A stretch of 61,670 nt of DNA from Clostridia bacterium DTU084 (GTDB lineage Bacteria; Bacillota; DTU084). Shown piece by piece: positions 1 to 61,670 of the stretch. A program made the translations under genes and the position numbers. The notes beneath the pieces are model-generated. The model was not told the origin of the DNA and ran no database searches. It worked only from the letters and a program-made list of their open reading frames with translations. The stretch spans positions 1 to 61,670 of the forward strand of contig LFTB01000140.1 in NCBI GenBank assembly GCA_001512905.1, given 5' to 3'. The first letter of the stretch is position 1, and the number at the start of each line of letters is the position of its first letter.

Positions 1-71
1 GTGCGGGGATCCAGCCTATGTACGAAAGAATTGCCAGGCACAAACTGCCCGATAGTTACACCCTTTAGCAT
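1..71 (-). CDS. ecfT: ECF transporter transmembrane component EcfT (first 23 codons only; the gene runs off the window)
   Basis: The ATG at 69-71 overlaps the ecfA2 stop (ATGCTAA). The translation MLKGVTIGQFVPGNSFVHRLDPR matches the conserved EcfT N-terminus. Gene order is the canonical rplQ-ecfA-ecfA-ecfT. Confidence 0.8.
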   Translation of the reverse strand, partial: MLKGVTIGQFVPGNSFVHRLDPR

Positions 72-913
72 TTCTGCCTCCACGCTCTCAAAATCTCTGT
101 TTTCGCATCGCTGACTGAGAAAACATCTTCCCGGACCGGCCAGCCCCTGGCTTTGAGCTCATGCATGAGCTCTGTCACTGGCGGCAGCGAGAGGGCTGCC
201 TCTTTTAGCTTTTCCCGTTGGGCAAAGACTTTCTGTGGGGTGCCGTCCAGGAAGAGCCTGCCTTGGTGCAAGACCACCATCCGCTGAACTCTCGGCGCCA
301 GCTCCTGCATCCTGTGGGAAATGAGAATGATGGTTTTGCCTTCCTTATGAAGTCTTTCCACAAGCTTAAGGAGCATCTCCCTGCCTGCAGGATCCAAACC
401 TGCTGTGGGCTCGTCCAAAATCAGGATCTCAGGCTCCATGGCTAGAACTCCTGCCAGGGCCACTCGCCTTTTCTGCCCGCCGCTGAGGGCAAAGGGAGAG
501 CGATCAGCATACTCCTCTGGATCCATCTCCACGAGCTTCAAGGCACGCTTTGCCCGCAGCTCTGGTTCGGACAGTTCCAGATTCCGCGGACCGAAAGAAA
601 CATCTTCCAGCACAGTTTCTGCAAAAAGCTGCTGCTCAGGATACTGGAAGACCATCCCCACTTTGCGGCGCAGCTGCCTGTGGGAGCTCTTCACTCCTGG
701 ATCCAGCCCGTCAACTTGAATGATCCCCGGCTCTACAGGCAACAGCCCTGCTATAAGCTGCACCAGGGTGGATTTCCCTGAGCCTGTTTGTCCTGCTATG
801 CCCACAAATTCCCCTCGGGAAATGGAAAGGTTGACCCCCTCTAGAGCCTTGTAGGCCAGGGGAGTACCCTTTGCGTATGTGAAAGTGAGGTCTTGGATTT
901 GGATCATCGACAT
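65..913 (-). CDS. ecfA2: ECF transporter ATPase subunit (CbiO-type ABC ATPase)
   Basis: Walker A GQTGSGKST, ABC signature LSGGQKRRVALAG, Walker B ILILDEPTAGLD. It is the second of two tandem ATPase genes after rplQ. Confidence 0.9.
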   Translation of the reverse strand: MSMIQIQDLTFTYAKGTPLAYKALEGVNLSISRGEFVGIAGQTGSGKSTLVQLIAGLLPVEPGIIQVDGLDPGVKSSHRQLRRKVGMVFQYPEQQLFAETVLEDVSFGPRNLELSEPELRAKRALKLVEMDPEEYADRSPFALSGGQKRRVALAGVLAMEPEILILDEPTAGLDPAGREMLLKLVERLHKEGKTIILISHRMQELAPRVQRMVVLHQGRLFLDGTPQKVFAQREKLKEAALSLPPVTELMHELKARGWPVREDVFSVSDAKTEILRAWRQKC

Positions 914-1716
914 AGCCAGTTCACCAAAGCTTCTGTAGTATAGATGTGAGGAGGAATGGGGATCTGTTCTCGCAATTGCCAGGCAAGCTCCACGATTTGA
1001 GGAGGCCTGAGCCCAATCTCTTTGAGGAAGGGCTGGCTGAAAATGTCATGAGGCAGGCCGCTTTTGATGAGTTTTCCTTGGGAGAGGACGAAGATCCTTT
1101 GGGCCTGTGCAGCTTCCTCCATAAAGTGGGTAATCAAAATCAAGGTAATCCCCTTTTTGTGGAGGGAGGTAAGGGTTTCCCAGACCTCTAACCTGCCCTG
1201 GGGATCCAGCATGGCAGTTGGCTCATCCAAAACTATACAATCAGGTTCCATAGCCAGGACTCCAGCGATGGCAACCCGCTGCTTCTGGCCGCCAGAGAGC
1301 TTGTGGGGCTCGAAGCCAGCAAATTGGGTCATGCCAACCTGCTCCAAGGCCCAATCTACCCTGCGGCGGATTTCTTTCTGGGGCAGTCCCAGGTTTTCAG
1401 GCCCAAAGGCCACATCTTCCTCTACTGTGGTGGCCACCAGCTGGTTATCAGGGTTTTGAAAGACCATCCCCACTCTCCGCCGGATCTCCCAGATCTCGCT
1501 GCTTGTGGCATCTGCGGTTGTGATCCCGGCAATCCGGACTTTTCCCCCCGACGGCAGAAGCAGGGCGTTGAGGAGCTGGGCCAAGGTGGATTTACCTGAG
1601 CCATTGGGGCCAATAATGGCCACAAACTCACCTTGCTGCACCTGGAGGCTGACCTCCGAAAGGGCAGTGACCTGATTGTACCTGTAGCTCACGTTTTCCA
1701 ATTGGATGAGGGGCAT
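904..1716 (-). CDS. ecfA1: ECF transporter ATPase subunit (CbiO-type ABC ATPase)
   Basis: Walker A GPNGSGKST, signature LSGGQKQRVAIAG, Walker B CIVLDEPTAMLD. I trimmed the start to the ATG at 1716 (MPLIQLENV), which lies downstream of GGGAGGAAA. The track ORF extends to 1731. Confidence 0.9.
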   Translation of the reverse strand: MPLIQLENVSYRYNQVTALSEVSLQVQQGEFVAIIGPNGSGKSTLAQLLNALLLPSGGKVRIAGITTADATSSEIWEIRRRVGMVFQNPDNQLVATTVEEDVAFGPENLGLPQKEIRRRVDWALEQVGMTQFAGFEPHKLSGGQKQRVAIAGVLAMEPDCIVLDEPTAMLDPQGRLEVWETLTSLHKKGITLILITHFMEEAAQAQRIFVLSQGKLIKSGLPHDIFSQPFLKEIGLRPPQIVELAWQLREQIPIPPHIYTTEALVNWLCR

Positions 1717-1730
1717 CGAGTTTCCTCCCA

Positions 1731-1764
1731 AATGAAAAGGTTAGAGACTAGGGGCCTCTAACCT
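1731..1764 (-). terminator. Intrinsic terminator/attenuator between rplQ and ecfA1
   Basis: Minus-strand AGGTTAGAG, a 9-nt loop, CTCTAACCT, then TTTTCATTT. It sits immediately before the ecfA1 ribosome-binding site. Confidence 0.6.
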
Positions 1765-1784
1765 TTCTCTGCTGCCAATTTATC

Positions 1785-2117
1785 TTAAACTAATTCGATC
1801 AAAGCCGTCGGCGCTGCATCTCCCCGTCTGTAGCCTGCCTTGAGGACCCTCACATAGCCGCCGTTGCGTTCCTGATAGCGGGGAGCGATCTCGCCAAAAA
1901 GCTTTTGCACAGCCTCAGGCGAGAGCAAATAGGCTGCAGCTTGGCGCCTAGCATGAAGATCGCCGCGCTTGCCTAACGTGATTAACTTTTCCACTTCGCT
2001 TCTCACGGATTTTGCCCTGGCCTCAGTGGTTATCACCCGGCCGTTGAGGATCACCGATGTGGCCAGGTTACGCAGCATGGCTCGACGATGATCGGTACGC
2101 CGCCTTAATTTCCGCAT
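1785..2117 (-). CDS. rplQ: 50S ribosomal protein bL17
   Basis: [21 protein letters not shown]... is the typical L17 N-terminus. The gene follows rpoA. Confidence 0.96.
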
Positions 2118-2135
2118 CTTTCTCCCTCCTCCACG

Positions 2136-3077
2136 CTACTCGTCTTCCTGGCGAAAGGAAAGGTTAAGGCTTGCCAGCTTATTCTTTACCTCTTCCAGGG
2201 ATTTCTTGCCCAAGTTTCGTACTTTCATCATATCTGCTTCTGTTTTCTTGATTAGCTCCTCTACTGTATTGATCCCGGCGCGCTTGAGACAGTTGTACGA
2301 GCGGACAGACAGATCCAGCTCTTCGATGGGCATCTCGAGGATCTTGCTCATTTCGTCTTCCTCTTCCTCCTGAACCTCTTCCTGGCTCTCCTCGAGGCCA
2401 GTCAGGTTCACGAAGAGGGTGAAGTGGTCGATGAGAATTTTAGCAGCTGCGCTGATTGCTTCTTCTGGCAAAATGCTGCCGTCTGTCCAAACTTCGAGGA
2501 CCAGGCGGTCAAAGTCTGTGATCTGCCCTACCCTGGTGTCCTCAACTTGATAGTTTACCCTCCGCACAGGGCTGAAAAGAGCATCTACCGGGATTACCCC
2601 TATGGGAGCATCAGGAGATTTTATTTTTTCAGCTGTTACGTAGCCTTTTCCTTTTTGGACAGTCACTTCCATCTCCAGCTTGGCATCTTCGGTCAAAGTT
2701 GCGATGTGCAGATCAGGATTCAGAACTTCCACTTCGCTGGAAAATTGAATGTCCTCTGCCTTAACCTCAGCAGGTCCCTGCATTTCCACCCTGCCTGTTA
2801 CAGGCTCGTCGGTATGGACTTTCAGCAGGACCTCCTTCAGGTTAAGCATGATTTCTATGGTATCCTCCACTACCCCTGGAATGCTGGAGAATTCATGGAG
2901 CACACCGTCGATCCTCATGGAAGTCACGGCAGCCCCGGGCAGCGAGGAGAGCAGAACACGCCTTAGTGCGTTACCGAGAGTAGTGCCATAGCCGCGATCT
3001 AAGGGCTCGATGATGAACTTACCGTAAGTTTCTTCCCGCTTTTCGCACTCGATCCGTGGCTTCTCAATTTCGATCAA
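2136..3077 (-). CDS. rpoA: DNA-directed RNA polymerase alpha subunit
   Basis: IEIEKPRIE...[20 protein letters not shown] is present. I chose the TTG at 3077, which lies 8 nt after AGGAGG and gives the canonical MIEIEKP N-terminus. The track ORF starts at 3095. Confidence 0.95.
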
Positions 3078-3134
3078 TATCATACCCTCCTTCAAAACAC
3101 GCCATTGGCGTTTAGTTCAACCAGGCAGAGAGGG

Positions 3135-3761
3135 TTATCTTGAATAAAGCTCAACAATCAGATGCTCTTGCACAGGGGTATCGATTTGCTCGCGCTTCGG
3201 CAGTTCCAGCACAGTGCCTGAAAGGGTTTCAGCATTCAGCTGCAGCCACTCTGGCACTACCCGCTTGCCCAGGTCCTCTGCCAGCGAAGCAATTGCTGGA
3301 TGATCCTTGCTTCCTTCGCGCACAGCAACCTCATCTCCAGCCCTCAGCAGGTAAGAGGGGATATTAACCCGCCTGCCGTTGACCTGGAAATGACCGTGCC
3401 GCACCATCTGTCTAGCCTCTGCCCTGGAGGCAGCAAATCCAAGCCGGTAGACTACATTGTCCAATCTTCTCTCCAAGAGCTGCAAGAGATTCTCACCGGT
3501 AATTCCCCGTTTGCGCTCTGCCAATCTGAAGTAGCGGACGAACTGTTTTTCCAAAAGGCCGTAGCTCTGACGCAGCTTCTGCTTCTCCCGCAGCTGCAGA
3601 CCATATTCTGAAATCTTCTTTCTCCCCTGACCGTGTTCGCCAGGAGCATAAGATCTACGTTCAATAGCGCATTTGTTTGTGAAACAGCGGTCCCCTTTCA
3701 GGAAGAGCTTTTCCCCTTCCCGACGGCACAACCGGCAAACTGGGCCCGTGTACCTTGCCAT
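3135..3761 (-). CDS. rpsD: 30S ribosomal protein uS4 (four-Cys form)
   Basis: [31 protein letters not shown]. The ATG at 3761 lies 8 nt after GGAGGTG. The track ORF is over-extended to 3818. Confidence 0.96.
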
Positions 3762-3783
3762 CCAAATAACACCTCCTCTATTG

Positions 3784-4179
3784 CTACACCCGTCGCCTTT
3801 TTGGTGGCCGGCAACCATTGTGGGGAATTGGCGTTACATCCTTGATTACGTTCACTTCCAGCCCTGCAGCTTGCAGCGAACGGATGGCAGCCTCCCTGCC
3901 GGATCCGGGTCCTTTCACGTAAACTTCGATCTCTCTAAGGCCGTGCTCCATGGCAGCTCTGGCTGCAGCATCAGCTGCCATCTGGGCTGCAAAAGGTGTG
4001 CCTTTGCGGGACCCTTTAAAGCCCACGTTGCCTGAGCTGGACCAGGAGATAACGTTGCCCTGGCGATCGGAGATAGTCACAATGGTATTGTTAAAGGTGG
4101 AACGGATATGGGCCACTCCGCTTTCGATGTTTTTGCGCTCTCTGCGGCGGGGCCTGGTTCCACGCCTTGCTCTCGCCAT
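3784..4179 (-). CDS. rpsK: 30S ribosomal protein uS11
   Basis: [23 protein letters not shown] is present. The ATG at 4179 lies 9 nt after GGGAGG. Confidence 0.96.
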
Positions 4180-4194
4180 TCTCATATACCTCCC

Positions 4195-4569
4195 TTAAGC
4201 CCGTTTCTTCTTAGCTCCAGGAATCCGCTTGGGTCCTTTCCTTGTCCTGGCATTTGTGCGGGTCCGCTGACCGCGCACAGGCAGTCCCATGCGGTGTCTT
4301 CTCCCCCTGTAGGAGCCGATATCGATCAGGCGCTTGATATTCATGGCTTCTTCGCGCCTCAGATCTCCTTCAACTTTGTAGTCCCGGTCTATGATCTCGC
4401 GGATTTTCGTAACCTCTGACTCTGTGAGATCCTTGACTCTGGTCTGTGGGCTAACGCCAGCTTTGGCGATGATTTCCTGGGCAAGGGAGAGGCCGATTCC
4501 GTAAATATAGGTGAGAGCCACCTCTACACGCTTGTCCCTAGGTAGATCTACCCCTGCTATACGTGCCAT
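4195..4569 (-). CDS. rpsM: 30S ribosomal protein uS13
   Basis: [26 protein letters not shown]. Confidence 0.97.
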
Positions 4570-4581
4570 GCTTTCACCTCC

Positions 4582-4716
<135 letters not shown>

Positions 4717-4935
4717 TTACTTATACCGATAAACGATCCGACCCCGGGACAAATCGTAAGGGGAGAGTTCAACTGTTACCCTGTCTCCAGCGAGAATTTT
4801 GATGAAGTGCATCCGCATCTTGCCGGAAATATGGGCTAACACCTTATGACCATTATCCAACTCAACACGAAACATCGCATTTGGAAGGGGTTCGATAACC
4901 CGCCCTTCCACCTCAATAACATCTTGTTTAGCCAA
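4717..4935 (-). CDS. infA: Translation initiation factor IF-1
   Basis: [41 protein letters not shown]. Confidence 0.97.
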
Positions 4936-5242
4936 GCTTCTCCTCCCCTCCTTGTTCAGGAGTCGTGTTATTTTCTTGCTCTAGAAGTTTTGCGAGGGCA
5001 CCTCTGAGCTCAGAATTTGTAACCTTTCCTGTAGTTTCCAATTTCACCTTGAGCTCCTCATCCAGCCGCTTGCGGCATTTGAGGTGCAGTGGATTCTTTT
5101 TCTTGGGACGATCCATTTTTCTCGTGATCCCATCAGCCACCAATACCCTGCCGTCTTGGTATCCCACGACAATATAGTGCCGTCCCTTGTCTCTGCCTGA
5201 GCGAGAAAACACTAATTGTCCCAGCTGTGGAAAACTGCCCAT
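4928..5242 (-). CDS. Small KOW-domain RNA-binding protein (the map-infA spacer gene typical of Clostridia-like genomes)
   Basis: The [20 protein letters not shown] segment is KOW-like. The C-terminal half is basic/acidic. The call also rests on the conserved position between map and infA. Confidence 0.7.
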
Positions 5243-5243
5243 G

Positions 5244-6005
5244 TTAAAATCTTTCCTCCCCGAGGGTAGTTAGCGGCACAGGACCTGAGGCGGTAATGGC
5301 AACAGTGTGCTCGAAATGAGCAGACAGCTTCCCATCGGCAGTTCTGACTGTCCAGTTGTCGCTGTCCAGGACAACCCGATGGGTACCCAGGTTGAACATG
5401 GGTTCGATGGCGATTGTCATGCCAACTCTGAGGGTTATTCCCCGACCGCGCTTGCCGAAATTCGGCACCTGGGGATCTTCATGCATTTTCGTGCCAATGC
5501 CATGTCCCACCAGATCCCGAACCACGCCGTAGCCAGCTTTCTTGGCAACCTCCTCAATGGTTGCGGAAATGTCCCCCAGCTTGTTGCCCGGCTGTGCCTG
5601 GGCAATCCCTTCCCAAAGGGCTCTTTCTGTTGTAGCCAGAAGGTTCTGTGCTTCCTGTGAAATCTCACCTACAGGAATGGTCTGGGCGCTGTCAGCATGC
5701 CAGCCACCAAGGATGGTGCCGATATCGATGCCGATGATGTCGCCCTCTTCCAAACGCTGAGACCCTGGGATGCCGTGGACCACCACATCGTTAATTGCCA
5801 CACAAATGCTGCCGGGAAAACCTTGATACCCCTTAAACGAAGGGATGGCACCCTGGCTGCGGATGTACTCTTCCGCTGCCCTGTCCAGCTCCAAGGTGGT
5901 TATCCCGGGCCTCACCAGCTCTCGCAATTTAGCATGGGTCTGGGCCAGCACCTTGCCTGAACGCCTCATCAGATCGATTTGTTCAGGTGATTTCAAAATG
6001 ATCAT
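5244..6005 (-). CDS. map: Type I methionine aminopeptidase
   Basis: The metal-ligand context is visible (DIGTILGGWHADS, VGHGIG, IEP). Confidence 0.95.
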   Translation of the reverse strand: MIILKSPEQIDLMRRSGKVLAQTHAKLRELVRPGITTLELDRAAEEYIRSQGAIPSFKGYQGFPGSICVAINDVVVHGIPGSQRLEEGDIIGIDIGTILGGWHADSAQTIPVGEISQEAQNLLATTERALWEGIAQAQPGNKLGDISATIEEVAKKAGYGVVRDLVGHGIGTKMHEDPQVPNFGKRGRGITLRVGMTIAIEPMFNLGTHRVVLDSDNWTVRTADGKLSAHFEHTVAITASGPVPLTTLGEERF

Positions 6006-6658
6006 TTACCCGTAACCCCTAGTTTGGCCTTGATCTCTTCGTAAGTCGCCTCGCGGCTCAGATCGCCATTTACTGTGATGAGCAGGCCTTTCTGCTGGTA
6101 GTAGTCGATGAGAGGCGCTGTCTTCTCCTGGTATTCACGGAGCCGCTTTTTGATGGTTTCCGGTTCATCATCTGCCCGCCGCACAACAGCGCCGCCGCAG
6201 CTGTCGCAGACGCCTGCCTTGGCAGGTGGCTTGCTCTGGGCATGATAGGGCGCACCACAGCTTCTGCACACTAGCCGGTGCGCAAGGCGCTGCACGATGA
6301 CTTCAGGAGTTGTGCGCACCTCGATTACGTAATCCAGCTTCATGTCCAATTTTTTAAAGATCTCATCCAAGGCCTCAGCCTGTGCAAGGGTACGGGGAAA
6401 CCCGTCCAGGAGACATCCCGAAGGGCCGACTTTCTGCAGAAACTCCTCCACAAGGCCAATGATCACTTGATCTGGAACCAGCTTCCCAGCTTCCATGTAG
6501 GAGGCTGCCTCTTTGCCCAGCTGCGTCTGGGCTTCCACTGCCTCCCGCAGGAGATTGCCAGTGGAAAGATGGACCAGGCCCAAATCATTTACCAAAAGTT
6601 CAGCCTGAGTACCTTTGCCTGCACCAGGCGCTCCCAAGAGGATTATTTTCAAGCCCAT
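6002..6658 (-). CDS. adk: Adenylate kinase (Zn-lid form)
   Basis: P-loop GAPGAGKGTQ. The lid carries CRSCG...CDSCGG. Confidence 0.96.
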   Translation of the reverse strand: MGLKIILLGAPGAGKGTQAELLVNDLGLVHLSTGNLLREAVEAQTQLGKEAASYMEAGKLVPDQVIIGLVEEFLQKVGPSGCLLDGFPRTLAQAEALDEIFKKLDMKLDYVIEVRTTPEVIVQRLAHRLVCRSCGAPYHAQSKPPAKAGVCDSCGGAVVRRADDEPETIKKRLREYQEKTAPLIDYYQQKGLLITVNGDLSREATYEEIKAKLGVTGK

Positions 6659-6671
6659 TTAGTTCTCCTTC

Positions 6672-7931
6672 TTACTTCATGAAACCTTCGTAGTTCCTCA
6701 TGATGAGGCTGGTTTCCAACTGCTTCATTGTGTCTAACGCCACGCCCACAACGATCAGAAGCGACGTGCCACCCCAGTAAATGCTGGTAACTCTGGTGAT
6801 CGCCGAAACAATGTAAGGCAGCACAGCGATGAGCGCGAGGAAGAAGGCACCCACCAGCGTGATTCTGGTCAGGATCTTTTCCAGATATTCGGCTGTGGGT
6901 TTGCCAGGCCGAATGCCGGGGATGAATCCCCCATATTTTTTGATGTTGTTAGCTACCTCCATTGGGTTGAAGGTAATTGCTGTGTAAAAGTATGTGAAAA
7001 AGAAGATCAGAATCACATAGAGCACATTGTACAAAACGCTGCGCAGCCCGAACAGGTGTTCATACTTCTGCAGCGCTGGAATAAACATGGCCAGCGTCTG
7101 GGGAAAGGCAAGGACGCTTGATGCGAAAATCACTGGAATCACGCCAGCGGAGTTCAGCCGCAAGGGGATGTGGGTGCTCTGTCCGCCCATCACCCTCCGT
7201 CCAACAACCCGCTTGGAATAGTGAACCGGAATTCTCCGCTGTGCTTCCTGCACCATGATCACTGCAGCGATGGTGAACAGGGAAATCACCACAAAGAGAG
7301 CAAGGTTCCAAATGCTGATTCCGCCTGCGCCTACAGACTGGATGGTGTTAGAAACCTCCCAAGGAAGGCGTGCCACAATACCTGTAAAGATGATCAGAGA
7401 AATCCCGTTGCCGATTCCCTGCTCCGAGATCTTCTCGCCCAGCCACATGAGAAAACAGGTGCCAGCGGTCAGCGTCAAAAGGATCATGGCCAGGGTCCAG
7501 TTGTAGGGAAGCAGGTCGTCTGTGACAAACTGGCGGATGGTCATGGTGATTCCGAAGGCCTGAAACAAACCTAAAACCACCGTGCCCCATCTGGTGTATT
7601 TCTGGATCACCTTCTGGCCTTCTGCTCCCTCTTTTGCCAGTTCCTCGAGACTGGGAATAACCACAGTCAAAAGCTGCATGATAATGGAAGATGTGATATA
7701 AGGGTTAACACCAAGGGCAAAGACTGTGAAGCGGCTCAAGGCACCGCCGGCAAACATATCCAGAAGGCCGAAGATGTTATTGCCGCCGAGCTGATTTGCG
7801 ATCTGGGCTGTATCAACACCTGGCACAGGGATATATGAGCCAACGCGGAAGACCAAAAGCAGCCCGAAGGTGTAGAGTATCCTCTTTCTGATGTCTTCAA
7901 CCCTAAGCGCGTTTTTAAAGGCCTCCAGCAA
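6672..7931 (-). CDS. secY: Preprotein translocase subunit SecY
   Basis: The TTG at 7931 comes directly after the rplO stop and a GGAGGTG. The product LLEAFKNALRVEDIRKRILYT is a typical SecY N-terminus. The track ORF, which starts at 8000, would overlap rplO by 68 nt. Confidence 0.94.
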   Translation of the reverse strand: MLEAFKNALRVEDIRKRILYTFGLLLVFRVGSYIPVPGVDTAQIANQLGGNNIFGLLDMFAGGALSRFTVFALGVNPYITSSIIMQLLTVVIPSLEELAKEGAEGQKVIQKYTRWGTVVLGLFQAFGITMTIRQFVTDDLLPYNWTLAMILLTLTAGTCFLMWLGEKISEQGIGNGISLIIFTGIVARLPWEVSNTIQSVGAGGISIWNLALFVVISLFTIAAVIMVQEAQRRIPVHYSKRVVGRRVMGGQSTHIPLRLNSAGVIPVIFASSVLAFPQTLAMFIPALQKYEHLFGLRSVLYNVLYVILIFFFTYFYTAITFNPMEVANNIKKYGGFIPGIRPGKPTAEYLEKILTRITLVGAFFLALIAVLPYIVSAITRVTSIYWGGTSLLIVVGVALDTMKQLETSLIMRNYEGFMK

Positions 7932-7932
7932 G

Positions 7933-8373
7933 CTAGACCACCTCCACTTTCCCGCCACGAGCGGCAATCTTCTCTGCTGCAGCTTTGCTACAAGCGTCAA
8001 CCTTTACTGTGAGCGTCCTCTCCAGATCCCCTTCGCCGAGGAGCTTAACCATGTCGGGATTCCCTTTAACCAAGCCCTGGCTCTTCAAGAGATCTACAGT
8101 CACTTCGGTTCCGTCTTCAAATCTGTTCAGGGCCCCTACATTGACAACAGCCACTTCACGCTTGAAAATGTTGGTGAAGCCGCGTTTTGGAAGACGCCGC
8201 TGCAGAGGGGTCTGACCGCCCTCAAAGGCAGGACCTTTGCCACCGCCAGAGCGTGCCTTCTGCCCTTTATGGCCTTTGCCGCATGTTTTTCCGAGACCTG
8301 AGCCAATTCCTCTCCCCACACGGCGGGGCGCTTTTCTGCTGCCGGGCTCCGGTCGCAGTTCATGAAGCTTCAA
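7933..8373 (-). CDS. rplO: 50S ribosomal protein uL15
   Basis: [30 protein letters not shown]. Confidence 0.97.
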
Positions 8374-8407
8374 CCTGATTCACCCCCTCTTAAAACGTTT
8401 CTTCGAA

Positions 8408-8593
8408 TTAGGCAATTTCCTCTACGTCGACCAAATGGGAAACTTTCGCTACCATGCCACGGATCGCAGGGGTATCCGGTTGTTCCACACTGCTGTTCAG
8501 CTTGCGGAGTCCCAAAGCCTTCACTGTGTCTTTTTGGTCCTGGGCATAACCGATGGGGCTTTTCTTGAGGGTAATCCGTAGCTTTTTCTCCAT
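8408..8593 (-). CDS. rpmD: 50S ribosomal protein uL30
   Basis: [28 protein letters not shown]. Confidence 0.95.
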
Positions 8594-8605
8594 TGTACTC
8601 CCCTC

Positions 8606-9100
8606 CTAGGCTAAATCTTCCACTGACTTGCCTCTAAGTGCTGCAACTTCCTCAGCCCGCTTCAGGGAAGCAAGTCCGGCCATAGTCGCCCGTACCATAT
8701 TGATTGGGTTTGAAGAGCCTAAGGATTTTGTGAGAATGTCTTTAATCCCTGCAAGCTCCAATACTGCACGCACAGGTCCCCCGGCGATCACGCCTGTACC
8801 GAGTCTGGCAGGCTTCAGTAATACTTTACCTGCTCCAAAGACTGCGTTCACCTCGTGGGGGATCGTGGTACCCACCATAGGCACTGTGATCATATTTTTC
8901 TTGGCATCGTCCACACCTTTGCGGATGGCATCGGAAATGTCTTGGGCTTTGCCCAGGCCTGCTCCTACCCGGCCGTTTTCGTCTCCAACCACCACCAAAG
9001 CGCTAAAGCTGCGGTTTCTGCCGCCTTTAACTGTTTTCGAAACAGGATTGATGCTTACAACCCGTTCTTTGAGCTCCGATTGTTCAGCGCTTCTTGCCAT
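8606..9100 (-). CDS. rpsE: 30S ribosomal protein uS5
   Basis: [27 protein letters not shown]. Confidence 0.97.
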
Positions 9101-9120
9101 TATGCTGTTATCCCTCCCTC

Positions 9121-9483
9121 CTAAAATTTCAAGCCGCCCTTGCGCGCTCCCTCGGAGAGGGCAGCAACACGACCGTGATAGAGGTTGCCACCACGATCGA
9201 AGACCACCTCAGAAATCCCAGCCGCAAGAGCACGCTCTGCCAAAAGCTCTCCAACTTTCTCGGCAGCTTCGCAATTGCCGCCATACTCAAGGCCGAGACC
9301 TTTATCCAGGCTTGATGCGCTAACCAGCGTCCTGCCGTTTACATCGTCTATGAGCTGTGCGTAAATGTTGGACAGGCTGCGGTAGACGCTTAGCCTCGGC
9401 CTCTGGGGTGTGCCAAAGATTTTTTTGCGTGCCCGGTTTTGTCTTCTCCTGCGGGCACCCTTCCGATCAAACTGTTTGAACAA
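9121..9483 (-). CDS. rplR: 50S ribosomal protein uL18
   Basis: [19 protein letters not shown]...[12 protein letters not shown]. Confidence 0.97.
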
Positions 9484-9501
9484 GTCCTGCTACCCCCTTA
9501 C

Positions 9502-10047
9502 CTAACTGCCTGCTTTTCCGGCTTTACCAGCCTTGCGACGTACTCTCTCGCCCTCATAGCGAATGCCCTTGCCTTTGTAGGGTTCAGGCAGCCTGAGGCC
9601 GCGAATCTTCGCTGCCAGCTCACCAACAGCTTGTTTGTCTGCCCCGCTAACCACAATCCTGGTGGGAGCAGGTACGTCTATTTGAATGCCAGAAGGCGCT
9701 TCGATTTCAATTGGTTGGGAATAACCTACGTTGATGGTTACTTTCGAGCCGGATTTGCTGGCGCGGTACCCAACACCTACGATTTCCAAGGATTTGCTGA
9801 AACCCTCAGTGACACCCACCACCATGTTGTTCACTAAGCTTCTGGTGAGGCCATGGAGGGATTTGTGTTCTTTGCTGTCAGAAGGCCGTTCCACGTACAG
9901 CACGTTGTCTTCCTGCCTGATGGTGATGCCTGCGGGCAGCCTTTGGGACAATTCCCCTTTAGGGCCTTTAACTTTCACCAGATTGCCCTCGATGGCCACA
10001 CTGACGCCCCCAGGCACGGGAACGGGCATCTTACCAATTCTGGACAT
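9502..10047 (-). CDS. rplF: 50S ribosomal protein uL6
   Basis: [17 protein letters not shown]...KGPKGELS. Confidence 0.97.
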
Positions 10048-10071
10048 TATTCCACCTCCTGCTCTGCCTCA

Positions 10072-10464
10072 CTACCAGATATAACACATAACCTCACCGC
10101 CAATTCCCGCATCTCTGGCTTGCTTGTCAGTCATCAAGCCTTTTGATGTGGAAATAATGGCGATTCCCAAACCTCCGAGAACGCGCGGGATTTTGTCGTG
10201 TGAGGCATAAACCCGTAGTCCTGGCTTGCTAATTCTCCGCAGGCCGCTTACAACCTGCTCTTTGTTGGGTCCATATTTCAAAAACAGACGCAAAACGCCC
10301 TGCTTGTCGTCGTCAATTGTAGTGTAGTCCCGGATATAGCCCTCCTCCTTAAGGATTCTCGCGATCTCGCGCTTGATCCTGGAAGAGGGAATATCTACCG
10401 CTTCGTGCTTGACAAGGGTTGCGTTGCGAATGCGGGTGAGCATATCCGCAATCGGATCGGTCAT
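10072..10464 (-). CDS. rpsH: 30S ribosomal protein uS8
   Basis: [15 protein letters not shown]. Confidence 0.97.
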
Positions 10465-10491
10465 CGTAATCTATCCCCCTCTCTGGTCAGG

Positions 10492-10677
10492 CTACCAGCT
10501 GGCCTTTGTCACACCTGGTATCTCGCCGCGATGAGCAAGCTCGCGGAAACATATACGACAAAGACCAAACTTCCGCATATAACCTCTAGGCCGTCCGCAA
10601 ATCCGGCAGCGGTTGTACTTGCGAACTGCAAATTTCGGCGTCCGCTGCTGCCGAACCTTTTGCGATGTTTTGGCCAA
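10492..10677 (-). CDS. rpsN: 30S ribosomal protein uS14, Zn-binding type Z (61 aa)
   Basis: [20 protein letters not shown] is present. The TTG at 10677 after GGAGAGAGGTGA gives the canonical 61-aa form. The track ORF starts at 10686. Confidence 0.93.
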
Positions 10678-10695
10678 ATCCCTCACCTCTCTCCA

Positions 10696-11238
10696 TTAGG
10701 ACTGAGCAAACGGCATACCCATTTGCTTAAGCAGCTCGTATGCCTCCTCGTCGGTCTTGGCGCTTGTTATGATGGAAATGTTCATTCCCCTAACTTTCTG
10801 CACCTTATCGTAATCGATCTCTGGAAAGACCAGTTGTTCTCTAAGCCCTAAAGTGTAATTGCCCCGGCCGTCGAAAGCTCTAGTAGAAACACCGCGAAAG
10901 TCTCGAATCCGCGGCAGGGCAACGTTAATCAGCTTTTCAAGAAAGTCATACATCCGCTCGCCCCGGAGGGTTACCATACAGCCGATGGGCACTCCTGCAC
11001 GCAACTTAAAATTAGCGATGGATTTCTTAGCTCGCGTGATGAGCGGTCTTTGGCCAGTGATCAGCGCCAGCTCCTCCACTGCTGCGTCCAAAAGCTTGGG
11101 GTCTGCAGTGGCGTCGCCTACGCCGATGTTGACAACCACTTTAACTACTTTGGGAATCTGCATGGGGTTTTTGTAGTTAAAGCGCGCTGCCAACGCTGGC
11201 TTGACCTCTTGTTCATAAGTCTCCTTCAAGCGCGACAT
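10696..11238 (-). CDS. rplE: 50S ribosomal protein uL5
   Basis: [16 protein letters not shown]...[10 protein letters not shown]. Confidence 0.97.
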
Positions 11239-11268
11239 TCCCTCGCCCTCCCTATTCTATCCAGTAAC

Positions 11269-11583
11269 TTAATCAATACTCCGCTGGCACCGCTTGCAGA
11301 CTCGCACTGCTTCGCCGCTGTCCCGGGAAATGTTGGTTCTTGTGGGCAGGTTGCATCCCGGACAGACCACCATAACGTTCGAGGCAGCAAGGGGTGCCGG
11401 CTTTTCCACAATTCTGCCCTGGGGATTGGCCTGGGAAGGTCTGGTGTGGCGTTTGATGATATTCAGTCCCTCAACGATCACCCTGCCTTCTTTCGGCAAA
11501 ACCCTGAGGACTTTCCCTTGTTTCCCCTTATCTTTGCCAGCTAAAATCTTGACTGTGTCGCCTTTCTTCACTCTCAGCTTCAA
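11269..11583 (-). CDS. rplX: 50S ribosomal protein uL24 (carries a CxxC...CxxC pair)
   Basis: The KOW segment VKKGDTVKILAGKDKGKQGKV is present. The C-terminal half contains CPGC and CKRC. Confidence 0.96.
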   Translation of the reverse strand: MKLRVKKGDTVKILAGKDKGKQGKVLRVLPKEGRVIVEGLNIIKRHTRPSQANPQGRIVEKPAPLAASNVMVVCPGCNLPTRTNISRDSGEAVRVCKRCQRSID

Positions 11584-11604
11584 CCATGATCCCCCCTTTG
11601 CTCC

Positions 11605-11973
11605 CTAGAGTACCTCCGGTGCCAGAGAGATAATTCTCATGAAATTCCGATCCCGCAGTTCTCGGGCGACAGGCCCAAAAATACGGGTTCCCCGGGGGTT
11701 GCCCTGTTCGTTAATAATCACTGCAGCGTTCTCATCGAATCTGATATGTGAACCGTCCTCGCGGCGGATGGACTTGACTGTGCGCACCACAACTGCTCTC
11801 ACAATATCGCCCTTTTTAACCTGGCCGCCAGGGATAGCTTCTTTCACTGAAGCAACGATCACATCGCCAACGCGAGCGTATTTCCGACCAGAACCACCCA
11901 AAACTCTAATGCACAAGATCTCGCGCGCACCAGAATTATCCGCCACACGCAGTCTGCTCTCTTGTTGGATCAT
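11605..11973 (-). CDS. rplN: 50S ribosomal protein uL14
   Basis: [27 protein letters not shown]. Confidence 0.97.
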
Positions 11974-12002
11974 TCATCGCCCCCCCTTTCAACAGCCAAA
12001 GC

Positions 12003-12245
12003 TTACTTCGCTCTTTCGACGATCTCGGTAACGATCCAGCGTTTTTCCTTGCTTAGCGGTCTCGATTCTTCGATCCGGACGCGGTCACCGATCCTGCACG
12101 CGTTCTCAGCATCGTGTGCTTTAACGCGACTTGAGCGACGAACTATCCGCGGATACTTCGGGTGCTTCAGGCGGCGTTCGAGGAGAACTACCACAGTCTT
12201 ATCCATTTTGTCGCTGACTACTATACCTACCCGCGCTTTCTTCAT
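12003..12245 (-). CDS. rpsQ: 30S ribosomal protein uS17
   Basis: [25 protein letters not shown]. Confidence 0.96.
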
Positions 12246-12259
12246 TCTCGCCCCTCCCT

Positions 12260-12469
12260 TCAGGTCCGTACAATCCCAAGTTCCCGCTCCCGGAGCACGG
12301 TCTTCACCCGGGCGATGGACTTACGCACCTGGCGGATCCTCATGTTGTTTTCCAGGTTGCCGGTGACAGCTTGGAACCGGAGGTTGAAAAGTTCCTCTTT
12401 CAAATCTTTCAGCTTCGCTTGCAATTCAGCTTCAGTGAACTCACGCAATTCTTTAGCCTTCACTGACAT
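12260..12469 (-). CDS. rpmC: 50S ribosomal protein uL29
   Basis: [34 protein letters not shown] trimmed the start to the ATG at 12469. Confidence 0.95.
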
Positions 12470-12887
12470 CACCACCCACCACAGTTCTCTCAACGATTCG
12501 GCATTTGATGGGGAGTTTAGAAGCAGCCAGCGTCAAGGCTTCTTTTGCCAGTTGGCCGTCGACGCCTGCCATTTCGAACATGATCCGGCCCGGCTTGACA
12601 ACAGCCACCCAGTATTCAGGTGAGCCCTTACCGCTGCCCATCCTGGTTTCGGCCGGTTTTGCTGTCACTGGTTTATCTGGAAAGATCTTGATCCAGATCT
12701 TGCCTCCGCGGCGGACGTGTCTTGTCAAAGCCACACGCGCAGCCTCGATCTGCTGGTTTGTGATCCAGCCTGGTTCTTGAGCCTGAAGGCCATAATCACC
12801 AAAGGTGAGCTTGTTGCCGCGGGAGGCAGTACCTTTCATTCTTCCCCGCTGAACCTTACGGTACTTTACACGTTTGGGTATCAGCAT
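12453..12887 (-). CDS. rplP: 50S ribosomal protein uL16
   Basis: [19 protein letters not shown]. Confidence 0.97.
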
Positions 12888-12889
12888 TC

Positions 12890-13561
12890 CTACTCGCCTC
12901 CTTCCACCTTTTTGGCGCTAGCTGCTGCGCGCTCAGGCAGAACCTCACCTTTGTAGATCCAAACCTTGACCCCGATCTTGCCGTAGGTGGTTGCTGCCTC
13001 GGAAAAGCCGTAGTCGATGTTGGCTCTGAGGGTGTGCAGAGGCACTTTCCCCTCGCTTGCCCACTCTGTCCGGGCAATTTCCGCTCCTCCCAATCTGCCT
13101 GAAACCGTTACCTTGATTCCCTGAGCGCCAAGGCGCATAGCTCTGGAAATAGCCTGCTTCATCGCACGGCGGAAGGAAATACGTCTTTCCAGCTGAAAGG
13201 CGATATTCTCTGCCACCAATTGGGCTGAGGTTTCAGGAGTGCGGACCTCTTTAATATTCAAATGGATCTTCTTGCCAAATTTATCTTCAAGCTCCTTGCG
13301 GAGGCTGTCTACTTCGCTGCCGCCCTTGCCAATGACCATCCCAGGTTTTGCCGTGTGAATGGTGACATTGACTTGGTTTGCCTTGCGCTCGATTTCAACC
13401 TGGGCGATGCCTGTGTTGAAAAGGCGCTTTTTGATATACTTGCGGAGCTCTACGTCCTCAAGGAGCTGTTCCGCATAAGTGCCGCGCTCTGCATACCAGT
13501 GGCTGTCCCAGCCGCGGATAATGCCAAGGCGCAAACCATGCGGGTGCACCTTTTGACCCAA
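12890..13561 (-). CDS. rpsC: 30S ribosomal protein uS3
   Basis: [20 protein letters not shown]. Confidence 0.97.
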
Positions 13562-13564
13562 GCC

Positions 13565-13903
13565 TTATCCCTCCCTCTCCTTCAGCACTACCGTAATATG
13601 ACTTAAACGCTTGTCGATTCTGTCAGCCCTGCCGTGTGCCCGGGGCCTGAACCTCTTGAGGATGGGCCCTTCGTCCACATAGGCTGCTGAGATATAAAGT
13701 GAATCAGTGTCCATCTGATGATTCTGCTCTGCATTGGCCACTGCGGATCGCAAGAGTTTATATACCGGCTTTGCAGCACGATTGGGGACGAACTGCAGAA
13801 TTGCCTCTGCCTCCCCAACGTCCTTGCCGCGAATCAAATCTATTACCTGCCTTACCTTGCGGGGCGCGATCCGGATATGGCGTGCAACGGCTTTTGCCTC
13901 CAT
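13565..13903 (-). CDS. rplV: 50S ribosomal protein uL22
   Basis: [21 protein letters not shown]. Confidence 0.97.
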
Positions 13904-13917
13904 GGCAATATCCCCCT

Positions 13918-14202
13918 TTATCTTACTCCTGTTGAACGCTCTGACTTGTCAGCGTGCCCGCGAAAGGTTCTGGTGGGGGCAAACTCGCCGAGTTTATGTC
14001 CCACCATTTCTTCGGTCAGGTAGATGGGTACATGCTTCCGTCCGTCGTGAACAGCCACTGTATGGCCAACCATTTCAGGAAAAATCGTCGACCGACGTGA
14101 CCATGTCTTGATGACCCGTTTTTCGCCTTTTTCGTTCATCTCTCTGATTTTCTTGATTAGGTGCTCATCTACAAACGGGCCCTTCTTAAGCGATCTTCCC
14201 AT
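13918..14202 (-). CDS. rpsS: 30S ribosomal protein uS19
   Basis: [15 protein letters not shown]...[16 protein letters not shown]. Confidence 0.97.
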
Positions 14203-14217
14203 ATTCCACCCTCCCCT

Positions 14218-15042
14218 CTAAGCCTTTCTCCTTCGGACAATCAAACGATCCGACGGCTTTTTCTTGCGCGTGCGATAGCCCAATGTAGGCTTGCCCCAGG
14301 GAGTGACAGGATCCCGACCAATTGGAGAGCGGCCTTCGCCACCGCCGTGGGGGTGATCTGCTGGGTTCATCACAACGCCGCGGACGTGGGGTCTTCTGCC
14401 TAACCAGCGGCTGCGCCCTGCTTTGCCACTAACGGTTGTTTCGTGTTCCACGTTCCCAACCTGGCCGATTGTGGCTCTGCACTCCAAGAGCACTAGCCTC
14501 ACCTCGCCGCTGGGCAAGCGGATGTGAGCGTATTTGCCTTCTTTGGCCATGAGCTGAGCGCTAGTGCCTGCAGAGCGGGCAAGTTGCCCTCCCTTGCCAG
14601 GCGTAAGCTCGATGTTGTGAATCACGGTACCAACAGGAATGTTGCGAAGCGGCAAGCTATTGCCGACCTTGATGTCTGCATCTGGCCCGTTTTCGATCGC
14701 ATCGCCCACAGAAAGGCCAACTGGTGCGATAATATAACGCTTCTCTCCATCGGCGTAGCTTAACAGCGCAATCCGGGCAGTACGGTTCGGATCGTATTCA
14801 ATGGAAACTACCTTAGCTGGTACGCCATCTTTATCCCTGCGAAAATCAATAAGACGATATTTACGTTTGTGACCGCCACCGCGGTGGCGGACAGTCATGC
14901 GACCATAAACATTACGACCGCCTTTTTTCTGCAGGGGCGCTACCAACGAGCGCTCTGGTTTGGCAGATGTGATCTCAGAAAAATCTGAGAGGATCATACC
15001 GCGCCTACCAGCAGTTGTTGGCTTGTAAGTTTTTACACCCAT
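14218..15042 (-). CDS. rplB: 50S ribosomal protein uL2
   Basis: [13 protein letters not shown]...[13 protein letters not shown]. Confidence 0.97.
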
Positions 15043-15056
15043 TTCGCCCCTCCTCT

Positions 15057-15341
15057 TCAGACGCCTTCAAAGAACTCGATTTTGTTGCCTGGAGCCAAAG
15101 TGACAACAGCTTTTTTCCAGCTGGGTGTGTATCCTTCGCTTCTGCCCATCCGCCTCTTTTTGCCTTTGTAGCGGAGGGTGTTGACTGCAATCACCTTTAC
15201 TCCGAAAATCTGTTCAACTGCTTGCTTGATTTGCCATTTGTTGGCCCTGGGATCTACAGCAAAAGTGTATTTGTCTTCACCTTGGAGGATGGTGCTCTTC
15301 TCTGTAACCAGGGGCCTTTTGATGATATCCCTAACATCCAT
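15057..15341 (-). CDS. rplW: 50S ribosomal protein uL23
   Basis: [10 protein letters not shown]...[17 protein letters not shown]. Confidence 0.96.
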
Positions 15342-15985
15342 CAGGCAAGCACCTCCTCGATGTTTTCCACTGCTTGCTGCGTGATCACCAGCTGACCGTG
15401 TTTCAACAAATCATAAACGTTGATCTTGTCGCTGGGAAGCGCTGCTGCGCCAGGTATATTGCGAATTGATTTTGCTGCGTTCTCGTTGTCTGCTTCCAGC
15501 ACAAGCAGCGGTTTATTGTTAGCTCCTAACTTCTCTAGAATCTGGATCATTCTCTTTGTTTTTGGCTCGGCAAAATTTAAGCTCTCCAGAACAAAGAGCT
15601 CTCCATCGTTCAATTTGGCAGAAAGGGCTGAGCGCAGTGCCAAGCGCCTGACCTTCTTGGGCACTTTGTATGAGTAATCTCTGGGCTGAGGCCCGAAGAC
15701 CACTCCGCCCCCCACCCACAGAGGCGAGCGGATGCTGCCGTGCCGAGCCCGGCCTGTGCCTTTTTGGCGCCAGGGCTTTCTGCCGCCGCCTGAAACCTGG
15801 CCCCGCTTTTTGGTGGCAGCTGTTCCCTGCCTGCGGTTTGCCAGCTGGTTGCGGACAGTCTCGTAAATAGCATGCCGGTGCAGAGGTGTCGCCCAAACTG
15901 CATCGGACAGCTCTATTTCGTGGGCCTGTTCCACTTCGATTTGGCCGTCTTGGTCTTGTACCCTGTAGACTGTAACCTTAGGCAT
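15341..15985 (-). CDS. rplD: 50S ribosomal protein uL4
   Basis: I trimmed the start to the ATG at 15985 (MPKVTVY), 8 nt after AGGAGG. The motif [16 protein letters not shown] is present. Confidence 0.96.
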
Positions 15986-16616
15986 TTTGGGCGCCTCCTT
16001 TCCTGACAGCTTTCTTGATATACAGCAGTGAACCGCGGACACCTGGCACAGAACCTTTAATCACCAGGAGGTTCTTTTCAGGATCAACTTTCACAACTTC
16101 CAGGTTCTGCACTGTAACCCGGGTGTTGCCGTAGTGGCCGGGCAGCTTTCTGCCCTTGAAAACACGGGCTGGCCCGGTTGCGCCTAAGGAACCTGGACCG
16201 CGGTGATATTTAGAACCGTGGCTCATGGGCCCACGGCCGAAATTCCATCTTTTAATGCCGCCTGCAAATCCCTTTCCCCGGGAAATGCCGGTTACATCAA
16301 CATACTCCTTTTCGCTGAAAATATCAACAGTTATCTCGCTTCCCACAGCCGCCTCTTCGTCAGCAGGAACTTCGCGCAGATAACGAAGCGGTTCAATTCC
16401 CGCTTTCTTGAAATGACCGGCCTTTGGCTTGTTGACTAGTTTAGGCCTAACAGCTCCGAAGCCAATCTGAAGCGCAGCATAGCCGTCGCGCTCTTCTGTC
16501 TTCACCTGGACAACTTTGCAAGGACCGGCCTCTATGACTGTCACTGGGATCGCTTTGCCTTCTGCATCGAAGATCTGTGTCATTCCTACTTTCCGGCCAA
16601 GGATTGCTTTTGCCAA
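15978..16616 (-). CDS. rplC: 50S ribosomal protein uL3
   Basis: [13 protein letters not shown] is present. The TTG at 16616 lies 6 nt after GGAGGTG. The GTG at 16625 is an alternative start. Confidence 0.95.
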
Positions 16617-16646
16617 TTTGTTCACCTCCAGTCCCGCACTCCAACT

Positions 16647-16955
16647 CTATAGTTTGATCTCGATGTCCACTCCCGCCGGTAGGTCTAAGCGCATCAGCGC
16701 ATCTACAGTCTTCTGGCTTGGTGCGAGAATGTCTATCAAGCGCTTGTGAGTGCGCATCTCAAACTGCTCACGCGAATCCTTATTAATGTGAACGGAGCGC
16801 AGCACTGTATAAATATTCTTCTCCGTCGGCAGTGGGATAGGTCCTGAAACTCCGGCACCTGTCCGTCGGGCAGTGTCAACAATTTTGTCAGCCGACAGGT
16901 CGAGGAGCCTATGATCAAAGGCTTTCAGCCTGATTCTGATCTTTCCCGTGGCCAT
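16647..16955 (-). CDS. rpsJ: 30S ribosomal protein uS10
   Basis: [15 protein letters not shown]...PLPTEK. Confidence 0.97.
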
Positions 16956-16983
16956 CTGTGTCCCCCCTTGCCCCTGAAACTGG

Positions 16984-17016
16984 GCTTCCCCGGGCCTGAC
17001 CTAGGCCAGGGGAAGC
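16984..17016 (-). terminator. Strong stem-loop between tuf and rpsJ (partial terminator or processing/stability element)
   Basis: Minus-strand GCTTCCCC-T-GGCCT-AGGTC-AGGCC-C-GGGGAAGC gives 8+5 bp. Only a weak T tract follows (CCAGTTTC). Confidence 0.45.
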
Positions 17017-17037
17017 TTCAGGCTAAGTTACCTTAAA

Positions 17038-18234
17038 TTATTCGAGAATCTTGCTGATCACGCCAGCGCCAACAGTGCGTCCGCCTTCACGGATGGTGAA
17101 GCGGAGTCCTTCCTCCAGCGCGATGGGGGTGATGAGCTCGATGGTCATTGTGATGTTGTCGCCAGGCATCACCATCTCTACGCCCTCAGGAAGAATAGCT
17201 GTACCTGTAACGTCAGTTGTCCGGAAGTAGAACTGTGGACGGTAGCCGTTGAAGAACGGTGTATGGCGGCCGCCCTCCTCTTTGGTCAGGATGTAAACTT
17301 CGCCCTCAAACTTGGTGTGGGGTGTGATGGAGCCTGGTTTGGCCAAGACCTGACCGCGCTCGATTTCATCCCTGTCGACGCCGCGGAGGAGTGCACCGAT
17401 GTTGTCGCCTGCTTGTGCTTCATCCATGGTCTTGCGGAACATCTCAACACCAGTAACAACAGTCTTTCTGATCTCGTCAGACAGACCAATGATCTCAACT
17501 TCGTCGCCAACCTTCACTGTACCGCGCTCCACACGGCCAGTAGCCACAGTACCGCGGCCAGTGATGGTGAAGACGTCCTCAACTGGCATCAAGAAAGGCT
17601 TGTCAACGTCGCGCTCAGGAGTGGGGATGTACTCGTCAACTTTATCCATGAGCTCGTAAATGGCTTTGCACCAATCGCATTCGCCGCAGCCGCACTCAAG
17701 AGCCTTGAGAGCTGAACCGGAAACGATTGGTACCTCGTCGCCAGGATACTCGTACTCTGTGAGGAGATCTCTTACTTCCATCTCCACGAGCTCCATGAGC
17801 TCTGGGTCGTCTACCATGTCAGCCTTGTTCAGGAAAACGATGAGCTTGGGCACACCGCTCTGACGGGCCAAAAGGATGTGCTCCCTTGTCTGGGGCATTG
17901 GGCCGTCAGCTGCGGAAACAACCAGGATGGCACCGTCCATCTGAGCTGCACCAGTGATCATGTTCTTCACGTAGTCAGCGTGGCCTGGGCAGTCTACGTG
18001 GGCGTAGTGCCTGTTCTCTGTCTCGTACTCAACGTGGGTTGTGTTGATGGTAATACCGCGTTCGCGCTCTTCAGGAGCGTTGTCGATCTCGTCGTACTTC
18101 TTTACCTCAGCTCCGCCCTTCTTTGCCAGGGCTAAGGTAATCGCTGCTGTGAGGGTGGTCTTACCGTGGTCAACGTGCCCGATGGTACCAATGTTAACGT
18201 GGGGTTTTGTTCTTTCGAACTTCTGTTTTGCCAT
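17038..18234 (-). CDS. tuf: Elongation factor Tu
   Basis: [18 protein letters not shown] and NKAD motifs. Length is 398 aa. Confidence 0.98.
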
Positions 18235-18258
18235 TTTTAACTTTCCTCCCTTAACAAT

Positions 18259-20328
18259 TTATCTTTGTTCAATAATCTTTTCGGCAATTGAATCCGGCAC
18301 CACTGCATAGTGATGCAGGCTCATAGTTGACACTGCTCTTCCCTGCGTCATGGAGCGCAGGTCTGTAGCGTAACCGAACATCTCAGCCAATGGTACTTCG
18401 CCGCGAATGATCTGAGTGTTGCCTCGGCTTTCCATTCCTAACACGCTGCCGCGCCTGGAGTTGATGTCGCCCATCACATCACCCATAAACTCCTCAGGAG
18501 TGACGACTTCAACGGCCATAATCGGTTCCAGTAAAACTGGTTTGGCACGTTTGGCGCCTTCTCTGAAGCCTATTGAGGCAGCAATGCGGAAGGCTTGCTC
18601 TGAAGAGTCCACTTCGTGATAGGAGCCATCGTAGATGGTCACTCTTACATCCACTACCGGGTAACCCGCAAGAACGCCATTTGCCATGGCATCGCGCACG
18701 CCGTTTTCAACGGCAGGAATATACTCTTTAGGCACTACGCCGCCAACGATTTTGTTGACAAACTCGAAGCCGCTTCCTGGTTCCAAAGGCTCCAGCTGCA
18801 GCCATACATGTCCATATTGACCGTGACCGCCGCTTTGCCTGATGAACTTTCCTTCAGCTTTCACAGTTTCCCGGATGGTTTCACGGTAAGCAACCTGAGG
18901 CTTGCCGACATTCGCTTCAACCTTAAACTCCCGCAGCAGCCTGTCTACAATCACTTCTAAGTGTAATTCGCCCATGCCCTGAATGATGGTCTGGCCAGTT
19001 TCCTCGTCTGAATAAACCCTGAAGGTTGGGTCCTCTTCAGCGAGCCTGCCCAGAGCCACTCCCAGTTTGTCCTGGTCTGCTTTTGTCTTGGGCTCGATGG
19101 CAATGGAGATCACAGGCTCTGGGAAATCCATGGTCTCCAGCATTACAGGATGCTTCTCGTCGCAGAGGGTATCGCCAGTTGCGGTGTTCTTCAGTCCAAC
19201 TGCAGCGACAATATCGCCGGCTCTTGCTTCTTCGAGCTCTTCCCTGTGGTTGGCGTGCATGCGCAGAATGCGGCCGATCCTCTCCCGTTTTCCTTTTACT
19301 GGATTGTAAACGTATGAACCTGCAGTGAGAATTCCCGAATAGACCCTGAAATAGGCCAGTTTGCCAACGTATGGGTCGCTCATGATCTTGAAAGCAAGGG
19401 CTGAGAACGGCTCATCGTCTGAACTTTCCCGGGTGATGGGTTCTCCTGTGTTCACATCTGTTCCCTCAACTGGTGGAATGTCTATTGGAGAGGGCAGATA
19501 ACTTACTACTGCATCCAAAAGGGGCTGCACCCCTTTATTTTTGAAAGATGTGCCGCACAAAACAGGCACTATCTGGCCTGCAATGGTGGCTTTTCGCAGC
19601 GCAGTCATGAGCTCCTGCACTGTAATCTCTTCACCTTCGAGGTATTTTTCCATAAGCCTCTCATCGGTGTCTGCCACAGCTTCCAAGAGTTTCTCCCGAT
19701 ACTCTTCAGCCAGTGGACGAAGTTCTTCAGGGATCTCAGTTTCTTGGCTTCTGGTGCCCAGGTCGTCTTCGTAGATCCTGGCATCCATCTTCACCAAATC
19801 AATCATGCCGACAAAACTATCTTCGGCGCCTATGGGCAGCTGAATTGGCACGGCATTGGCAGAAAGCCGATCCCGCATCATTTTCACTGCGTTAAAGAAA
19901 TCTGCGCCGGTTCTGTCCATTTTGTTTACATAAGCAATTCGTGGCACACCGTACTTGTCTGCCTGTCGCCAGACAGTTTCAGATTGAGGCTCAACTCCAC
20001 CTACTGCACAAAAAACCGCAACTGCACCATCAAGGATTCGCAGCGAACGCTCTACCTCAACGGTGAAGTCCACGTGGCCGGGCGTGTCAATAATGTTTAT
20101 ACGAACATCGCCCCACTGACACGTGGTAGCAGCGGAGGTAATGGTGATTCCCCGCTCCTGCTCCTGAACCATCCAGTCCATAGTAGCAGCACCATCATGG
20201 GTTTCGCCCAGCTTATGAACCCTTCCGGTATAGAAGAGTATGCGCTCTGTGGTGGTGGTCTTTCCAGCGTCGATGTGTGCCATGATACCGATGTTTCTTA
20301 TTTTTTCTAGAGGAAATTCCCTCGCCAC
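18259..20328 (-). CDS. fusA: Elongation factor G
   Basis: [27 protein letters not shown]. Confidence 0.98.
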
Positions 20329-20374
20329 GTCATTAATCCTCCCTTCTTCATACCTTGCCAGGGCTCATAATCTC

Positions 20375-20845
20375 TTACCAACGGTAATGGGCGAAAGCAC
20401 GGTTGGCTTCGGCCATCCGATGAGTATCTTCACGTTTCTTAACAGCGGCTCCAGCTCCTGAGGCTGCATCCAAGATTTCAGCGGCCAGCCTCTCCCGCAT
20501 GGTGCGCTCAGATCTGTCCCGCGCTGCGTTAACTATCCAACGCAGAGCGAGGGCGGTTCTGCGCTCAGGACGCACTTCTACCGGTACTTGGTAGGTGGCA
20601 CCTCCTACCCGACGCGCTCGGACCTCCAAAAGGGGCATGGCGTTTTTCACTGCCTCTTCAAGGACCTCCAGAGCATTTCTGCCGGTTTTTGCCTGCACAT
20701 CTTCTAAAGCACCGTAGAAAATTGTCTCTGCCAGTGCTTTCTTGCCGGATAACATGATCTTGTTAATGAAGCGGGTTACCAGCTCGCTGTTGTAGAGCGG
20801 ATCCGGTAAAATCTCTCGGGTAGGTACATTACCCCGTCGCGGCAT
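20375..20845 (-). CDS. rpsG: 30S ribosomal protein uS7
   Basis: [20 protein letters not shown]. Confidence 0.97.
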
Positions 20846-20874
20846 CCATATCCCCCCTTTCCTTGGGCATTCCT

Positions 20875-21288
20875 TTATTTGGGCCTCTTGGCCCCATACT
20901 TGGAACGTGCTTGCCTTCTGTTCTGCACCCCTGCAGTATCCAAGGTTCCGCGGATAATGTGGTAGCGGACACCAGGCAGGTCTTTAACCCTACCGCCGCG
21001 GATGAGAACAGCAGAGTGTTCTTGAAGGTTATGCCCTTCGCCAGGGATATAAGCCGTCACTTCCATTCTGTTTGTCAGGCGCACCCTGGCTACCTTTCTC
21101 AGCGCAGAGTTAGGCTTTTTGGGGGTCACAGTTGACACCCTAGTGCATACTCCCCGCTTTTGCGGCGAGCCGCCTGTATTAACAGCTTCTTCGCGTAAAG
21201 TATTGTAATTCCACGCAAGTGCAGGCGCACTGCTCTTTTTCGCAGCACTTTTTCTGCCTTTGCGCACCAGCTGATTAATTGTCGGCAC
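20875..21288 (-). CDS. rpsL: 30S ribosomal protein uS12
   Basis: The GTG at 21288 gives (M)[12 protein letters not shown] and is preceded by GGGGGTG. The track ORF is over-extended to 21390. Confidence 0.95.
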
Positions 21289-21313
21289 TTTCCAGTCCAC
21301 CCCCTTTCCCTGG

Positions 21314-21562
21314 CTACTCAACGAGAGCGGCAACTGCGGCGCCGATCTCAATACCACAGCTTTTGCCCAGTTGCCGCATCGTTTCAACATCTTTGAGGGT
21401 TATTCCCTTTTGTAAGCAAAGGTTTCGGATCTCGTCGGTTACATCCTTCTCAGCGTCCCTGGCAATATAGACTACCTTTGCACTGCCTGCTAGAATTGCC
21501 TTCAGAGTCTGCTTTTTGCCCACAATACGCCTCCGCTTATCAAGCAGGGCTTCATCGGACAT
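21314..21562 (-). CDS. L7Ae-family ribosome-associated protein (YbxF-like)
   Basis: 82 aa. The segment [23 protein letters not shown]...[13 protein letters not shown] is L7Ae-like. The gene sits in the conserved Firmicute slot between rpoC and rpsL. Confidence 0.85.
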
Positions 21563-21654
21563 TTTTTTCGTCGCTCCCTTCAGGTATAAGCAAGCACCCT
21601 ACAAACACTTGTCTATTTTAGCACCCAAAAACGGCTGTGTCAATAACCTGCAGA

Positions 21655-24600
21655 CTATTTTTCAGCTGCCACAGCCACTTTTTCTTCTTTTTCTTCAGCA
21701 GGATCTGTCACTTTAATGGAGTTGTAGCGGCTCATGCCTGTGCCTGACGGCACGAGTTTTCCGATGATCACGTTCTCCTTCAAGCCGAGGAGAGGATCTT
21801 TCTTGCCCTTGATTGCCGCATCTGTGAGCACCTTTGTTGTCTCCTGGAAGCTGGCAGCAGACAGGAAGCTGTCTGTGGCAAGGGCTGCTTTGGTGATGGG
21901 CAGAAGCTCTTGCTTGCCCTGGGCAGGCTTTTTCCCTGCTTCCAAAGCGTCCCGGTTTGCGTCTTCAAGTTCTGACATATCCACAAGTCCGCCAGGGAGG
22001 AGGTCTGTGTCGCCGGGATCGTCGATCCGGACTTTCCTGAGCATCTGCCGCACAACCACTTCGATGTGCTTGTCGTTGATCTCCACACCCTGAGAGCGGT
22101 AAACTCCCTGAACGCTCCAGACCAGGTAGGCGGCCACTGCCTTGGGACCCCTGATGCGCAAAATGTCGTGGGGATTGAGGGGACGCCTTTTGGTGAGGGG
22201 GTCTCCCTTCTCCACTTTTTGCCCATCTGCAACCCTGAGGCTTGCCAGAGGAATTTTGTAGATTTTTTCCTCTCCAGATTCGCTTGTGACAACAACTTTT
22301 TTCTCATCTTTGCCGTCGAGGATCTTAACTGTTCCGCTGATCTCGCTGATCACGCCGGCGTCTTTTTGCTTGGGCCTGCGGGCTTCGAAAAGCTCCTCCA
22401 CCCTGGGCAGACCCTGGGTGATGTCAAGGCCAGCCACACCACCTGTGTGGAAGGTGCGCATGGTCAGCTGGGTGCCGGGCTCGCCGATGGATTGGGCGGC
22501 GATAATTCCTACTGCCTCGCCGATCTCCACCATTTTGCCTGTGGCCAGGTTCCTGCCGTAGCACTTCTGGCAGACGCCGTAGCGGGTGCGGCAGGTGATG
22601 GGACTGCGGATTTTCACTGGTTTATCACTTTTTGCCGCTTTCCTGGTCTCCTCGATTACCTTTGCCAGCTCTTCTGTGATTTCCTGGCCTGCTGCTACCA
22701 GCACCTCGCCTGTTTCAGGATGAAGCACATCATCTGCTGCGATTCTGCCCACCAGGCGATCTGCAAGGCCCTCGATCACGTTCTGCTGTTCAGCGTTTTC
22801 GCCGTCGATTTCGATAATTTCCCTGACTTCTATGCATTCATCCGGACCGCAGCCGCAGTCGTGTTCGCGGACGATGACATCCTGGCAGACATCCACCAGT
22901 CTTCTGGTCAGGTAGCCTGAGTCTGCTGTGCGCAGGGCAGTATCAGCAAGGCCCTTTCTCGCACCGTGGGTTGAGAGGAAGTATTCAAGCACTGTCAAGC
23001 CTTCTCTGAAGTTCGCCTTAATGGGAAGCTCGATGATCCGGCCTGAAGGATCTGCCATCAGTCCCCTCATACCAGCCAATTGACACAGCTGCTGCACGTT
23101 GCCTCGGGCGCCGCTTCTTGCCATCATGTGGATGGAATTGAAAGGATCCAGACCGTCAATAATGGCCTGGGTGATATCGTCTTTGGCAATTGTCCAGATA
23201 TCGATCAAGCTTTCCAGTCTTTCGTCGCCTGTGATCAAGCCTCGTTTGTACTGCTTCTCGATCTGATTTACCTTTGCTTCAGCCTCATCGATGATTTCTT
23301 TTTTCTGCTCAGGAATAACTATATCTGACACGGAAATGGTGGTGCCAGAGAGGGTGGCGAACTTAAAGCCTAAGTCCTTCAGCTTATCCAGGAGTTCTGC
23401 TGTGGCACCCAAGCCCAGCTTGCGGTAGCAGTCGTCGATGAGCTTGGCTAAGTGCTTTTTATCGATTACCTCGTCTATGAAGCGCATCTCTTCAGGCAGC
23501 GCTTCGTTGAAGATGAAGCGGCCCAAAGTGCTCTCCCGCAGCTTGCCGTGGTATCTGATCTTGATTTTCGCGTGGTAGTCCAACTCCTTGTGCTCTGCAG
23601 CCAGAAGGGCTTCATCCAAGCTGCCGAAAATCTTTCCTTCCCCTTTGGCGCCAGGCCGCTCCATTGTGAGATAGTAGCAGCCCAAAACCATATCCTGGGT
23701 TGGGGATGCAATGGGCCGGCCGTGAGCTGGCGAGAGGATATTGTTGATGGAAAGCATGAGCAGCCGGGCCTCAGACTGTGCTTCCAGGGAGAGAGGCAGG
23801 TGAATTGCCATCTGGTCACCGTCGAAGTCTGCATTGTATGCTGTACATACAAGCGGGTGAATCTGGATTGCCCTGCCTTCCACCAGCACTGGCTCAAAAG
23901 CCTGGATGCCGAGCCTGTGGAGGGTCGGTGCCCGGTTGAGGAGCACAGGATGTTCGCTGATCACTTCTTCTAGAACATCCCACACCTCAGGCCGCACACG
24001 CTCCACCATCCGCTTGGCGCTCTTGATGTTGTGGGCAAGGCCCCTGTCCACAAGGCGCTTCATCACAAAAGGCTTGAAAAGTTCTATGGCCATCTCTTTG
24101 GGCAGGCCGCACTGGTGCATTTTCAGCCTTGGTCCAACCACAATAACGCTTCTGCCGGAGTAGTCCACCCGCTTCCCTAAAAGGTTCTGCCTGAAGCGGC
24201 CCTGCTTGCCCTTCAGGAGATCGCTTAGAGATTTCAAGGGCCTGTTGCCAGGTCCTGTCACAGGCCTGCCCCGCCTGCCGTTGTCTATGAGGGCGTCCAC
24301 TGCCTCCTGCAGCATGCGTTTTTCGTTGCGGACGATGATATCAGGAGCATCAAGCTCCAGCAGCTTTTTTAATCTATTATTGCGGTTGATCACTCTGCGG
24401 TAGAGGTCGTTGAGATCCGAGGTGGCAAAACGGCCTCCGTCCAGCTGCACCATGGGCCGCAGCTCCGGAGGAATCACAGGGATCACGTCCATGATCATCC
24501 ATTCCGGTCTGGCGCCAGATTTGTGGAAGGCTTCCGCCACCTCCAGCCTCCGCAGGGCCCTGGCTTTGCGCTGGCCTGTGGTCTCAGCGATCTCAGCCCG

Positions 24601-25173
24601 CAGCTTTTTGCACATTTCCTCTGGGTCTATGGCTTCCAGGAGCTTCTTCACAGCTTCTGCGCCCATGCCCACTTCAAATGAATCGCCGTACTTTTCCCGG
24701 AACTCTTTGTAGTCATCTTCGGAAAGCAGCTGCTTTTCCGTCAGAGGTGTATCGCCAGGATCCAGGACAATATATGAGGCATAGTAGATTACTTTCTCCA
24801 AAGTTCGAGGGCTGATGTCAAGCAACAGCCCCATACGGCTGGGGATCCCCTTGAGAAACCAGATGTGAGAAACTGGACAGGCCAGCTCAATGTGGCCCAT
24901 CCGCTCTCTGCGCACCTTGGCCCGTGTGACCTCAACTCCGCAGCGGTCGCAAATGACGCCTTTGTACCGAACCCTTTTATATTTGCCGCAGTGGCACTCC
25001 CAGTCTTTGGTGGGGCCGAAGATCTTTTCGCAGAACAGCCCTTCCCGCTCTGGCTTGAGGGTCCTGTAGTTGATGGTCTCAGGCTTTTTAACCTCACCGC
25101 TGGACCAGGAGCGAATCTGTTCAGGGGAGGCCAACGAAATTTTTATATTATCAAAGTTGTTCACGTCCATCAT
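21655..25173 (-). CDS. rpoC: DNA-directed RNA polymerase beta-prime subunit
   Basis: [24 protein letters not shown] and the catalytic NADFDGD are present. The start is the ATG at 25173, after GGGGGGTGGG. Confidence 0.97.
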
Positions 25174-25260
25174 GCAACCCACCCCCCGTTTCACTCATTA
25201 TCCACTTCATCGTCTGTGGAAAAATCGTCATCTACGTCTTGGTCTACAACAGAAAATCGC

Positions 25261-28200
25261 CTAAACTGGCTGCGGTTCCTTCTCTGTCGCATCTGCAGCT
25301 TGCTCTTCTGCATCGTTTTCTTCATCTTCAGGTTCCTGTTGTTCATCGCTGTCATCAGGCATATCTTGACCTTCAGCAGAAGAATCGTCTCCATCTTCTT
25401 GTGCTTCAGCGGAAACAGAAGCCTCTTCAGGTTCGTACGCTTCCTCTTCTCCTGCTTCTACTACACCAAAGTCATTGTCTTCCTCTTCTTCTGCATCCTC
25501 TGGAATGTTTTCTTCGTCTTCAGGTTCCTGTTTTTGTTCTCTTCTTTTCTCAGACAGTTCCTCGGGCATCATCAGCAAGTCCAAACCAAATTCCTTTGCC
25601 ATCTGTCCTACTTCTTCGTCGTCTTCCTTGATCTCTATTTCCTTGTCTTCTTCTGTGAGCACCCTCACGTCCAGACCTAGGCTCTGCAGTTCCTTAATCA
25701 GAACCTTGAAGGATTCCGGCACGCCGGGTTCAGGTATATTTTCTCCCTTGACTATGGCCTCATAGGTCTTCACCCTGCCCACAATGTCGTCGCTCTTGAC
25801 GGTGAGCATCTCCTGCAGGGTGTAGGCAGCACCATAAGCCTCCAGTGCCCAGACTTCCATCTCGCCAAACCGCTGGCCGCCGAACTGGGCCTTCCCGCCC
25901 AAGGGCTGCTGGGTAACCAAGGAGTATGGGCCGGTGGAACGAGCGTGGATCTTGTCGTCGACGAGGTGGGCAAGCTTCAGCATATAGACGTAGCCCACAG
26001 TGACTTTCTGCTCAAAGGGCTCGCCGGTTCTGCCATCGTAGAGGGTGATCTTGCCATCTGGAGGCAAGTTTGCCTCTTTCATGGTAGCGATTACGTCCTC
26101 TTCGTTGGCGCCGTCGAAAACAGGGCTTACGATGTGAATGCCCAATGCTTTGGCAGCCCAGCCCAAGTGAGTTTCCAGCACCTGGCCGATGTTCATCCGG
26201 GAGGGCACTCCCAGGGGATTGAGAACTATCTCAACAGGGGTGCCGTCAGGCAGAAAGGGCATGTCTTCAACAGGCAGGATCCTGGAGATGACACCTTTGT
26301 TGCCGTGGCGGCCGGCCATTTTGTCCCCTTCGGAAATCTTTCGCTTTTGGGCAACGTAGACCCTCACCAGCTTGTTGACGCCAGGCGGCAGCTCGTCGCC
26401 TTTGTCCCGGCTGAAAACCTGCACGTCAACGACTGTGCCGCCCTCGCCGTGAGGCACTTTCAGAGAAGTGTCCCGCACCTCCCTGGCTTTCTCGCCGAAG
26501 ATTGCCCTCAGAAGCCGTTCTTCTGCAGTGAGTTCAGTTTCGCCTTTAGGCGTGACTTTTCCAACCAGGATGTCGCCTGTGCGGACTTCCGCCCCTACCC
26601 TGATAATTCCCCGCTCATCCAGGTCCTTTAGGGCATCTTCACCTACGTTGGGGATGTCGCGCGTGATCTCTTCAGCCCCAAGTTTGGTGTCTCTGGCGTC
26701 ACATTCGTACTCTTCTATGTGAATGGAGGTGAAAACGTCCTCCTGTACCAGCTTTTCGCTGATCAAAATAGCGTCCTCGTAGTTGTACCCTTCCCAGGGC
26801 ATGAAGGCGACCAGGACGTTGCGGCCCAGGGCAAGCTCACCTTGGTCTGTGGAAGGTCCGTCTGCAATAATATCGCCTTTTTTCACCTGCTCGCCCTGCT
26901 TCACAATGGGCCTTTGGTTGATGCAGGTTCCCTGGTTGGAGCGGCGGAACTTCAAGAGGGGATAAGAAACTTCTTTGCCGTCGTTTGTTTCCAAAACAAT
27001 CTCATCGGCAGTAACTTTGCTGACAACCCCGTCGTGCTCTGCCACCACCACAGCGCCTGAGTCAGTTGCTGCCCTGTACTCCATGCCTGTGCCCACAAGG
27101 GGGGCCTCAGTGCGCAGGAGGGGCACTGCCTGCCGCTGCATGTTCGCTCCCATCAGAGCCCTGTTGGCGTCATCGTTTTCCAGGAAGGGAATCAGCGCCG
27201 TGGCTACAGAAACGATCTGCTTGGGAGAGACGTCCATGTAGTCCACATTCTGAGGCGACACGAGCAGAATTTCGTCCTTGTAACGGGCGGAAACTTGTTC
27301 GTTGACAAAGGATCCGTCTTCAGCAAAAGGCTCGTTAGCCTGTGCGATTACGTAGTTGTCTTCCACATCAGCTGTGAGGTAGACGATTTCGTCTGTAACC
27401 TTCCCATCTACCACTTTGCGGTAGGGCGTTTCAATGAAGCCGTACTCGTTAACCCGGGCAAATGTACACAAAGACCCGATCAGACCAATGTTGGGTCCCT
27501 CTGGAGTCTCGATGGGACACATTCTCCCGTAGTGGGAGTGGTGGACGTCCCGGACTTCAAAGCCGGCCCGTTCTCTACTGAGGCCCCCTGGGCCCAAAGC
27601 GCTGAGCCTTCTTTTATGGGTGAGCTCCGCCAAAGGGTTGGTCTGATCCATGAACTGGGACAGCTGGCTGCTGCCGAAAAATTCTTTGATGGCTGCCACA
27701 GCCGGCCTGGCATTGATCAATTTCTCCGGGGTGACGGGCTCTGTATCTAGCTGCATGCCCATCCGCTCCCGCACGACTTTCTCCATCCTGGATAACCCAA
27801 TGCGGAATTGGTTCTGCAGAAGCTCTCCTACAGATTTGAGCCTGCGGTTGCCCAGGTGATCTATGTCGTCAAAGGAGCCGCAGCCGTCCATTAAGTTGGT
27901 GAGGTAGTTGACGACAGCTGCAATATCCTCTGGGGTGAGGGTCATTTGATCTGTTGGCGGACTGCCGTTGCTGAGGACCTTGATTTGTTTGCCTTCTTCG
28001 GTCACGATAAAGGCATGAGAAATGTTTGCCTTCTCTATTTCATCAGCAAGGGCGTTGTCCACTCTGGTGCCTTTGGCAGCCAGCACGTTGCCCTCTTCGT
28101 CTACTATGTCTTGGGCTAGTTCTCTCCCTAAGATCCTTTCCCGAAGCGAAAGCTTTTTGTTGAGCTTATACCTGCCCACAGCTGCCAGATCGTAGCGCTT

Positions 28201-28980
28201 GGGCTCTGTGAAGAGGGACTGGATGAGGCTGCTTGCGCTTTCCACATTGGACGGTTCTCCAGGCCGCAGTCGCCTGTACAGTTCGATGAGAGCTTCGTCC
28301 TGGCTGCTGGTAGTATCCCTCTCCATGGTATTGCGGATGTATTCGTTTTCAGCGAATAACTCCAAGAGCTTCTGATCCGTGCCATACCCTAAAGCGCGCA
28401 AAAAGGTGGTAACAGGGAGCTTGCGGGTTCTGTCCACCCGGACGTAGATCACCTGGTTTTGATCTGTTTCGAACTCAAGCCAGGCGCCCCGGTTAGGGAT
28501 AATGCTGGCGTTAAGGACGGTTTGAGGGCCGGAGTCCGTGTCCTGTTTGAAGTACGCGCCAGGGGAGCGCACAAGCTGACTGACCACAGCACGCTCTGCG
28601 CCGTTGATGATAAAGGTGCCTGATTTGGTCATCAAAGGAAAGTCGCCCATGAAAACACTGGTCTCCTGGACTTCTCCTGTTTCTTTGTTGATCAGGCGCA
28701 CCTTCACCCTGAGAGGCGCGGCATAGGTGGCATCCCGCTCTTTGCATTCCTGTACATCGTACTTAGGTTCTCCTAGGGTGTAGTCCACGAATTCCAAAGA
28801 CAAATTACCAGTAATGTCTTGGATCGGAGAGATGTCGTCAAACGTTTCCTTGAGCCCGTGTTCCAGAAACCAGCGATAGGACTTGCGTTGAATTTCAATC
28901 AAATCTGGGATCTCTAGTATCTCGTCAATCCGGGAATAGCTGCGTCGCTGTTTCTTGCCATATGTGACAATATGGGCCAT
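25261..28980 (-). CDS. rpoB: DNA-directed RNA polymerase beta subunit with a long acidic C-terminal tail
   Basis: The ATG at 28980 ([18 protein letters not shown]) follows GAGGTGAGGAG. Conserved RpoB blocks run throughout. The last 131 residues are extremely rich in D and E. Confidence 0.97.
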
Positions 28981-29038
28981 TTCCTTCTCCTCACCTCTTG
29001 TTAACAATTTAAAAAAGAAAAAAAGGTATAGCAAAAGG

Positions 29039-29060
29039 CAAGGCTCTCCCCTGAGCCTTG
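29039..29060 (-). promoter_or_regulatory. Terminator-like hairpin inside the rpoB 5' leader (candidate attenuator)
   Basis: Minus-strand CAAGGCTC-AGGGGA-GAGCCTTG is a perfect 8-bp stem. It is followed by CCTTTTGCTATACCTTTTTTTCTTTTTT. It lies between the predicted promoter and the rpoB ATG. Confidence 0.5.
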
Positions 29061-29105
29061 CTGACCAAAGCTGTGCAAAAAAACCGTATACTTAAGCGAT
29101 TTACT

Positions 29106-29134
29106 ATTTTACCATACTGTTAGCGTTAAGTCAA
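29106..29134 (-). promoter_or_regulatory. SigA-type promoter for rpoB-rpoC
   Basis: Minus-strand TTGACT, a 17-nt spacer, then TAAAAT. A TGG sits immediately upstream of the -10 (extended -10). Confidence 0.6.
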
Positions 29135-29193
29135 CGCTTACAAAAAATTTCTCCAATACCTTAAATTTTGCCCGCAAAACCTGCAAATTATCC

Positions 29194-30921
29194 TTATAGA
29201 GCAGCCTGAAATTGAGAACTATATAATTTTGCATAGATGCCGCCAGCGTCCATAAGCTGCTGGTGGGGTCCTTCCTCGATTATTCTGCCATCTTCAATTA
29301 CCACAATCCGATCCGCACCTGCAATCGTGGAAAGCCTGTGGGCGATAAGCAGCGTTGTTCTTCCTTTTGCCAGCTCCAGCAGGCTTGCGTGAATTTGTTT
29401 TTCCGTGATATTGTCCAGGGAACTTGTGGCCTCATCTAGAATCAGAATCGGCGGATCCTTCAAAAAGACTCTGGCGATGGCGATGCGCTGCTTCTGCCCT
29501 CCAGATAATTTGATTCCCCGTTCACCGATGTATGTATCGTAGCCTTGGGACAGTGTTGCTATGAAGTCATCTAAATGTGCACGCCGGGCAGCCTCTTTCA
29601 TTTCCTCTTCTGACGCTTCTGGCCTTCCGTAGAGTATGTTGTCCCGAATAGTGCCGGCGAAGAGGAACACATCCTGCTGCACTATACCGATCTTGCTCCT
29701 CAAGTCTGACAGCTTAAGCTCCTTGACGTTCACTCCATCCAGGAGGACTTCCCCAGCTGTTACATCGTAAAAACGAGGGATGAGCCTGGCCAAAGTGGTT
29801 TTGCCTCCGCCAGAGGGCCCCACAACTGCTACAGTTTCCCCAGGCTTGATGGTTAAGTTCACATCGTGGAGGACATCTGCTTCATCGTTATACTGGAAAC
29901 TGACCTTGCGGAATTCAATTTCTCCCCTCACCTCTTCAAGGGGCTTGGCATCCGGCGGATCTGTGATCTGAGGCTGGTAGCTCATCAGCTCAAGGAAGCG
30001 CTCAAAGCCGCTCATACCGGACTGCAGCTGCTGGGTAAAGGCTGTAAGGCGTCTGATGGGCTGGAGGAAAAAGCTGATGAAAAGCAGGTAGGTGGTCAGA
30101 TCGGCGTAGTCGATCTTTCCTTGATAGACGAAAATGCCCCCACCTACGAGAACAGCAACATTAAGCAGGTTAGTGAGAAAATCCAGCCCTGAGGAATAGT
30201 TGGCCATACGTTTGAAAGCCACTTCCCTGGCCTCTTTGAACCGCCAGTTGGAGTGTTCAAACCGCTCCATTTCGTATTCCTCATTGACAAAGCTTTTAAC
30301 CTCCCGGACTCCAGCCAGGCTGTTTTCTAAATTGGCATTCACCTCCGCTACCTCTATTCGCTCTTTGGCAAAAGCCTGGCGCATTTTGGTCCGCTGCGTA
30401 ATTGCAAACCAGGCAATAGGGGGTACGAAAACAAAGACGATGATGGTCAAAAGGGCGTTGATTCGGTATAAGTAAATAAACGAGCCCACAAGCATGAGGG
30501 TGGCCAAAAACAGATCTTCCGGTCCGTGGTGGGCCAGCTCTGTAACCTCCCGCAGGTCGTTGACAATCCTGCTCATCAAAGAGCCCACTTTGTTGTCATC
30601 GAAGAATTTGAAGTCCATCAGCTGCAGATGAGAAAACAATTCCTTGCGCATTTGATACTCCATGCGCACTCCCACAACGTGGCCCCAGTAGTTGACGATG
30701 TATTGGAAAATCATTCTGAGGACGTACATAACCACCAAAACGCCGGACAAAATGAGCATCAAGCGGTAATTGCGGTTGGGGATCAGATCTTTCAAAAAAA
30801 CCCTTGTTGCGATGGGAAAGGCAAGGTCCATCACTGCAATGCAGCTTGCGCAGAACATATCCAATAAAAAAAGCTTCCAAACGTACCGATAATAAGAAAC
30901 AAATTTACGAATTTTTTCCAT
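29194..30921 (-). CDS. ABC exporter, fused permease-ATPase half-transporter (MsbA/multidrug-like)
   Basis: The N-terminal six-TM region is followed by Walker A GPSGGGKTT, signature LSGGQKQRIAIAR and Walker B ILILDEATSSLD. I trimmed the start to the ATG at 30921 (MEKIRKF). Confidence 0.88.
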   Translation of the reverse strand: MEKIRKFVSYYRYVWKLFLLDMFCASCIAVMDLAFPIATRVFLKDLIPNRNYRLMLILSGVLVVMYVLRMIFQYIVNYWGHVVGVRMEYQMRKELFSHLQLMDFKFFDDNKVGSLMSRIVNDLREVTELAHHGPEDLFLATLMLVGSFIYLYRINALLTIIVFVFVPPIAWFAITQRTKMRQAFAKERIEVAEVNANLENSLAGVREVKSFVNEEYEMERFEHSNWRFKEAREVAFKRMANYSSGLDFLTNLLNVAVLVGGGIFVYQGKIDYADLTTYLLFISFFLQPIRRLTAFTQQLQSGMSGFERFLELMSYQPQITDPPDAKPLEEVRGEIEFRKVSFQYNDEADVLHDVNLTIKPGETVAVVGPSGGGKTTLARLIPRFYDVTAGEVLLDGVNVKELKLSDLRSKIGIVQQDVFLFAGTIRDNILYGRPEASEEEMKEAARRAHLDDFIATLSQGYDTYIGERGIKLSGGQKQRIAIARVFLKDPPILILDEATSSLDNITEKQIHASLLELAKGRTTLLIAHRLSTIAGADRIVVIEDGRIIEEGPHQQLMDAGGIYAKLYSSQFQAAL

Positions 30922-30992
30922 GGAACCTCCCGCTCCTTCTATCTTTATCCTAAGCAAGGATTCAGATAAAAGCAAGTCCCAAAGATAAATTT

Positions 30993-31403
30993 TTATAAAC
31001 TAGCCTGCAGAAGCCTGTAAAGCTCCGGTTGTTTTTTGCTTAAATTGATCGGCTTCAGCTTTCTATCTGTCCAGCCGTGCTCTGTGAAGCCAAGAGCAAG
31101 GAGAGTTCCCTGCTGATTATAAACCTCATAAGCGAATTCAATTCGGACGCAGGTTAATTTCTTGATCCTGGTCTTCACCTCAATCTCGTCCCCATATTTT
31201 GCCGGAGCCAGATATTTACAATTCAGATTCACCAAAGGCAGAAGCAGCCCCTCCTCTTCCAGGGAAGCGTATGTTCTGCCCAGCTGCCTGAGGTGATCTG
31301 TTCTGCCGATCTCAAACCAAATGGGGTAGTTGGAGTGGTGGACAATCCCCATCTGATCTGTTTCTGCGTAGCGGACTGGGAAAGAAACCAGGGTGAACAC
31401 CAC
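30993..31403 (-). CDS. Hotdog-fold acyl-CoA thioesterase (YbgC/4HBT-like)
   Basis: FPVRYAETDQMGIVHHSNYPIWFEIGR matches the 4HBT catalytic-Asp context. The start is the GTG at 31403 or 31400, after AAAGGGGG. The track start at 31460 falls inside the predicted promoter. Confidence 0.75.
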   Translation of the reverse strand: MVFTLVSFPVRYAETDQMGIVHHSNYPIWFEIGRTDHLRQLGRTYASLEEEGLLLPLVNLNCKYLAPAKYGDEIEVKTRIKKLTCVRIEFAYEVYNQQGTLLALGFTEHGWTDRKLKPINLSKKQPELYRLLQASL

Positions 31404-31431
31404 CAGACCCCCTTTCCAGCTAGTACCAGTT

Positions 31432-31460
31432 ATTATAGCACTATTATTTGCTAGATGCAA
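31432..31460 (-). promoter_or_regulatory. SigA-type promoter for the thioesterase-ABC exporter unit
   Basis: Minus-strand TTGCAT, a 17-nt spacer, then a perfect TATAAT preceded by TGC (extended -10). Confidence 0.6.
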
Positions 31461-31654
31461 AGAAAACCGATGATTAGGGAAAAAAGTTCTCTTTATATAC
31501 CTGTAAGTTCACTTAATGCAATCCCCGGAAGAAAGGCTGGCTTGCGATGCGCTTGCAAGAGCTGGTGTTTGAAAAGAAAGAGGATGCTCTTCACTGGAGA
31601 ATAAAGCACGAAGTTCTGAAGGAGGCTGTGCCAATCTAACGAAATGAGAACTTC

Positions 31655-31689
31655 AATTAAAAGAAGCTGTCCCAAAAAGGGGCAGCCTC
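31655..31689 (-). terminator. Probable intrinsic terminator after the GH38 gene
   Basis: Minus-strand GAGGCTGCCCC-TTTTT-GGGACAGCTTC is an imperfect stem with one mismatch and one wobble pair. It is followed by TTTTAATTG. Confidence 0.45.
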
Positions 31690-31707
31690 TTTATCTTTTC
31701 ATCGCTT

Positions 31708-34700
31708 CTATTTGAAAGTGACAGCGAAAGTTTTCACCTGGTAAGGGGCGTATGAAAACTTAAGTTCGCTGCCAGAAAACTCGGCTTCGCCTATGGGCTC
31801 CTCAAGAAGATTTACCTCTTTTGCCGAGGCGATGTCGTGGATGAAATTTAAAGTGCCTTGGCCTCTGGCGCCTGCAGACTCGTAAAGCCGCACGATGAGG
31901 GCGTCGCTGTCCTCAGCCTGCTTGATGGTTTCCACAATTATATTTTCAGGCTCCAGTGTGAGGAAAGTGCCATGAGAATCCCAGCTTCCCTTGCCGTCTG
32001 TGAAGCTGTAGCGCAGAGGCACATTCAGCTCGTAGCCTGCGCGAACCGTGCCTCCCTCTGCAGCTGTTCCCTTGTGGGGGTAGAGGCTGTAGGTGAACTG
32101 GTGGAAGCCTTGATCTGCCTCTGGATCCGGATAGGTTGCAGATTTGATCAAGGTAAGGCGCAGCCAGTTGTCTTTAATCTGATAGCCGTATTTGCAGTCA
32201 TTAAGGAGGCTCACTCCCCAGTTCTGCTCGGACAGATCCGCCCATTTGTGGCCGCAAACCTCGAAGCGGGCAAAATCCCAGCTGGTGTTCCAGTGAGTTG
32301 GCCGCTGTAAGGTACCGAACTGGATGTCGTAGGTTGCCATGCGCGCTCTAACTTCCACAGGAAATGCAGCTTTCAGCAAAAGATTTTGCTGATGCCAATC
32401 CACTTCAGTTTGGAAGTCTATTTGCTTTTTGCTGCTGTAGATGACGAGGCGCTGTGTGATGGTGGAGTCAAGGAACTTCCAGACCAGCTTCAAAACGCCC
32501 CGGATCGGACCTTCCTCCTCGACTTTCGCCTCTATGAGCTCATCTACCACATAACGCTTTTGCATGTGGAAGGCATCAATATCCCAGGCGTCGTGTGCCA
32601 GGGGCTTGTCCTCGTAAACCTCAAGGAGGTTTCCTGGTCCAGCCAATACCTCTTGAGCCAGTGTTTTGTCATAGACAGAAGTGAGCTGTCCTTTGTCATT
32701 CAGAGTGATCTTGAAAAAGTCATTCTCAAGCTCACCTGGCGCCACTTTCAGCTTCCTTTCGGCGGGCTCTGTTTTTCCTTCCTGCCACAGGTAGCTGTTG
32801 TAGCCGAAGGGCGGTGCTTCCACTTCCACCAGGAGCTTTTCTTCTCCACCCTCGTTTACAACCTGCACCTGGAGTGGTCTGCCTGAAAGGTCTGTGAGGT
32901 GCTTGTCTGCGTATTCTTCCTGCCAGGGCAGAGCAATCAGATCGCGCCTCTGCCAGCCCAAGCTGTTGAAGACTACAAGTCCCCTCTGCGGGAGCATTAC
33001 CCCTGCTGCAAGTTCTGCCAGGGCAGCATCAACTGCTTTTTCGCCCCACTGTTTGACCTCGCGGTACTGCTCTTCGCTGTCCTGGTAAACCTCGGTGATG
33101 GAAGAGCCAGGGAGAATGTCGTGGAATTGATTCAAAAGCACGAGCTTCCAATATTTCTCAAGCTCTGCCTGCGGATAGTCGACTCCTCCAGCTAGATTCG
33201 AGATTAAAGACCACGCCTCTACGTCTCGGAGCAGCAGTTCGCTTTTGCGGTTATTTCGCTTGGTGGCAGCCTGGCTGGTCAGGGTTCCCCTGTGCAGCTC
33301 CAGGTACAGCTCGTCGTCCCAGACAGGGAGCTCTTTGCCTGCCAGGGTCTGATGGAGTTTGGCAAAATATTCCTCTGCTTTGCCTGTGGTAAAGCGGGGG
33401 AAGCCTGCCAAATTCCTCAATCTCCTGCCTACTTCAAGCATTTGCCGGGTGGGTCCGCCGCCGCCGTCTCCCCAGCCATAGCTCAAAAGTAGCTCCTGGT
33501 TGAGAGCCTTTTGCCGGTAATTGTCCCAGATTCCCTTTACAGTGCTGGGTTCGATGTCGCCATTGTAGGTGTAAAAAGGCAGCTCCTCCCAAGCGACAGG
33601 CGTTGTTATGAAATGGGTGAGGATCTCGCTGCCGTCGATTCCCCGCCACATGAAGGTGTCGTATGGGAAGCGGTTATACTGGCTCCAGCTGATTTTTGTG
33701 GTCATGAAACTCTCGATGCCGGCCTGCTTCAACAGCTGCGGCAGGGCAGCATTGTATCCGAAAGCGTCAGGAAGCCACAGTACTTTACACCGTTTGCCGA
33801 ATTCCTGCTCAAAAAACCTGATTCCGTAGAGGAGCTGCCTGACTAACGACTCGCCTGAGCTCACATTGCAGTCTGCCTCTACCCACATGGCGCCAGTCGG
33901 TTCCCAGCGGCCCTCTTCCACCTTCTCCTTAATCTTGGCGTAGATCCCAGGAAAATGATCTTTCGTGTATTGATACAGCTGGGGCTGGGACTGGGTGAAG
34001 TAGTATTCAGGGTACTGTTCCATCAGATTGAGGACAGTAGAGAAGGTACGCGAGCACTTCTCTACAGTATGTTTAAGCTGCCAGAGCCAGGCTACATCGA
34101 TGTGTGAGTGGCCTGCCCCTACAACAACAGGGCTGTTGGCAGCAGCAGGAAGTTCTTTGAGTCCTTCCTTCAAGACAGCTAAAGCATTCTCCAAAGAGCT
34201 GTAGAAGGCGGCAGAACCTTTCTGGCGCCAGTCAATGGCCAGCTCTGCTTTCTCCAGGAGCGAGAGCATTGCCACCCGCTGAGGATCGTTTTCGTCAAGC
34301 TCTAAAACAGCTTTTCTCACAGTCCACATGGTATAGTAGAGATCTTCAGCCACCGGATTGATCCTTACAAGCCAGATCCCATCGAAGCGGTGCTGGTGTT
34401 CACTCAGACCCGAGAAAGCCTTGATGGTGAAGTGGAATTCGTCTTTGTCCTGCCACTTTTTGGGGAAAACAACTTCCCTGTGAAATTTGTCGATTGCTCC
34501 CACAGGCTCCCCTTCGAAAAACAATAAAGCTTCAGGGCCAGAAAGATTCTCGGTTCTGAGGCCAGAGAGCTCAACTGCCAGGGCCAGTTTCCCTGAAAAA
34601 TCTTCAGGGACCTTAACTTCCCCGCGAAACCAGACTGTTTGATCCCTGCCTCCCCACCACAGACCTGGTTTTACCTCTGCATAAGCTGCAGGTTCTTCCT

Positions 34701-34812
34701 CTTCAGACCACTGAACAGTTATTGCTTGTTTTTTATCGTAGATTAACTCGCCGAGCTCCTCGATTCTTTTTTCGAGTTTAGGCAGTAATAGGTACAAGGT
34801 ATATTCCTCCAT
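31708..34812 (-). CDS. GH38-family alpha-mannosidase
   Basis: 1034 aa. The N-terminal catalytic block is present (GAGHSHIDVAWLW, WLPDAFGY), followed by the long beta-rich C-terminal region typical of bacterial GH38. The ATG at 34812 has no nearby SD, so the start is uncertain. Confidence 0.85.
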   Translation of the reverse strand: MEEYTLYLLLPKLEKRIEELGELIYDKKQAITVQWSEEEEPAAYAEVKPGLWWGGRDQTVWFRGEVKVPEDFSGKLALAVELSGLRTENLSGPEALLFFEGEPVGAIDKFHREVVFPKKWQDKDEFHFTIKAFSGLSEHQHRFDGIWLVRINPVAEDLYYTMWTVRKAVLELDENDPQRVAMLSLLEKAELAIDWRQKGSAAFYSSLENALAVLKEGLKELPAAANSPVVVGAGHSHIDVAWLWQLKHTVEKCSRTFSTVLNLMEQYPEYYFTQSQPQLYQYTKDHFPGIYAKIKEKVEEGRWEPTGAMWVEADCNVSSGESLVRQLLYGIRFFEQEFGKRCKVLWLPDAFGYNAALPQLLKQAGIESFMTTKISWSQYNRFPYDTFMWRGIDGSEILTHFITTPVAWEELPFYTYNGDIEPSTVKGIWDNYRQKALNQELLLSYGWGDGGGGPTRQMLEVGRRLRNLAGFPRFTTGKAEEYFAKLHQTLAGKELPVWDDELYLELHRGTLTSQAATKRNNRKSELLLRDVEAWSLISNLAGGVDYPQAELEKYWKLVLLNQFHDILPGSSITEVYQDSEEQYREVKQWGEKAVDAALAELAAGVMLPQRGLVVFNSLGWQRRDLIALPWQEEYADKHLTDLSGRPLQVQVVNEGGEEKLLVEVEAPPFGYNSYLWQEGKTEPAERKLKVAPGELENDFFKITLNDKGQLTSVYDKTLAQEVLAGPGNLLEVYEDKPLAHDAWDIDAFHMQKRYVVDELIEAKVEEEGPIRGVLKLVWKFLDSTITQRLVIYSSKKQIDFQTEVDWHQQNLLLKAAFPVEVRARMATYDIQFGTLQRPTHWNTSWDFARFEVCGHKWADLSEQNWGVSLLNDCKYGYQIKDNWLRLTLIKSATYPDPEADQGFHQFTYSLYPHKGTAAEGGTVRAGYELNVPLRYSFTDGKGSWDSHGTFLTLEPENIIVETIKQAEDSDALIVRLYESAGARGQGTLNFIHDIASAKEVNLLEEPIGEAEFSGSELKFSYAPYQVKTFAVTFK

Positions 34813-34874
34813 TCATTTAACCTGTTCATCAATTCGCCACGAAAGAATCAAATCCTCCTTCTGCAAATGGCTTA

Positions 34875-34903
34875 AATTTAGAGCTGGATTTCCAATTTGA
34901 CAA
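34875..34903 (-). promoter_or_regulatory. Candidate promoter for the GH38 gene
   Basis: Minus-strand TTGTCA, a 17-nt spacer, then TAAATT. Confidence 0.35.
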
Positions 34904-34959
34904 TCTACCGTGCTCAAAGCTTTTCCATTCTGCAGCAAAGCGTTTGTCCGGGCAGGTGC

Positions 34960-34989
34960 AAAAAAAGCTGCCCTATCTTAAGGCAGCTT
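34960..34989 (-). terminator. Intrinsic terminator after membrane/PII-like cassette A
   Basis: Minus-strand AAGCTGCC-TTAAGATAG-GGCAGCTT is a perfect 8-bp stem followed by TTTTTTT. Confidence 0.8.
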
Positions 34990-35094
34990 GATGCAGATGA
35001 CGGTAACTACAGTATGGTCTTTGCGCCAGCCGGCAATTCCCGCTAGCTGTATACAGGAAACCTGCTGGCCGCTGCAAAAGAGCCGTATTAGGGG

Positions 35095-35802
35095 CTATTT
35101 CTTCTCCCGCATCTCAAACAGGCCCCGGGTATCCACAATAGGCTCTACAAACAAAATCCCATGCCCAGGCTCGGCCAGCTTAAGCTCTTCATACAGCGCA
35201 TCCACCACTTTATCAACCAGGTCATCAGGCGTCAGGATGATCACCAGTTCCTTTTCCGGTTCAATTTGAATTCCGAACAAGTTTGTTGCTATCTCTGCGC
35301 CAGCGCCCCGTCCGTGGAGAATTGTGCCCCCTCGGACGCCGGCTTTCCGCGCAATGTCCATCACTTCATCAGACATCCCCAAGTCAACTACCACAGTTAT
35401 TTTCTTGAACATGCTCTTTCCCTCCACACGCTGAGCCGTATTTCCGGCAGATTGCTGGTGATTTGTTTCCCGCTTCGGCAGGCCTACTGCCCTGATGATG
35501 GATGTGAGGTAGGCAATGCCGTGTCCGGGTTTGGAAAGCTGGAGAGCTTGATCCAGAAAGTCCAAAACCTCCCCTGCTTCTTCCTCTTTGAGCAGTATTT
35601 TTACAACTTCCCGCTTTTGGTTTTTGATCCCGAGCATGTTCAAAATAGCAGTGCTTACTGTTCCCTTTCCGAGCAGAACCATCCCACCGCAGATTCCTTT
35701 CTCCTTGATGAGACGGACACATTTATGGCTCTGCTGCTCGCTGAGTACCAGCGTCAGCTGCTGAAAATTTCCTACAGCCAAATCACCATTCTGCTTATCC
35801 AT
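35095..35802 (-). CDS. Tandem (two-domain) PII-like signal-transduction protein, cassette A
   Basis: There are two ~110-aa halves. Each carries G(K/R)G(T/A) loop segments (LLGKGTV, LHGRGAG) and a PGHGI(A/L) C-terminal motif. The ATG at 35802 lies 5 nt after GGAGG and overlaps the upstream stop (ATGGATAA). Confidence 0.75.
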   Translation of the reverse strand: MDKQNGDLAVGNFQQLTLVLSEQQSHKCVRLIKEKGICGGMVLLGKGTVSTAILNMLGIKNQKREVVKILLKEEEAGEVLDFLDQALQLSKPGHGIAYLTSIIRAVGLPKRETNHQQSAGNTAQRVEGKSMFKKITVVVDLGMSDEVMDIARKAGVRGGTILHGRGAGAEIATNLFGIQIEPEKELVIILTPDDLVDKVVDALYEELKLAEPGHGILFVEPIVDTRGLFEMREKK

Positions 35803-37315
35803 GGCTACCTCCAACTGTTTCCTCGCGGGAAATCTTTACTTCTGCTGCCTGCCGTGTTTTGAACTGATAGAGAGCGCCCAGCAGTTCGATGGCGATAATT
35901 GGCATCATCGCCACTATGGCAATCATACCAAATCCATCTGCCACCAGATCTGCAGATGGAACTTGGGCTGCAACACCTTGCACAAAGGCCAGGGAGAAAG
36001 TTGCAGTCATGGGGCCGGACGCAACGCCGCCTGCATCAAAGGCCATGCCAACGAACAGTTCCGGTACGAAAAAGGCTAAAATAACGCTGAGCCCAAACCC
36101 AGGCACCAAATACATCCACAGCTGGATATTGGGGACGAGGATTCGCAAGGTGGACATGAAAATGGACAGCCCAACTGCAACAGAGAGGAACATGAAAACC
36201 AGATTCCGCTTGACAGATCCACCTGTGACTTCCTCCACCTGGCTAGTTAAAACGTGAACTGCAGGCTCAGCCAAGACGGTTGTCAGCCCCAGAAACAGCG
36301 CTACAATCAGTACCGGGACAGGTGAGTTCATAGACACAAGCTGTATGCCAACTTCGATCCCAAGTGCCATAAAACCGCCGTTTACGCCCAACAAAAACAC
36401 TACTAGCCCAAAAAGCGTTAAAAACAATCCTCGGGCGATCCCTAGAACCCGGCTTCTTTTCTGCTTAAAGACAAATATTTGAAACAGCACATAAACTATG
36501 ATAATCGGCAAAAGGGAGAGCAGCGCCTCCCAAGCCAGCCTCGGCAGTTTGGACCCGTATATTCCCCATAAGCTGGAATTGGTAATTGCCTGCTCTGGCA
36601 GTGCACCCTTTAGTTTGTCTATACCCAAGATACGGCCTGTGATCAATACTCCAAGGATGGCACCTGTTGATGAAATCCCCACCAGTCCAAAGCTGTCTGC
36701 TTCGCTTGATTTGCTGTCCGATTTCAGCGCCGAGATGCCGCCTGCCAAGGCCAACATAAAGGGAACTGTGACTGCACCTGTCGTTGCCCCGGAAGCGTCA
36801 AAGGCTATGGCAATAAAATCAGCTGATGAAAACAATGAAAGAATGAAAATCAAACCGTAGGCAACAGCGAACACGTGCTTTAGGGGAACGCCTTTCATTA
36901 TACGCAGCATTCCCAGGGTCATCATAACTCCGAGTCCCACTGAAACAACGACAACCATTAATAATTTACCAAATTGACCTGCTGTTACGCTGTCAACCTG
37001 GCCGGCTAAAATATGAAGATCCGGCTCCGCATAGGAAATGAAAAACCCCAAGACCAAACAGATTGTAATTATGCTTGCATAAGTTTTCGAGTAAGCCAGA
37101 GCGTTTCCGATTCCGTGGCCTATGAGGTCCAGTCCCTGGTCTATACCGAACAGGAATATAGTCAACCCAAAAATGACGAGAACAGAGCCCAAAAGGAAAG
37201 CATACAGCATAGATGAATCCAATGGGCAGATGGTAAAGTGCAGCACAAGCACCATTACTGTAATTGGCAGCACAGAAGCCAATACCTCTTTTAATTTGTC
37301 TTTTAACGCATCCAA
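35795..37315 (-). CDS. Polytopic membrane protein with internal duplication (resembles what databases call DUF1538), cassette A
   Basis: 506 aa and highly hydrophobic. The two halves share AEP(D/A)(L/V)H(I/V)L...QV(D/E) and AFD(A)(S/G)G(A/V) motifs. It is translationally coupled to the PII-like gene. Confidence 0.75.
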   Translation of the reverse strand: MDALKDKLKEVLASVLPITVMVLVLHFTICPLDSSMLYAFLLGSVLVIFGLTIFLFGIDQGLDLIGHGIGNALAYSKTYASIITICLVLGFFISYAEPDLHILAGQVDSVTAGQFGKLLMVVVVSVGLGVMMTLGMLRIMKGVPLKHVFAVAYGLIFILSLFSSADFIAIAFDASGATTGAVTVPFMLALAGGISALKSDSKSSEADSFGLVGISSTGAILGVLITGRILGIDKLKGALPEQAITNSSLWGIYGSKLPRLAWEALLSLLPIIIVYVLFQIFVFKQKRSRVLGIARGLFLTLFGLVVFLLGVNGGFMALGIEVGIQLVSMNSPVPVLIVALFLGLTTVLAEPAVHVLTSQVEEVTGGSVKRNLVFMFLSVAVGLSIFMSTLRILVPNIQLWMYLVPGFGLSVILAFFVPELFVGMAFDAGGVASGPMTATFSLAFVQGVAAQVPSADLVADGFGMIAIVAMMPIIAIELLGALYQFKTRQAAEVKISREETVGGSHG

Positions 37316-37361
37316 AACAACACCTCTTTGCAGCTAGATTAAAAAATTCATGAACAAATTC

Positions 37362-37390
37362 ATTCTATTCACAGTATTAAATGAATCCAA
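37362..37390 (-). promoter_or_regulatory. Candidate promoter for cassette A
   Basis: Minus-strand TTGGAT, a 17-nt spacer, then TAGAAT. Just downstream is the imperfect inverted repeat ATGAA-TTTG-TTCAT. Confidence 0.35.
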
Positions 37391-38046
37391 AGGAAATTCG
37401 ACTGGTACAATCTCCCTGCTGTGATTCTACCTACCTGACTTGGCTCCCTTTTTTATATACAGCTCAAAACTTGGGCGAGAATGAGTTCCGAAGCCAAAAA
37501 ACAGTGTCCCTTTTTCTATACTCTAAAAAGTCCCATTATTTTAACCTGGGATGGTCAGACTGGTTTCGAAAAGCCCTATTCCTTTTGAGCTTTTGTTTAG
37601 CTGTTGTGTTGAAAAGAAGCCACTGAAAACCAGCTATATTCTATGCAAACACCTTGTGTGCGCTGATTTACTCATTAGAAAGGATATAAGTCCTTTAATC
37701 TCCTGATTACTCTCGTTTTAATAATTTATTCGCCATCAAGTGCCAAAACCCTGCAAAAAATGAAGGATTTTTCGTGGTTTTAAATGGTTCCTGAAACACT
37801 ATATACAGAAATGAAAAGGCAAGCACTGCCGCAGGGAAATATCACCTTGCTCAGCTTTGGTTTTGATTGTCATTAGATTTTCTCTGTGGGATCAGCCACC
37901 GACAGCCTGGCTAAAAGGCTAAAGGCCTTTGATGGTGCAGAACAGCAATGTTTTATTTTGCCCTTGCAGGACCACAGAACAGCTGCTGGGCAGAGAACTA
38001 AAAAAATACAGGGTGATTTGTCAAACAGCGGCCAAGGTCTCAGCGA

Positions 38047-38080
38047 CAAAAAAAGACAGAGGGACACGATGCCCGCTGTC
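38047..38080 (-). terminator. Intrinsic terminator after coiled-coil paralogue 1
   Basis: Minus-strand GACAG-C-GGG-CATCGTGT-CCC-T-CTGTC followed by TTTTTTT. Confidence 0.65.
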
Positions 38081-38153
38081 GTTGCTTCATGCGGCTTTGT
38101 TTAAATCACCGCCTTTATGAATTGCTTTATTTATAAGACAATCAACAGCCCAG

Positions 38154-38747
38154 CTATTTAATCAGACTAGCCACAGACAAAATTGCGGTTATTGCCAAGC
38201 CTATTACCGAAAGGCCGGTTGCGACTATAAACCCAATCATCCATTTTTTTGTGGTATCAATCATGTTGATGATTGCCTTGACATTTTCTTCAATCCTAGC
38301 GTTGATAGCCAGGTTTTCAGCATGCCGCTGATTATCCCTCTCCCGCATTTCCGCAAGGGTCTGCTCAACGGAACGTTGTACCAGATCTACAGTTCTCTGT
38401 ATCCCATCTGCATAGGTCTTAATTTCATCACGATATGATTTGATATCCGCTTTGATATCCTCCCGCATTCGGTTGTTTTCTTCTTTTATAGCAGAAAATT
38501 TATCTTCTATGTTGGCAAATTTCTCTTCAAGAAACTTGTCGAAATAATGTTCTGACATAGGAGATCTGCCTCCTTTTACAAAGTTAGTGGATGCTAACTC
38601 AGTTGGAGCAGATACTAGCTCCCTAATAGATATATTCTTCTCAAAACTGTAAGGATCCTGCTCTGCTGGGGAAGGTTTAGCTGCAGCATTACTGTTTAAT
38701 TTAGTATCATCACCCGCAGCCTTTCTAAAAAGATTACCGCCAGACAT
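38154..38747 (-). CDS. Tail-anchored coiled-coil membrane protein, paralogue 1 (long form; an internal start at 38558 is possible)
   Basis: The C-terminal TM is KKWMIGFIVATGLSVIGLAITAILSVASLI. The core is heptad-rich. The ATG at 38747 lies 7 nt after GGAGG. An internal ATG at 38558 lies after AAGGAGG and aligns with the start of paralogue 2. Confidence 0.7.
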   Translation of the reverse strand: MSGGNLFRKAAGDDTKLNSNAAAKPSPAEQDPYSFEKNISIRELVSAPTELASTNFVKGGRSPMSEHYFDKFLEEKFANIEDKFSAIKEENNRMREDIKADIKSYRDEIKTYADGIQRTVDLVQRSVEQTLAEMRERDNQRHAENLAINARIEENVKAIINMIDTTKKWMIGFIVATGLSVIGLAITAILSVASLIK

Positions 38748-39009
38748 CAAAATACCTCCAAATGAAAGTAGTTCATTAAAACTATTTCATTTAGCACACA
38801 GCAGAGGATGAATTTATTCTCAGCTCGCCAATAATAATTTCAGCTGCTTTGCTTGATGTTTTTATTCGTGTATCTTCTACGGGATTCTTCGTGCCATCAA
38901 AGTCTTGCAGACTCTATAACTTTTCACAGCCACAAAAATATTTATTAAGACAGAATCCCACTGAGGCAAACCACTTTTCGGCGTTTTTTAGAAATAATCA
39001 AGAGCACAA

Positions 39010-39393
39010 CTATTGAACCAAGCTAGTTATAGATACAATTGCTGTTATTATTAAACCTATTATGGAAAGTCCTGTGCCAAGAATATACCCTATCATCCAT
39101 TTTTTTGTGGTATCAATCATGTTGACGATTGCCTTGACATTCTCTTCAATCCTGGCGTTGACAGCCAGGTTTTCAGCATGCCGCTGCTTATCCCTCTCCC
39201 GCATTTCCGCAAGGGTTTCGTCTACAGATTTCTGCAACCTCTCTGCACAGGCTTTAATTTCATCACGAAATGATTTGACATGCGCTTTGATCTCCTCCCG
39301 CATTCGGTTGTTTTCTTCTTTTATAGCAGAAAATTTATCTTCTATGCTGGCAAACTTCTCTTCAAGAAACTTGTCAAAACAATGTTCTGACAT
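39010..39393 (-). CDS. Tail-anchored coiled-coil membrane protein, paralogue 2
   Basis: The ATG at 39393 (MSEHCFDKFLEEKF) lies 9 nt after GGAGGAGG. The product is about 80% identical to paralogue 1. The C-terminal TM is KKWMIGYILGTGLSIIGLIITAIVSITSLV. Confidence 0.75.
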   Translation of the reverse strand: MSEHCFDKFLEEKFASIEDKFSAIKEENNRMREEIKAHVKSFRDEIKACAERLQKSVDETLAEMRERDKQRHAENLAVNARIEENVKAIVNMIDTTKKWMIGYILGTGLSIIGLIITAIVSITSLVQ

Positions 39394-39856
39394 ACAACAA
39401 CACCTCCTCCAGCTTTTCATCAGCAGCGATCCCGCTGGGAAGATACTGTCCCTTTAAGAGAAGAATTTTTTCAACAAAAAGCACAGCTGGTCAAACTGCC
39501 CACTCTGGCCTTTTAAGCTTTGGACATGAATATCAACTCCTTTTTAGATTATGGCTCTGTTTCCTGATAGCGTTTTTTTCACTCCACACATAATGCGACG
39601 TCTCTAATTGAATCTTGATTTCCTGGCTGATTTCATTTGTGCAGTTTCAAATGCAAAATATATGGTGAAGTGTCAACTTTGCCACAGAAACAATTTGCCT
39701 GCAGGCATGTCCGGGAGAAACAGCAATTAATATCTCAGAAACAACAAACTTCAAACTAAGATGTGAAATTTAGAAAATTGGGGCGGGAATAAGGGTTGTC
39801 GCGAAGAACCGATTATAATGAGGAGTAGGTGGCTGGCAAGGAGTAGGACAAAATCT

Positions 39857-39887
39857 ATCCCGCCATTATTTTAATAACAGGCGGGAT
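39857..39887 (-). terminator. Hairpin downstream of the FAD-protein gene (possible operon terminator)
   Basis: ATCCCGCC, a 15-nt loop, GGCGGGAT. The minus-strand context continues AGATTTTGTCC, a weak T tract. Confidence 0.35.
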
Positions 39888-40033
39888 GACAGTCAATACA
39901 GAAAGTAGATAAATTGCTGTTCTTTTGCTGAAGCCGTAGGCTTTCTTGTCATGTTATTGCAAGATGGATCTTCCATTTTGCACCTCAGCCGGAAGGTGGT
40001 TGCTGGAAGCTTTCCTTTTGGCTCTATAAGCCC

Positions 40034-41413
40034 TCAAATTTTCTCCAATATGCTCCTTGCAGCTACAACACCGCTGATAGATGCCTGAACCAAACCCCGG
40101 GTTATCCCTGCACCATCGCCGATTAGGTAGAGGTTTGCCAGCTGCCGGCTCTCCAGCTTATCTGTGAGCTCGAAGCGGGAAGAGTAGAACTTGACTTCAA
40201 CACCATACAGCAGGGTGTGGCGTGAATTTACACCAGGCGCCAGCCGATCTAGTGCCTCCAGCATCTCTAGAATGGAAAGGAGATGCCTATAGGGGAAGAC
40301 CAGGCTCAAATCGCCAGGTGTGGCTGCTTTTAAGGTGGGACGCACAAGGCCCCGTTCAATGCGTTCGGCTGTGGAGCGGCGGCCGGAACGCAGATCCCCA
40401 AGGCGCTGGACAATTACCCCTTCTCCCAAGAGATTTGCCAAGGCTGCAACGTTTTTGCCGTAGGCAATAGGATCCCGGAAGGGTTCTGTGAAATTTTTGC
40501 TGACCAGAAGCGCAAAATTCGTGTTCTCTGTCCGCTCTGTGGCATGGGTGTGACCGTTTACTGTCACCAGACCCCCGTTGTTTTCTGTCACAACCTGGCC
40601 GTGAGGGCACATGCAAAACGTCCGCACCTGGTCGTCAAAGGAGGGAGCGTAGTAGAGGAGCTTGGCCTCGTAGGCCACTTGGGTGATGGGCTCGAAGACC
40701 GCTGCAGGCAGCTCCACCCTAACTCCCACATCCACCGGATTCATGGCTGTGGCAAGCTGCAGAGCCTTGGCTTGTTCGGCAAGCCACCCTGCTCCTTCCC
40801 TGCCTGGAGCAACAATTAAGTGATCGCAGGCAAGTACCTGGCCGTCTTCCAGCTCCACCCCTGAGACCTTCCTGCCTGTGGTGAGAATGTTCCTGGCCCG
40901 GGTTTGGGGGCGAATTTCCACTTTCTCCTGCAGATACTGATACATGCTTTCCAAAATTGTGGCAGTGCGGCCTGTGCCCAGATGGCGCACAGGATAAGGA
41001 ATCAGGCGCAGATCAGCTGCCAGCGCTTTCCGCTCCAGTTCTGAAAAGCTCTCCTGGTCTGTTCCCCATAGTTCTTGGGGAGCACCGAACTTTAGATAGC
41101 TTTCGTCCACGTAAAGGATCAGCTCTTCCAGAGCAGCTTGCTCTATATATTTATCCAAGTGACCCCCTACAGCTGCTGTTAATGTCAGTTTGCCGTCGCT
41201 TAAGGCACCTGCCCCGCCCCAGCCAGATACTACCTGACAAGGGCTGCAGCCAATACAGCGTCCTAATTGAGTTGTGGGACACTGCCGCTTTTGGATTAAT
41301 GGACCTTTTTCCAACATTAAGACCCGGGGCAGACTGCTGCCCCGGGCCACTTCCAGGGCAGCAAAAATACCTGCCGGACCCGCTCCAACAATGATCAGAT
41401 CGTATTTTTCCAC
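40034..41413 (-). CDS. FAD-dependent oxidoreductase (uncharacterised FAD-dependent dehydrogenase type, with a Cys cluster)
   Basis: The N-terminal dinucleotide fold DLIIVGAGPAGIFAA is present, followed by CPTTQLGRCIGCSPC. Confidence 0.75.
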   Translation of the reverse strand: MEKYDLIIVGAGPAGIFAALEVARGSSLPRVLMLEKGPLIQKRQCPTTQLGRCIGCSPCQVVSGWGGAGALSDGKLTLTAAVGGHLDKYIEQAALEELILYVDESYLKFGAPQELWGTDQESFSELERKALAADLRLIPYPVRHLGTGRTATILESMYQYLQEKVEIRPQTRARNILTTGRKVSGVELEDGQVLACDHLIVAPGREGAGWLAEQAKALQLATAMNPVDVGVRVELPAAVFEPITQVAYEAKLLYYAPSFDDQVRTFCMCPHGQVVTENNGGLVTVNGHTHATERTENTNFALLVSKNFTEPFRDPIAYGKNVAALANLLGEGVIVQRLGDLRSGRRSTAERIERGLVRPTLKAATPGDLSLVFPYRHLLSILEMLEALDRLAPGVNSRHTLLYGVEVKFYSSRFELTDKLESRQLANLYLIGDGAGITRGLVQASISGVVAARSILEKI

Positions 41414-41444
41414 CTTAAGCTGCCCTCCTGTTACGTAGGTAGAG

Positions 41445-42389
41445 TTAATATTCCCACTTTCCTGTTTCCATAAACCTCACTGTTTCTTCCCAAGAGCGGA
41501 TTCCGCCTGTGGCGCCTAGACCTGTCACGCAGCTGGCGCCAACAGCGTTGGCAAGTTTGCCAGTGCGCTCGAGATCCCATCCGTGGACAACCCCTGCCAG
41601 AAATCCTGCCACAAAGGAGTCGCCTGCGCCTGTGGCGTCCACTGCTTCCACTTTATAGGGAGGAATCCAGTATTCCTCAGTGGCGCTGCGGACATAGGAG
41701 CCTTCACTGCCCATCTTCAACCCTACAATCTTCACGCCGCGATCCAGGAAGAAACTTGCGATCTCCTCTGGCTTCTCAAGGCCGGCGATCATCTTGGCCT
41801 CTTCGATGCTGGGCAGGAAGATATCTATGTATTCGAGAACGGGAAGCAGAACCGAGCCCCAGCGGCCTTGGGCATCCCAAGCTGTGTCCAGGGATGTGGT
41901 AAGGCCGAGATCCCGGGCGCGCTTGAGGAGCCTGCCTGTGGGTTCCCCGTCCAGTTTAGGCATCAGAAAAGTGCCGGCAACGTGCAGGATCTTGCCGCCC
42001 TCCAGCACTGAATCAGGCACATCAGTGTCTGTAAGGTCTTGGTTGGCACCAAATGAATGGATGAAACTCCGCTCTCCATCTTTGTCCACCAGAACCAGTG
42101 ATGCTGAGGTGTTGTAGTCTGCGCTGCGGCTGATCCCAGATACATCCAAGCCAGATTTGGAGAGGGCCTGGACCATGAAATCTCCGAAACCGTCCTGTCC
42201 CACCTTCCCGACTACAACTGTGGAAACCCCCAGTTTCGCCAGGGCAGCGCCTGTGTTGGCTGCACAGCCGCCTGTGTGCAGCTGCAGATCGTCAACCAAA
42301 CTCAATTTACCTTTATCAGGTATTTCAACAACAGGACGGGCCACTGCATCAGCAACCAAAAGGCCCACACAAATTACGTCAGCCATCAT
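41445..42389 (-). CDS. PfkB-family carbohydrate kinase
   Basis: GGCAANTG is near the N-terminus, and the DATGAGDSF anion-hole motif is near the C-terminus. The ATG at 42389 lies 5 nt after AAGGAG. Confidence 0.88.
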   Translation of the reverse strand: MMADVICVGLLVADAVARPVVEIPDKGKLSLVDDLQLHTGGCAANTGAALAKLGVSTVVVGKVGQDGFGDFMVQALSKSGLDVSGISRSADYNTSASLVLVDKDGERSFIHSFGANQDLTDTDVPDSVLEGGKILHVAGTFLMPKLDGEPTGRLLKRARDLGLTTSLDTAWDAQGRWGSVLLPVLEYIDIFLPSIEEAKMIAGLEKPEEIASFFLDRGVKIVGLKMGSEGSYVRSATEEYWIPPYKVEAVDATGAGDSFVAGFLAGVVHGWDLERTGKLANAVGASCVTGLGATGGIRSWEETVRFMETGKWEY

Positions 42390-42391
42390 GC

Positions 42392-43360
42392 TCACTCCTT
42401 GTTTAATTGTTCAATCACTGCTTTGGCTATTTGCGATGCCAGGCGTGAATACTCATCAGATCCCACCACACACCCTTGACAGGTAGGACAGAAAGCGTTG
42501 GGAGATGAACAAACATCTGCTGTGCCGAAAACCTTGATCTTTTCCATCACCAGATCCCGCATGGCTTCTCTGGCCGCGATCAAAAGATCCGGAAAACTGA
42601 TAAAGGACGGATCTTTATCCAAAATGCCGCGGATCCTGTGGGAGGCAATTTGGGCCATCTCTGTATAGACGTTGATTTTGCAGATCCCAAGCTCGATGGC
42701 GCGTTTGAAATCTTCGTCTGGAATGCCGGAGCCTCCGTGGAGCACCAGGGGAATGCCTGTTGCATCGCGGATCTCTGCAAGTCTCTTGAAATCTAGTTTG
42801 GGTTTTGCCCTGTAAAGGCCGTGGGCTGAACCAATTGCCACAGCCAAGGCGTCCACCTTAGTTCGCTTCACAAAGTCTTCCGCTTGTTTTGGATCTGTCA
42901 GCATCCCTCTGTCGTCTGTGGCCTCTGAAGAACCTTCAGCCCCACCTACAACCCCTAATTCTGCCTCCACTGTAACGCCGATGGCGTGGGCCATTTTCAC
43001 GATCTCCCTGGTCTGCTGCACGTTTTCCTCATAGGGAAGGGTGGAGCCGTCAAACATCACTGACGTAAAGCCGGCGCGCAGCGCCCGCATTATCGCTTCA
43101 AAGCTCACGCCGTGATCTAGGTGCAGCGCTGCAGGGATGGCTGCCTTTTCAGCTGCCCTTCTGATTACAGGGGCGATGGTTTCCAGATCAACGTACTTGA
43201 AATGGACTTCAGCCACATTCAGGATCACAGGAGAGCGCATTTGGGTTGCTGCCTCTAAAATCGCCTGCAGGGACTCCAGGCTAACCACATTGAAAGCTCC
43301 CACTGCATAGCGCCTGCTCTGGGCTCCGTGTAAAATGTCTTTGAGATTAACTAATGCCAT
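42392..43360 (-). CDS. Class II ketose/fructose-bisphosphate aldolase family protein with a Cys-rich C-terminal extension
   Basis: LHLDHG, GSAHG and LVLHGGSG motifs are present. There is an extra ~41-aa tail containing CSSPNAFCPTCQGC. The start overlaps the upstream gene by 14 nt. Confidence 0.88.
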   Translation of the reverse strand: MALVNLKDILHGAQSRRYAVGAFNVVSLESLQAILEAATQMRSPVILNVAEVHFKYVDLETIAPVIRRAAEKAAIPAALHLDHGVSFEAIMRALRAGFTSVMFDGSTLPYEENVQQTREIVKMAHAIGVTVEAELGVVGGAEGSSEATDDRGMLTDPKQAEDFVKRTKVDALAVAIGSAHGLYRAKPKLDFKRLAEIRDATGIPLVLHGGSGIPDEDFKRAIELGICKINVYTEMAQIASHRIRGILDKDPSFISFPDLLIAAREAMRDLVMEKIKVFGTADVCSSPNAFCPTCQGCVVGSDEYSRLASQIAKAVIEQLNKE

Positions 43361-44522
43361 TGTTTTCCCTCTCTTTTTTCAGCAAATTCCTGGCCTGTCT
43401 TGCCACCATGATCTCCTCTTGGGTCTTGATCACAAGCACCTCGCAAGGCCCTTTACCGATTGCCCCTTCCTCTACATCCTCGTTTTTCGCAGGATCAAGG
43501 GCAATGCCCAAAAAGTCAAGACCCTGACAAATCTGGGCGCGGATTGAAGGGCTGTGCTCGCCGATTCCGCCTGTAAACACCAGCACGTCCACGCCGCCAA
43601 GGCTGGCTGCAAAAGCACCGATGTATTTTTTCACCTGGTAGCAGAAAACATCGATGGCAAGGGCAGCTCTGCTGCTGCCAGCACTGCGGGCCTCCTCGAG
43701 ATCCCGCATGTCGCCGCTTAAGCCGCTGATCCCTAAAAGCCCTCCTTTTTTGATCAGCTGCTGGGACAGCTCTTGAGCTGAAAGTCCAAGCTGCTCTCCA
43801 AGGTACGGGAAGAGCCAAGGGTCGAAATCTCCAGGCCTCGTGCTCATGATGGTCCCTGCCTGGGGGGTAAGGCCTGAGCTGATATCAACTGACTCCTCGC
43901 CCCTGATGGCAGCCACCGACGTGCCGCTTCCCAGGTGACAGGAAATAATCCGCAGATCATCTTTGCCCAAAATCCTTGCAACTTCTTGGGAAACGTAGCG
44001 GTGGGAGGTACCGTGGAAGCCGTATTTTCTGGCGCCGTATTTCTCTTGCCATTCATAAGGGATGCCGTAGGTGTAGGCGTAAGCTGGCAGGGACTGGTGA
44101 AAGCCTGTTTCAAAAGCAGCCACCTGCTTGAGGTCCCCGAACAGCTCCTGGCAGAGCTCAATACCTGCTAGAGCCGGCGGATTGTGAACAGGCGCCAGTG
44201 GAATGCAGGCGCGGATTGCCTCTTTCACCTTTTCGTCCACAAAAACAGCTTCCCGGAAAAAGGAGCCGCCATGGGCCACCTTATGGGCAACAGCAGCCAG
44301 CTTCTCCTTCTTCAGCAGGCCGTGGCTGCTGAGCCTGTCCAAAACTGCAGCTAGAGCTTCTTTAGGCGACAGCTCTCCCAATAGTTCCCTGCCGAAATCG
44401 GCCTTCAGCTCTGCGTCCTTTGTGCCCAGCCTATCCACCTGCCCGCTGGAGAGGGCCTTTCCTTCCTCTTCCAAGAGAAATTTGAAGGATGATCCTCCGA
44501 AGTTGAGAACCAAGATCTGCAT
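43347..44522 (-). CDS. Acetate/propionate kinase family protein
   Basis: ILVLNFGGSSFKF, YGFHGTSHRYV, CHLGSGTSV and FTGGIGE are present. A strong GAGGAGGTG ribosome-binding site precedes the start. Confidence 0.88.
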   Translation of the reverse strand: MQILVLNFGGSSFKFLLEEEGKALSSGQVDRLGTKDAELKADFGRELLGELSPKEALAAVLDRLSSHGLLKKEKLAAVAHKVAHGGSFFREAVFVDEKVKEAIRACIPLAPVHNPPALAGIELCQELFGDLKQVAAFETGFHQSLPAYAYTYGIPYEWQEKYGARKYGFHGTSHRYVSQEVARILGKDDLRIISCHLGSGTSVAAIRGEESVDISSGLTPQAGTIMSTRPGDFDPWLFPYLGEQLGLSAQELSQQLIKKGGLLGISGLSGDMRDLEEARSAGSSRAALAIDVFCYQVKKYIGAFAASLGGVDVLVFTGGIGEHSPSIRAQICQGLDFLGIALDPAKNEDVEEGAIGKGPCEVLVIKTQEEIMVARQARNLLKKERENNGIS

Positions 44523-44534
44523 TTATTCACCTCC

Positions 44535-46469
44535 TCAAAGGCTGCTGCCAAGCGGTGCAGTTAGTTGTCTGTAGATGGGAATTTCCCGCTCTTTTAAGTA
44601 CTGGTACAGATCAGGCAAATCCCAGCTGTCCAGGGGACCGAAGAGAATGGGAACCCGCTCCAAGGGATAAAGACGGGTTTTGACGATCTCAGCAAAATCA
44701 GGCTGCATCTGAGACAGGCGCAGCTGGCTAACCTCTGTAAGGGGTGCTGCAAGGGCTGCCAAAAGCGCTCCCCTGCCCCTGCCTGCCAGCACCAGCTTTT
44801 CCCTGCCTGCGCGTCCGCGCAGGTACTCTGCTCCCCTCAAGACGTCTGCAACCTGCAGCCCGACAAGCGAGGTTCCCAGCATTTGGGCATCGCAGCTGAG
44901 GCGGAATTCAGTTTCGAAGAAATGATGAGGCTGTCCTTTTATAGAATTAATAACACGAGGGGAGACTGCTCCCCGCCCCCTGGGATCGAAAAGGAAGACC
45001 TGCCGCTTCTCTGCAAGCAGTGAAGCGATGAGCTCCCAGGAGCGCTCTGTTTCCGCTGTTCCGTCCTCCAAAAGGAGCAGCACAGGATCCTCTGCAGGCT
45101 CAGTTGGGGTGAACAGAAGTCCGCTCACCAAAATCCCAGGCTCGCTCCAGAAGAAGATCTTCTCGCGCTTGATGCCGTCTGCGATTTCATTATTCGCGAT
45201 CACTCTGGGATAGGTAGGCCCGGACAATTTGGGAAGGCCTAAAGTTTTCTCCAATAGTCCCGGGGTGAAGTCTTTGTGCTGGACTTTCCCAAGTTCTTCC
45301 AGGATAATGTCGTGGATTGTCGCAGCTTCTGGGAAATCTCCCAGCACCTGCCCTGATTCTGTGCAGTAGAGCTCTTGAGGATCCCGAGTTTTCGGATCCC
45401 CTGTTTCGAAATCAGCAGGCAGGCCTAAAAGGTGGACCCGGAACCAGTTCACAGCTGCCTGTCTCAAGAGGGGATGATAGCAGTGGGTGCCCGGCGCCAC
45501 CTCAAGCTGCAGCTTGTCCTCTGCTCCGTAGAGAGCATAGACTCTGCGGGCCTTCTCCACAGAACGCACTGCCCCTTCAACGTTGAAGAAGTCTGAGTCC
45601 ACTGCCCCCACCATGGCAGGCCTGGGTGCAAAAGCAGCCAGGAAATCGTCGTGATCCGGCCCATGGGTGATGGCGCCTAAAGTGTTCTGTTCCATATCGT
45701 GGGCCTGACCTGTGCCTAAATACGCTTTTCGAGAAGTTATGTATGTGCAGGGGGCAGCAGCTTTGAGGCGGTCGTCGAGAAGCATCATATAACTTGTTTG
45801 GGTTCCGCCGCCGCTGTTGCCTGTGATTCCGAGTCTTGTGCTGTCCACTTCAGGCCGGCTGGAAAGGTAATCTAAGGCTCGGATGAGATCCCAGACAAAG
45901 TAGCGGGCAATGCTCATCCCTAAAAGGGAACACTTGATCCCTGAATAACTGTGCTCAACTGTTCCCCACCGGACATCTTCCCTGCCGTCCCGCCAGTACT
46001 GCAGCCGCTCCCCTTGGCCTTGGGGATCAACAGCCAGCACTGCAAATCCGTTGGCTACCAGATCCAAACAGACCTTTTGATAGACTGGGTAGGCTTTCGC
46101 ATCTCTCGAATGGCCGCAGGCAAACAAAATGCCTGGCACAGGACCTTCACCTTCGGGAAGGTAGAGGTTGGATGTGACAAAAAAACCTGGTAGGCTTTGG
46201 AAGATCACCTTCTCGATTCTGTAGCCTTCTCCCTGGATCACGCCTGTTATTTGCGGTTCCAGCTCACATTTCGAGGTGGGCAGCCCTCCTATGACTTTGA
46301 GAAAATGCTCCCGTACCTTTTGCCGGTATCTTTGGCAGTCTTCTATACTATTGAGATTGCTCTTTTCGCAATCGCGCCTGGCAATTGCTTCTTCTGCTTT
46401 GCGGCGCAGGTAATCGATGAGCTGGCTTTCCACATCGTGGTAGCCGTCTAAAAAAGGACCAAACTGCAT
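44535..46469 (-). CDS. Large alpha/beta-hydrolase (acetyl-esterase/acetylxylan-esterase-like) with an extra C-terminal domain
   Basis: The nucleophile elbow ITGNSGGG is preceded by GILFACGHS...AVDPQGQGE. Total length is 644 aa. The C-terminal ~250 aa are unassigned. Confidence 0.65.
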   Translation of the reverse strand: MQFGPFLDGYHDVESQLIDYLRRKAEEAIARRDCEKSNLNSIEDCQRYRQKVREHFLKVIGGLPTSKCELEPQITGVIQGEGYRIEKVIFQSLPGFFVTSNLYLPEGEGPVPGILFACGHSRDAKAYPVYQKVCLDLVANGFAVLAVDPQGQGERLQYWRDGREDVRWGTVEHSYSGIKCSLLGMSIARYFVWDLIRALDYLSSRPEVDSTRLGITGNSGGGTQTSYMMLLDDRLKAAAPCTYITSRKAYLGTGQAHDMEQNTLGAITHGPDHDDFLAAFAPRPAMVGAVDSDFFNVEGAVRSVEKARRVYALYGAEDKLQLEVAPGTHCYHPLLRQAAVNWFRVHLLGLPADFETGDPKTRDPQELYCTESGQVLGDFPEAATIHDIILEELGKVQHKDFTPGLLEKTLGLPKLSGPTYPRVIANNEIADGIKREKIFFWSEPGILVSGLLFTPTEPAEDPVLLLLEDGTAETERSWELIASLLAEKRQVFLFDPRGRGAVSPRVINSIKGQPHHFFETEFRLSCDAQMLGTSLVGLQVADVLRGAEYLRGRAGREKLVLAGRGRGALLAALAAPLTEVSQLRLSQMQPDFAEIVKTRLYPLERVPILFGPLDSWDLPDLYQYLKEREIPIYRQLTAPLGSSL

Positions 46470-46620
46470 GGTAATCCCTCCGTTTCTCTGCTTTATATAT
46501 TCAGGCCACAGCTGCTAATTCCTGCCAGCTTCTCCAGGGCTTGTTTCAAAAAGATGTGTTTTTTGCAGTCAGCTTTTTTAAATCCCTCCCCGCGAAATTG
46601 CCCCATGATTGACTGTTAAG

Positions 46621-46649
46621 ATTATAGCAAAAATTCTTCTACATTGCTA
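46621..46649 (-). promoter_or_regulatory. Candidate promoter for the esterase-to-FAD-protein operon
   Basis: Minus-strand TAGCAA, a 17-nt spacer, then a perfect TATAAT preceded by TGC (extended -10). It overlaps the cwlD stop codon. Confidence 0.45.
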
Positions 46650-47462
46650 GCGATTTCTAAGGAGTTTGCCGAAAGGTCTTCGCAGCGGACCCATAGTTTG
46701 TCCTGCAATAGCGCTTTTTCTCAAATAATCTATAATCCCTACCCCTATGGCAAAGGCCATGGCTTTTTGGTAGTCCGGATCTTGCAGGAGCTTTTTATCT
46801 TCAGGGTTGGTGATAAAACCCATCTCAACCAGACTGCCGGGCATTGCCGCTTCCCGAAGGACAAAGAAATTCCCAGGCAGGATCCGGACCCTTAGGCGGT
46901 CTGCTTCCAAAAAACTTCGGAAAACGATCCGATCGATGGCTTGGGACAGGGAAGCTGCCAGCTTCATTCCTTCTTCGGCCTTGGGATGATAAAACACTTC
47001 CACACCCCGGCTGTCTGGCCGGTTAGGCCTGGAATTGACGTGGATGCTCACTAAAACGTCTGCGCCGCTTTGATTGATGAGCTTGCGCCTGGCTGCCAGA
47101 TCCCGGCGGTAGCGGCTGCCTCCCAGGTCGCTGTATTCTTCAAGGGACATATCTTTTTCCCTTGTCATGGCGACCCTCATGCTTTTGCTTTCCAGATATG
47201 CTTTCAGCAAAAGGGCCACTTCCAGGTTCAGGTCCTTTTCCAGCAAGCCCTCTCCGTCGTGGGTCCCGCCGTCAATCCCTCCATGGCCTGGGTCTATGAC
47301 CACACTTTTCTGGGACAAATCCAAAGAACGGACAGCCATCAGCACAGCTGAGGCTTTGTAGATTAACAAAAACCCCATAAGCACAGAGACAAACAAAAGG
47401 GGAATAGTATACCTTCCGATGTAAATAACAACTGCCTGAGGCCTCCTGTGCAATCCCCTCAC
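46647..47462 (-). CDS. cwlD: N-acetylmuramoyl-L-alanine amidase, CwlD-like (spore cortex muramic-lactam pathway)
   Basis: There is an N-terminal TM, then the Amidase_3 signature VVIDPGHGGIDGG...SIHVN...E.GF.TN. I chose the GTG at 47462 after GGTGGAG. The start is uncertain, and the track ORF extends to 47510. Confidence 0.8.
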   Translation of the reverse strand: MRGLHRRPQAVVIYIGRYTIPLLFVSVLMGFLLIYKASAVLMAVRSLDLSQKSVVIDPGHGGIDGGTHDGEGLLEKDLNLEVALLLKAYLESKSMRVAMTREKDMSLEEYSDLGGSRYRRDLAARRKLINQSGADVLVSIHVNSRPNRPDSRGVEVFYHPKAEEGMKLAASLSQAIDRIVFRSFLEADRLRVRILPGNFFVLREAAMPGSLVEMGFITNPEDKKLLQDPDYQKAMAFAIGVGIIDYLRKSAIAGQTMGPLRRPFGKLLRNR

Positions 47463-47548
47463 TCTTTCTCCACCCCCACCTGCAAGCTCCTTCCTTTGAT
47501 GTTTATTCAATTGCGGGGGCGAAGATGAGCACGCTTCTATTGTTGAAT

Positions 47549-47579
47549 AAAAAAAGCCCCCTGCCGAAAAGCAAGAGGC
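47549..47579 (-). terminator. Intrinsic terminator closing the four-gene fibre-like locus
   Basis: Minus-strand GCCTCTTGC-TTTTCG-GCAGGGGGC is a 9-bp stem with two G-U pairs. It is followed by TTTTTTT. Confidence 0.8.
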
Positions 47580-47605
47580 GTGAACTAATTGTTTGTAATC
47601 CTGTT

Positions 47606-50089
47606 TTAAGGTACCTCAAAGACCTGCGGCGAGGGCGTGCGGAAGACCTCAAGGGGCTTTTCTTCTTCCAGGACAGCAAGCTCAAGCTCCCTTTCCTCGC
47701 CTGCCTTGAGGGTAACCACAGTTTCGGATAGGTAATGAGAAGCTTGGAATTGTCCGCTGGCCAAAGCGATCTGGTAGGTGCCCGGCAGGACGTAAGCGAA
47801 GCTGAAGCTGCCCTCAGCATCTGTAACTGCCCGGCTGACCACCTTCTCGCCTTGGAGGAGCAGGAGCCAAACCCCTCGGGCTTTTGCATCTTCCATCTTC
47901 AGCGTTCCACTCAGGCGTGCGCCCTGGACAAGAGGCCAGTCGAAAATGGTTTCCTCACCTTTCTCAAGCCGGACGAAGGTGGAGGTTACTGTTGTCGGCA
48001 AAAGGCCCACAGGCAGGTCCCCTTCCCGCAGGAAGAGGGGGTATTCTCCTGGGAGCATGGCGCCGAATTCATAGGAGCCATCCTTGTCAGTTTGGACATA
48101 CTCGCCAGCAAGCAGAATGCCGCAGCCGGAGATGGCTCTCTCTCCTTGCTGCCAGATCCCGTCGCCGTTTTCGTCCAGGAACACTCTCCCCTTCAGTCTG
48201 CCCTTGGTCTTCAGGAATGGGAATGGCGTCCTCAAATTAACGCCATAGCCCACTGTCACTTCCCAGGTAGAGGGCTGATCCTGAGGGAGGTGAAGCTTCC
48301 CTTCTATGTGCACTTTCTGCAGCGCAGGAAGTTTTTGGGTGAGCTTGAGCCTGATGGATTGGCCGTCCTGCCTTCGTCCCTGCCACTCAAACTCCCAGTC
48401 CCTCTGCAGCTGCCGGTACATAAAGCCCAGTTTCACCTCCAGAAGCTGCTCTCGACTTACAGCAGCAAGCCACCACGAGAAAGGCCGCTTGTAAAAGCCG
48501 AAGCGGAGGTAGTCCCGGGGCACGCTCAAGGGCAGCTGGGTGTGGGAATAGTAAAGGTGAGAAGAGGACCAGTATTTGTAGGCAGTTATCTCCCAGCCAG
48601 TTTCCTCTACCTTCAGTCCTTCCTCCTGCCGCCTGCCGTAGCCCCACCTCAGGTTCACATTGGTTCTCCCGAAGGGAAGGGCAAGGCCCACAGATGCGTA
48701 ATCTTCCTGCAGCCTGGCTACCTCAGGCAGGTCTTCTACATTATTATATCTCGTATAGGCAGAAAAAAGGAAAGGACTGCTCTGGCCGCTGAAGCTCAGC
48801 CGCCACAAATCCTGATACCTTCCTAAGGTATTGGGGCCTGCCCGCAGCCAGTCCAGAGCCCACAGCGCAGTCGGCCTTCTGCCCTGCCCCCCTAACCTGA
48901 TCCCCAATTCGGAAGAAGGAACCCGCCAGGCCACAGGCAGCCCGATCTCCGCCCACAAGCGGCCGATCTCGACAGCTGCCTCGGATCTGCCGTAGAACCA
49001 GATCTTCTGTTCCTCTTCCATGAGGAAGGTCAGGCTGCTGCCGCCTTTGCGGTAGGCAAAGTAGCTGGCTAGATCAGGACTCCAGAACAAGCTCGATGTT
49101 TTTTCGCTCTGCTGCACTGCAAACAGAATTCCAGGATCTCTCACAGGCTGCTGCAGGGTGTTGCCTGCATAGTCTGTATGGCCAAGGCTCAAGGTCCAGG
49201 GGTGCTTTTTCCAGCTGAACAGACCCCGCCCTGCATTTTCCGGGCCGTATAGCTGCAGATCCAAGTGAACGCCGCCCCCTGGCCAGCTGCTGTCCCCCCA
49301 AAAGCTTCCCTGCCATCTGAAAGCTCCGTCCTCTGTCCAGGTCCCCTCGATCTCCAGTCTGCTGAGGAGATCTGGCGTTAAGCGGGTGCTGCCAGCAGAG
49401 GAAAGGACAACCAAAGGCAGCCTCAACCGCTCAAAAACTTCCGTACTGTCTTGTTCCCCCACTTCCAAGACCAGCCAGGTACTGCCTGGGACGGCTGTTT
49501 CCAAGGCTTGGATCACAACAGCACCGTGGTGCCTTTGTCCCTGCTCCAGGCGGGGCAGCCGGACTGGCTGTGCGGCAAATCCCCGGGGCAGGCGGACCCG
49601 CAGCCAAAAGGCTGTTGAATAGTTGCTTGTGTTCTCTAAGGTAAAGGGCAGGACCAGCCTCTCCCCGCGGGCTACAGTCAAGTCCGTGCGTCCCAAAGTC
49701 AGGATAGCGCCCCTCTGCTTTTCCACAAGCACAGTGACAACAGCCTGAACCTCCTCAGCTTCGCTTCTCGCTGTAAAGATGATGTGGTGCTGCCCGTCTG
49801 CCGCTGCACCGGAAGGCACTTGGACTGTGATGGGAACTAAAAGCTCCTCCCCAGCGGCAATGGTTCTGGCCTCCGGCAGGCTCAAAAGCTGCCAAAAAGG
49901 CGGCAGCTCTACTGTAAAATCTACAGCCAAATCGCTTGTGCCTGTGTTTCTTACAGTAAAACCCACAGTGATAAAGCTTCTGGGATCTGCGCTTCTGTGT
50001 GCAGGTCCTGTGACTTCCAGCTGGCCAGCCCAGGCCACGGTCCCCAAGGAGAACAGACATAATAATAAAATGCTCAGTTTTTTCATCAT
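47606..50089 (-). CDS. Large secreted multidomain protein, usher-like in size and layout (function unknown)
   Basis: The ATG at 50089 follows AAGGAG. Signal peptide MMKKLSILLLCLFSLGTVAWA. Two N-terminal beta-sandwich-like modules are followed by a Trp/Tyr/Arg/Gly-rich core. The C-terminal part has an SdrD-B-like segment (FLDENGDGIWQQGE) and a carboxypeptidase-regulatory-like segment (TDAEGSFSFAYVLPGTYQI). Confidence 0.7.
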   Translation of the reverse strand: MMKKLSILLLCLFSLGTVAWAGQLEVTGPAHRSADPRSFITVGFTVRNTGTSDLAVDFTVELPPFWQLLSLPEARTIAAGEELLVPITVQVPSGAAADGQHHIIFTARSEAEEVQAVVTVLVEKQRGAILTLGRTDLTVARGERLVLPFTLENTSNYSTAFWLRVRLPRGFAAQPVRLPRLEQGQRHHGAVVIQALETAVPGSTWLVLEVGEQDSTEVFERLRLPLVVLSSAGSTRLTPDLLSRLEIEGTWTEDGAFRWQGSFWGDSSWPGGGVHLDLQLYGPENAGRGLFSWKKHPWTLSLGHTDYAGNTLQQPVRDPGILFAVQQSEKTSSLFWSPDLASYFAYRKGGSSLTFLMEEEQKIWFYGRSEAAVEIGRLWAEIGLPVAWRVPSSELGIRLGGQGRRPTALWALDWLRAGPNTLGRYQDLWRLSFSGQSSPFLFSAYTRYNNVEDLPEVARLQEDYASVGLALPFGRTNVNLRWGYGRRQEEGLKVEETGWEITAYKYWSSSHLYYSHTQLPLSVPRDYLRFGFYKRPFSWWLAAVSREQLLEVKLGFMYRQLQRDWEFEWQGRRQDGQSIRLKLTQKLPALQKVHIEGKLHLPQDQPSTWEVTVGYGVNLRTPFPFLKTKGRLKGRVFLDENGDGIWQQGERAISGCGILLAGEYVQTDKDGSYEFGAMLPGEYPLFLREGDLPVGLLPTTVTSTFVRLEKGEETIFDWPLVQGARLSGTLKMEDAKARGVWLLLLQGEKVVSRAVTDAEGSFSFAYVLPGTYQIALASGQFQASHYLSETVVTLKAGEERELELAVLEEEKPLEVFRTPSPQVFEVP

Positions 50090-50106
50090 CAATCTCCTTG
50101 TGAAGC

Positions 50107-50540
50107 TCAATCTGAAGTTAGGGTATAAATCAAAGTTATCCCATAGTAATCAGGTGGATCCAACCACGAAAGCTTGATGCGATAATCCACATCCAGCTGG
50201 ATTGTGCCGGCCTCTCCCTCGGCAACAAGCTCATCGGAAGTGCTCAGTTCCTGAAAAGGGGAATCAGAGCGCCACAAAAGGTCCGTATTTGGCTTCATGC
50301 TGCCTCCAGGTGTGGTGCGCTGAAGTAATCCTGGTTTGTTCTTACGTACAGCTTCCACGTTCCTTCTGCAGTGACGGTGAGCCTGTTTGCAGCGGGATAA
50401 TCCAGGTAGCCGCGGTCTAGATCCGCTGCTGTTGCTTGCGCAGTGGTAAAGTTGGATTCTACAGTTAAAGAACCTGCAGCGCTGGCCTGCCACGCCAGCA
50501 GAACAAACAAAACAACAAGCAGGCGAACTTTATTTCCCAC
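50107..50540 (-). pseudogene. Second small secreted subunit, reading frame broken near 50295-50310 (frameshift)
   Basis: The 5' frame (50295-50540) gives the signal peptide MGNKVRLLVVLFVLLAWQASA and the TWKLYV motif. The 3' frame (50107-~50300) gives LLWRSD...VDYRIKLSWLDPPDYYGITLIYTLTSD. Both halves align to the intact paralogue at 51421-51903. Confidence 0.7.
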
Positions 50541-51339
50541 TGGCTTCCCCCCTTATTTCAAAGGGGGCTTCTGCTGCTAAAAGCGTCTGCCCACCATAGT
50601 CCAGCACTGCAAGCAACAAATACTTGCCAGCAGCTGGCACGGATACCTGGCCGCTGATGCTGCGCTTTGCTTTCGGCAGAATGGAAAAGGGTTGCAATGA
50701 TACTTTCTCCAGCACCTCTCCATCCAAAGTGCGCACCTCAAGCCTTCCTTTGTAGCTCAGGTGCACATTGCCGTAATTTTCCAATTGGATAGATACAGGA
50801 ATCTTTCCATCCCTGGGATTTTCCAGAGAGCAGCCTGTGATTTTCGTGCCAGGTTCCTCAGTTCCTCGGGCGACAACGTAGATCTTTATCCCGTAGCGCA
50901 GAAGGGCTCTGATGCTGATGTTCATTTTGTCCCCTTCTGCCTGAGGCGGTGCAGGGAGACTGCCTCCTTCCACAAAGAGCATGGCAGTTCTGCTGCCCCG
51001 CTGATCGTGAGGAACCTGAACCTCCAGGATCAGCTTGCCTGATTGTTTGGGCTCCAGCACGATTGTGGATTCTGCAAGTTTTAGCTGTCCTGCTGCAGAG
51101 TTTGGCAGAGTGCCTGCAGGATAAAAAAGCTGGGTTCCATCTTCTGCACGCTCCCAATCTTCCAGATAAACCCGCACTGCAGCAGGCTGAGGATCCGGGT
51201 TATATAGAGGGATCTCAATCTGCCCTTTTTCCCCAGGTATGAGGCTGATTATCCGATCTTCAATGGAACAGTGCACGAGACCAAAAGCAGTACTGGCAAA
51301 ACACAGCCATAGGCAAATTGCGCGAAAAGTAAACTTCAA
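50530..51339 (-). CDS. Secreted two-domain protein, pilus-chaperone-like in size and position (function unknown)
   Basis: The TTG at 51339 lies 6 nt after AGGAGG. Signal peptide MKFTFRAICLWLCFASTAFG. Two ~115-aa beta-rich halves follow. There is no TM anchor. Its stop overlaps the GTG start of the next gene. Confidence 0.65.
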   Translation of the reverse strand: MKFTFRAICLWLCFASTAFGLVHCSIEDRIISLIPGEKGQIEIPLYNPDPQPAAVRVYLEDWERAEDGTQLFYPAGTLPNSAAGQLKLAESTIVLEPKQSGKLILEVQVPHDQRGSRTAMLFVEGGSLPAPPQAEGDKMNISIRALLRYGIKIYVVARGTEEPGTKITGCSLENPRDGKIPVSIQLENYGNVHLSYKGRLEVRTLDGEVLEKVSLQPFSILPKAKRSISGQVSVPAAGKYLLLAVLDYGGQTLLAAEAPFEIRGEASGK

Positions 51340-51360
51340 AGTCCCCCTCCTTCCCTTGGC

Positions 51361-51403
51361 GAAAAACGGGGCTGAGAAGCAAGCTTCTCCGGCAGTAAGC
51401 CCC
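51361..51403 (-). terminator. Intra-operon terminator-like hairpin after the first subunit gene
   Basis: On the minus strand, GGGGCT...AGCCCC encloses GAGAAG-CTTG-CTTCTC. The structure is followed by GTTTTTCG. It lies between subunit A and the chaperone-like gene. Confidence 0.55.
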
Positions 51404-51420
51404 TTTTGAAACCTTTTCGG

Positions 51421-51903
51421 TTAGCTGTCCTTGGTTAAGGTATACTCCTGGACGATGCTGTATGCACCGGGAACATCTTTTGCCCAGTCGAGTTTCACTC
51501 GATAATTAAGGGTGACAACTGTGCCGCCTGTGGGGCCGCCTGAAATAACATCAGTAACATTACTATTGCTGCAGCTTTGGAAATCCCCCTGCCCTTCCAG
51601 CTTCCACTCGTAATGGCTAACAGCTTTCTCCACGCCCTCAGGCCAGGACCAATCTTTTGTCTTCATTGAAAGCTTCCAGGGCACGTTGCTTTTCACAGTG
51701 AGGCTGGCTGTAGCTGTTTCTGTGTAGCTGGCATTAAATTGATCTACGCCAGGGGTGGGAATGACTATATACTCGTCGTTTATGATCAGCTCCTGGGTGT
51801 CCACTACAAGCAGTTCCACATCACTTTGTCCTGTTTCATCGGCAAAAACGATCACGGAAAAAGCCAAACAAAATAATGCTGCAAATAAACAAGCCCTTTT
51901 CAC
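51421..51903 (-). CDS. Small secreted subunit A (candidate major fibre subunit; family not recognised)
   Basis: The GTG at 51903 follows AGAGGGGGAAAG. Signal peptide MKRACLFAALFCLAFSVIVFA. The protein is 160 aa, beta-rich, and ends LNYRVKLDWAKDVPGAYSIVQEYTLTKDS. Confidence 0.75.
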   Translation of the reverse strand: MKRACLFAALFCLAFSVIVFADETGQSDVELLVVDTQELIINDEYIVIPTPGVDQFNASYTETATASLTVKSNVPWKLSMKTKDWSWPEGVEKAVSHYEWKLEGQGDFQSCSNSNVTDVISGGPTGGTVVTLNYRVKLDWAKDVPGAYSIVQEYTLTKDS

Positions 51904-51990
51904 ACTCTTTCCCCCTCTTAATTTTCTCCCGCTGAAGACTGCCGTGCTTCAGCTTGTTGTTGAAATCAATCAAAATATACAGCATTGCCT

Positions 51991-52017
51991 GAAAAAATAC
52001 ATCACCCTAAAGGGTGA
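51991..52017 (-). terminator. Second of two tandem intrinsic terminators after the LuxR-type regulator
   Basis: Minus-strand TCACCC-TTTA-GGGTGA followed by TGTATTTTTT. Confidence 0.55.
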
Positions 52018-52020
52018 GAC

Positions 52021-52054
52021 AATAAAAAATCACCCCCAACTTAAGTAGGGGTGA
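52021..52054 (-). terminator. First intrinsic terminator after the LuxR-type regulator
   Basis: Minus-strand TCACCCCT-ACTTAAGTT-GGGGGTGA followed by TTTTTTATT. Confidence 0.7.
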
Positions 52055-52081
52055 TGGAGTCTACAGCAGAAGAAAAAGTCT

Positions 52082-55000
52082 CTAAAGCAGCTCTAATTCC
52101 TCAGCCCGCTTTACAGCCTGCACTCTCCTAGTTACCTGCAGCTTGCTGTAGATGCTTTTGAGGTGGGTTTTGACAGTATTAATAGACATGTCCAGCTTGT
52201 CGGTGATTTCTTTGTTGGAAAGTCCTGCTGCCATCATCCTCAGCACCTCAAGCTCCCTTTCGGTAAGGGGCTCCACCAGGGGAGAGGAAGAGGTGTCATC
52301 ATGTTCTAAGAAGGCCTGAAACTCTTTAGTGTTGAGCAGGCGAACGGTCAGCAGCTTCAGCAGTTCTATCCGTTCTTCCGTAAAGATGTCTGTCAGCATG
52401 GTGTTTTCAAGGTACAATACGCCCAGAGGAATGCCCTGCAGCTCCAGAGGCAGGCAAAGAATGCAGCCTGCTGCCTTTGCCAGATAAGGATCCTTGGCAA
52501 AGATGCCTGGCTGCGCTGTATCATTTAAAACAACTGCCTCGTGGGTCCGGGCAGAGTAAAACACTACCGCCTCAGACAGTTTGTGCTCTGCCACAGGTTC
52601 GCCCTTTACAGCCCTCCCACAGCTGCTGTCTGTCTCAAGGGCTGCTTCAACAAACAATTCATTATCCTTTTCCATGATAAAGAAGCCTCTGTTTGCACAT
52701 GCGACTTCTGCGGCGATCTCCAGGAAAACCGCAGCAAGTTTTGCGGGATCTGCCTGGGCAATTATTTCTACGGCTTTGTCTAGCTTGCACAGCTCGAGAC
52801 CATTGGCTGCAGCCATCTGGCTGGCTGAGAAAAACAGCTGCCTCCAAATCTGGGCTGTGTCGAGAGCTTTCTCCGCATCTGCAGCGATCAGATCTGGATA
52901 CTCCTCCTGCAGGCTCTGCGCTTTTGCAGCTGCTCCCCAGGCCGTGTACAGCCTGTAGGCGTCGGTGAGGTAGACACGTGCGATCCTGCCTCTGCCCCCT
53001 TGGGCGTAATATTTTCCAGCCAGTTCGCAGGCTAAGGCTTCGTTTTGGAGGAAGCCGCCCTCCCTGGCAGAAGCAATTGCATCATCGTACAATTTCTCAG
53101 CCTGTTCCCTTCGGCCTGCAAGTCTTGCCCTTTCCGCCTCAACAAGCAGGTATTTATGTGAAAAATTTGCCGGACAGCTCAATGCCCATTTTTTCATCTG
53201 CCGCTGGTTTTTCGCAAGCTCCCTGCCCAACCTGCGCTGCTCTTTGCGCGTCGCTTTTTCATAACAGGCAGCAGCCACCAGGGAGTGGTAGAAATTGCAG
53301 TCAGAAGAGAGCAGAAAGCCCATCACAACGTCTAAAAGGGGTTTGATTTCCTCCATTATGGCGAGAGCCTGCCTGTATTCACCAGTTAAGTATAAGAACT
53401 GCATTCTGGTGAAAAGATATGTAATCTGGGAGGCCTTGTCCATTTTCCCGGCTTGGTAAAGCTCTTCAAGTACAGTTGATGAAGAGGCCTCGCCTTTCAA
53501 TTTGGCAGCCATCCTCCCGTAAATTGCAATGTTAAGTTCCAAGTTTTCGTGCTGGACTTTTTTGGTGAATTTTTTGCATTTCTCAACTTCAGCCAGGACT
53601 TCCTCAAGGGGTACGCCCATCAGGTATTTGTTTTCCAGGAGCACTACGTGTGCATAGCCGCCGATGAGCACATTTCCCGCTTCAAGAGCACAGGCTGCAG
53701 CCCTCTGCAGATAAACAAGCCCTTCTTTGGCAGGGGCAGTCCAGTGTAAAATCAAAGCTCCTATTGTGAAATAGACTATGCAGCTTGAGGGACTGTTGCC
53801 GTACTTTTCAGCAAGGGCTTCCCCCACCCCTGCCAGTTCGCAGCCTTTGGCGAAATTGCCGAGGACGCTGCCTTCAAGGATGCTGTAGCCTAAAAAGCCG
53901 ATGGACGCTACCTCTGCAACTCCATGTTTTAATGCAAAGTTGCCGGACTTTACGATCATCAAAGCGTATAAATCGGGGTGGCTCGTGCAGGTGGCGAGAA
54001 TGAACTCCACGAAAAGCTGGGCTGCCTTTTTCTGAAGGGAGTCCTGCACCTCCGGCAGGTTAAGCAAATCGCCGCTTTTCTTATTGCGGATCAGCCACTT
54101 ATAAACTGCAAGTTCCCTCATGTGATGGAAAAGGCTTGGCCTGAGAGGGAGCTTATAGCCGAAAAGTTTGAGGGTGTCAAGCCCAACCTGTACAGCTTCA
54201 GTATGTTTTCCGCCCCCTGAATACAGCCTCATCCTGGTTATGCCAAGCTCTGCTTTCTCAAATGCTGTTCTTGCCCGCTTTTCCACCTCAAGGAACTGCT
54301 TTTCGGCCTCAGCTTCATTGCCCAGCATATATTCGCAGGCTGCCCTTTGGAGATGAAGAGCGAAGCACAGCTGGTAGTCCCTCTGCCAGCCGCCTTCTCC
54401 CAACAGCTCAACGCCAGCTGCAAGGCAATTGAGGGCAGAGTTGTAGTCAGCAGAGGCTTTGGCTTTTATCCCTGCCTTGAAGTTTAACCTTGCCAGCTGC
54501 AGCCGCTCCCCTGGATCCGCGATTAGCTCCAGACTCCGATTTATATGGTCTAATACAAAGGGAAGCTGCTCGTCCAAGCTGTCCTCAGCAGACTGCTGGA
54601 GAATCATCCTTCCCATCTCCAGGTGAATCTGTTTTGCTTCCTGTTCTGAAAGCAGGGAATGTACTGCCTGTTCGATTCTGTCGTGCAGAAACTCATTTTG
54701 GTTGCCTGCCACCTGTGAAATCAGTCCCTCTCTCAAGGCAGGGGTCAAGCATTTCTGCACCTCGGGCATGGTCTTCCTGCAGACGGCAGCGAGGATTTGC
54801 AAATCAAAGGTGCTCCCCATACAGGATGCCGTTTTCAAGATCTCAAGGGTTTGGCGGGGCAGCTTCTGCAATCTCCAAAGAAGCAGATCCAAAACATCGG
54901 CAGGCATCTGAAGTCTGTAGATCGCATCCGGTTTCCAGGTCCAGCCTCCTTTGGCGCTGTCGAAGAAGATGATTTTTTCATCTTCCATGGTCTTCAGCAT

Positions 55001-55648
55001 CTGGCCTAGAAAAAAGGGATTCCCGGAGGTTTTACGATACACGCTCTCTGCAAGCAGGCTCACCTTCTCTGGTGAACAATGCAGGGTTTCAGCCAAATAC
55101 GCTGTCACTTCTTTCCGATTGAGAGGATAAAGGTACAGCTCTTGGACTGGCAGAGCCGCTTTTCGGAGCTCTGCAGCCATTGCGTGTAAAGGGTGGCGCG
55201 GGGTGATTTCGTTATCCCTGTACGCGCAGACGATAAGGAGATATTTCAAATTGGTGTAAGCGGATAGCTTCGCCAAGAGCCTCAAGGCAGGCGCATTAGC
55301 CCACTGCAGGTCATCCAAAAATAAGACCAAGGGTTTTTTTCTGCTGGCAAAGACTGCGAGGAATTTCTCTAAAACCAACAAAAAACGGTTCTGCGCCTCT
55401 TGAGGCCGCAGTGCCTCCACTTGCGGCTGAGCTCCGACAATCAGCTCCAGCTCCGGGATCAGTTCTGTGAGGATGGCACCACTGCTGCCCAAAGCCCTGA
55501 GAATTTCTTCCTTCCAAAGGGCCAGGCTTTTACTACTTTCTGTGATCAGCTGTCTTATAACCATCCGCAGGGCTGCAGCAAAAGCTGAATAAGGTATGTT
55601 CTTCCGCAGTTGGTCATATTTACCGTATCCCCAATAGCCCTTCTCCAT
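52082..55648 (-). CDS. STAND-type (MalT/PknK-like) regulator fragment: helical/TPR-like repeats, GAF-like domain, LuxR-type HTH
   Basis: The C-terminus LTERELEVLRMMAAGLSNKEITDKLDMSINTVKTHLKSIYSKL is a LuxR HTH. Upstream is a GAF-like block (GIPLGVLYLEN). The Walker B-like LVLFLDDLQWA is present. The Walker A lies upstream of the first ATG and so is excluded from this ORF. Confidence 0.8.
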   Translation of the reverse strand: MEKGYWGYGKYDQLRKNIPYSAFAAALRMVIRQLITESSKSLALWKEEILRALGSSGAILTELIPELELIVGAQPQVEALRPQEAQNRFLLVLEKFLAVFASRKKPLVLFLDDLQWANAPALRLLAKLSAYTNLKYLLIVCAYRDNEITPRHPLHAMAAELRKAALPVQELYLYPLNRKEVTAYLAETLHCSPEKVSLLAESVYRKTSGNPFFLGQMLKTMEDEKIIFFDSAKGGWTWKPDAIYRLQMPADVLDLLLWRLQKLPRQTLEILKTASCMGSTFDLQILAAVCRKTMPEVQKCLTPALREGLISQVAGNQNEFLHDRIEQAVHSLLSEQEAKQIHLEMGRMILQQSAEDSLDEQLPFVLDHINRSLELIADPGERLQLARLNFKAGIKAKASADYNSALNCLAAGVELLGEGGWQRDYQLCFALHLQRAACEYMLGNEAEAEKQFLEVEKRARTAFEKAELGITRMRLYSGGGKHTEAVQVGLDTLKLFGYKLPLRPSLFHHMRELAVYKWLIRNKKSGDLLNLPEVQDSLQKKAAQLFVEFILATCTSHPDLYALMIVKSGNFALKHGVAEVASIGFLGYSILEGSVLGNFAKGCELAGVGEALAEKYGNSPSSCIVYFTIGALILHWTAPAKEGLVYLQRAAACALEAGNVLIGGYAHVVLLENKYLMGVPLEEVLAEVEKCKKFTKKVQHENLELNIAIYGRMAAKLKGEASSSTVLEELYQAGKMDKASQITYLFTRMQFLYLTGEYRQALAIMEEIKPLLDVVMGFLLSSDCNFYHSLVAAACYEKATRKEQRRLGRELAKNQRQMKKWALSCPANFSHKYLLVEAERARLAGRREQAEKLYDDAIASAREGGFLQNEALACELAGKYYAQGGRGRIARVYLTDAYRLYTAWGAAAKAQSLQEEYPDLIAADAEKALDTAQIWRQLFFSASQMAAANGLELCKLDKAVEIIAQADPAKLAAVFLEIAAEVACANRGFFIMEKDNELFVEAALETDSSCGRAVKGEPVAEHKLSEAVVFYSARTHEAVVLNDTAQPGIFAKDPYLAKAAGCILCLPLELQGIPLGVLYLENTMLTDIFTEERIELLKLLTVRLLNTKEFQAFLEHDDTSSSPLVEPLTERELEVLRMMAAGLSNKEITDKLDMSINTVKTHLKSIYSKLQVTRRVQAVKRAEELELL

Positions 55649-55726
55649 GGCACAAGGCTTGAGGACATCGCTGGCAAGCTTTGTTTTGCCGATCCCTGCA
55701 CTGCCGCTGAGCAGAATAAACCCGCC

Positions 55727-56641
55727 TTATCCCCTGCAGGCCCGCTGAAAAGAGGCTTTGAGAATTTCCGCTTCTTCTGTCCTCCCGAACAGCTTGTCCG
55801 GCAGCTGAAAATAGGGGGAGATCTCCTGCTCTCCTGGGGTAAGCTGAATGCTTCCCGTCTCCTGCCACTGCAGTCTGCAGTCTGTCAAGTCCCTCAGCAG
55901 CCCCAAAGCTGTTTGATAGCGATGGCTGGGGTTTTTAGCCAACAGCTTCATGACGAGTTCAGCTAAAGCCGGGGGCAAACTGGGATTGAGTTGAACTGGA
56001 CTTTGCGGCTGCTTTGTGGTGTGAACTTGAAGCCAGCCGGCAGGGCCGTCAGCTTTCAGGGGGAGCTGTCCTGTTAACAGCTCATAAAAGATTACTCCCA
56101 AAGAATAATAATCGCTGCGGTAATCGCTTCTGCCCAAACCCAATTTTTCCGGTGCTGCGTACTTGAGGCTTTCCTCTCTTTCAGGGAAAACAAATTCCTT
56201 TTCAAAGCCGATGATTTGCACCTTTGCTGTGCCGGGGTGGATAAAGATGTTCTCAGGCCTCAAATCTCCGTGGATAATCATTTTCTGCTGCAGCTTGTCC
56301 AGGATCTGTGCCAGCTGAATGGCAAGGTCAAAAAAAAGTGGAAGCCCGACCACGCCAATGGTGTATTCCCGCAAGGGAATGAAACCCAGATCTTCCAGGA
56401 CCATGGCCAGGGTCTTGCCGGATCGCTCCAGGCTCACGGGTTTGAATACGCCTTCCACGTCCAGATCCCGAAGCAGTTCGTATTCGTAGATGAGCTTTGA
56501 CACAGCAAAAGCGTTATTCTGCTGTTTAAGAGTTTTGATGAGTACAGGCAGTTCTCCGCATGATGAACAGCCCTTATAAATAATCTGCTGGCCATCTTCC
56601 AGGAGCTTTTCTCTGATCAGATAATTCTGCAGCTCGATCAT
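55727..56641 (-). CDS. Hanks-type Ser/Thr protein-kinase-like domain (degenerate motifs), ending at an in-frame TAA
   Basis: VLIK, HGDLRPEN and AAPE motifs are present. The DFG position reads IGFE, and there is no GxGxxG loop. Confidence 0.75.
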   Translation of the reverse strand: MIELQNYLIREKLLEDGQQIIYKGCSSCGELPVLIKTLKQQNNAFAVSKLIYEYELLRDLDVEGVFKPVSLERSGKTLAMVLEDLGFIPLREYTIGVVGLPLFFDLAIQLAQILDKLQQKMIIHGDLRPENIFIHPGTAKVQIIGFEKEFVFPEREESLKYAAPEKLGLGRSDYRSDYYSLGVIFYELLTGQLPLKADGPAGWLQVHTTKQPQSPVQLNPSLPPALAELVMKLLAKNPSHRYQTALGLLRDLTDCRLQWQETGSIQLTPGEQEISPYFQLPDKLFGRTEEAEILKASFQRACRG

Positions 56642-56743
56642 GGCACTGCCCTCACATCTCAGCTTAACTAATCTAAACAGTCTTTATCTTCAGTATATCA
56701 TTCTTGGCCTCAACAAACAACTAGCAGAAGCCCTTCTTTCCAA

Positions 56744-56766
56744 TAAAAAAACCCCGCGCTGCGGGG
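56744..56766 (-). terminator. Intrinsic terminator after membrane/PII-like cassette B
   Basis: Minus-strand CCCCGC-AGC-GCGGGG followed by TTTTTTTATT. A second hairpin (CGCCTC...GAGGCG) lies just upstream, at about 56781-56799. Confidence 0.7.
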
Positions 56767-56829
56767 TATGTTTCAAACAGCGCCTCCCTGTGAGAGGCGT
56801 TCAAGTATTATTGAATGTAAAACCTGGTT

Positions 56830-57480
56830 TCAATCAACCAAGCCATAGGTTGCCTTGATCTGCTGGACGAACAGGATCCCTTTTCCTGGTTCATCGATTT
56901 TCAGCTTTTCCCTTATGGATTGGACAATGCCGGAGGTGAGCTCTTCTTTCGCCAAAATCATCACTATATCTTTTTCAGGCTCTATGGTCATGGAGAACAA
57001 TTTACTTGTCTCATGAATCCCTGCTCCTCTGGCATTAATGATGGTTCCGCCTTTGGAGCCGGCAGCAACGGCTGCATCAATTACAGCTTCTGCATTGCCC
57101 TTTTCTACGATTGTAAATATAGCATTATACATCCCATTTTCACCTCTCGCTTCAACAGTCTTCTGATCAGCAAGACCTCTAGCACCCAGCAGCTTTGCAA
57201 TGCTGGTTGAAAAGGCAATGCCGTGATTGGGTTTCTCAAACTGAAACTTTTTGTTCAAAGCTTCAAGGATTTGCCTCTCTTGGCTGGTTTCAGTAATCAG
57301 AAGCACGATCTCTTTTCGGACATCATTTAGGGCAAGAAGCTTCAGCCAATAATTGTCTACTGTGCCCTTGCCGAAAAAAATCGTACCGCCCCGGACGCCG
57401 TTGTCTCTGGCAACTTTCAGGACCTTACTCCCCAAACCGTAGTTTACGATCACCCACAGCAGATCATATTCAGGAGCCAT
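56830..57480 (-). CDS. Tandem (two-domain) PII-like signal-transduction protein, cassette B
   Basis: The two halves carry FFGKGTV and INARGAG loops and the PNHGIAF and PGKGILF motifs. The ATG at 57480 comes 1 nt after the upstream TAA. Confidence 0.75.
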   Translation of the reverse strand: MAPEYDLLWVIVNYGLGSKVLKVARDNGVRGGTIFFGKGTVDNYWLKLLALNDVRKEIVLLITETSQERQILEALNKKFQFEKPNHGIAFSTSIAKLLGARGLADQKTVEARGENGMYNAIFTIVEKGNAEAVIDAAVAAGSKGGTIINARGAGIHETSKLFSMTIEPEKDIVMILAKEELTSGIVQSIREKLKIDEPGKGILFVQQIKATYGLVD

Positions 57481-57481
57481 G

Positions 57482-58972
57482 TTACTCTCCACTTGTTTCT
57501 CCGCCTCCTTTGGCAGCTTTCAGCTTGAAGATCAAACCCAATGCCTGCACGGCAATCAAGGGCGTCATAGCTACCGTAGCAATTACTCCAAAGCCGTCGA
57601 TCAGCACGTTGGCACCTTCGATTGCCTGAGCAACACCCTGGGCAAAAGCCAGCACAAATGTTGCTGTCATGGGACCAGAGGCAACACCACCTGAATCAAA
57701 GGCAATGCCGACAAACAAATTGGGTACGTAATACGCCATAGTTATTGAAATGATATATCCTGGAAGTAAATAATACCACAACTGGATGTGGGGAACAAGT
57801 ATTCTAATCATGGACAAGACCACAGCAGCTGCAACTCCAATGGCTAATGTGGTTACGATCACAGGCCTTTTCAGATAACCGCTGGTTACGGTTTCAATTT
57901 GCTCGGTGAGAACATAGACTGCCGGCTCTGCCAAAATGACAGCAAGCCCCAGGATGAAGCCGATGAATATCACAAGCCCACTGCCGTTTAGCACAGCAAG
58001 ATTATAGCCAACTTTCGTTGCTACAGCCATAAATCCGGCATTGACCCCTGTTAAAAACAATGACAACCCAACGAAAGTAAAGAGGAGGCCGATGAGGATT
58101 CTGTTGAACTTTCTGCGGGAAAGTTTGAACGTGGTATGGTTGAAGATGCAAAACAGGACAAGCAGGGGAACCAGAGTCAGCAGAACCTCCACAGCCACCA
58201 CTGGAAGTTCCTTGAGAAATGGTTGTAAGACTGAGGTTGTTTCTGTGAGCACGCTCTCTACACTTCCTGACAGCTCGCCAGCCCGGGCAAAAAAGTTCAT
58301 CACAAGGACACTTAAAATAGCACCTGGGGCGATCAAGCCAACCAAACCGAAACTGTCTTCTCCAGCGGCCTTGCCCGCTTTAAGGGACGACACACCCAGA
58401 GCCAAAGCCAGCATGAAAGGCACTATTATAGCGCCTGTAACGGAAGCTGCACCGTCAAAGGCAATTGCTAAAAATTCAGAGGTGGAAAACAAGCTGAACA
58501 AAAAAACCAAACCGAAAGCTCCAGTTAGAACCCAACGCAGGGGAACGTTTGTAACGATCCGGAGGAGTCCCAAGGCAACCACCAGGGCAACTCCCACAGA
58601 AACCGCCAGCACTATGCCCATTCTAGGGAGAACGCCTCCAGTTACAGCTTCAACTTGCCCGCCAAGAATGTGGAGAACCGGCTCGGCAAAGGAGATCATA
58701 AAACCCAGAACCAAGCCAGATACAATAACGATCCATATTTTGTTGCTCTTGGCAATTGCCTGGCCCATCTGAGCTCCCATGGGACTGATCCCAACATCAG
58801 CACCAACCAGAAAAATCCCAAAACCGACGATGATCAAAGCTGCGCCCAAAAGAAATCTCCCTACTTCCAGTGAAGTCAGAGGAGAAACTGTGAAATGCAG
58901 GATTAAAACGATGACTGTAATCGGGAAAACTGCCATGATCACATCACGAAACTTTTCGGCCAAAATGTTCAA
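57482..58972 (-). CDS. Polytopic membrane protein with internal duplication (DUF1538-like), cassette B
   Basis: 496 aa, co-linear with and clearly paralogous to 35795-37315. Shared strings include FPITV.VL.LHFT, AEP.LHIL.GQV, FDSGGVASGPMTATF. The start is a TTG after AAGGAAG. Confidence 0.75.
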   Translation of the reverse strand: MNILAEKFRDVIMAVFPITVIVLILHFTVSPLTSLEVGRFLLGAALIIVGFGIFLVGADVGISPMGAQMGQAIAKSNKIWIVIVSGLVLGFMISFAEPVLHILGGQVEAVTGGVLPRMGIVLAVSVGVALVVALGLLRIVTNVPLRWVLTGAFGLVFLFSLFSTSEFLAIAFDGAASVTGAIIVPFMLALALGVSSLKAGKAAGEDSFGLVGLIAPGAILSVLVMNFFARAGELSGSVESVLTETTSVLQPFLKELPVVAVEVLLTLVPLLVLFCIFNHTTFKLSRRKFNRILIGLLFTFVGLSLFLTGVNAGFMAVATKVGYNLAVLNGSGLVIFIGFILGLAVILAEPAVYVLTEQIETVTSGYLKRPVIVTTLAIGVAAAVVLSMIRILVPHIQLWYYLLPGYIISITMAYYVPNLFVGIAFDSGGVASGPMTATFVLAFAQGVAQAIEGANVLIDGFGVIATVAMTPLIAVQALGLIFKLKAAKGGGETSGE

Positions 58973-59008
58973 GTATCATCACTTCCTTAGCTGGTACAAT
59001 CCTTACTA

Positions 59009-59023
59009 GTGTTCCTGGAACAC
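59009..59023. promoter_or_regulatory. Perfect 7-1-7 inverted repeat upstream of cassette B (candidate operator)
   Basis: The sequence is GTGTTCC-T-GGAACAC, about 37 nt upstream of the TTG start at 58972. The 1-nt spacer makes an RNA hairpin unlikely. Confidence 0.4.
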
Positions 59024-59280
59024 AAGATGTTTTTTCATCTCCTAAACCATTAGGTTTAGACCGAAATCGTCCTCAAAGGAGCTTTTTCATCACCTCCAGT
59101 ATGCTGATCTTCAAAGAATGAAAAGCAGCCTTACTCAGTTGCAGCCGCTTTTTTAGCACTGTCTTTTCTATTATGCCATAGTTTGATCGATATTGCCAGC
59201 CAAAGCAGTTTTACAAGTGCCTTGCTCGAAAGCTGCTGTCCTTTGGAGGATACTTGCAGTCTTATCCAATATAAAACAAC

Positions 59281-59300
59281 AGGGCTGCCGAGGCAGCCCT
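59281..59300 (-). terminator. Intrinsic terminator after the five-repeat secreted protein gene
   Basis: Minus-strand AGGGCTGCC-TC-GGCAGCCCT (the effective stem is GGGCTG/CAGCCC) followed by GTTGTTTTATATT. Confidence 0.6.
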
Positions 59301-59303
59301 AAG

Positions 59304-60764
59304 TCAGTGAATGGTTATAGGTTTCGAAAGGAGGGAGATCTTCAATTCTATCTTCTCGCCCTGAGGAATGGTAAGCATCCTTTGGTATGTTTGGTATCCT
59401 TCTTTCCTCACCAATAGCATGTAGCGGCCTGGCTCCACGAGGGCAAACTCAAAGCGGCCGTCTTGCCCTGTCTTCGTCTTGTATTCTCCAAATTCGCCGC
59501 TGAGAGTCACCTCTGCCCCTGAGATGGGTACTGTGGGGATGCTGCTGTCATCTCTGATTAGGGAGAATCTCCTCTCTGCCCCATAAACCACTCCTACTAC
59601 CACAGATGGCTCCTGCTTTGCAGGCCTGAGGAGGAAATTCACCTGCAGCTGTTGTCCTGGTTTTAGATCTACAAGCTCTTGCTTGGTGAAGTATTCTGGG
59701 TGTTGTGCTTCAAGCAGATATCGGCCTTGAGGCAGGACTACGTTGTAGTAGCCCCGGCTGTCTGTGATCACAACACGCGCTTTCTCAGCATAATCTTCTA
59801 GGCCGGTTATCTGAATTCTAGCGAAGGCAATAGGATTTCCAGTCTTCATGTCTTTCACTTGGCCGAAAATCCTCGCTTCCCTTGCTGGCAAAGGTTCCAA
59901 TAAAACCCTCAGCTCCAGAGTTTCTCCTGCTTTGAGCTGTACTTTCTCCTGCCAGGGTTTGAAGCCTGCTTTTGTGACGCTCAATAGGCCCCAACCTGCA
60001 GGGATGCCGAAAAATTGAAAAACGCCGAGATCGTCTGTGACCGTTTCCCAGCTGCGCTGATTGTCCATGGTCAGAACCACCCTGGCTCCAGGAACTGGCA
60101 GCCCGATACGGGCATCCAGCCGTCCCCTGCTCTCCACCCGGCCGTGGACGAAGGCAGGCGGAAGGTTTTTTGGAACCAGTTTGAAAGCGAGGGAGATTAT
60201 TTCGCCTGATTTGACTTCAACTTGTTCAACATGTTCTTGGTATTTCATGTGCCTTGCAGTGATCAAATATTGGCCAGGAGGCAGCGATAGCCGCCAATAT
60301 CCTTTAGCGCCTGTAAATGTCCTGGGGGCTCTGAACTCAACGCTTTCCCGCAGGGGCTGGGCTGTCACTTCCACCTGCCAGATGCCCTCTCCAGTTTCAG
60401 CATCCAGGATCTGCCCGATCAAAACACCTGGCTCCGGCGGCAGCGGCTCTAAAATGATTTTAAACTCTTGTTGTCTGCCGGCCTCCACCTCCACCTGCTG
60501 AAGTTTATAACCAGCTTTTCGGACCACAAGCACCCCTAGACCTTTGGGTACAGATTGGAAATGGAAGTAGCCGGCCTCATCGGTTTCTGCTGCAAACCTG
60601 TCTTCGCTGTAGAGCAAAAGCACCTGAGCGCCAGCTACACCCTCTCCAGCCTGATCCAACACCCAGCCGGAAAGCTGTTCTTTTTCGGTGATACCAGCTG
60701 CACTGGCTATCCCAATTGCCAGCATCAGCACACAAAGCACAGACCAGATAAATCTCCTTCGCAT
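59304..60764 (-). CDS. Secreted/anchored protein made of five carboxypeptidase-regulatory-like beta-sandwich repeats
   Basis: The ATG at 60764 (MRRRFIWSVLCVLMLAIGIASA) follows AAGGAGGTG. Five ~85-95-aa repeats each carry a TD..G.F.F..(V/L)P.G motif. The track ORF is over-extended to 60875. Confidence 0.8.
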   Translation of the reverse strand: MRRRFIWSVLCVLMLAIGIASAAGITEKEQLSGWVLDQAGEGVAGAQVLLLYSEDRFAAETDEAGYFHFQSVPKGLGVLVVRKAGYKLQQVEVEAGRQQEFKIILEPLPPEPGVLIGQILDAETGEGIWQVEVTAQPLRESVEFRAPRTFTGAKGYWRLSLPPGQYLITARHMKYQEHVEQVEVKSGEIISLAFKLVPKNLPPAFVHGRVESRGRLDARIGLPVPGARVVLTMDNQRSWETVTDDLGVFQFFGIPAGWGLLSVTKAGFKPWQEKVQLKAGETLELRVLLEPLPAREARIFGQVKDMKTGNPIAFARIQITGLEDYAEKARVVITDSRGYYNVVLPQGRYLLEAQHPEYFTKQELVDLKPGQQLQVNFLLRPAKQEPSVVVGVVYGAERRFSLIRDDSSIPTVPISGAEVTLSGEFGEYKTKTGQDGRFEFALVEPGRYMLLVRKEGYQTYQRMLTIPQGEKIELKISLLSKPITIH

Positions 60765-60785
60765 AACAACACCTCCTTGACTATA

Positions 60786-60794
60786 ATTATACCA
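60786..60794 (-). promoter_or_regulatory. Extended -10 promoter element for the five-repeat protein gene
   Basis: Minus-strand TGGTATAAT lies about 20 nt upstream of the start codon. The -35 is poor. Confidence 0.45.
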
Positions 60795-60864
60795 AATATC
60801 GGAAAAATCATACATATTCTTCTCGAAAAAAGTCTGCCCGGACCTGAAACTCCCATTTAAACCC

Positions 60865-60892
60865 AAAAAGCCCACGGGTAAATTCGCGGGCT
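60865..60892 (-). terminator. Intrinsic terminator after vapC
   Basis: Minus-strand AGCCCGCG-AATTTACC-CGTGGGCT is an 8-bp stem with one G-U pair. It is followed by TTTTGGGT. Confidence 0.6.
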
Positions 60893-60934
60893 TTAGCCAT
60901 TTTTATTAAACTGTAGAGCAAGTTGCCATCCCCA

Positions 60935-61327
60935 TCAGCTAAAATGCTTATCGAAAGCGAAGGCCTCTTTGATTCCCAAACGTTTGCAAATGCTCCAGCT
61001 GGTGCAGTCCGTGAAGGAGATTTTTTGGTCTTGATATTTAATAAAAAGCTTCCAAGATTCCTCAGCTATCCTTTCGTTCACCCATTCCACATGAAGCAAG
61101 TTCAATCTCTGCGCTTCATCAATCACTTCTTTGGCTGCACTGGCAATTTGAAGTCCAGCGTCACAGCGCAGGCGAGTATATGTTTCGTCTAATACATAGT
61201 CGCTTGTCACAAGGGGCATCTGCTGCAGGCTAAGCTTCTGATAATATGCTTTAGCAGTTTTGTGGCAGCGGTCGTTTTGAATAATCAGCGCTAGCCAGCC
61301 ACTTGTATCAACGAAAACAGCCCTCAC
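60935..61327 (-). CDS. vapC: PIN-domain toxin (VapC-like)
   Basis: 130 aa with the four conserved acidic positions (FVDTS, LDET, FTDC, FDKHF). Its GTG start overlaps the antitoxin stop (GTGA). Confidence 0.85.
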   Translation of the reverse strand: MRAVFVDTSGWLALIIQNDRCHKTAKAYYQKLSLQQMPLVTSDYVLDETYTRLRCDAGLQIASAAKEVIDEAQRLNLLHVEWVNERIAEESWKLFIKYQDQKISFTDCTSWSICKRLGIKEAFAFDKHFS

Positions 61328-61584
61328 CTATCTTCCTCCCTGTACAAATATTCATCATGGTTTTCGGCAATGTCTGTATGTGCAGCTCTGCCTAAACCCA
61401 CTAATTTGGCAAGGGGATCTGCACCTTTTGACCTATCCTTTTCCCTCGCTAAATAATCATCCAAAGCCTTTCGGATCAAGCTTGCCTCACTCACCCCTTT
61501 CATCACGGACAAAGCTTTTAGGGCTTCATCCTGTTCCGGGGTTAAATAGATTTGCTTGCGGACTTTCTTCTCCACAGACATCAC
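61324..61584 (-). CDS. vapB: Ribbon-helix-helix (CopG/VapB-like) antitoxin
   Basis: 86 aa. The segment KQIYLTPEQDEALKALSVMKGVSEASLIRKALDDYL is a typical RHH. The exact start is uncertain (61584, 61581 or 61575). Confidence 0.8.
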   Translation of the reverse strand: MMSVEKKVRKQIYLTPEQDEALKALSVMKGVSEASLIRKALDDYLAREKDRSKGADPLAKLVGLGRAAHTDIAENHDEYLYREEDR

Positions 61585-61670
61585 CTATCTCAATCTTTTG
61601 TAGTATGCTCCCTAGATCTACGTTTTTCATAGACTTTCATAGTGCGCATACTCCTTCTTAGCGTATATAA

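Follow-up and report, generated by a model that had tools for sequence, protein, structure and literature searches.

A chaperone-usher-like operon with non-canonical parts in a spore-forming member of the Bacillota

The four-gene locus described here, read from the minus strand of a 61,670-nucleotide stretch of DNA (the window) of Clostridia bacterium DTU084, appears to be a relative, not described before, of the chaperone-usher pilus machinery found in Gram-negative bacteria. On balance, we lean towards the view that it encodes a three-component chaperone-usher-like pathway for the export and assembly of small beta-rich surface subunits in an uncultured, spore-forming and outer-membrane-bearing member of the Bacillota. 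Judged by its sequences, the system lies outside the classical chaperone, usher and pilin families; we infer a chaperone-usher-like mechanism carried out with non-canonical parts. The natural comparison is with the chaperone-usher pili of the Proteobacteria (classical Fim/Pap, alternative CFA/I and archaic Csu/CupE/Mcu), with which the locus shares its basic composition: subunits bearing signal peptides, a soluble periplasmic helper of two Ig-like domains and one large envelope protein.

The operon and its subunits

The four genes form a real, terminator-bounded operon. In the order of transcription they are the gene for subunit A (51421-51903, 160 aa), a chaperone-like gene (50530-51339, 269 aa), the gene for subunit B (50107-50540), a frameshifted, minor and shorter paralogue of A, and the gene for the large protein, or usher analogue (47606-50089). 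The genes overlap or are tightly spaced. The GTG start of B (50540) runs into the end of the 269-aa gene, as the first-pass annotation had described, with an overlap of 11 nt, and the gap between the B stop and the ATG of the large gene is 17 nt rather than the 15 nt given there. The large open reading frame as a whole (47606-50110) would give 834 aa from a TTG; counted from the ATG that homologues use (50089), it gives the expected 827 aa. A Sec-type signal peptide can be read at the start of all four products, in agreement with the proposal that all four are secreted.

Clear terminators had been proposed on both sides of the operon, and pattern scanning and folding found hairpins with U-runs at each end. 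The two at 52002-52055 on the minus strand (52029-52055, -15.1 kcal/mol, z -2.95; 52002-52017, -9.0 kcal/mol, z -2.6) terminate the LuxR-type regulator gene that lies upstream and delimit the operon on its 5' side. The 3' end, upstream of cwlD, is closed by an intrinsic terminator at 47556-47579 on the same strand (-16.5 kcal/mol, z -4.94), and none of 200 shuffled sequences folds as well. The regulator gene (52082-55648, minus strand) encodes an 1188-aa protein with AAA_16, TPR, GAF and LuxR/GerE HTH domains; its position makes it a candidate local regulator of the operon. A separate Ser/Thr kinase gene (55727-56641) lies just upstream of it, and GerE-type regulators are likewise found upstream of the cassette in two loci of a sister lineage (L027 and L029). 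A further hairpin, followed by GUUUUU, lies between the subunit A and chaperone-like genes (51360-51404, minus strand; -17 kcal/mol and z -2.1 on folding). Three other loci (L001, L008 and L027) carry a hairpin and U-run of the same design at the same place with a different inner stem sequence, and this element is likely a partial terminator (attenuator) that would keep subunit A in excess. Both an attenuator after the major subunit gene and an adjoining LuxR-type regulator gene are features shared with chaperone-usher operons.

Alignment confirms that A and B are paralogous. The subunits share an invariant W-x-L motif (W76 and L78 in A) and a conserved strand motif at their extreme C-terminal end, and A carries the C-terminal motif D.PG.Y....YTLT. 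An N-terminal beta-segment of A, VELLVVDTQELIIND, is missing from B-type paralogues. Subunit A, present as the 160-aa reading frame first described, occurs in at least 19 nearly identical versions across about 100 contigs and is presumed to be the major structural subunit. Neither A, B nor the 269-aa protein belongs to a Pfam or NCBIfam family. Across 23 subunits there was no Pfam match even at E 10, be it to WxL (PF13731) or to Fimbrial (PF00419) and SCPU (PF05229), the families of pilins with an incomplete Ig fold and an N-terminal donor strand; the subunits had no match among PDB sequences, nor any to Ena/DUF3992, TasA/SipW or spore coat U in Pfam and NCBIfam. The earlier view that no recognisable pilin family is present thus stands: no known family fits the subunits.

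Subunit B had been taken for an intact protein of about 144 aa, and this proved incorrect for the window. Here the loss of one copy of a TTAC repeat leaves B as an 81-aa N-terminal reading frame (50295-50540), with the C-terminal part continuing in a different frame as far as 50107. At 50325-50328 (minus strand) TTAC occurs once in the window versus TTACTTAC in a sister assembly (L011), where B is intact at 145 aa; when the missing copy is restored in the window sequence, an intact 145-aa B results. More than 130 contigs carry the truncated allele and about 12 the intact one, so the frameshift is a real 4-nt polymorphism and not an assembly error. With B inactive in most sampled genomes, either the cell can do without it or part of the locus is in decay.

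A chaperone-like protein that resembles WxLIP

The 269-aa protein was predicted to lack a membrane anchor, and no hydrophobic stretch is present at its C-terminal end (...FEIRGEASGK). Only 4 of 162 relatives, all of them distant, carry such an anchor, which fits a periplasmic protein. AlphaFold2 models it as two beta-sandwich domains (pLDDT 80) joined by a long disordered loop (residues 127-146) and then a conserved strand, LRYGIKIY (147-154). The comparison with chaperone-usher systems had been staked on a two-Ig-domain fold, and the model together with Foldseek returned just such a PapD-like, two-beta-sandwich fold. The best solved structures, the top three Foldseek matches in the PDB, are WxLIP proteins of E. 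faecium (E 1e-13 to 6e-12), among them 9i25_C from a WxLIP-WxL complex (E 1.4e-13) and 9i1y (E 2e-12), with a TM of about 0.5 over 245-247 aligned columns. These are followed by CfaA, CsuC, FimC, Caf1M and SafB (E 1e-9 to 1e-7), and the chaperone-usher chaperones reach a target-normalised TM of 0.5-0.63. In sequence, the window protein matches neither PapD_N (PF00345) nor PapD_C (PF02753) at E 0.1, and it has no match to WxLIP_PGBD (PF06030, DUF916), remaining below the Pfam thresholds for WxLIP. PapD_N is matched by 4 of 98 family members (best 1.7e-7) and WxLIP_PGBD, weakly, by 27 of the 98 (best 1.4e-6). One family member carries the NCBI name 'molecular chaperone'.

This resemblance raises the question of whether the locus is a monoderm surface complex like the WxL/WxLIP (DUF916-DUF3324, csc) clusters of Enterococcus, Listeria and the Lactobacillales. 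A and B would then be divergent WxL proteins held non-covalently on peptidoglycan, the 269-aa protein a stabilising WxLIP and the large protein a secreted multi-Ig adhesin or glycan binder, with neither outer membrane nor polymerisation. The csc clusters likewise combine one two-domain protein with two small secreted paralogues, and strand insertion by WxLIP into WxL has been proposed (PMC10599100). The invariant W-x-L of the subunits, a conserved [YF]T[LV] at their extreme C-terminus in the place of the second WxL motif and a host within the Bacillota all speak for such a complex. However, a C-terminal transmembrane helix was consistent in the WxLIP proteins analysed (PMC10599100) and is missing here, as are the conserved NQIDKxxxYFDLK motif, any Pfam WxL domain and an LPXTG CscD-type gene, whereas csc clusters often include an LPXTG protein. 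A csc cluster has at least two proteins with a WxL domain, and of that domain the subunits here conserve only the W-x-L tripeptide. In our loci the obligatory partner is the large protein, whose core is porin-related; csc clusters have no such barrel-type component. Finally, WxL proteins bind monoderm peptidoglycan, whereas the present family travels with outer-membrane-type genes, lying beside OmpA-type genes in one lineage and among type IX secretion neighbours in another bacterium. We therefore reject identity with a csc/WxL cluster on the lack of an anchor, the lack of a Pfam WxL domain and the extra barrel-type protein, and consider a monoderm complex of this kind quite unlikely. The first-pass annotation had set the locus apart from WxL/DUF916 systems; this holds for the cluster and goes too far with respect to the helper and the subunits, given the structural match, the weak profile matches and the W-x-L motif.

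The large protein and its candidate barrel

After its signal peptide, the large protein consists of an N-terminal pair of beta-sandwich domains (aa 22-231, nt 49397-50026), an aromatic-rich core (aa 232-628, nt 48206-49396) and a C-terminal pair of beta-sandwich domains (aa 629-810, nt 47660-48205), all on the minus strand. AlphaFold models both sandwich pairs with confidence (pLDDT 75-90), but not the core (pLDDT about 25). An aromatic-rich core between beta-sandwich modules had been anticipated, and W, Y and F indeed make up 15% of residues 235-625 versus 6-10% in the flanking domains. Domain matches in the protein are to NPCBM_assoc, Ig_VWA7, SdrD_B and CarboxypepD_reg, and a junction motif, P.PFLKTKGR..G..F.DEN, lies between the core and the C-terminal domains. 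Ushers show the same succession of periplasmic beta-sandwich domains, a central membrane barrel (here a candidate) and two C-terminal beta-sandwich domains. Unlike in ushers, the N-terminal domains resemble the first domain of the chaperone itself, and the chaperone HMM matches them.

The core is linked to porins rather than to ushers. Porin_4 (PF13609) is found in the core of one distant homologue, L012 (E 3e-9; 37.5 bits, above the Pfam cutoff of 27), and weakly, over the same part of the profile, in the cores of L014 (E 0.021) and the window (E 0.28); the large proteins of L001, L008 and L027 gave no porin match. A profile of the window-family core aligns with the distant, L012-type cores at 97.7% probability in hhalign (E 2e-12, 330 columns), and against PDB sequences the core profile found nothing, including no solved porin. 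Usher (PF00577), the family of 24-strand barrels with a plug, matched neither the window protein nor ten homologues, even at E 1-10. The layout of the large protein is usher-like and its core has a link to a porin-like barrel, the barrel itself being a candidate. Porins of this family are stand-alone barrels of 300-400 aa, whereas the region here is embedded among four beta-sandwich domains.

Such a core could also suit an outer-membrane complex that forms no fibre. The large protein would then serve as a porin-like channel, or as an anchor at the surface, decorated with Ig-like domains; the small proteins would be its cargo, its surface-exposed partners or a sheath or S-layer-like coat, and the 269-aa protein a periplasmic holdase. 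The porin family is the sole sequence-level family for the core, usher homology is undetectable, and the gene order departs from that of classical operons in placing a subunit gene between the chaperone and 'usher' genes. Many large-protein homologues have PKD domains added at the C-terminus, as in surface-exposed proteins, and B appears dispensable in nature. Yet the loci carry one to three paralogous subunit genes with an attenuator after the first, which is typical of polymer-forming systems, and strand complementation is suggested both by the conserved strand motif at the C-terminal end of the subunits and by their PapD/WxLIP-like partner. We think a non-fibre complex unlikely.

Distribution, host envelope and a model for assembly

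The 269-aa family is large, unannotated and spread over several phyla; an exhaustive profile search gave 3,220 cluster representatives. Co-occurrence of the gene families in the same order elsewhere had been set as a test of the system. A subunit gene, the chaperone-like gene, an optional further subunit gene and a gene for a protein of 830-1,600 aa recur in this order in several Bacillota lineages, in Bipolaricaulia and in one bacterium with type IX secretion neighbours (L001-L004 and L007-L009; also L012, L014, L015, L024 and L036). When ten loci were fetched by the junction motif of the large protein alone, the chaperone-like gene lay directly upstream in eight, and in the other two the contig ended before its position could appear. 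The earlier suggestion of a divergent chaperone-usher class is thus upheld in part by the fold of the helper, by synteny and by the usher-like layout, and falls short in that neither the 'usher' nor the chaperone belongs to the classical sequence families (PapD_N/PapD_C, Usher, Fimbrial and SCPU have no member here). It differs as well in its host, a spore-forming member of the Bacillota, and in having its relatives in Bipolaricaulia and other uncultured lineages, not in Proteobacteria.

Outer-membrane markers were absent from the 61.7-kb window. A diderm host, raised at the outset, is nonetheless plausible for the organism, because in the sister lineage (L027 and L029) two OMP_b-brl genes, encoding OmpA-type barrels with a C-terminal aromatic signal, flank the cassette; PorP and type IX secretion genes are neighbours in L015. 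Sporulation genes also lie close by. The window operon sits directly upstream of cwlD, in the L005/L027 lineage the cassette has spoIIIAA on one side and spoIIIAB-AH on the other, no terminator being obvious ahead of spoIIIAB, and these two lineages, the ones checked for flanking sporulation genes, are spore formers. The locus might accordingly serve a spore-specific structure (an appendage or a coat of the outer spore membrane), its genes being active in the sporulating mother cell and not during vegetative growth. The basis of this idea, already voiced in the first-pass annotation, is confined to neighbouring genes. Against it, the L001-type locus, a paralogue in the same genomes as the window type, is without sporulation neighbours, strong terminators insulate the window operon on both sides, distant family members occur in non-sporulating phyla, no spore-coat, Ena/DUF3992 or TasA family was matched, and no sporulation-sigma promoter was identified. 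A spore-specific role seems to us quite unlikely.

The chaperone-usher-like pathway that we favour can be imagined in four steps. The signal peptides suggest that Sec would carry all four products over the inner membrane. In the periplasm, the soluble 269-aa protein, as its modelled fold suggests, may take up A and B by beta-strand complementation in the manner of PapD-type chaperones and WxLIP. The 827-aa protein would reside in the outer membrane through its putative porin-like beta-barrel core, and its N- and C-terminal beta-sandwich domains could receive the chaperone-subunit complexes as an usher does. Subunit A, encoded by the first gene and followed by the conserved attenuator hairpin, would form the bulk of the structure; B, shorter and without the N-terminal strand segment of A, may be a tip or minor subunit, switched off in the window strain by the 4-nt repeat change.

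Because the helper of a chaperone-usher-like operon most resembles the WxLIP proteins of Gram-positive cocci, the locus may represent a link between the chaperone-usher and WxL/WxLIP systems. A bolder and more speculative possibility, which we put forward tentatively, is that it belongs to an ancient and so far unrecognised branch of the chaperone-usher superfamily, with a porin-derived 'usher', WxL-like subunits and a wide distribution among diderm Bacillota and uncultured phyla. In that case the WxL/WxLIP clusters of Gram-positive cocci would be what remained of this branch after loss of the outer membrane, the barrel protein having disappeared and the chaperone having acquired a membrane anchor. 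If this were true, the locus would preserve a trace, at the molecular level, of the passage from diderm to monoderm cells in the Bacillota.

Operon layout and a repeat polymorphism in subunit B

The four genes lie on the minus strand of the window in the order subunit A (160 aa, 51421-51903), the 269-aa helper (50530-51339), subunit B (50107-50540) and the large protein (827 aa, 47606-50089, counted from the ATG used by its homologues), and all four products begin with Sec-type signal peptides. Two terminator-like hairpins flank the operon, both much more stably folded than their shuffled counterparts (z -4.9 downstream, z -2.95 upstream), bearing out the bounding terminators described in the first-pass annotation. 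The GTG of subunit B does overlap the 3' end of the helper gene, by 11 nt; the start of the large gene, which is preceded by AAGGAG, lies 17 nt past the subunit B stop rather than the 15 nt given earlier. A further hairpin with a U-run separates gene A from the helper gene (51360-51404). Its design and position are kept at other loci of the family (L001, 9917-10003; L008, 9919-10003; L027, 7378-7456), with inner stem sequences that differ between lineages, and it is a likely transcriptional attenuator, with the look of a partial terminator that would favor the first, major subunit.

Subunit B had been read as an intact protein of about 144 aa. This is not so in the window, where the reading frame is broken: an 81-aa ORF is followed by the C-terminal part in a different frame. 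The window has TTAC at 50325-50328 where the sister assembly (L011) has TTACTTAC, a 4-nt tandem-repeat polymorphism, and adding back four bases yields a 145-aa subunit B that can be aligned with its homologues. In exact look-ups, more than 130 contigs carried the truncated allele and about 12 carried intact ones. These counts rule out a sequencing or assembly artefact, leaving natural variation at a short tandem repeat. The change in the TTAC repeat could reflect phase variation (or a loss-of-function allele that is spreading).

Fold and families of the four proteins

Word-indexed homologue searches (5, 13 and 11 matches) were much less sensitive than the exhaustive profile search, which recovered 3,220 cluster representatives of the helper at an E cutoff of 1e-3 and 1,051 at a cutoff of 1e-10, mostly 260-290 aa long; the word-indexed search with the helper had given five clusters. 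From a five-row alignment, AlphaFold2 modeled the protein as two beta-sandwich domains (pLDDT 80), with a conserved strand, LRYGIKIY, following a disordered loop at 127-146. In Foldseek against the PDB, a search that the first-pass annotation had called for, the top match was the WxL-bound Enterococcus faecium WxLIP 9i25_C (E 1.4e-13), then 9i1y, with the usher-pathway chaperones CfaA and CsuC in the top ten and FimC, Caf1M and SafB lower (E 1e-9 to 1e-7; target-normalised TM 0.5-0.63 for these five). The window helper sequence itself matched nothing above threshold in Pfam or NCBIfam; among its relatives, weak WxLIP_PGBD matches were found in 27 of 98 and PapD_N matches in 4 of 98, and one relative from a Bipolaricaulia genome is labeled ‘molecular chaperone’ by NCBI. 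WxLIP proteins consist of two Ig-like domains followed by a C-terminal transmembrane helix (PMC10599100). The window helper has no such helix, and hardly any of its 162 closest relatives has one; a helper without an anchor would make sense only with a closed periplasm. One distant family member (L036, 518-1561) carries a C-terminal dockerin-like module, suggesting a helper tethered to a cohesin scaffold rather than freely diffusing. In one other distant lineage, the large gene is followed by one for a 491-aa protein with the helper fold twice in tandem (L012, 4583-6058; L028, 5831-7306), adjoining the gene for a Wzy_C/TPR (O-antigen-ligase-like) membrane protein.

Alignments of first eleven and later 23 subunits took in all lineages. 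The sequences share a W-x-L tripeptide, in which the W is invariant and the L two residues on nearly so, and a motif kept at the very C-terminus, D.PG.Y....YT[LV]T; an N-terminal strand segment of about 10 residues is present in A-type subunits and absent from their B-type paralogues. With the E cutoff relaxed to 10, the subunits still matched no Pfam family, WxL, Fimbrial, SCPU and TasA included, and they matched nothing among PDB sequences; neither Pfam nor NCBIfam assigned the window's subunits A and B to a family. Sortase pili, type IV pili, TasA and Ena fibres were ruled out by the lack of database matches and of fitting motifs.

The large protein is the candidate for the usher position. 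Pfam places NPCBM_assoc and Ig_VWA7 at its N-terminus and SdrD_B and CarboxypepD_reg at its C-terminus, and AlphaFold2 gives two confident beta-sandwiches at each end (residues 22-231 and 629-810). The helper HMM matches the N-terminal domains of the large proteins (E 5e-11 to 2e-5), which are thus of the same kind as the first domain of the helper. The core between the two beta-sandwich pairs (232-628) was modeled without a fold, at pLDDT of about 25 (the large-protein alignment, from a word-indexed search, had 6 rows), and Foldseek matches of this model to the usher FimD (TM 0.14) were disregarded since they fell in the unconfident region. W, Y and F make up 15% of the core. By eye, it looks like a long run of strands in which polar and hydrophobic residues alternate; measures of strand alternation did not separate it from the beta-sandwich domains and were dropped. 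The core of the L012 homologue scores above the Pfam Porin_4 gathering threshold (37.5 bits, E 3e-9), with weak matches to the same part of the profile in L014 (E 0.021) and in the window (E 0.28). A profile of window-family cores aligned to a profile of six distant cores over 330 columns (97.7% probability, E 2e-12). No Usher (PF00577) signal was found in the large protein or in the homologues searched. Searching PDB sequences, whether with single proteins or with subunit, large-protein and core profiles, gave Ig-domain matches at most, and the core profile found no solved structure. The window also encodes, some 9 kb upstream of the operon, a 523-aa secreted-looking protein (59304-60875) with a PEGA domain and five repeats of CarboxypepD_reg, the domain type found at the C-terminus of the large protein.

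Conservation, neighbors and host envelope

The same families were sought in the same order elsewhere, as had been proposed, and the module is kept in Bacillota, Bipolaricaulia and other distant loci. Two further Bacillota lineages have the subunit-helper-subunit-large order with closely similar lengths (161-267-139-827 aa in L001-L004; 161-266-143-826 aa in L007-L009); these copies lie in a different neighborhood from that of the window, and the cassette therefore moves as a unit. Some MAGs (GX766, GCA_012512655.1; PLC26) carry both window-type and L001-type cassettes, paralogues with about 57-60% protein identity at separate chromosomal sites. The module persists in relatives whose helpers are only about 30% identical (L012, L014, L015, L024 and L036), for example as 182-297-940 aa in L012, 178-184-267-154-906 aa beside PorP/type IX secretion genes in L015, and 197-321-268-1599 aa in the Bipolaricaulia locus L014. 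As an independent test of synteny, metagenomes were scanned with a DNA pattern for a junction motif of the large protein alone (P.P[FW].KTKGR..G..F.D). Ten loci were found, and the helper gene lay directly upstream of the large gene in eight, the contig ending earlier in the other two; one to three subunit genes were usual where the helper was present. A scan of genome contigs gave one locus only.

The operon adjoins cwlD in the window. In a sister lineage spoIIIAA and spoIIIAB-AH flank the complete four-gene cassette (L027, 3730-9087; L005, 253-8904), which thus interrupts an otherwise conserved spoIIIA operon with no clear terminator before spoIIIAB. A spore-specific role is a minority possibility; the L001-type paralogue is without sporulation-gene neighbors and the family occurs in non-sporulating phyla. 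Upstream of the operon, a 304-aa Ser/Thr kinase gene (55727-56641) precedes a gene for an 1188-aa AAA_16-TPR-GAF-LuxR regulator (52082-55648), an arrangement resembling a split kinase-STAND regulator, and the L027 and L029 cassettes likewise have GerE-type regulators upstream. At 36000-40000, GC content drops to 0.40-0.45, from about 0.52 in the rest of the window; this stretch surrounds a 198-aa coiled-coil-like ORF (38154-38750) and may be acquired DNA.

The host is an uncultured member of the Bacillota from anaerobic digesters; the window is one complete contig that carries rpoB/rpoC, EF-G/EF-Tu and cwlD, and no outer-membrane markers were found within its 61.7 kb. In the sister lineage of L027 and L029, whose helper is 54% identical to that of the window, two tandem OmpA-type genes lie two genes upstream of the cassette and directly upstream of spoIIIAA (L027, 9633-11223; L029, 5316-6908). 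Their products match Pfam OMP_b-brl above threshold (E 7e-10 and 2e-10), each with a C-terminal aromatic signal (...GVRYSF, ...GVRYSY); barrels of the outer membrane are therefore made in this spore-forming clade. These genes imply that the lineage is diderm as well as spore-forming, and barrels in the organism of the window itself are plausible but unproven.

Relation to chaperone-usher and WxL systems

Chaperone-usher pili are regarded as Gram-negative and mostly proteobacterial, and WxL clusters as Gram-positive. Judged by its parts list, operon design and helper fold, the system appears to work as a chaperone-usher pathway does. The locus failed every sequence-level test of membership in that pathway. 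The helper is structurally closest to WxLIP; however, the locus lacks the defining features of WxL/csc clusters (a helper anchor, a Pfam WxL domain and a WxLIP match above threshold) and has an extra barrel-type partner. A barrel fold for core 232-628, polymerisation of the subunits and an outer membrane in the window's host are candidate features of this reading. A literature search of incomplete coverage returned no account of such a system, which does not disprove that one exists.

If this reading is true, a family thousands strong, with a helper structurally between both systems and a barrel-type partner, would extend strand-complementation assembly machines beyond their known range and assign functions to several protein families that lack annotation. 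It would also provide a testable marker of how surface machinery changed as Bacillota lost the outer membrane.
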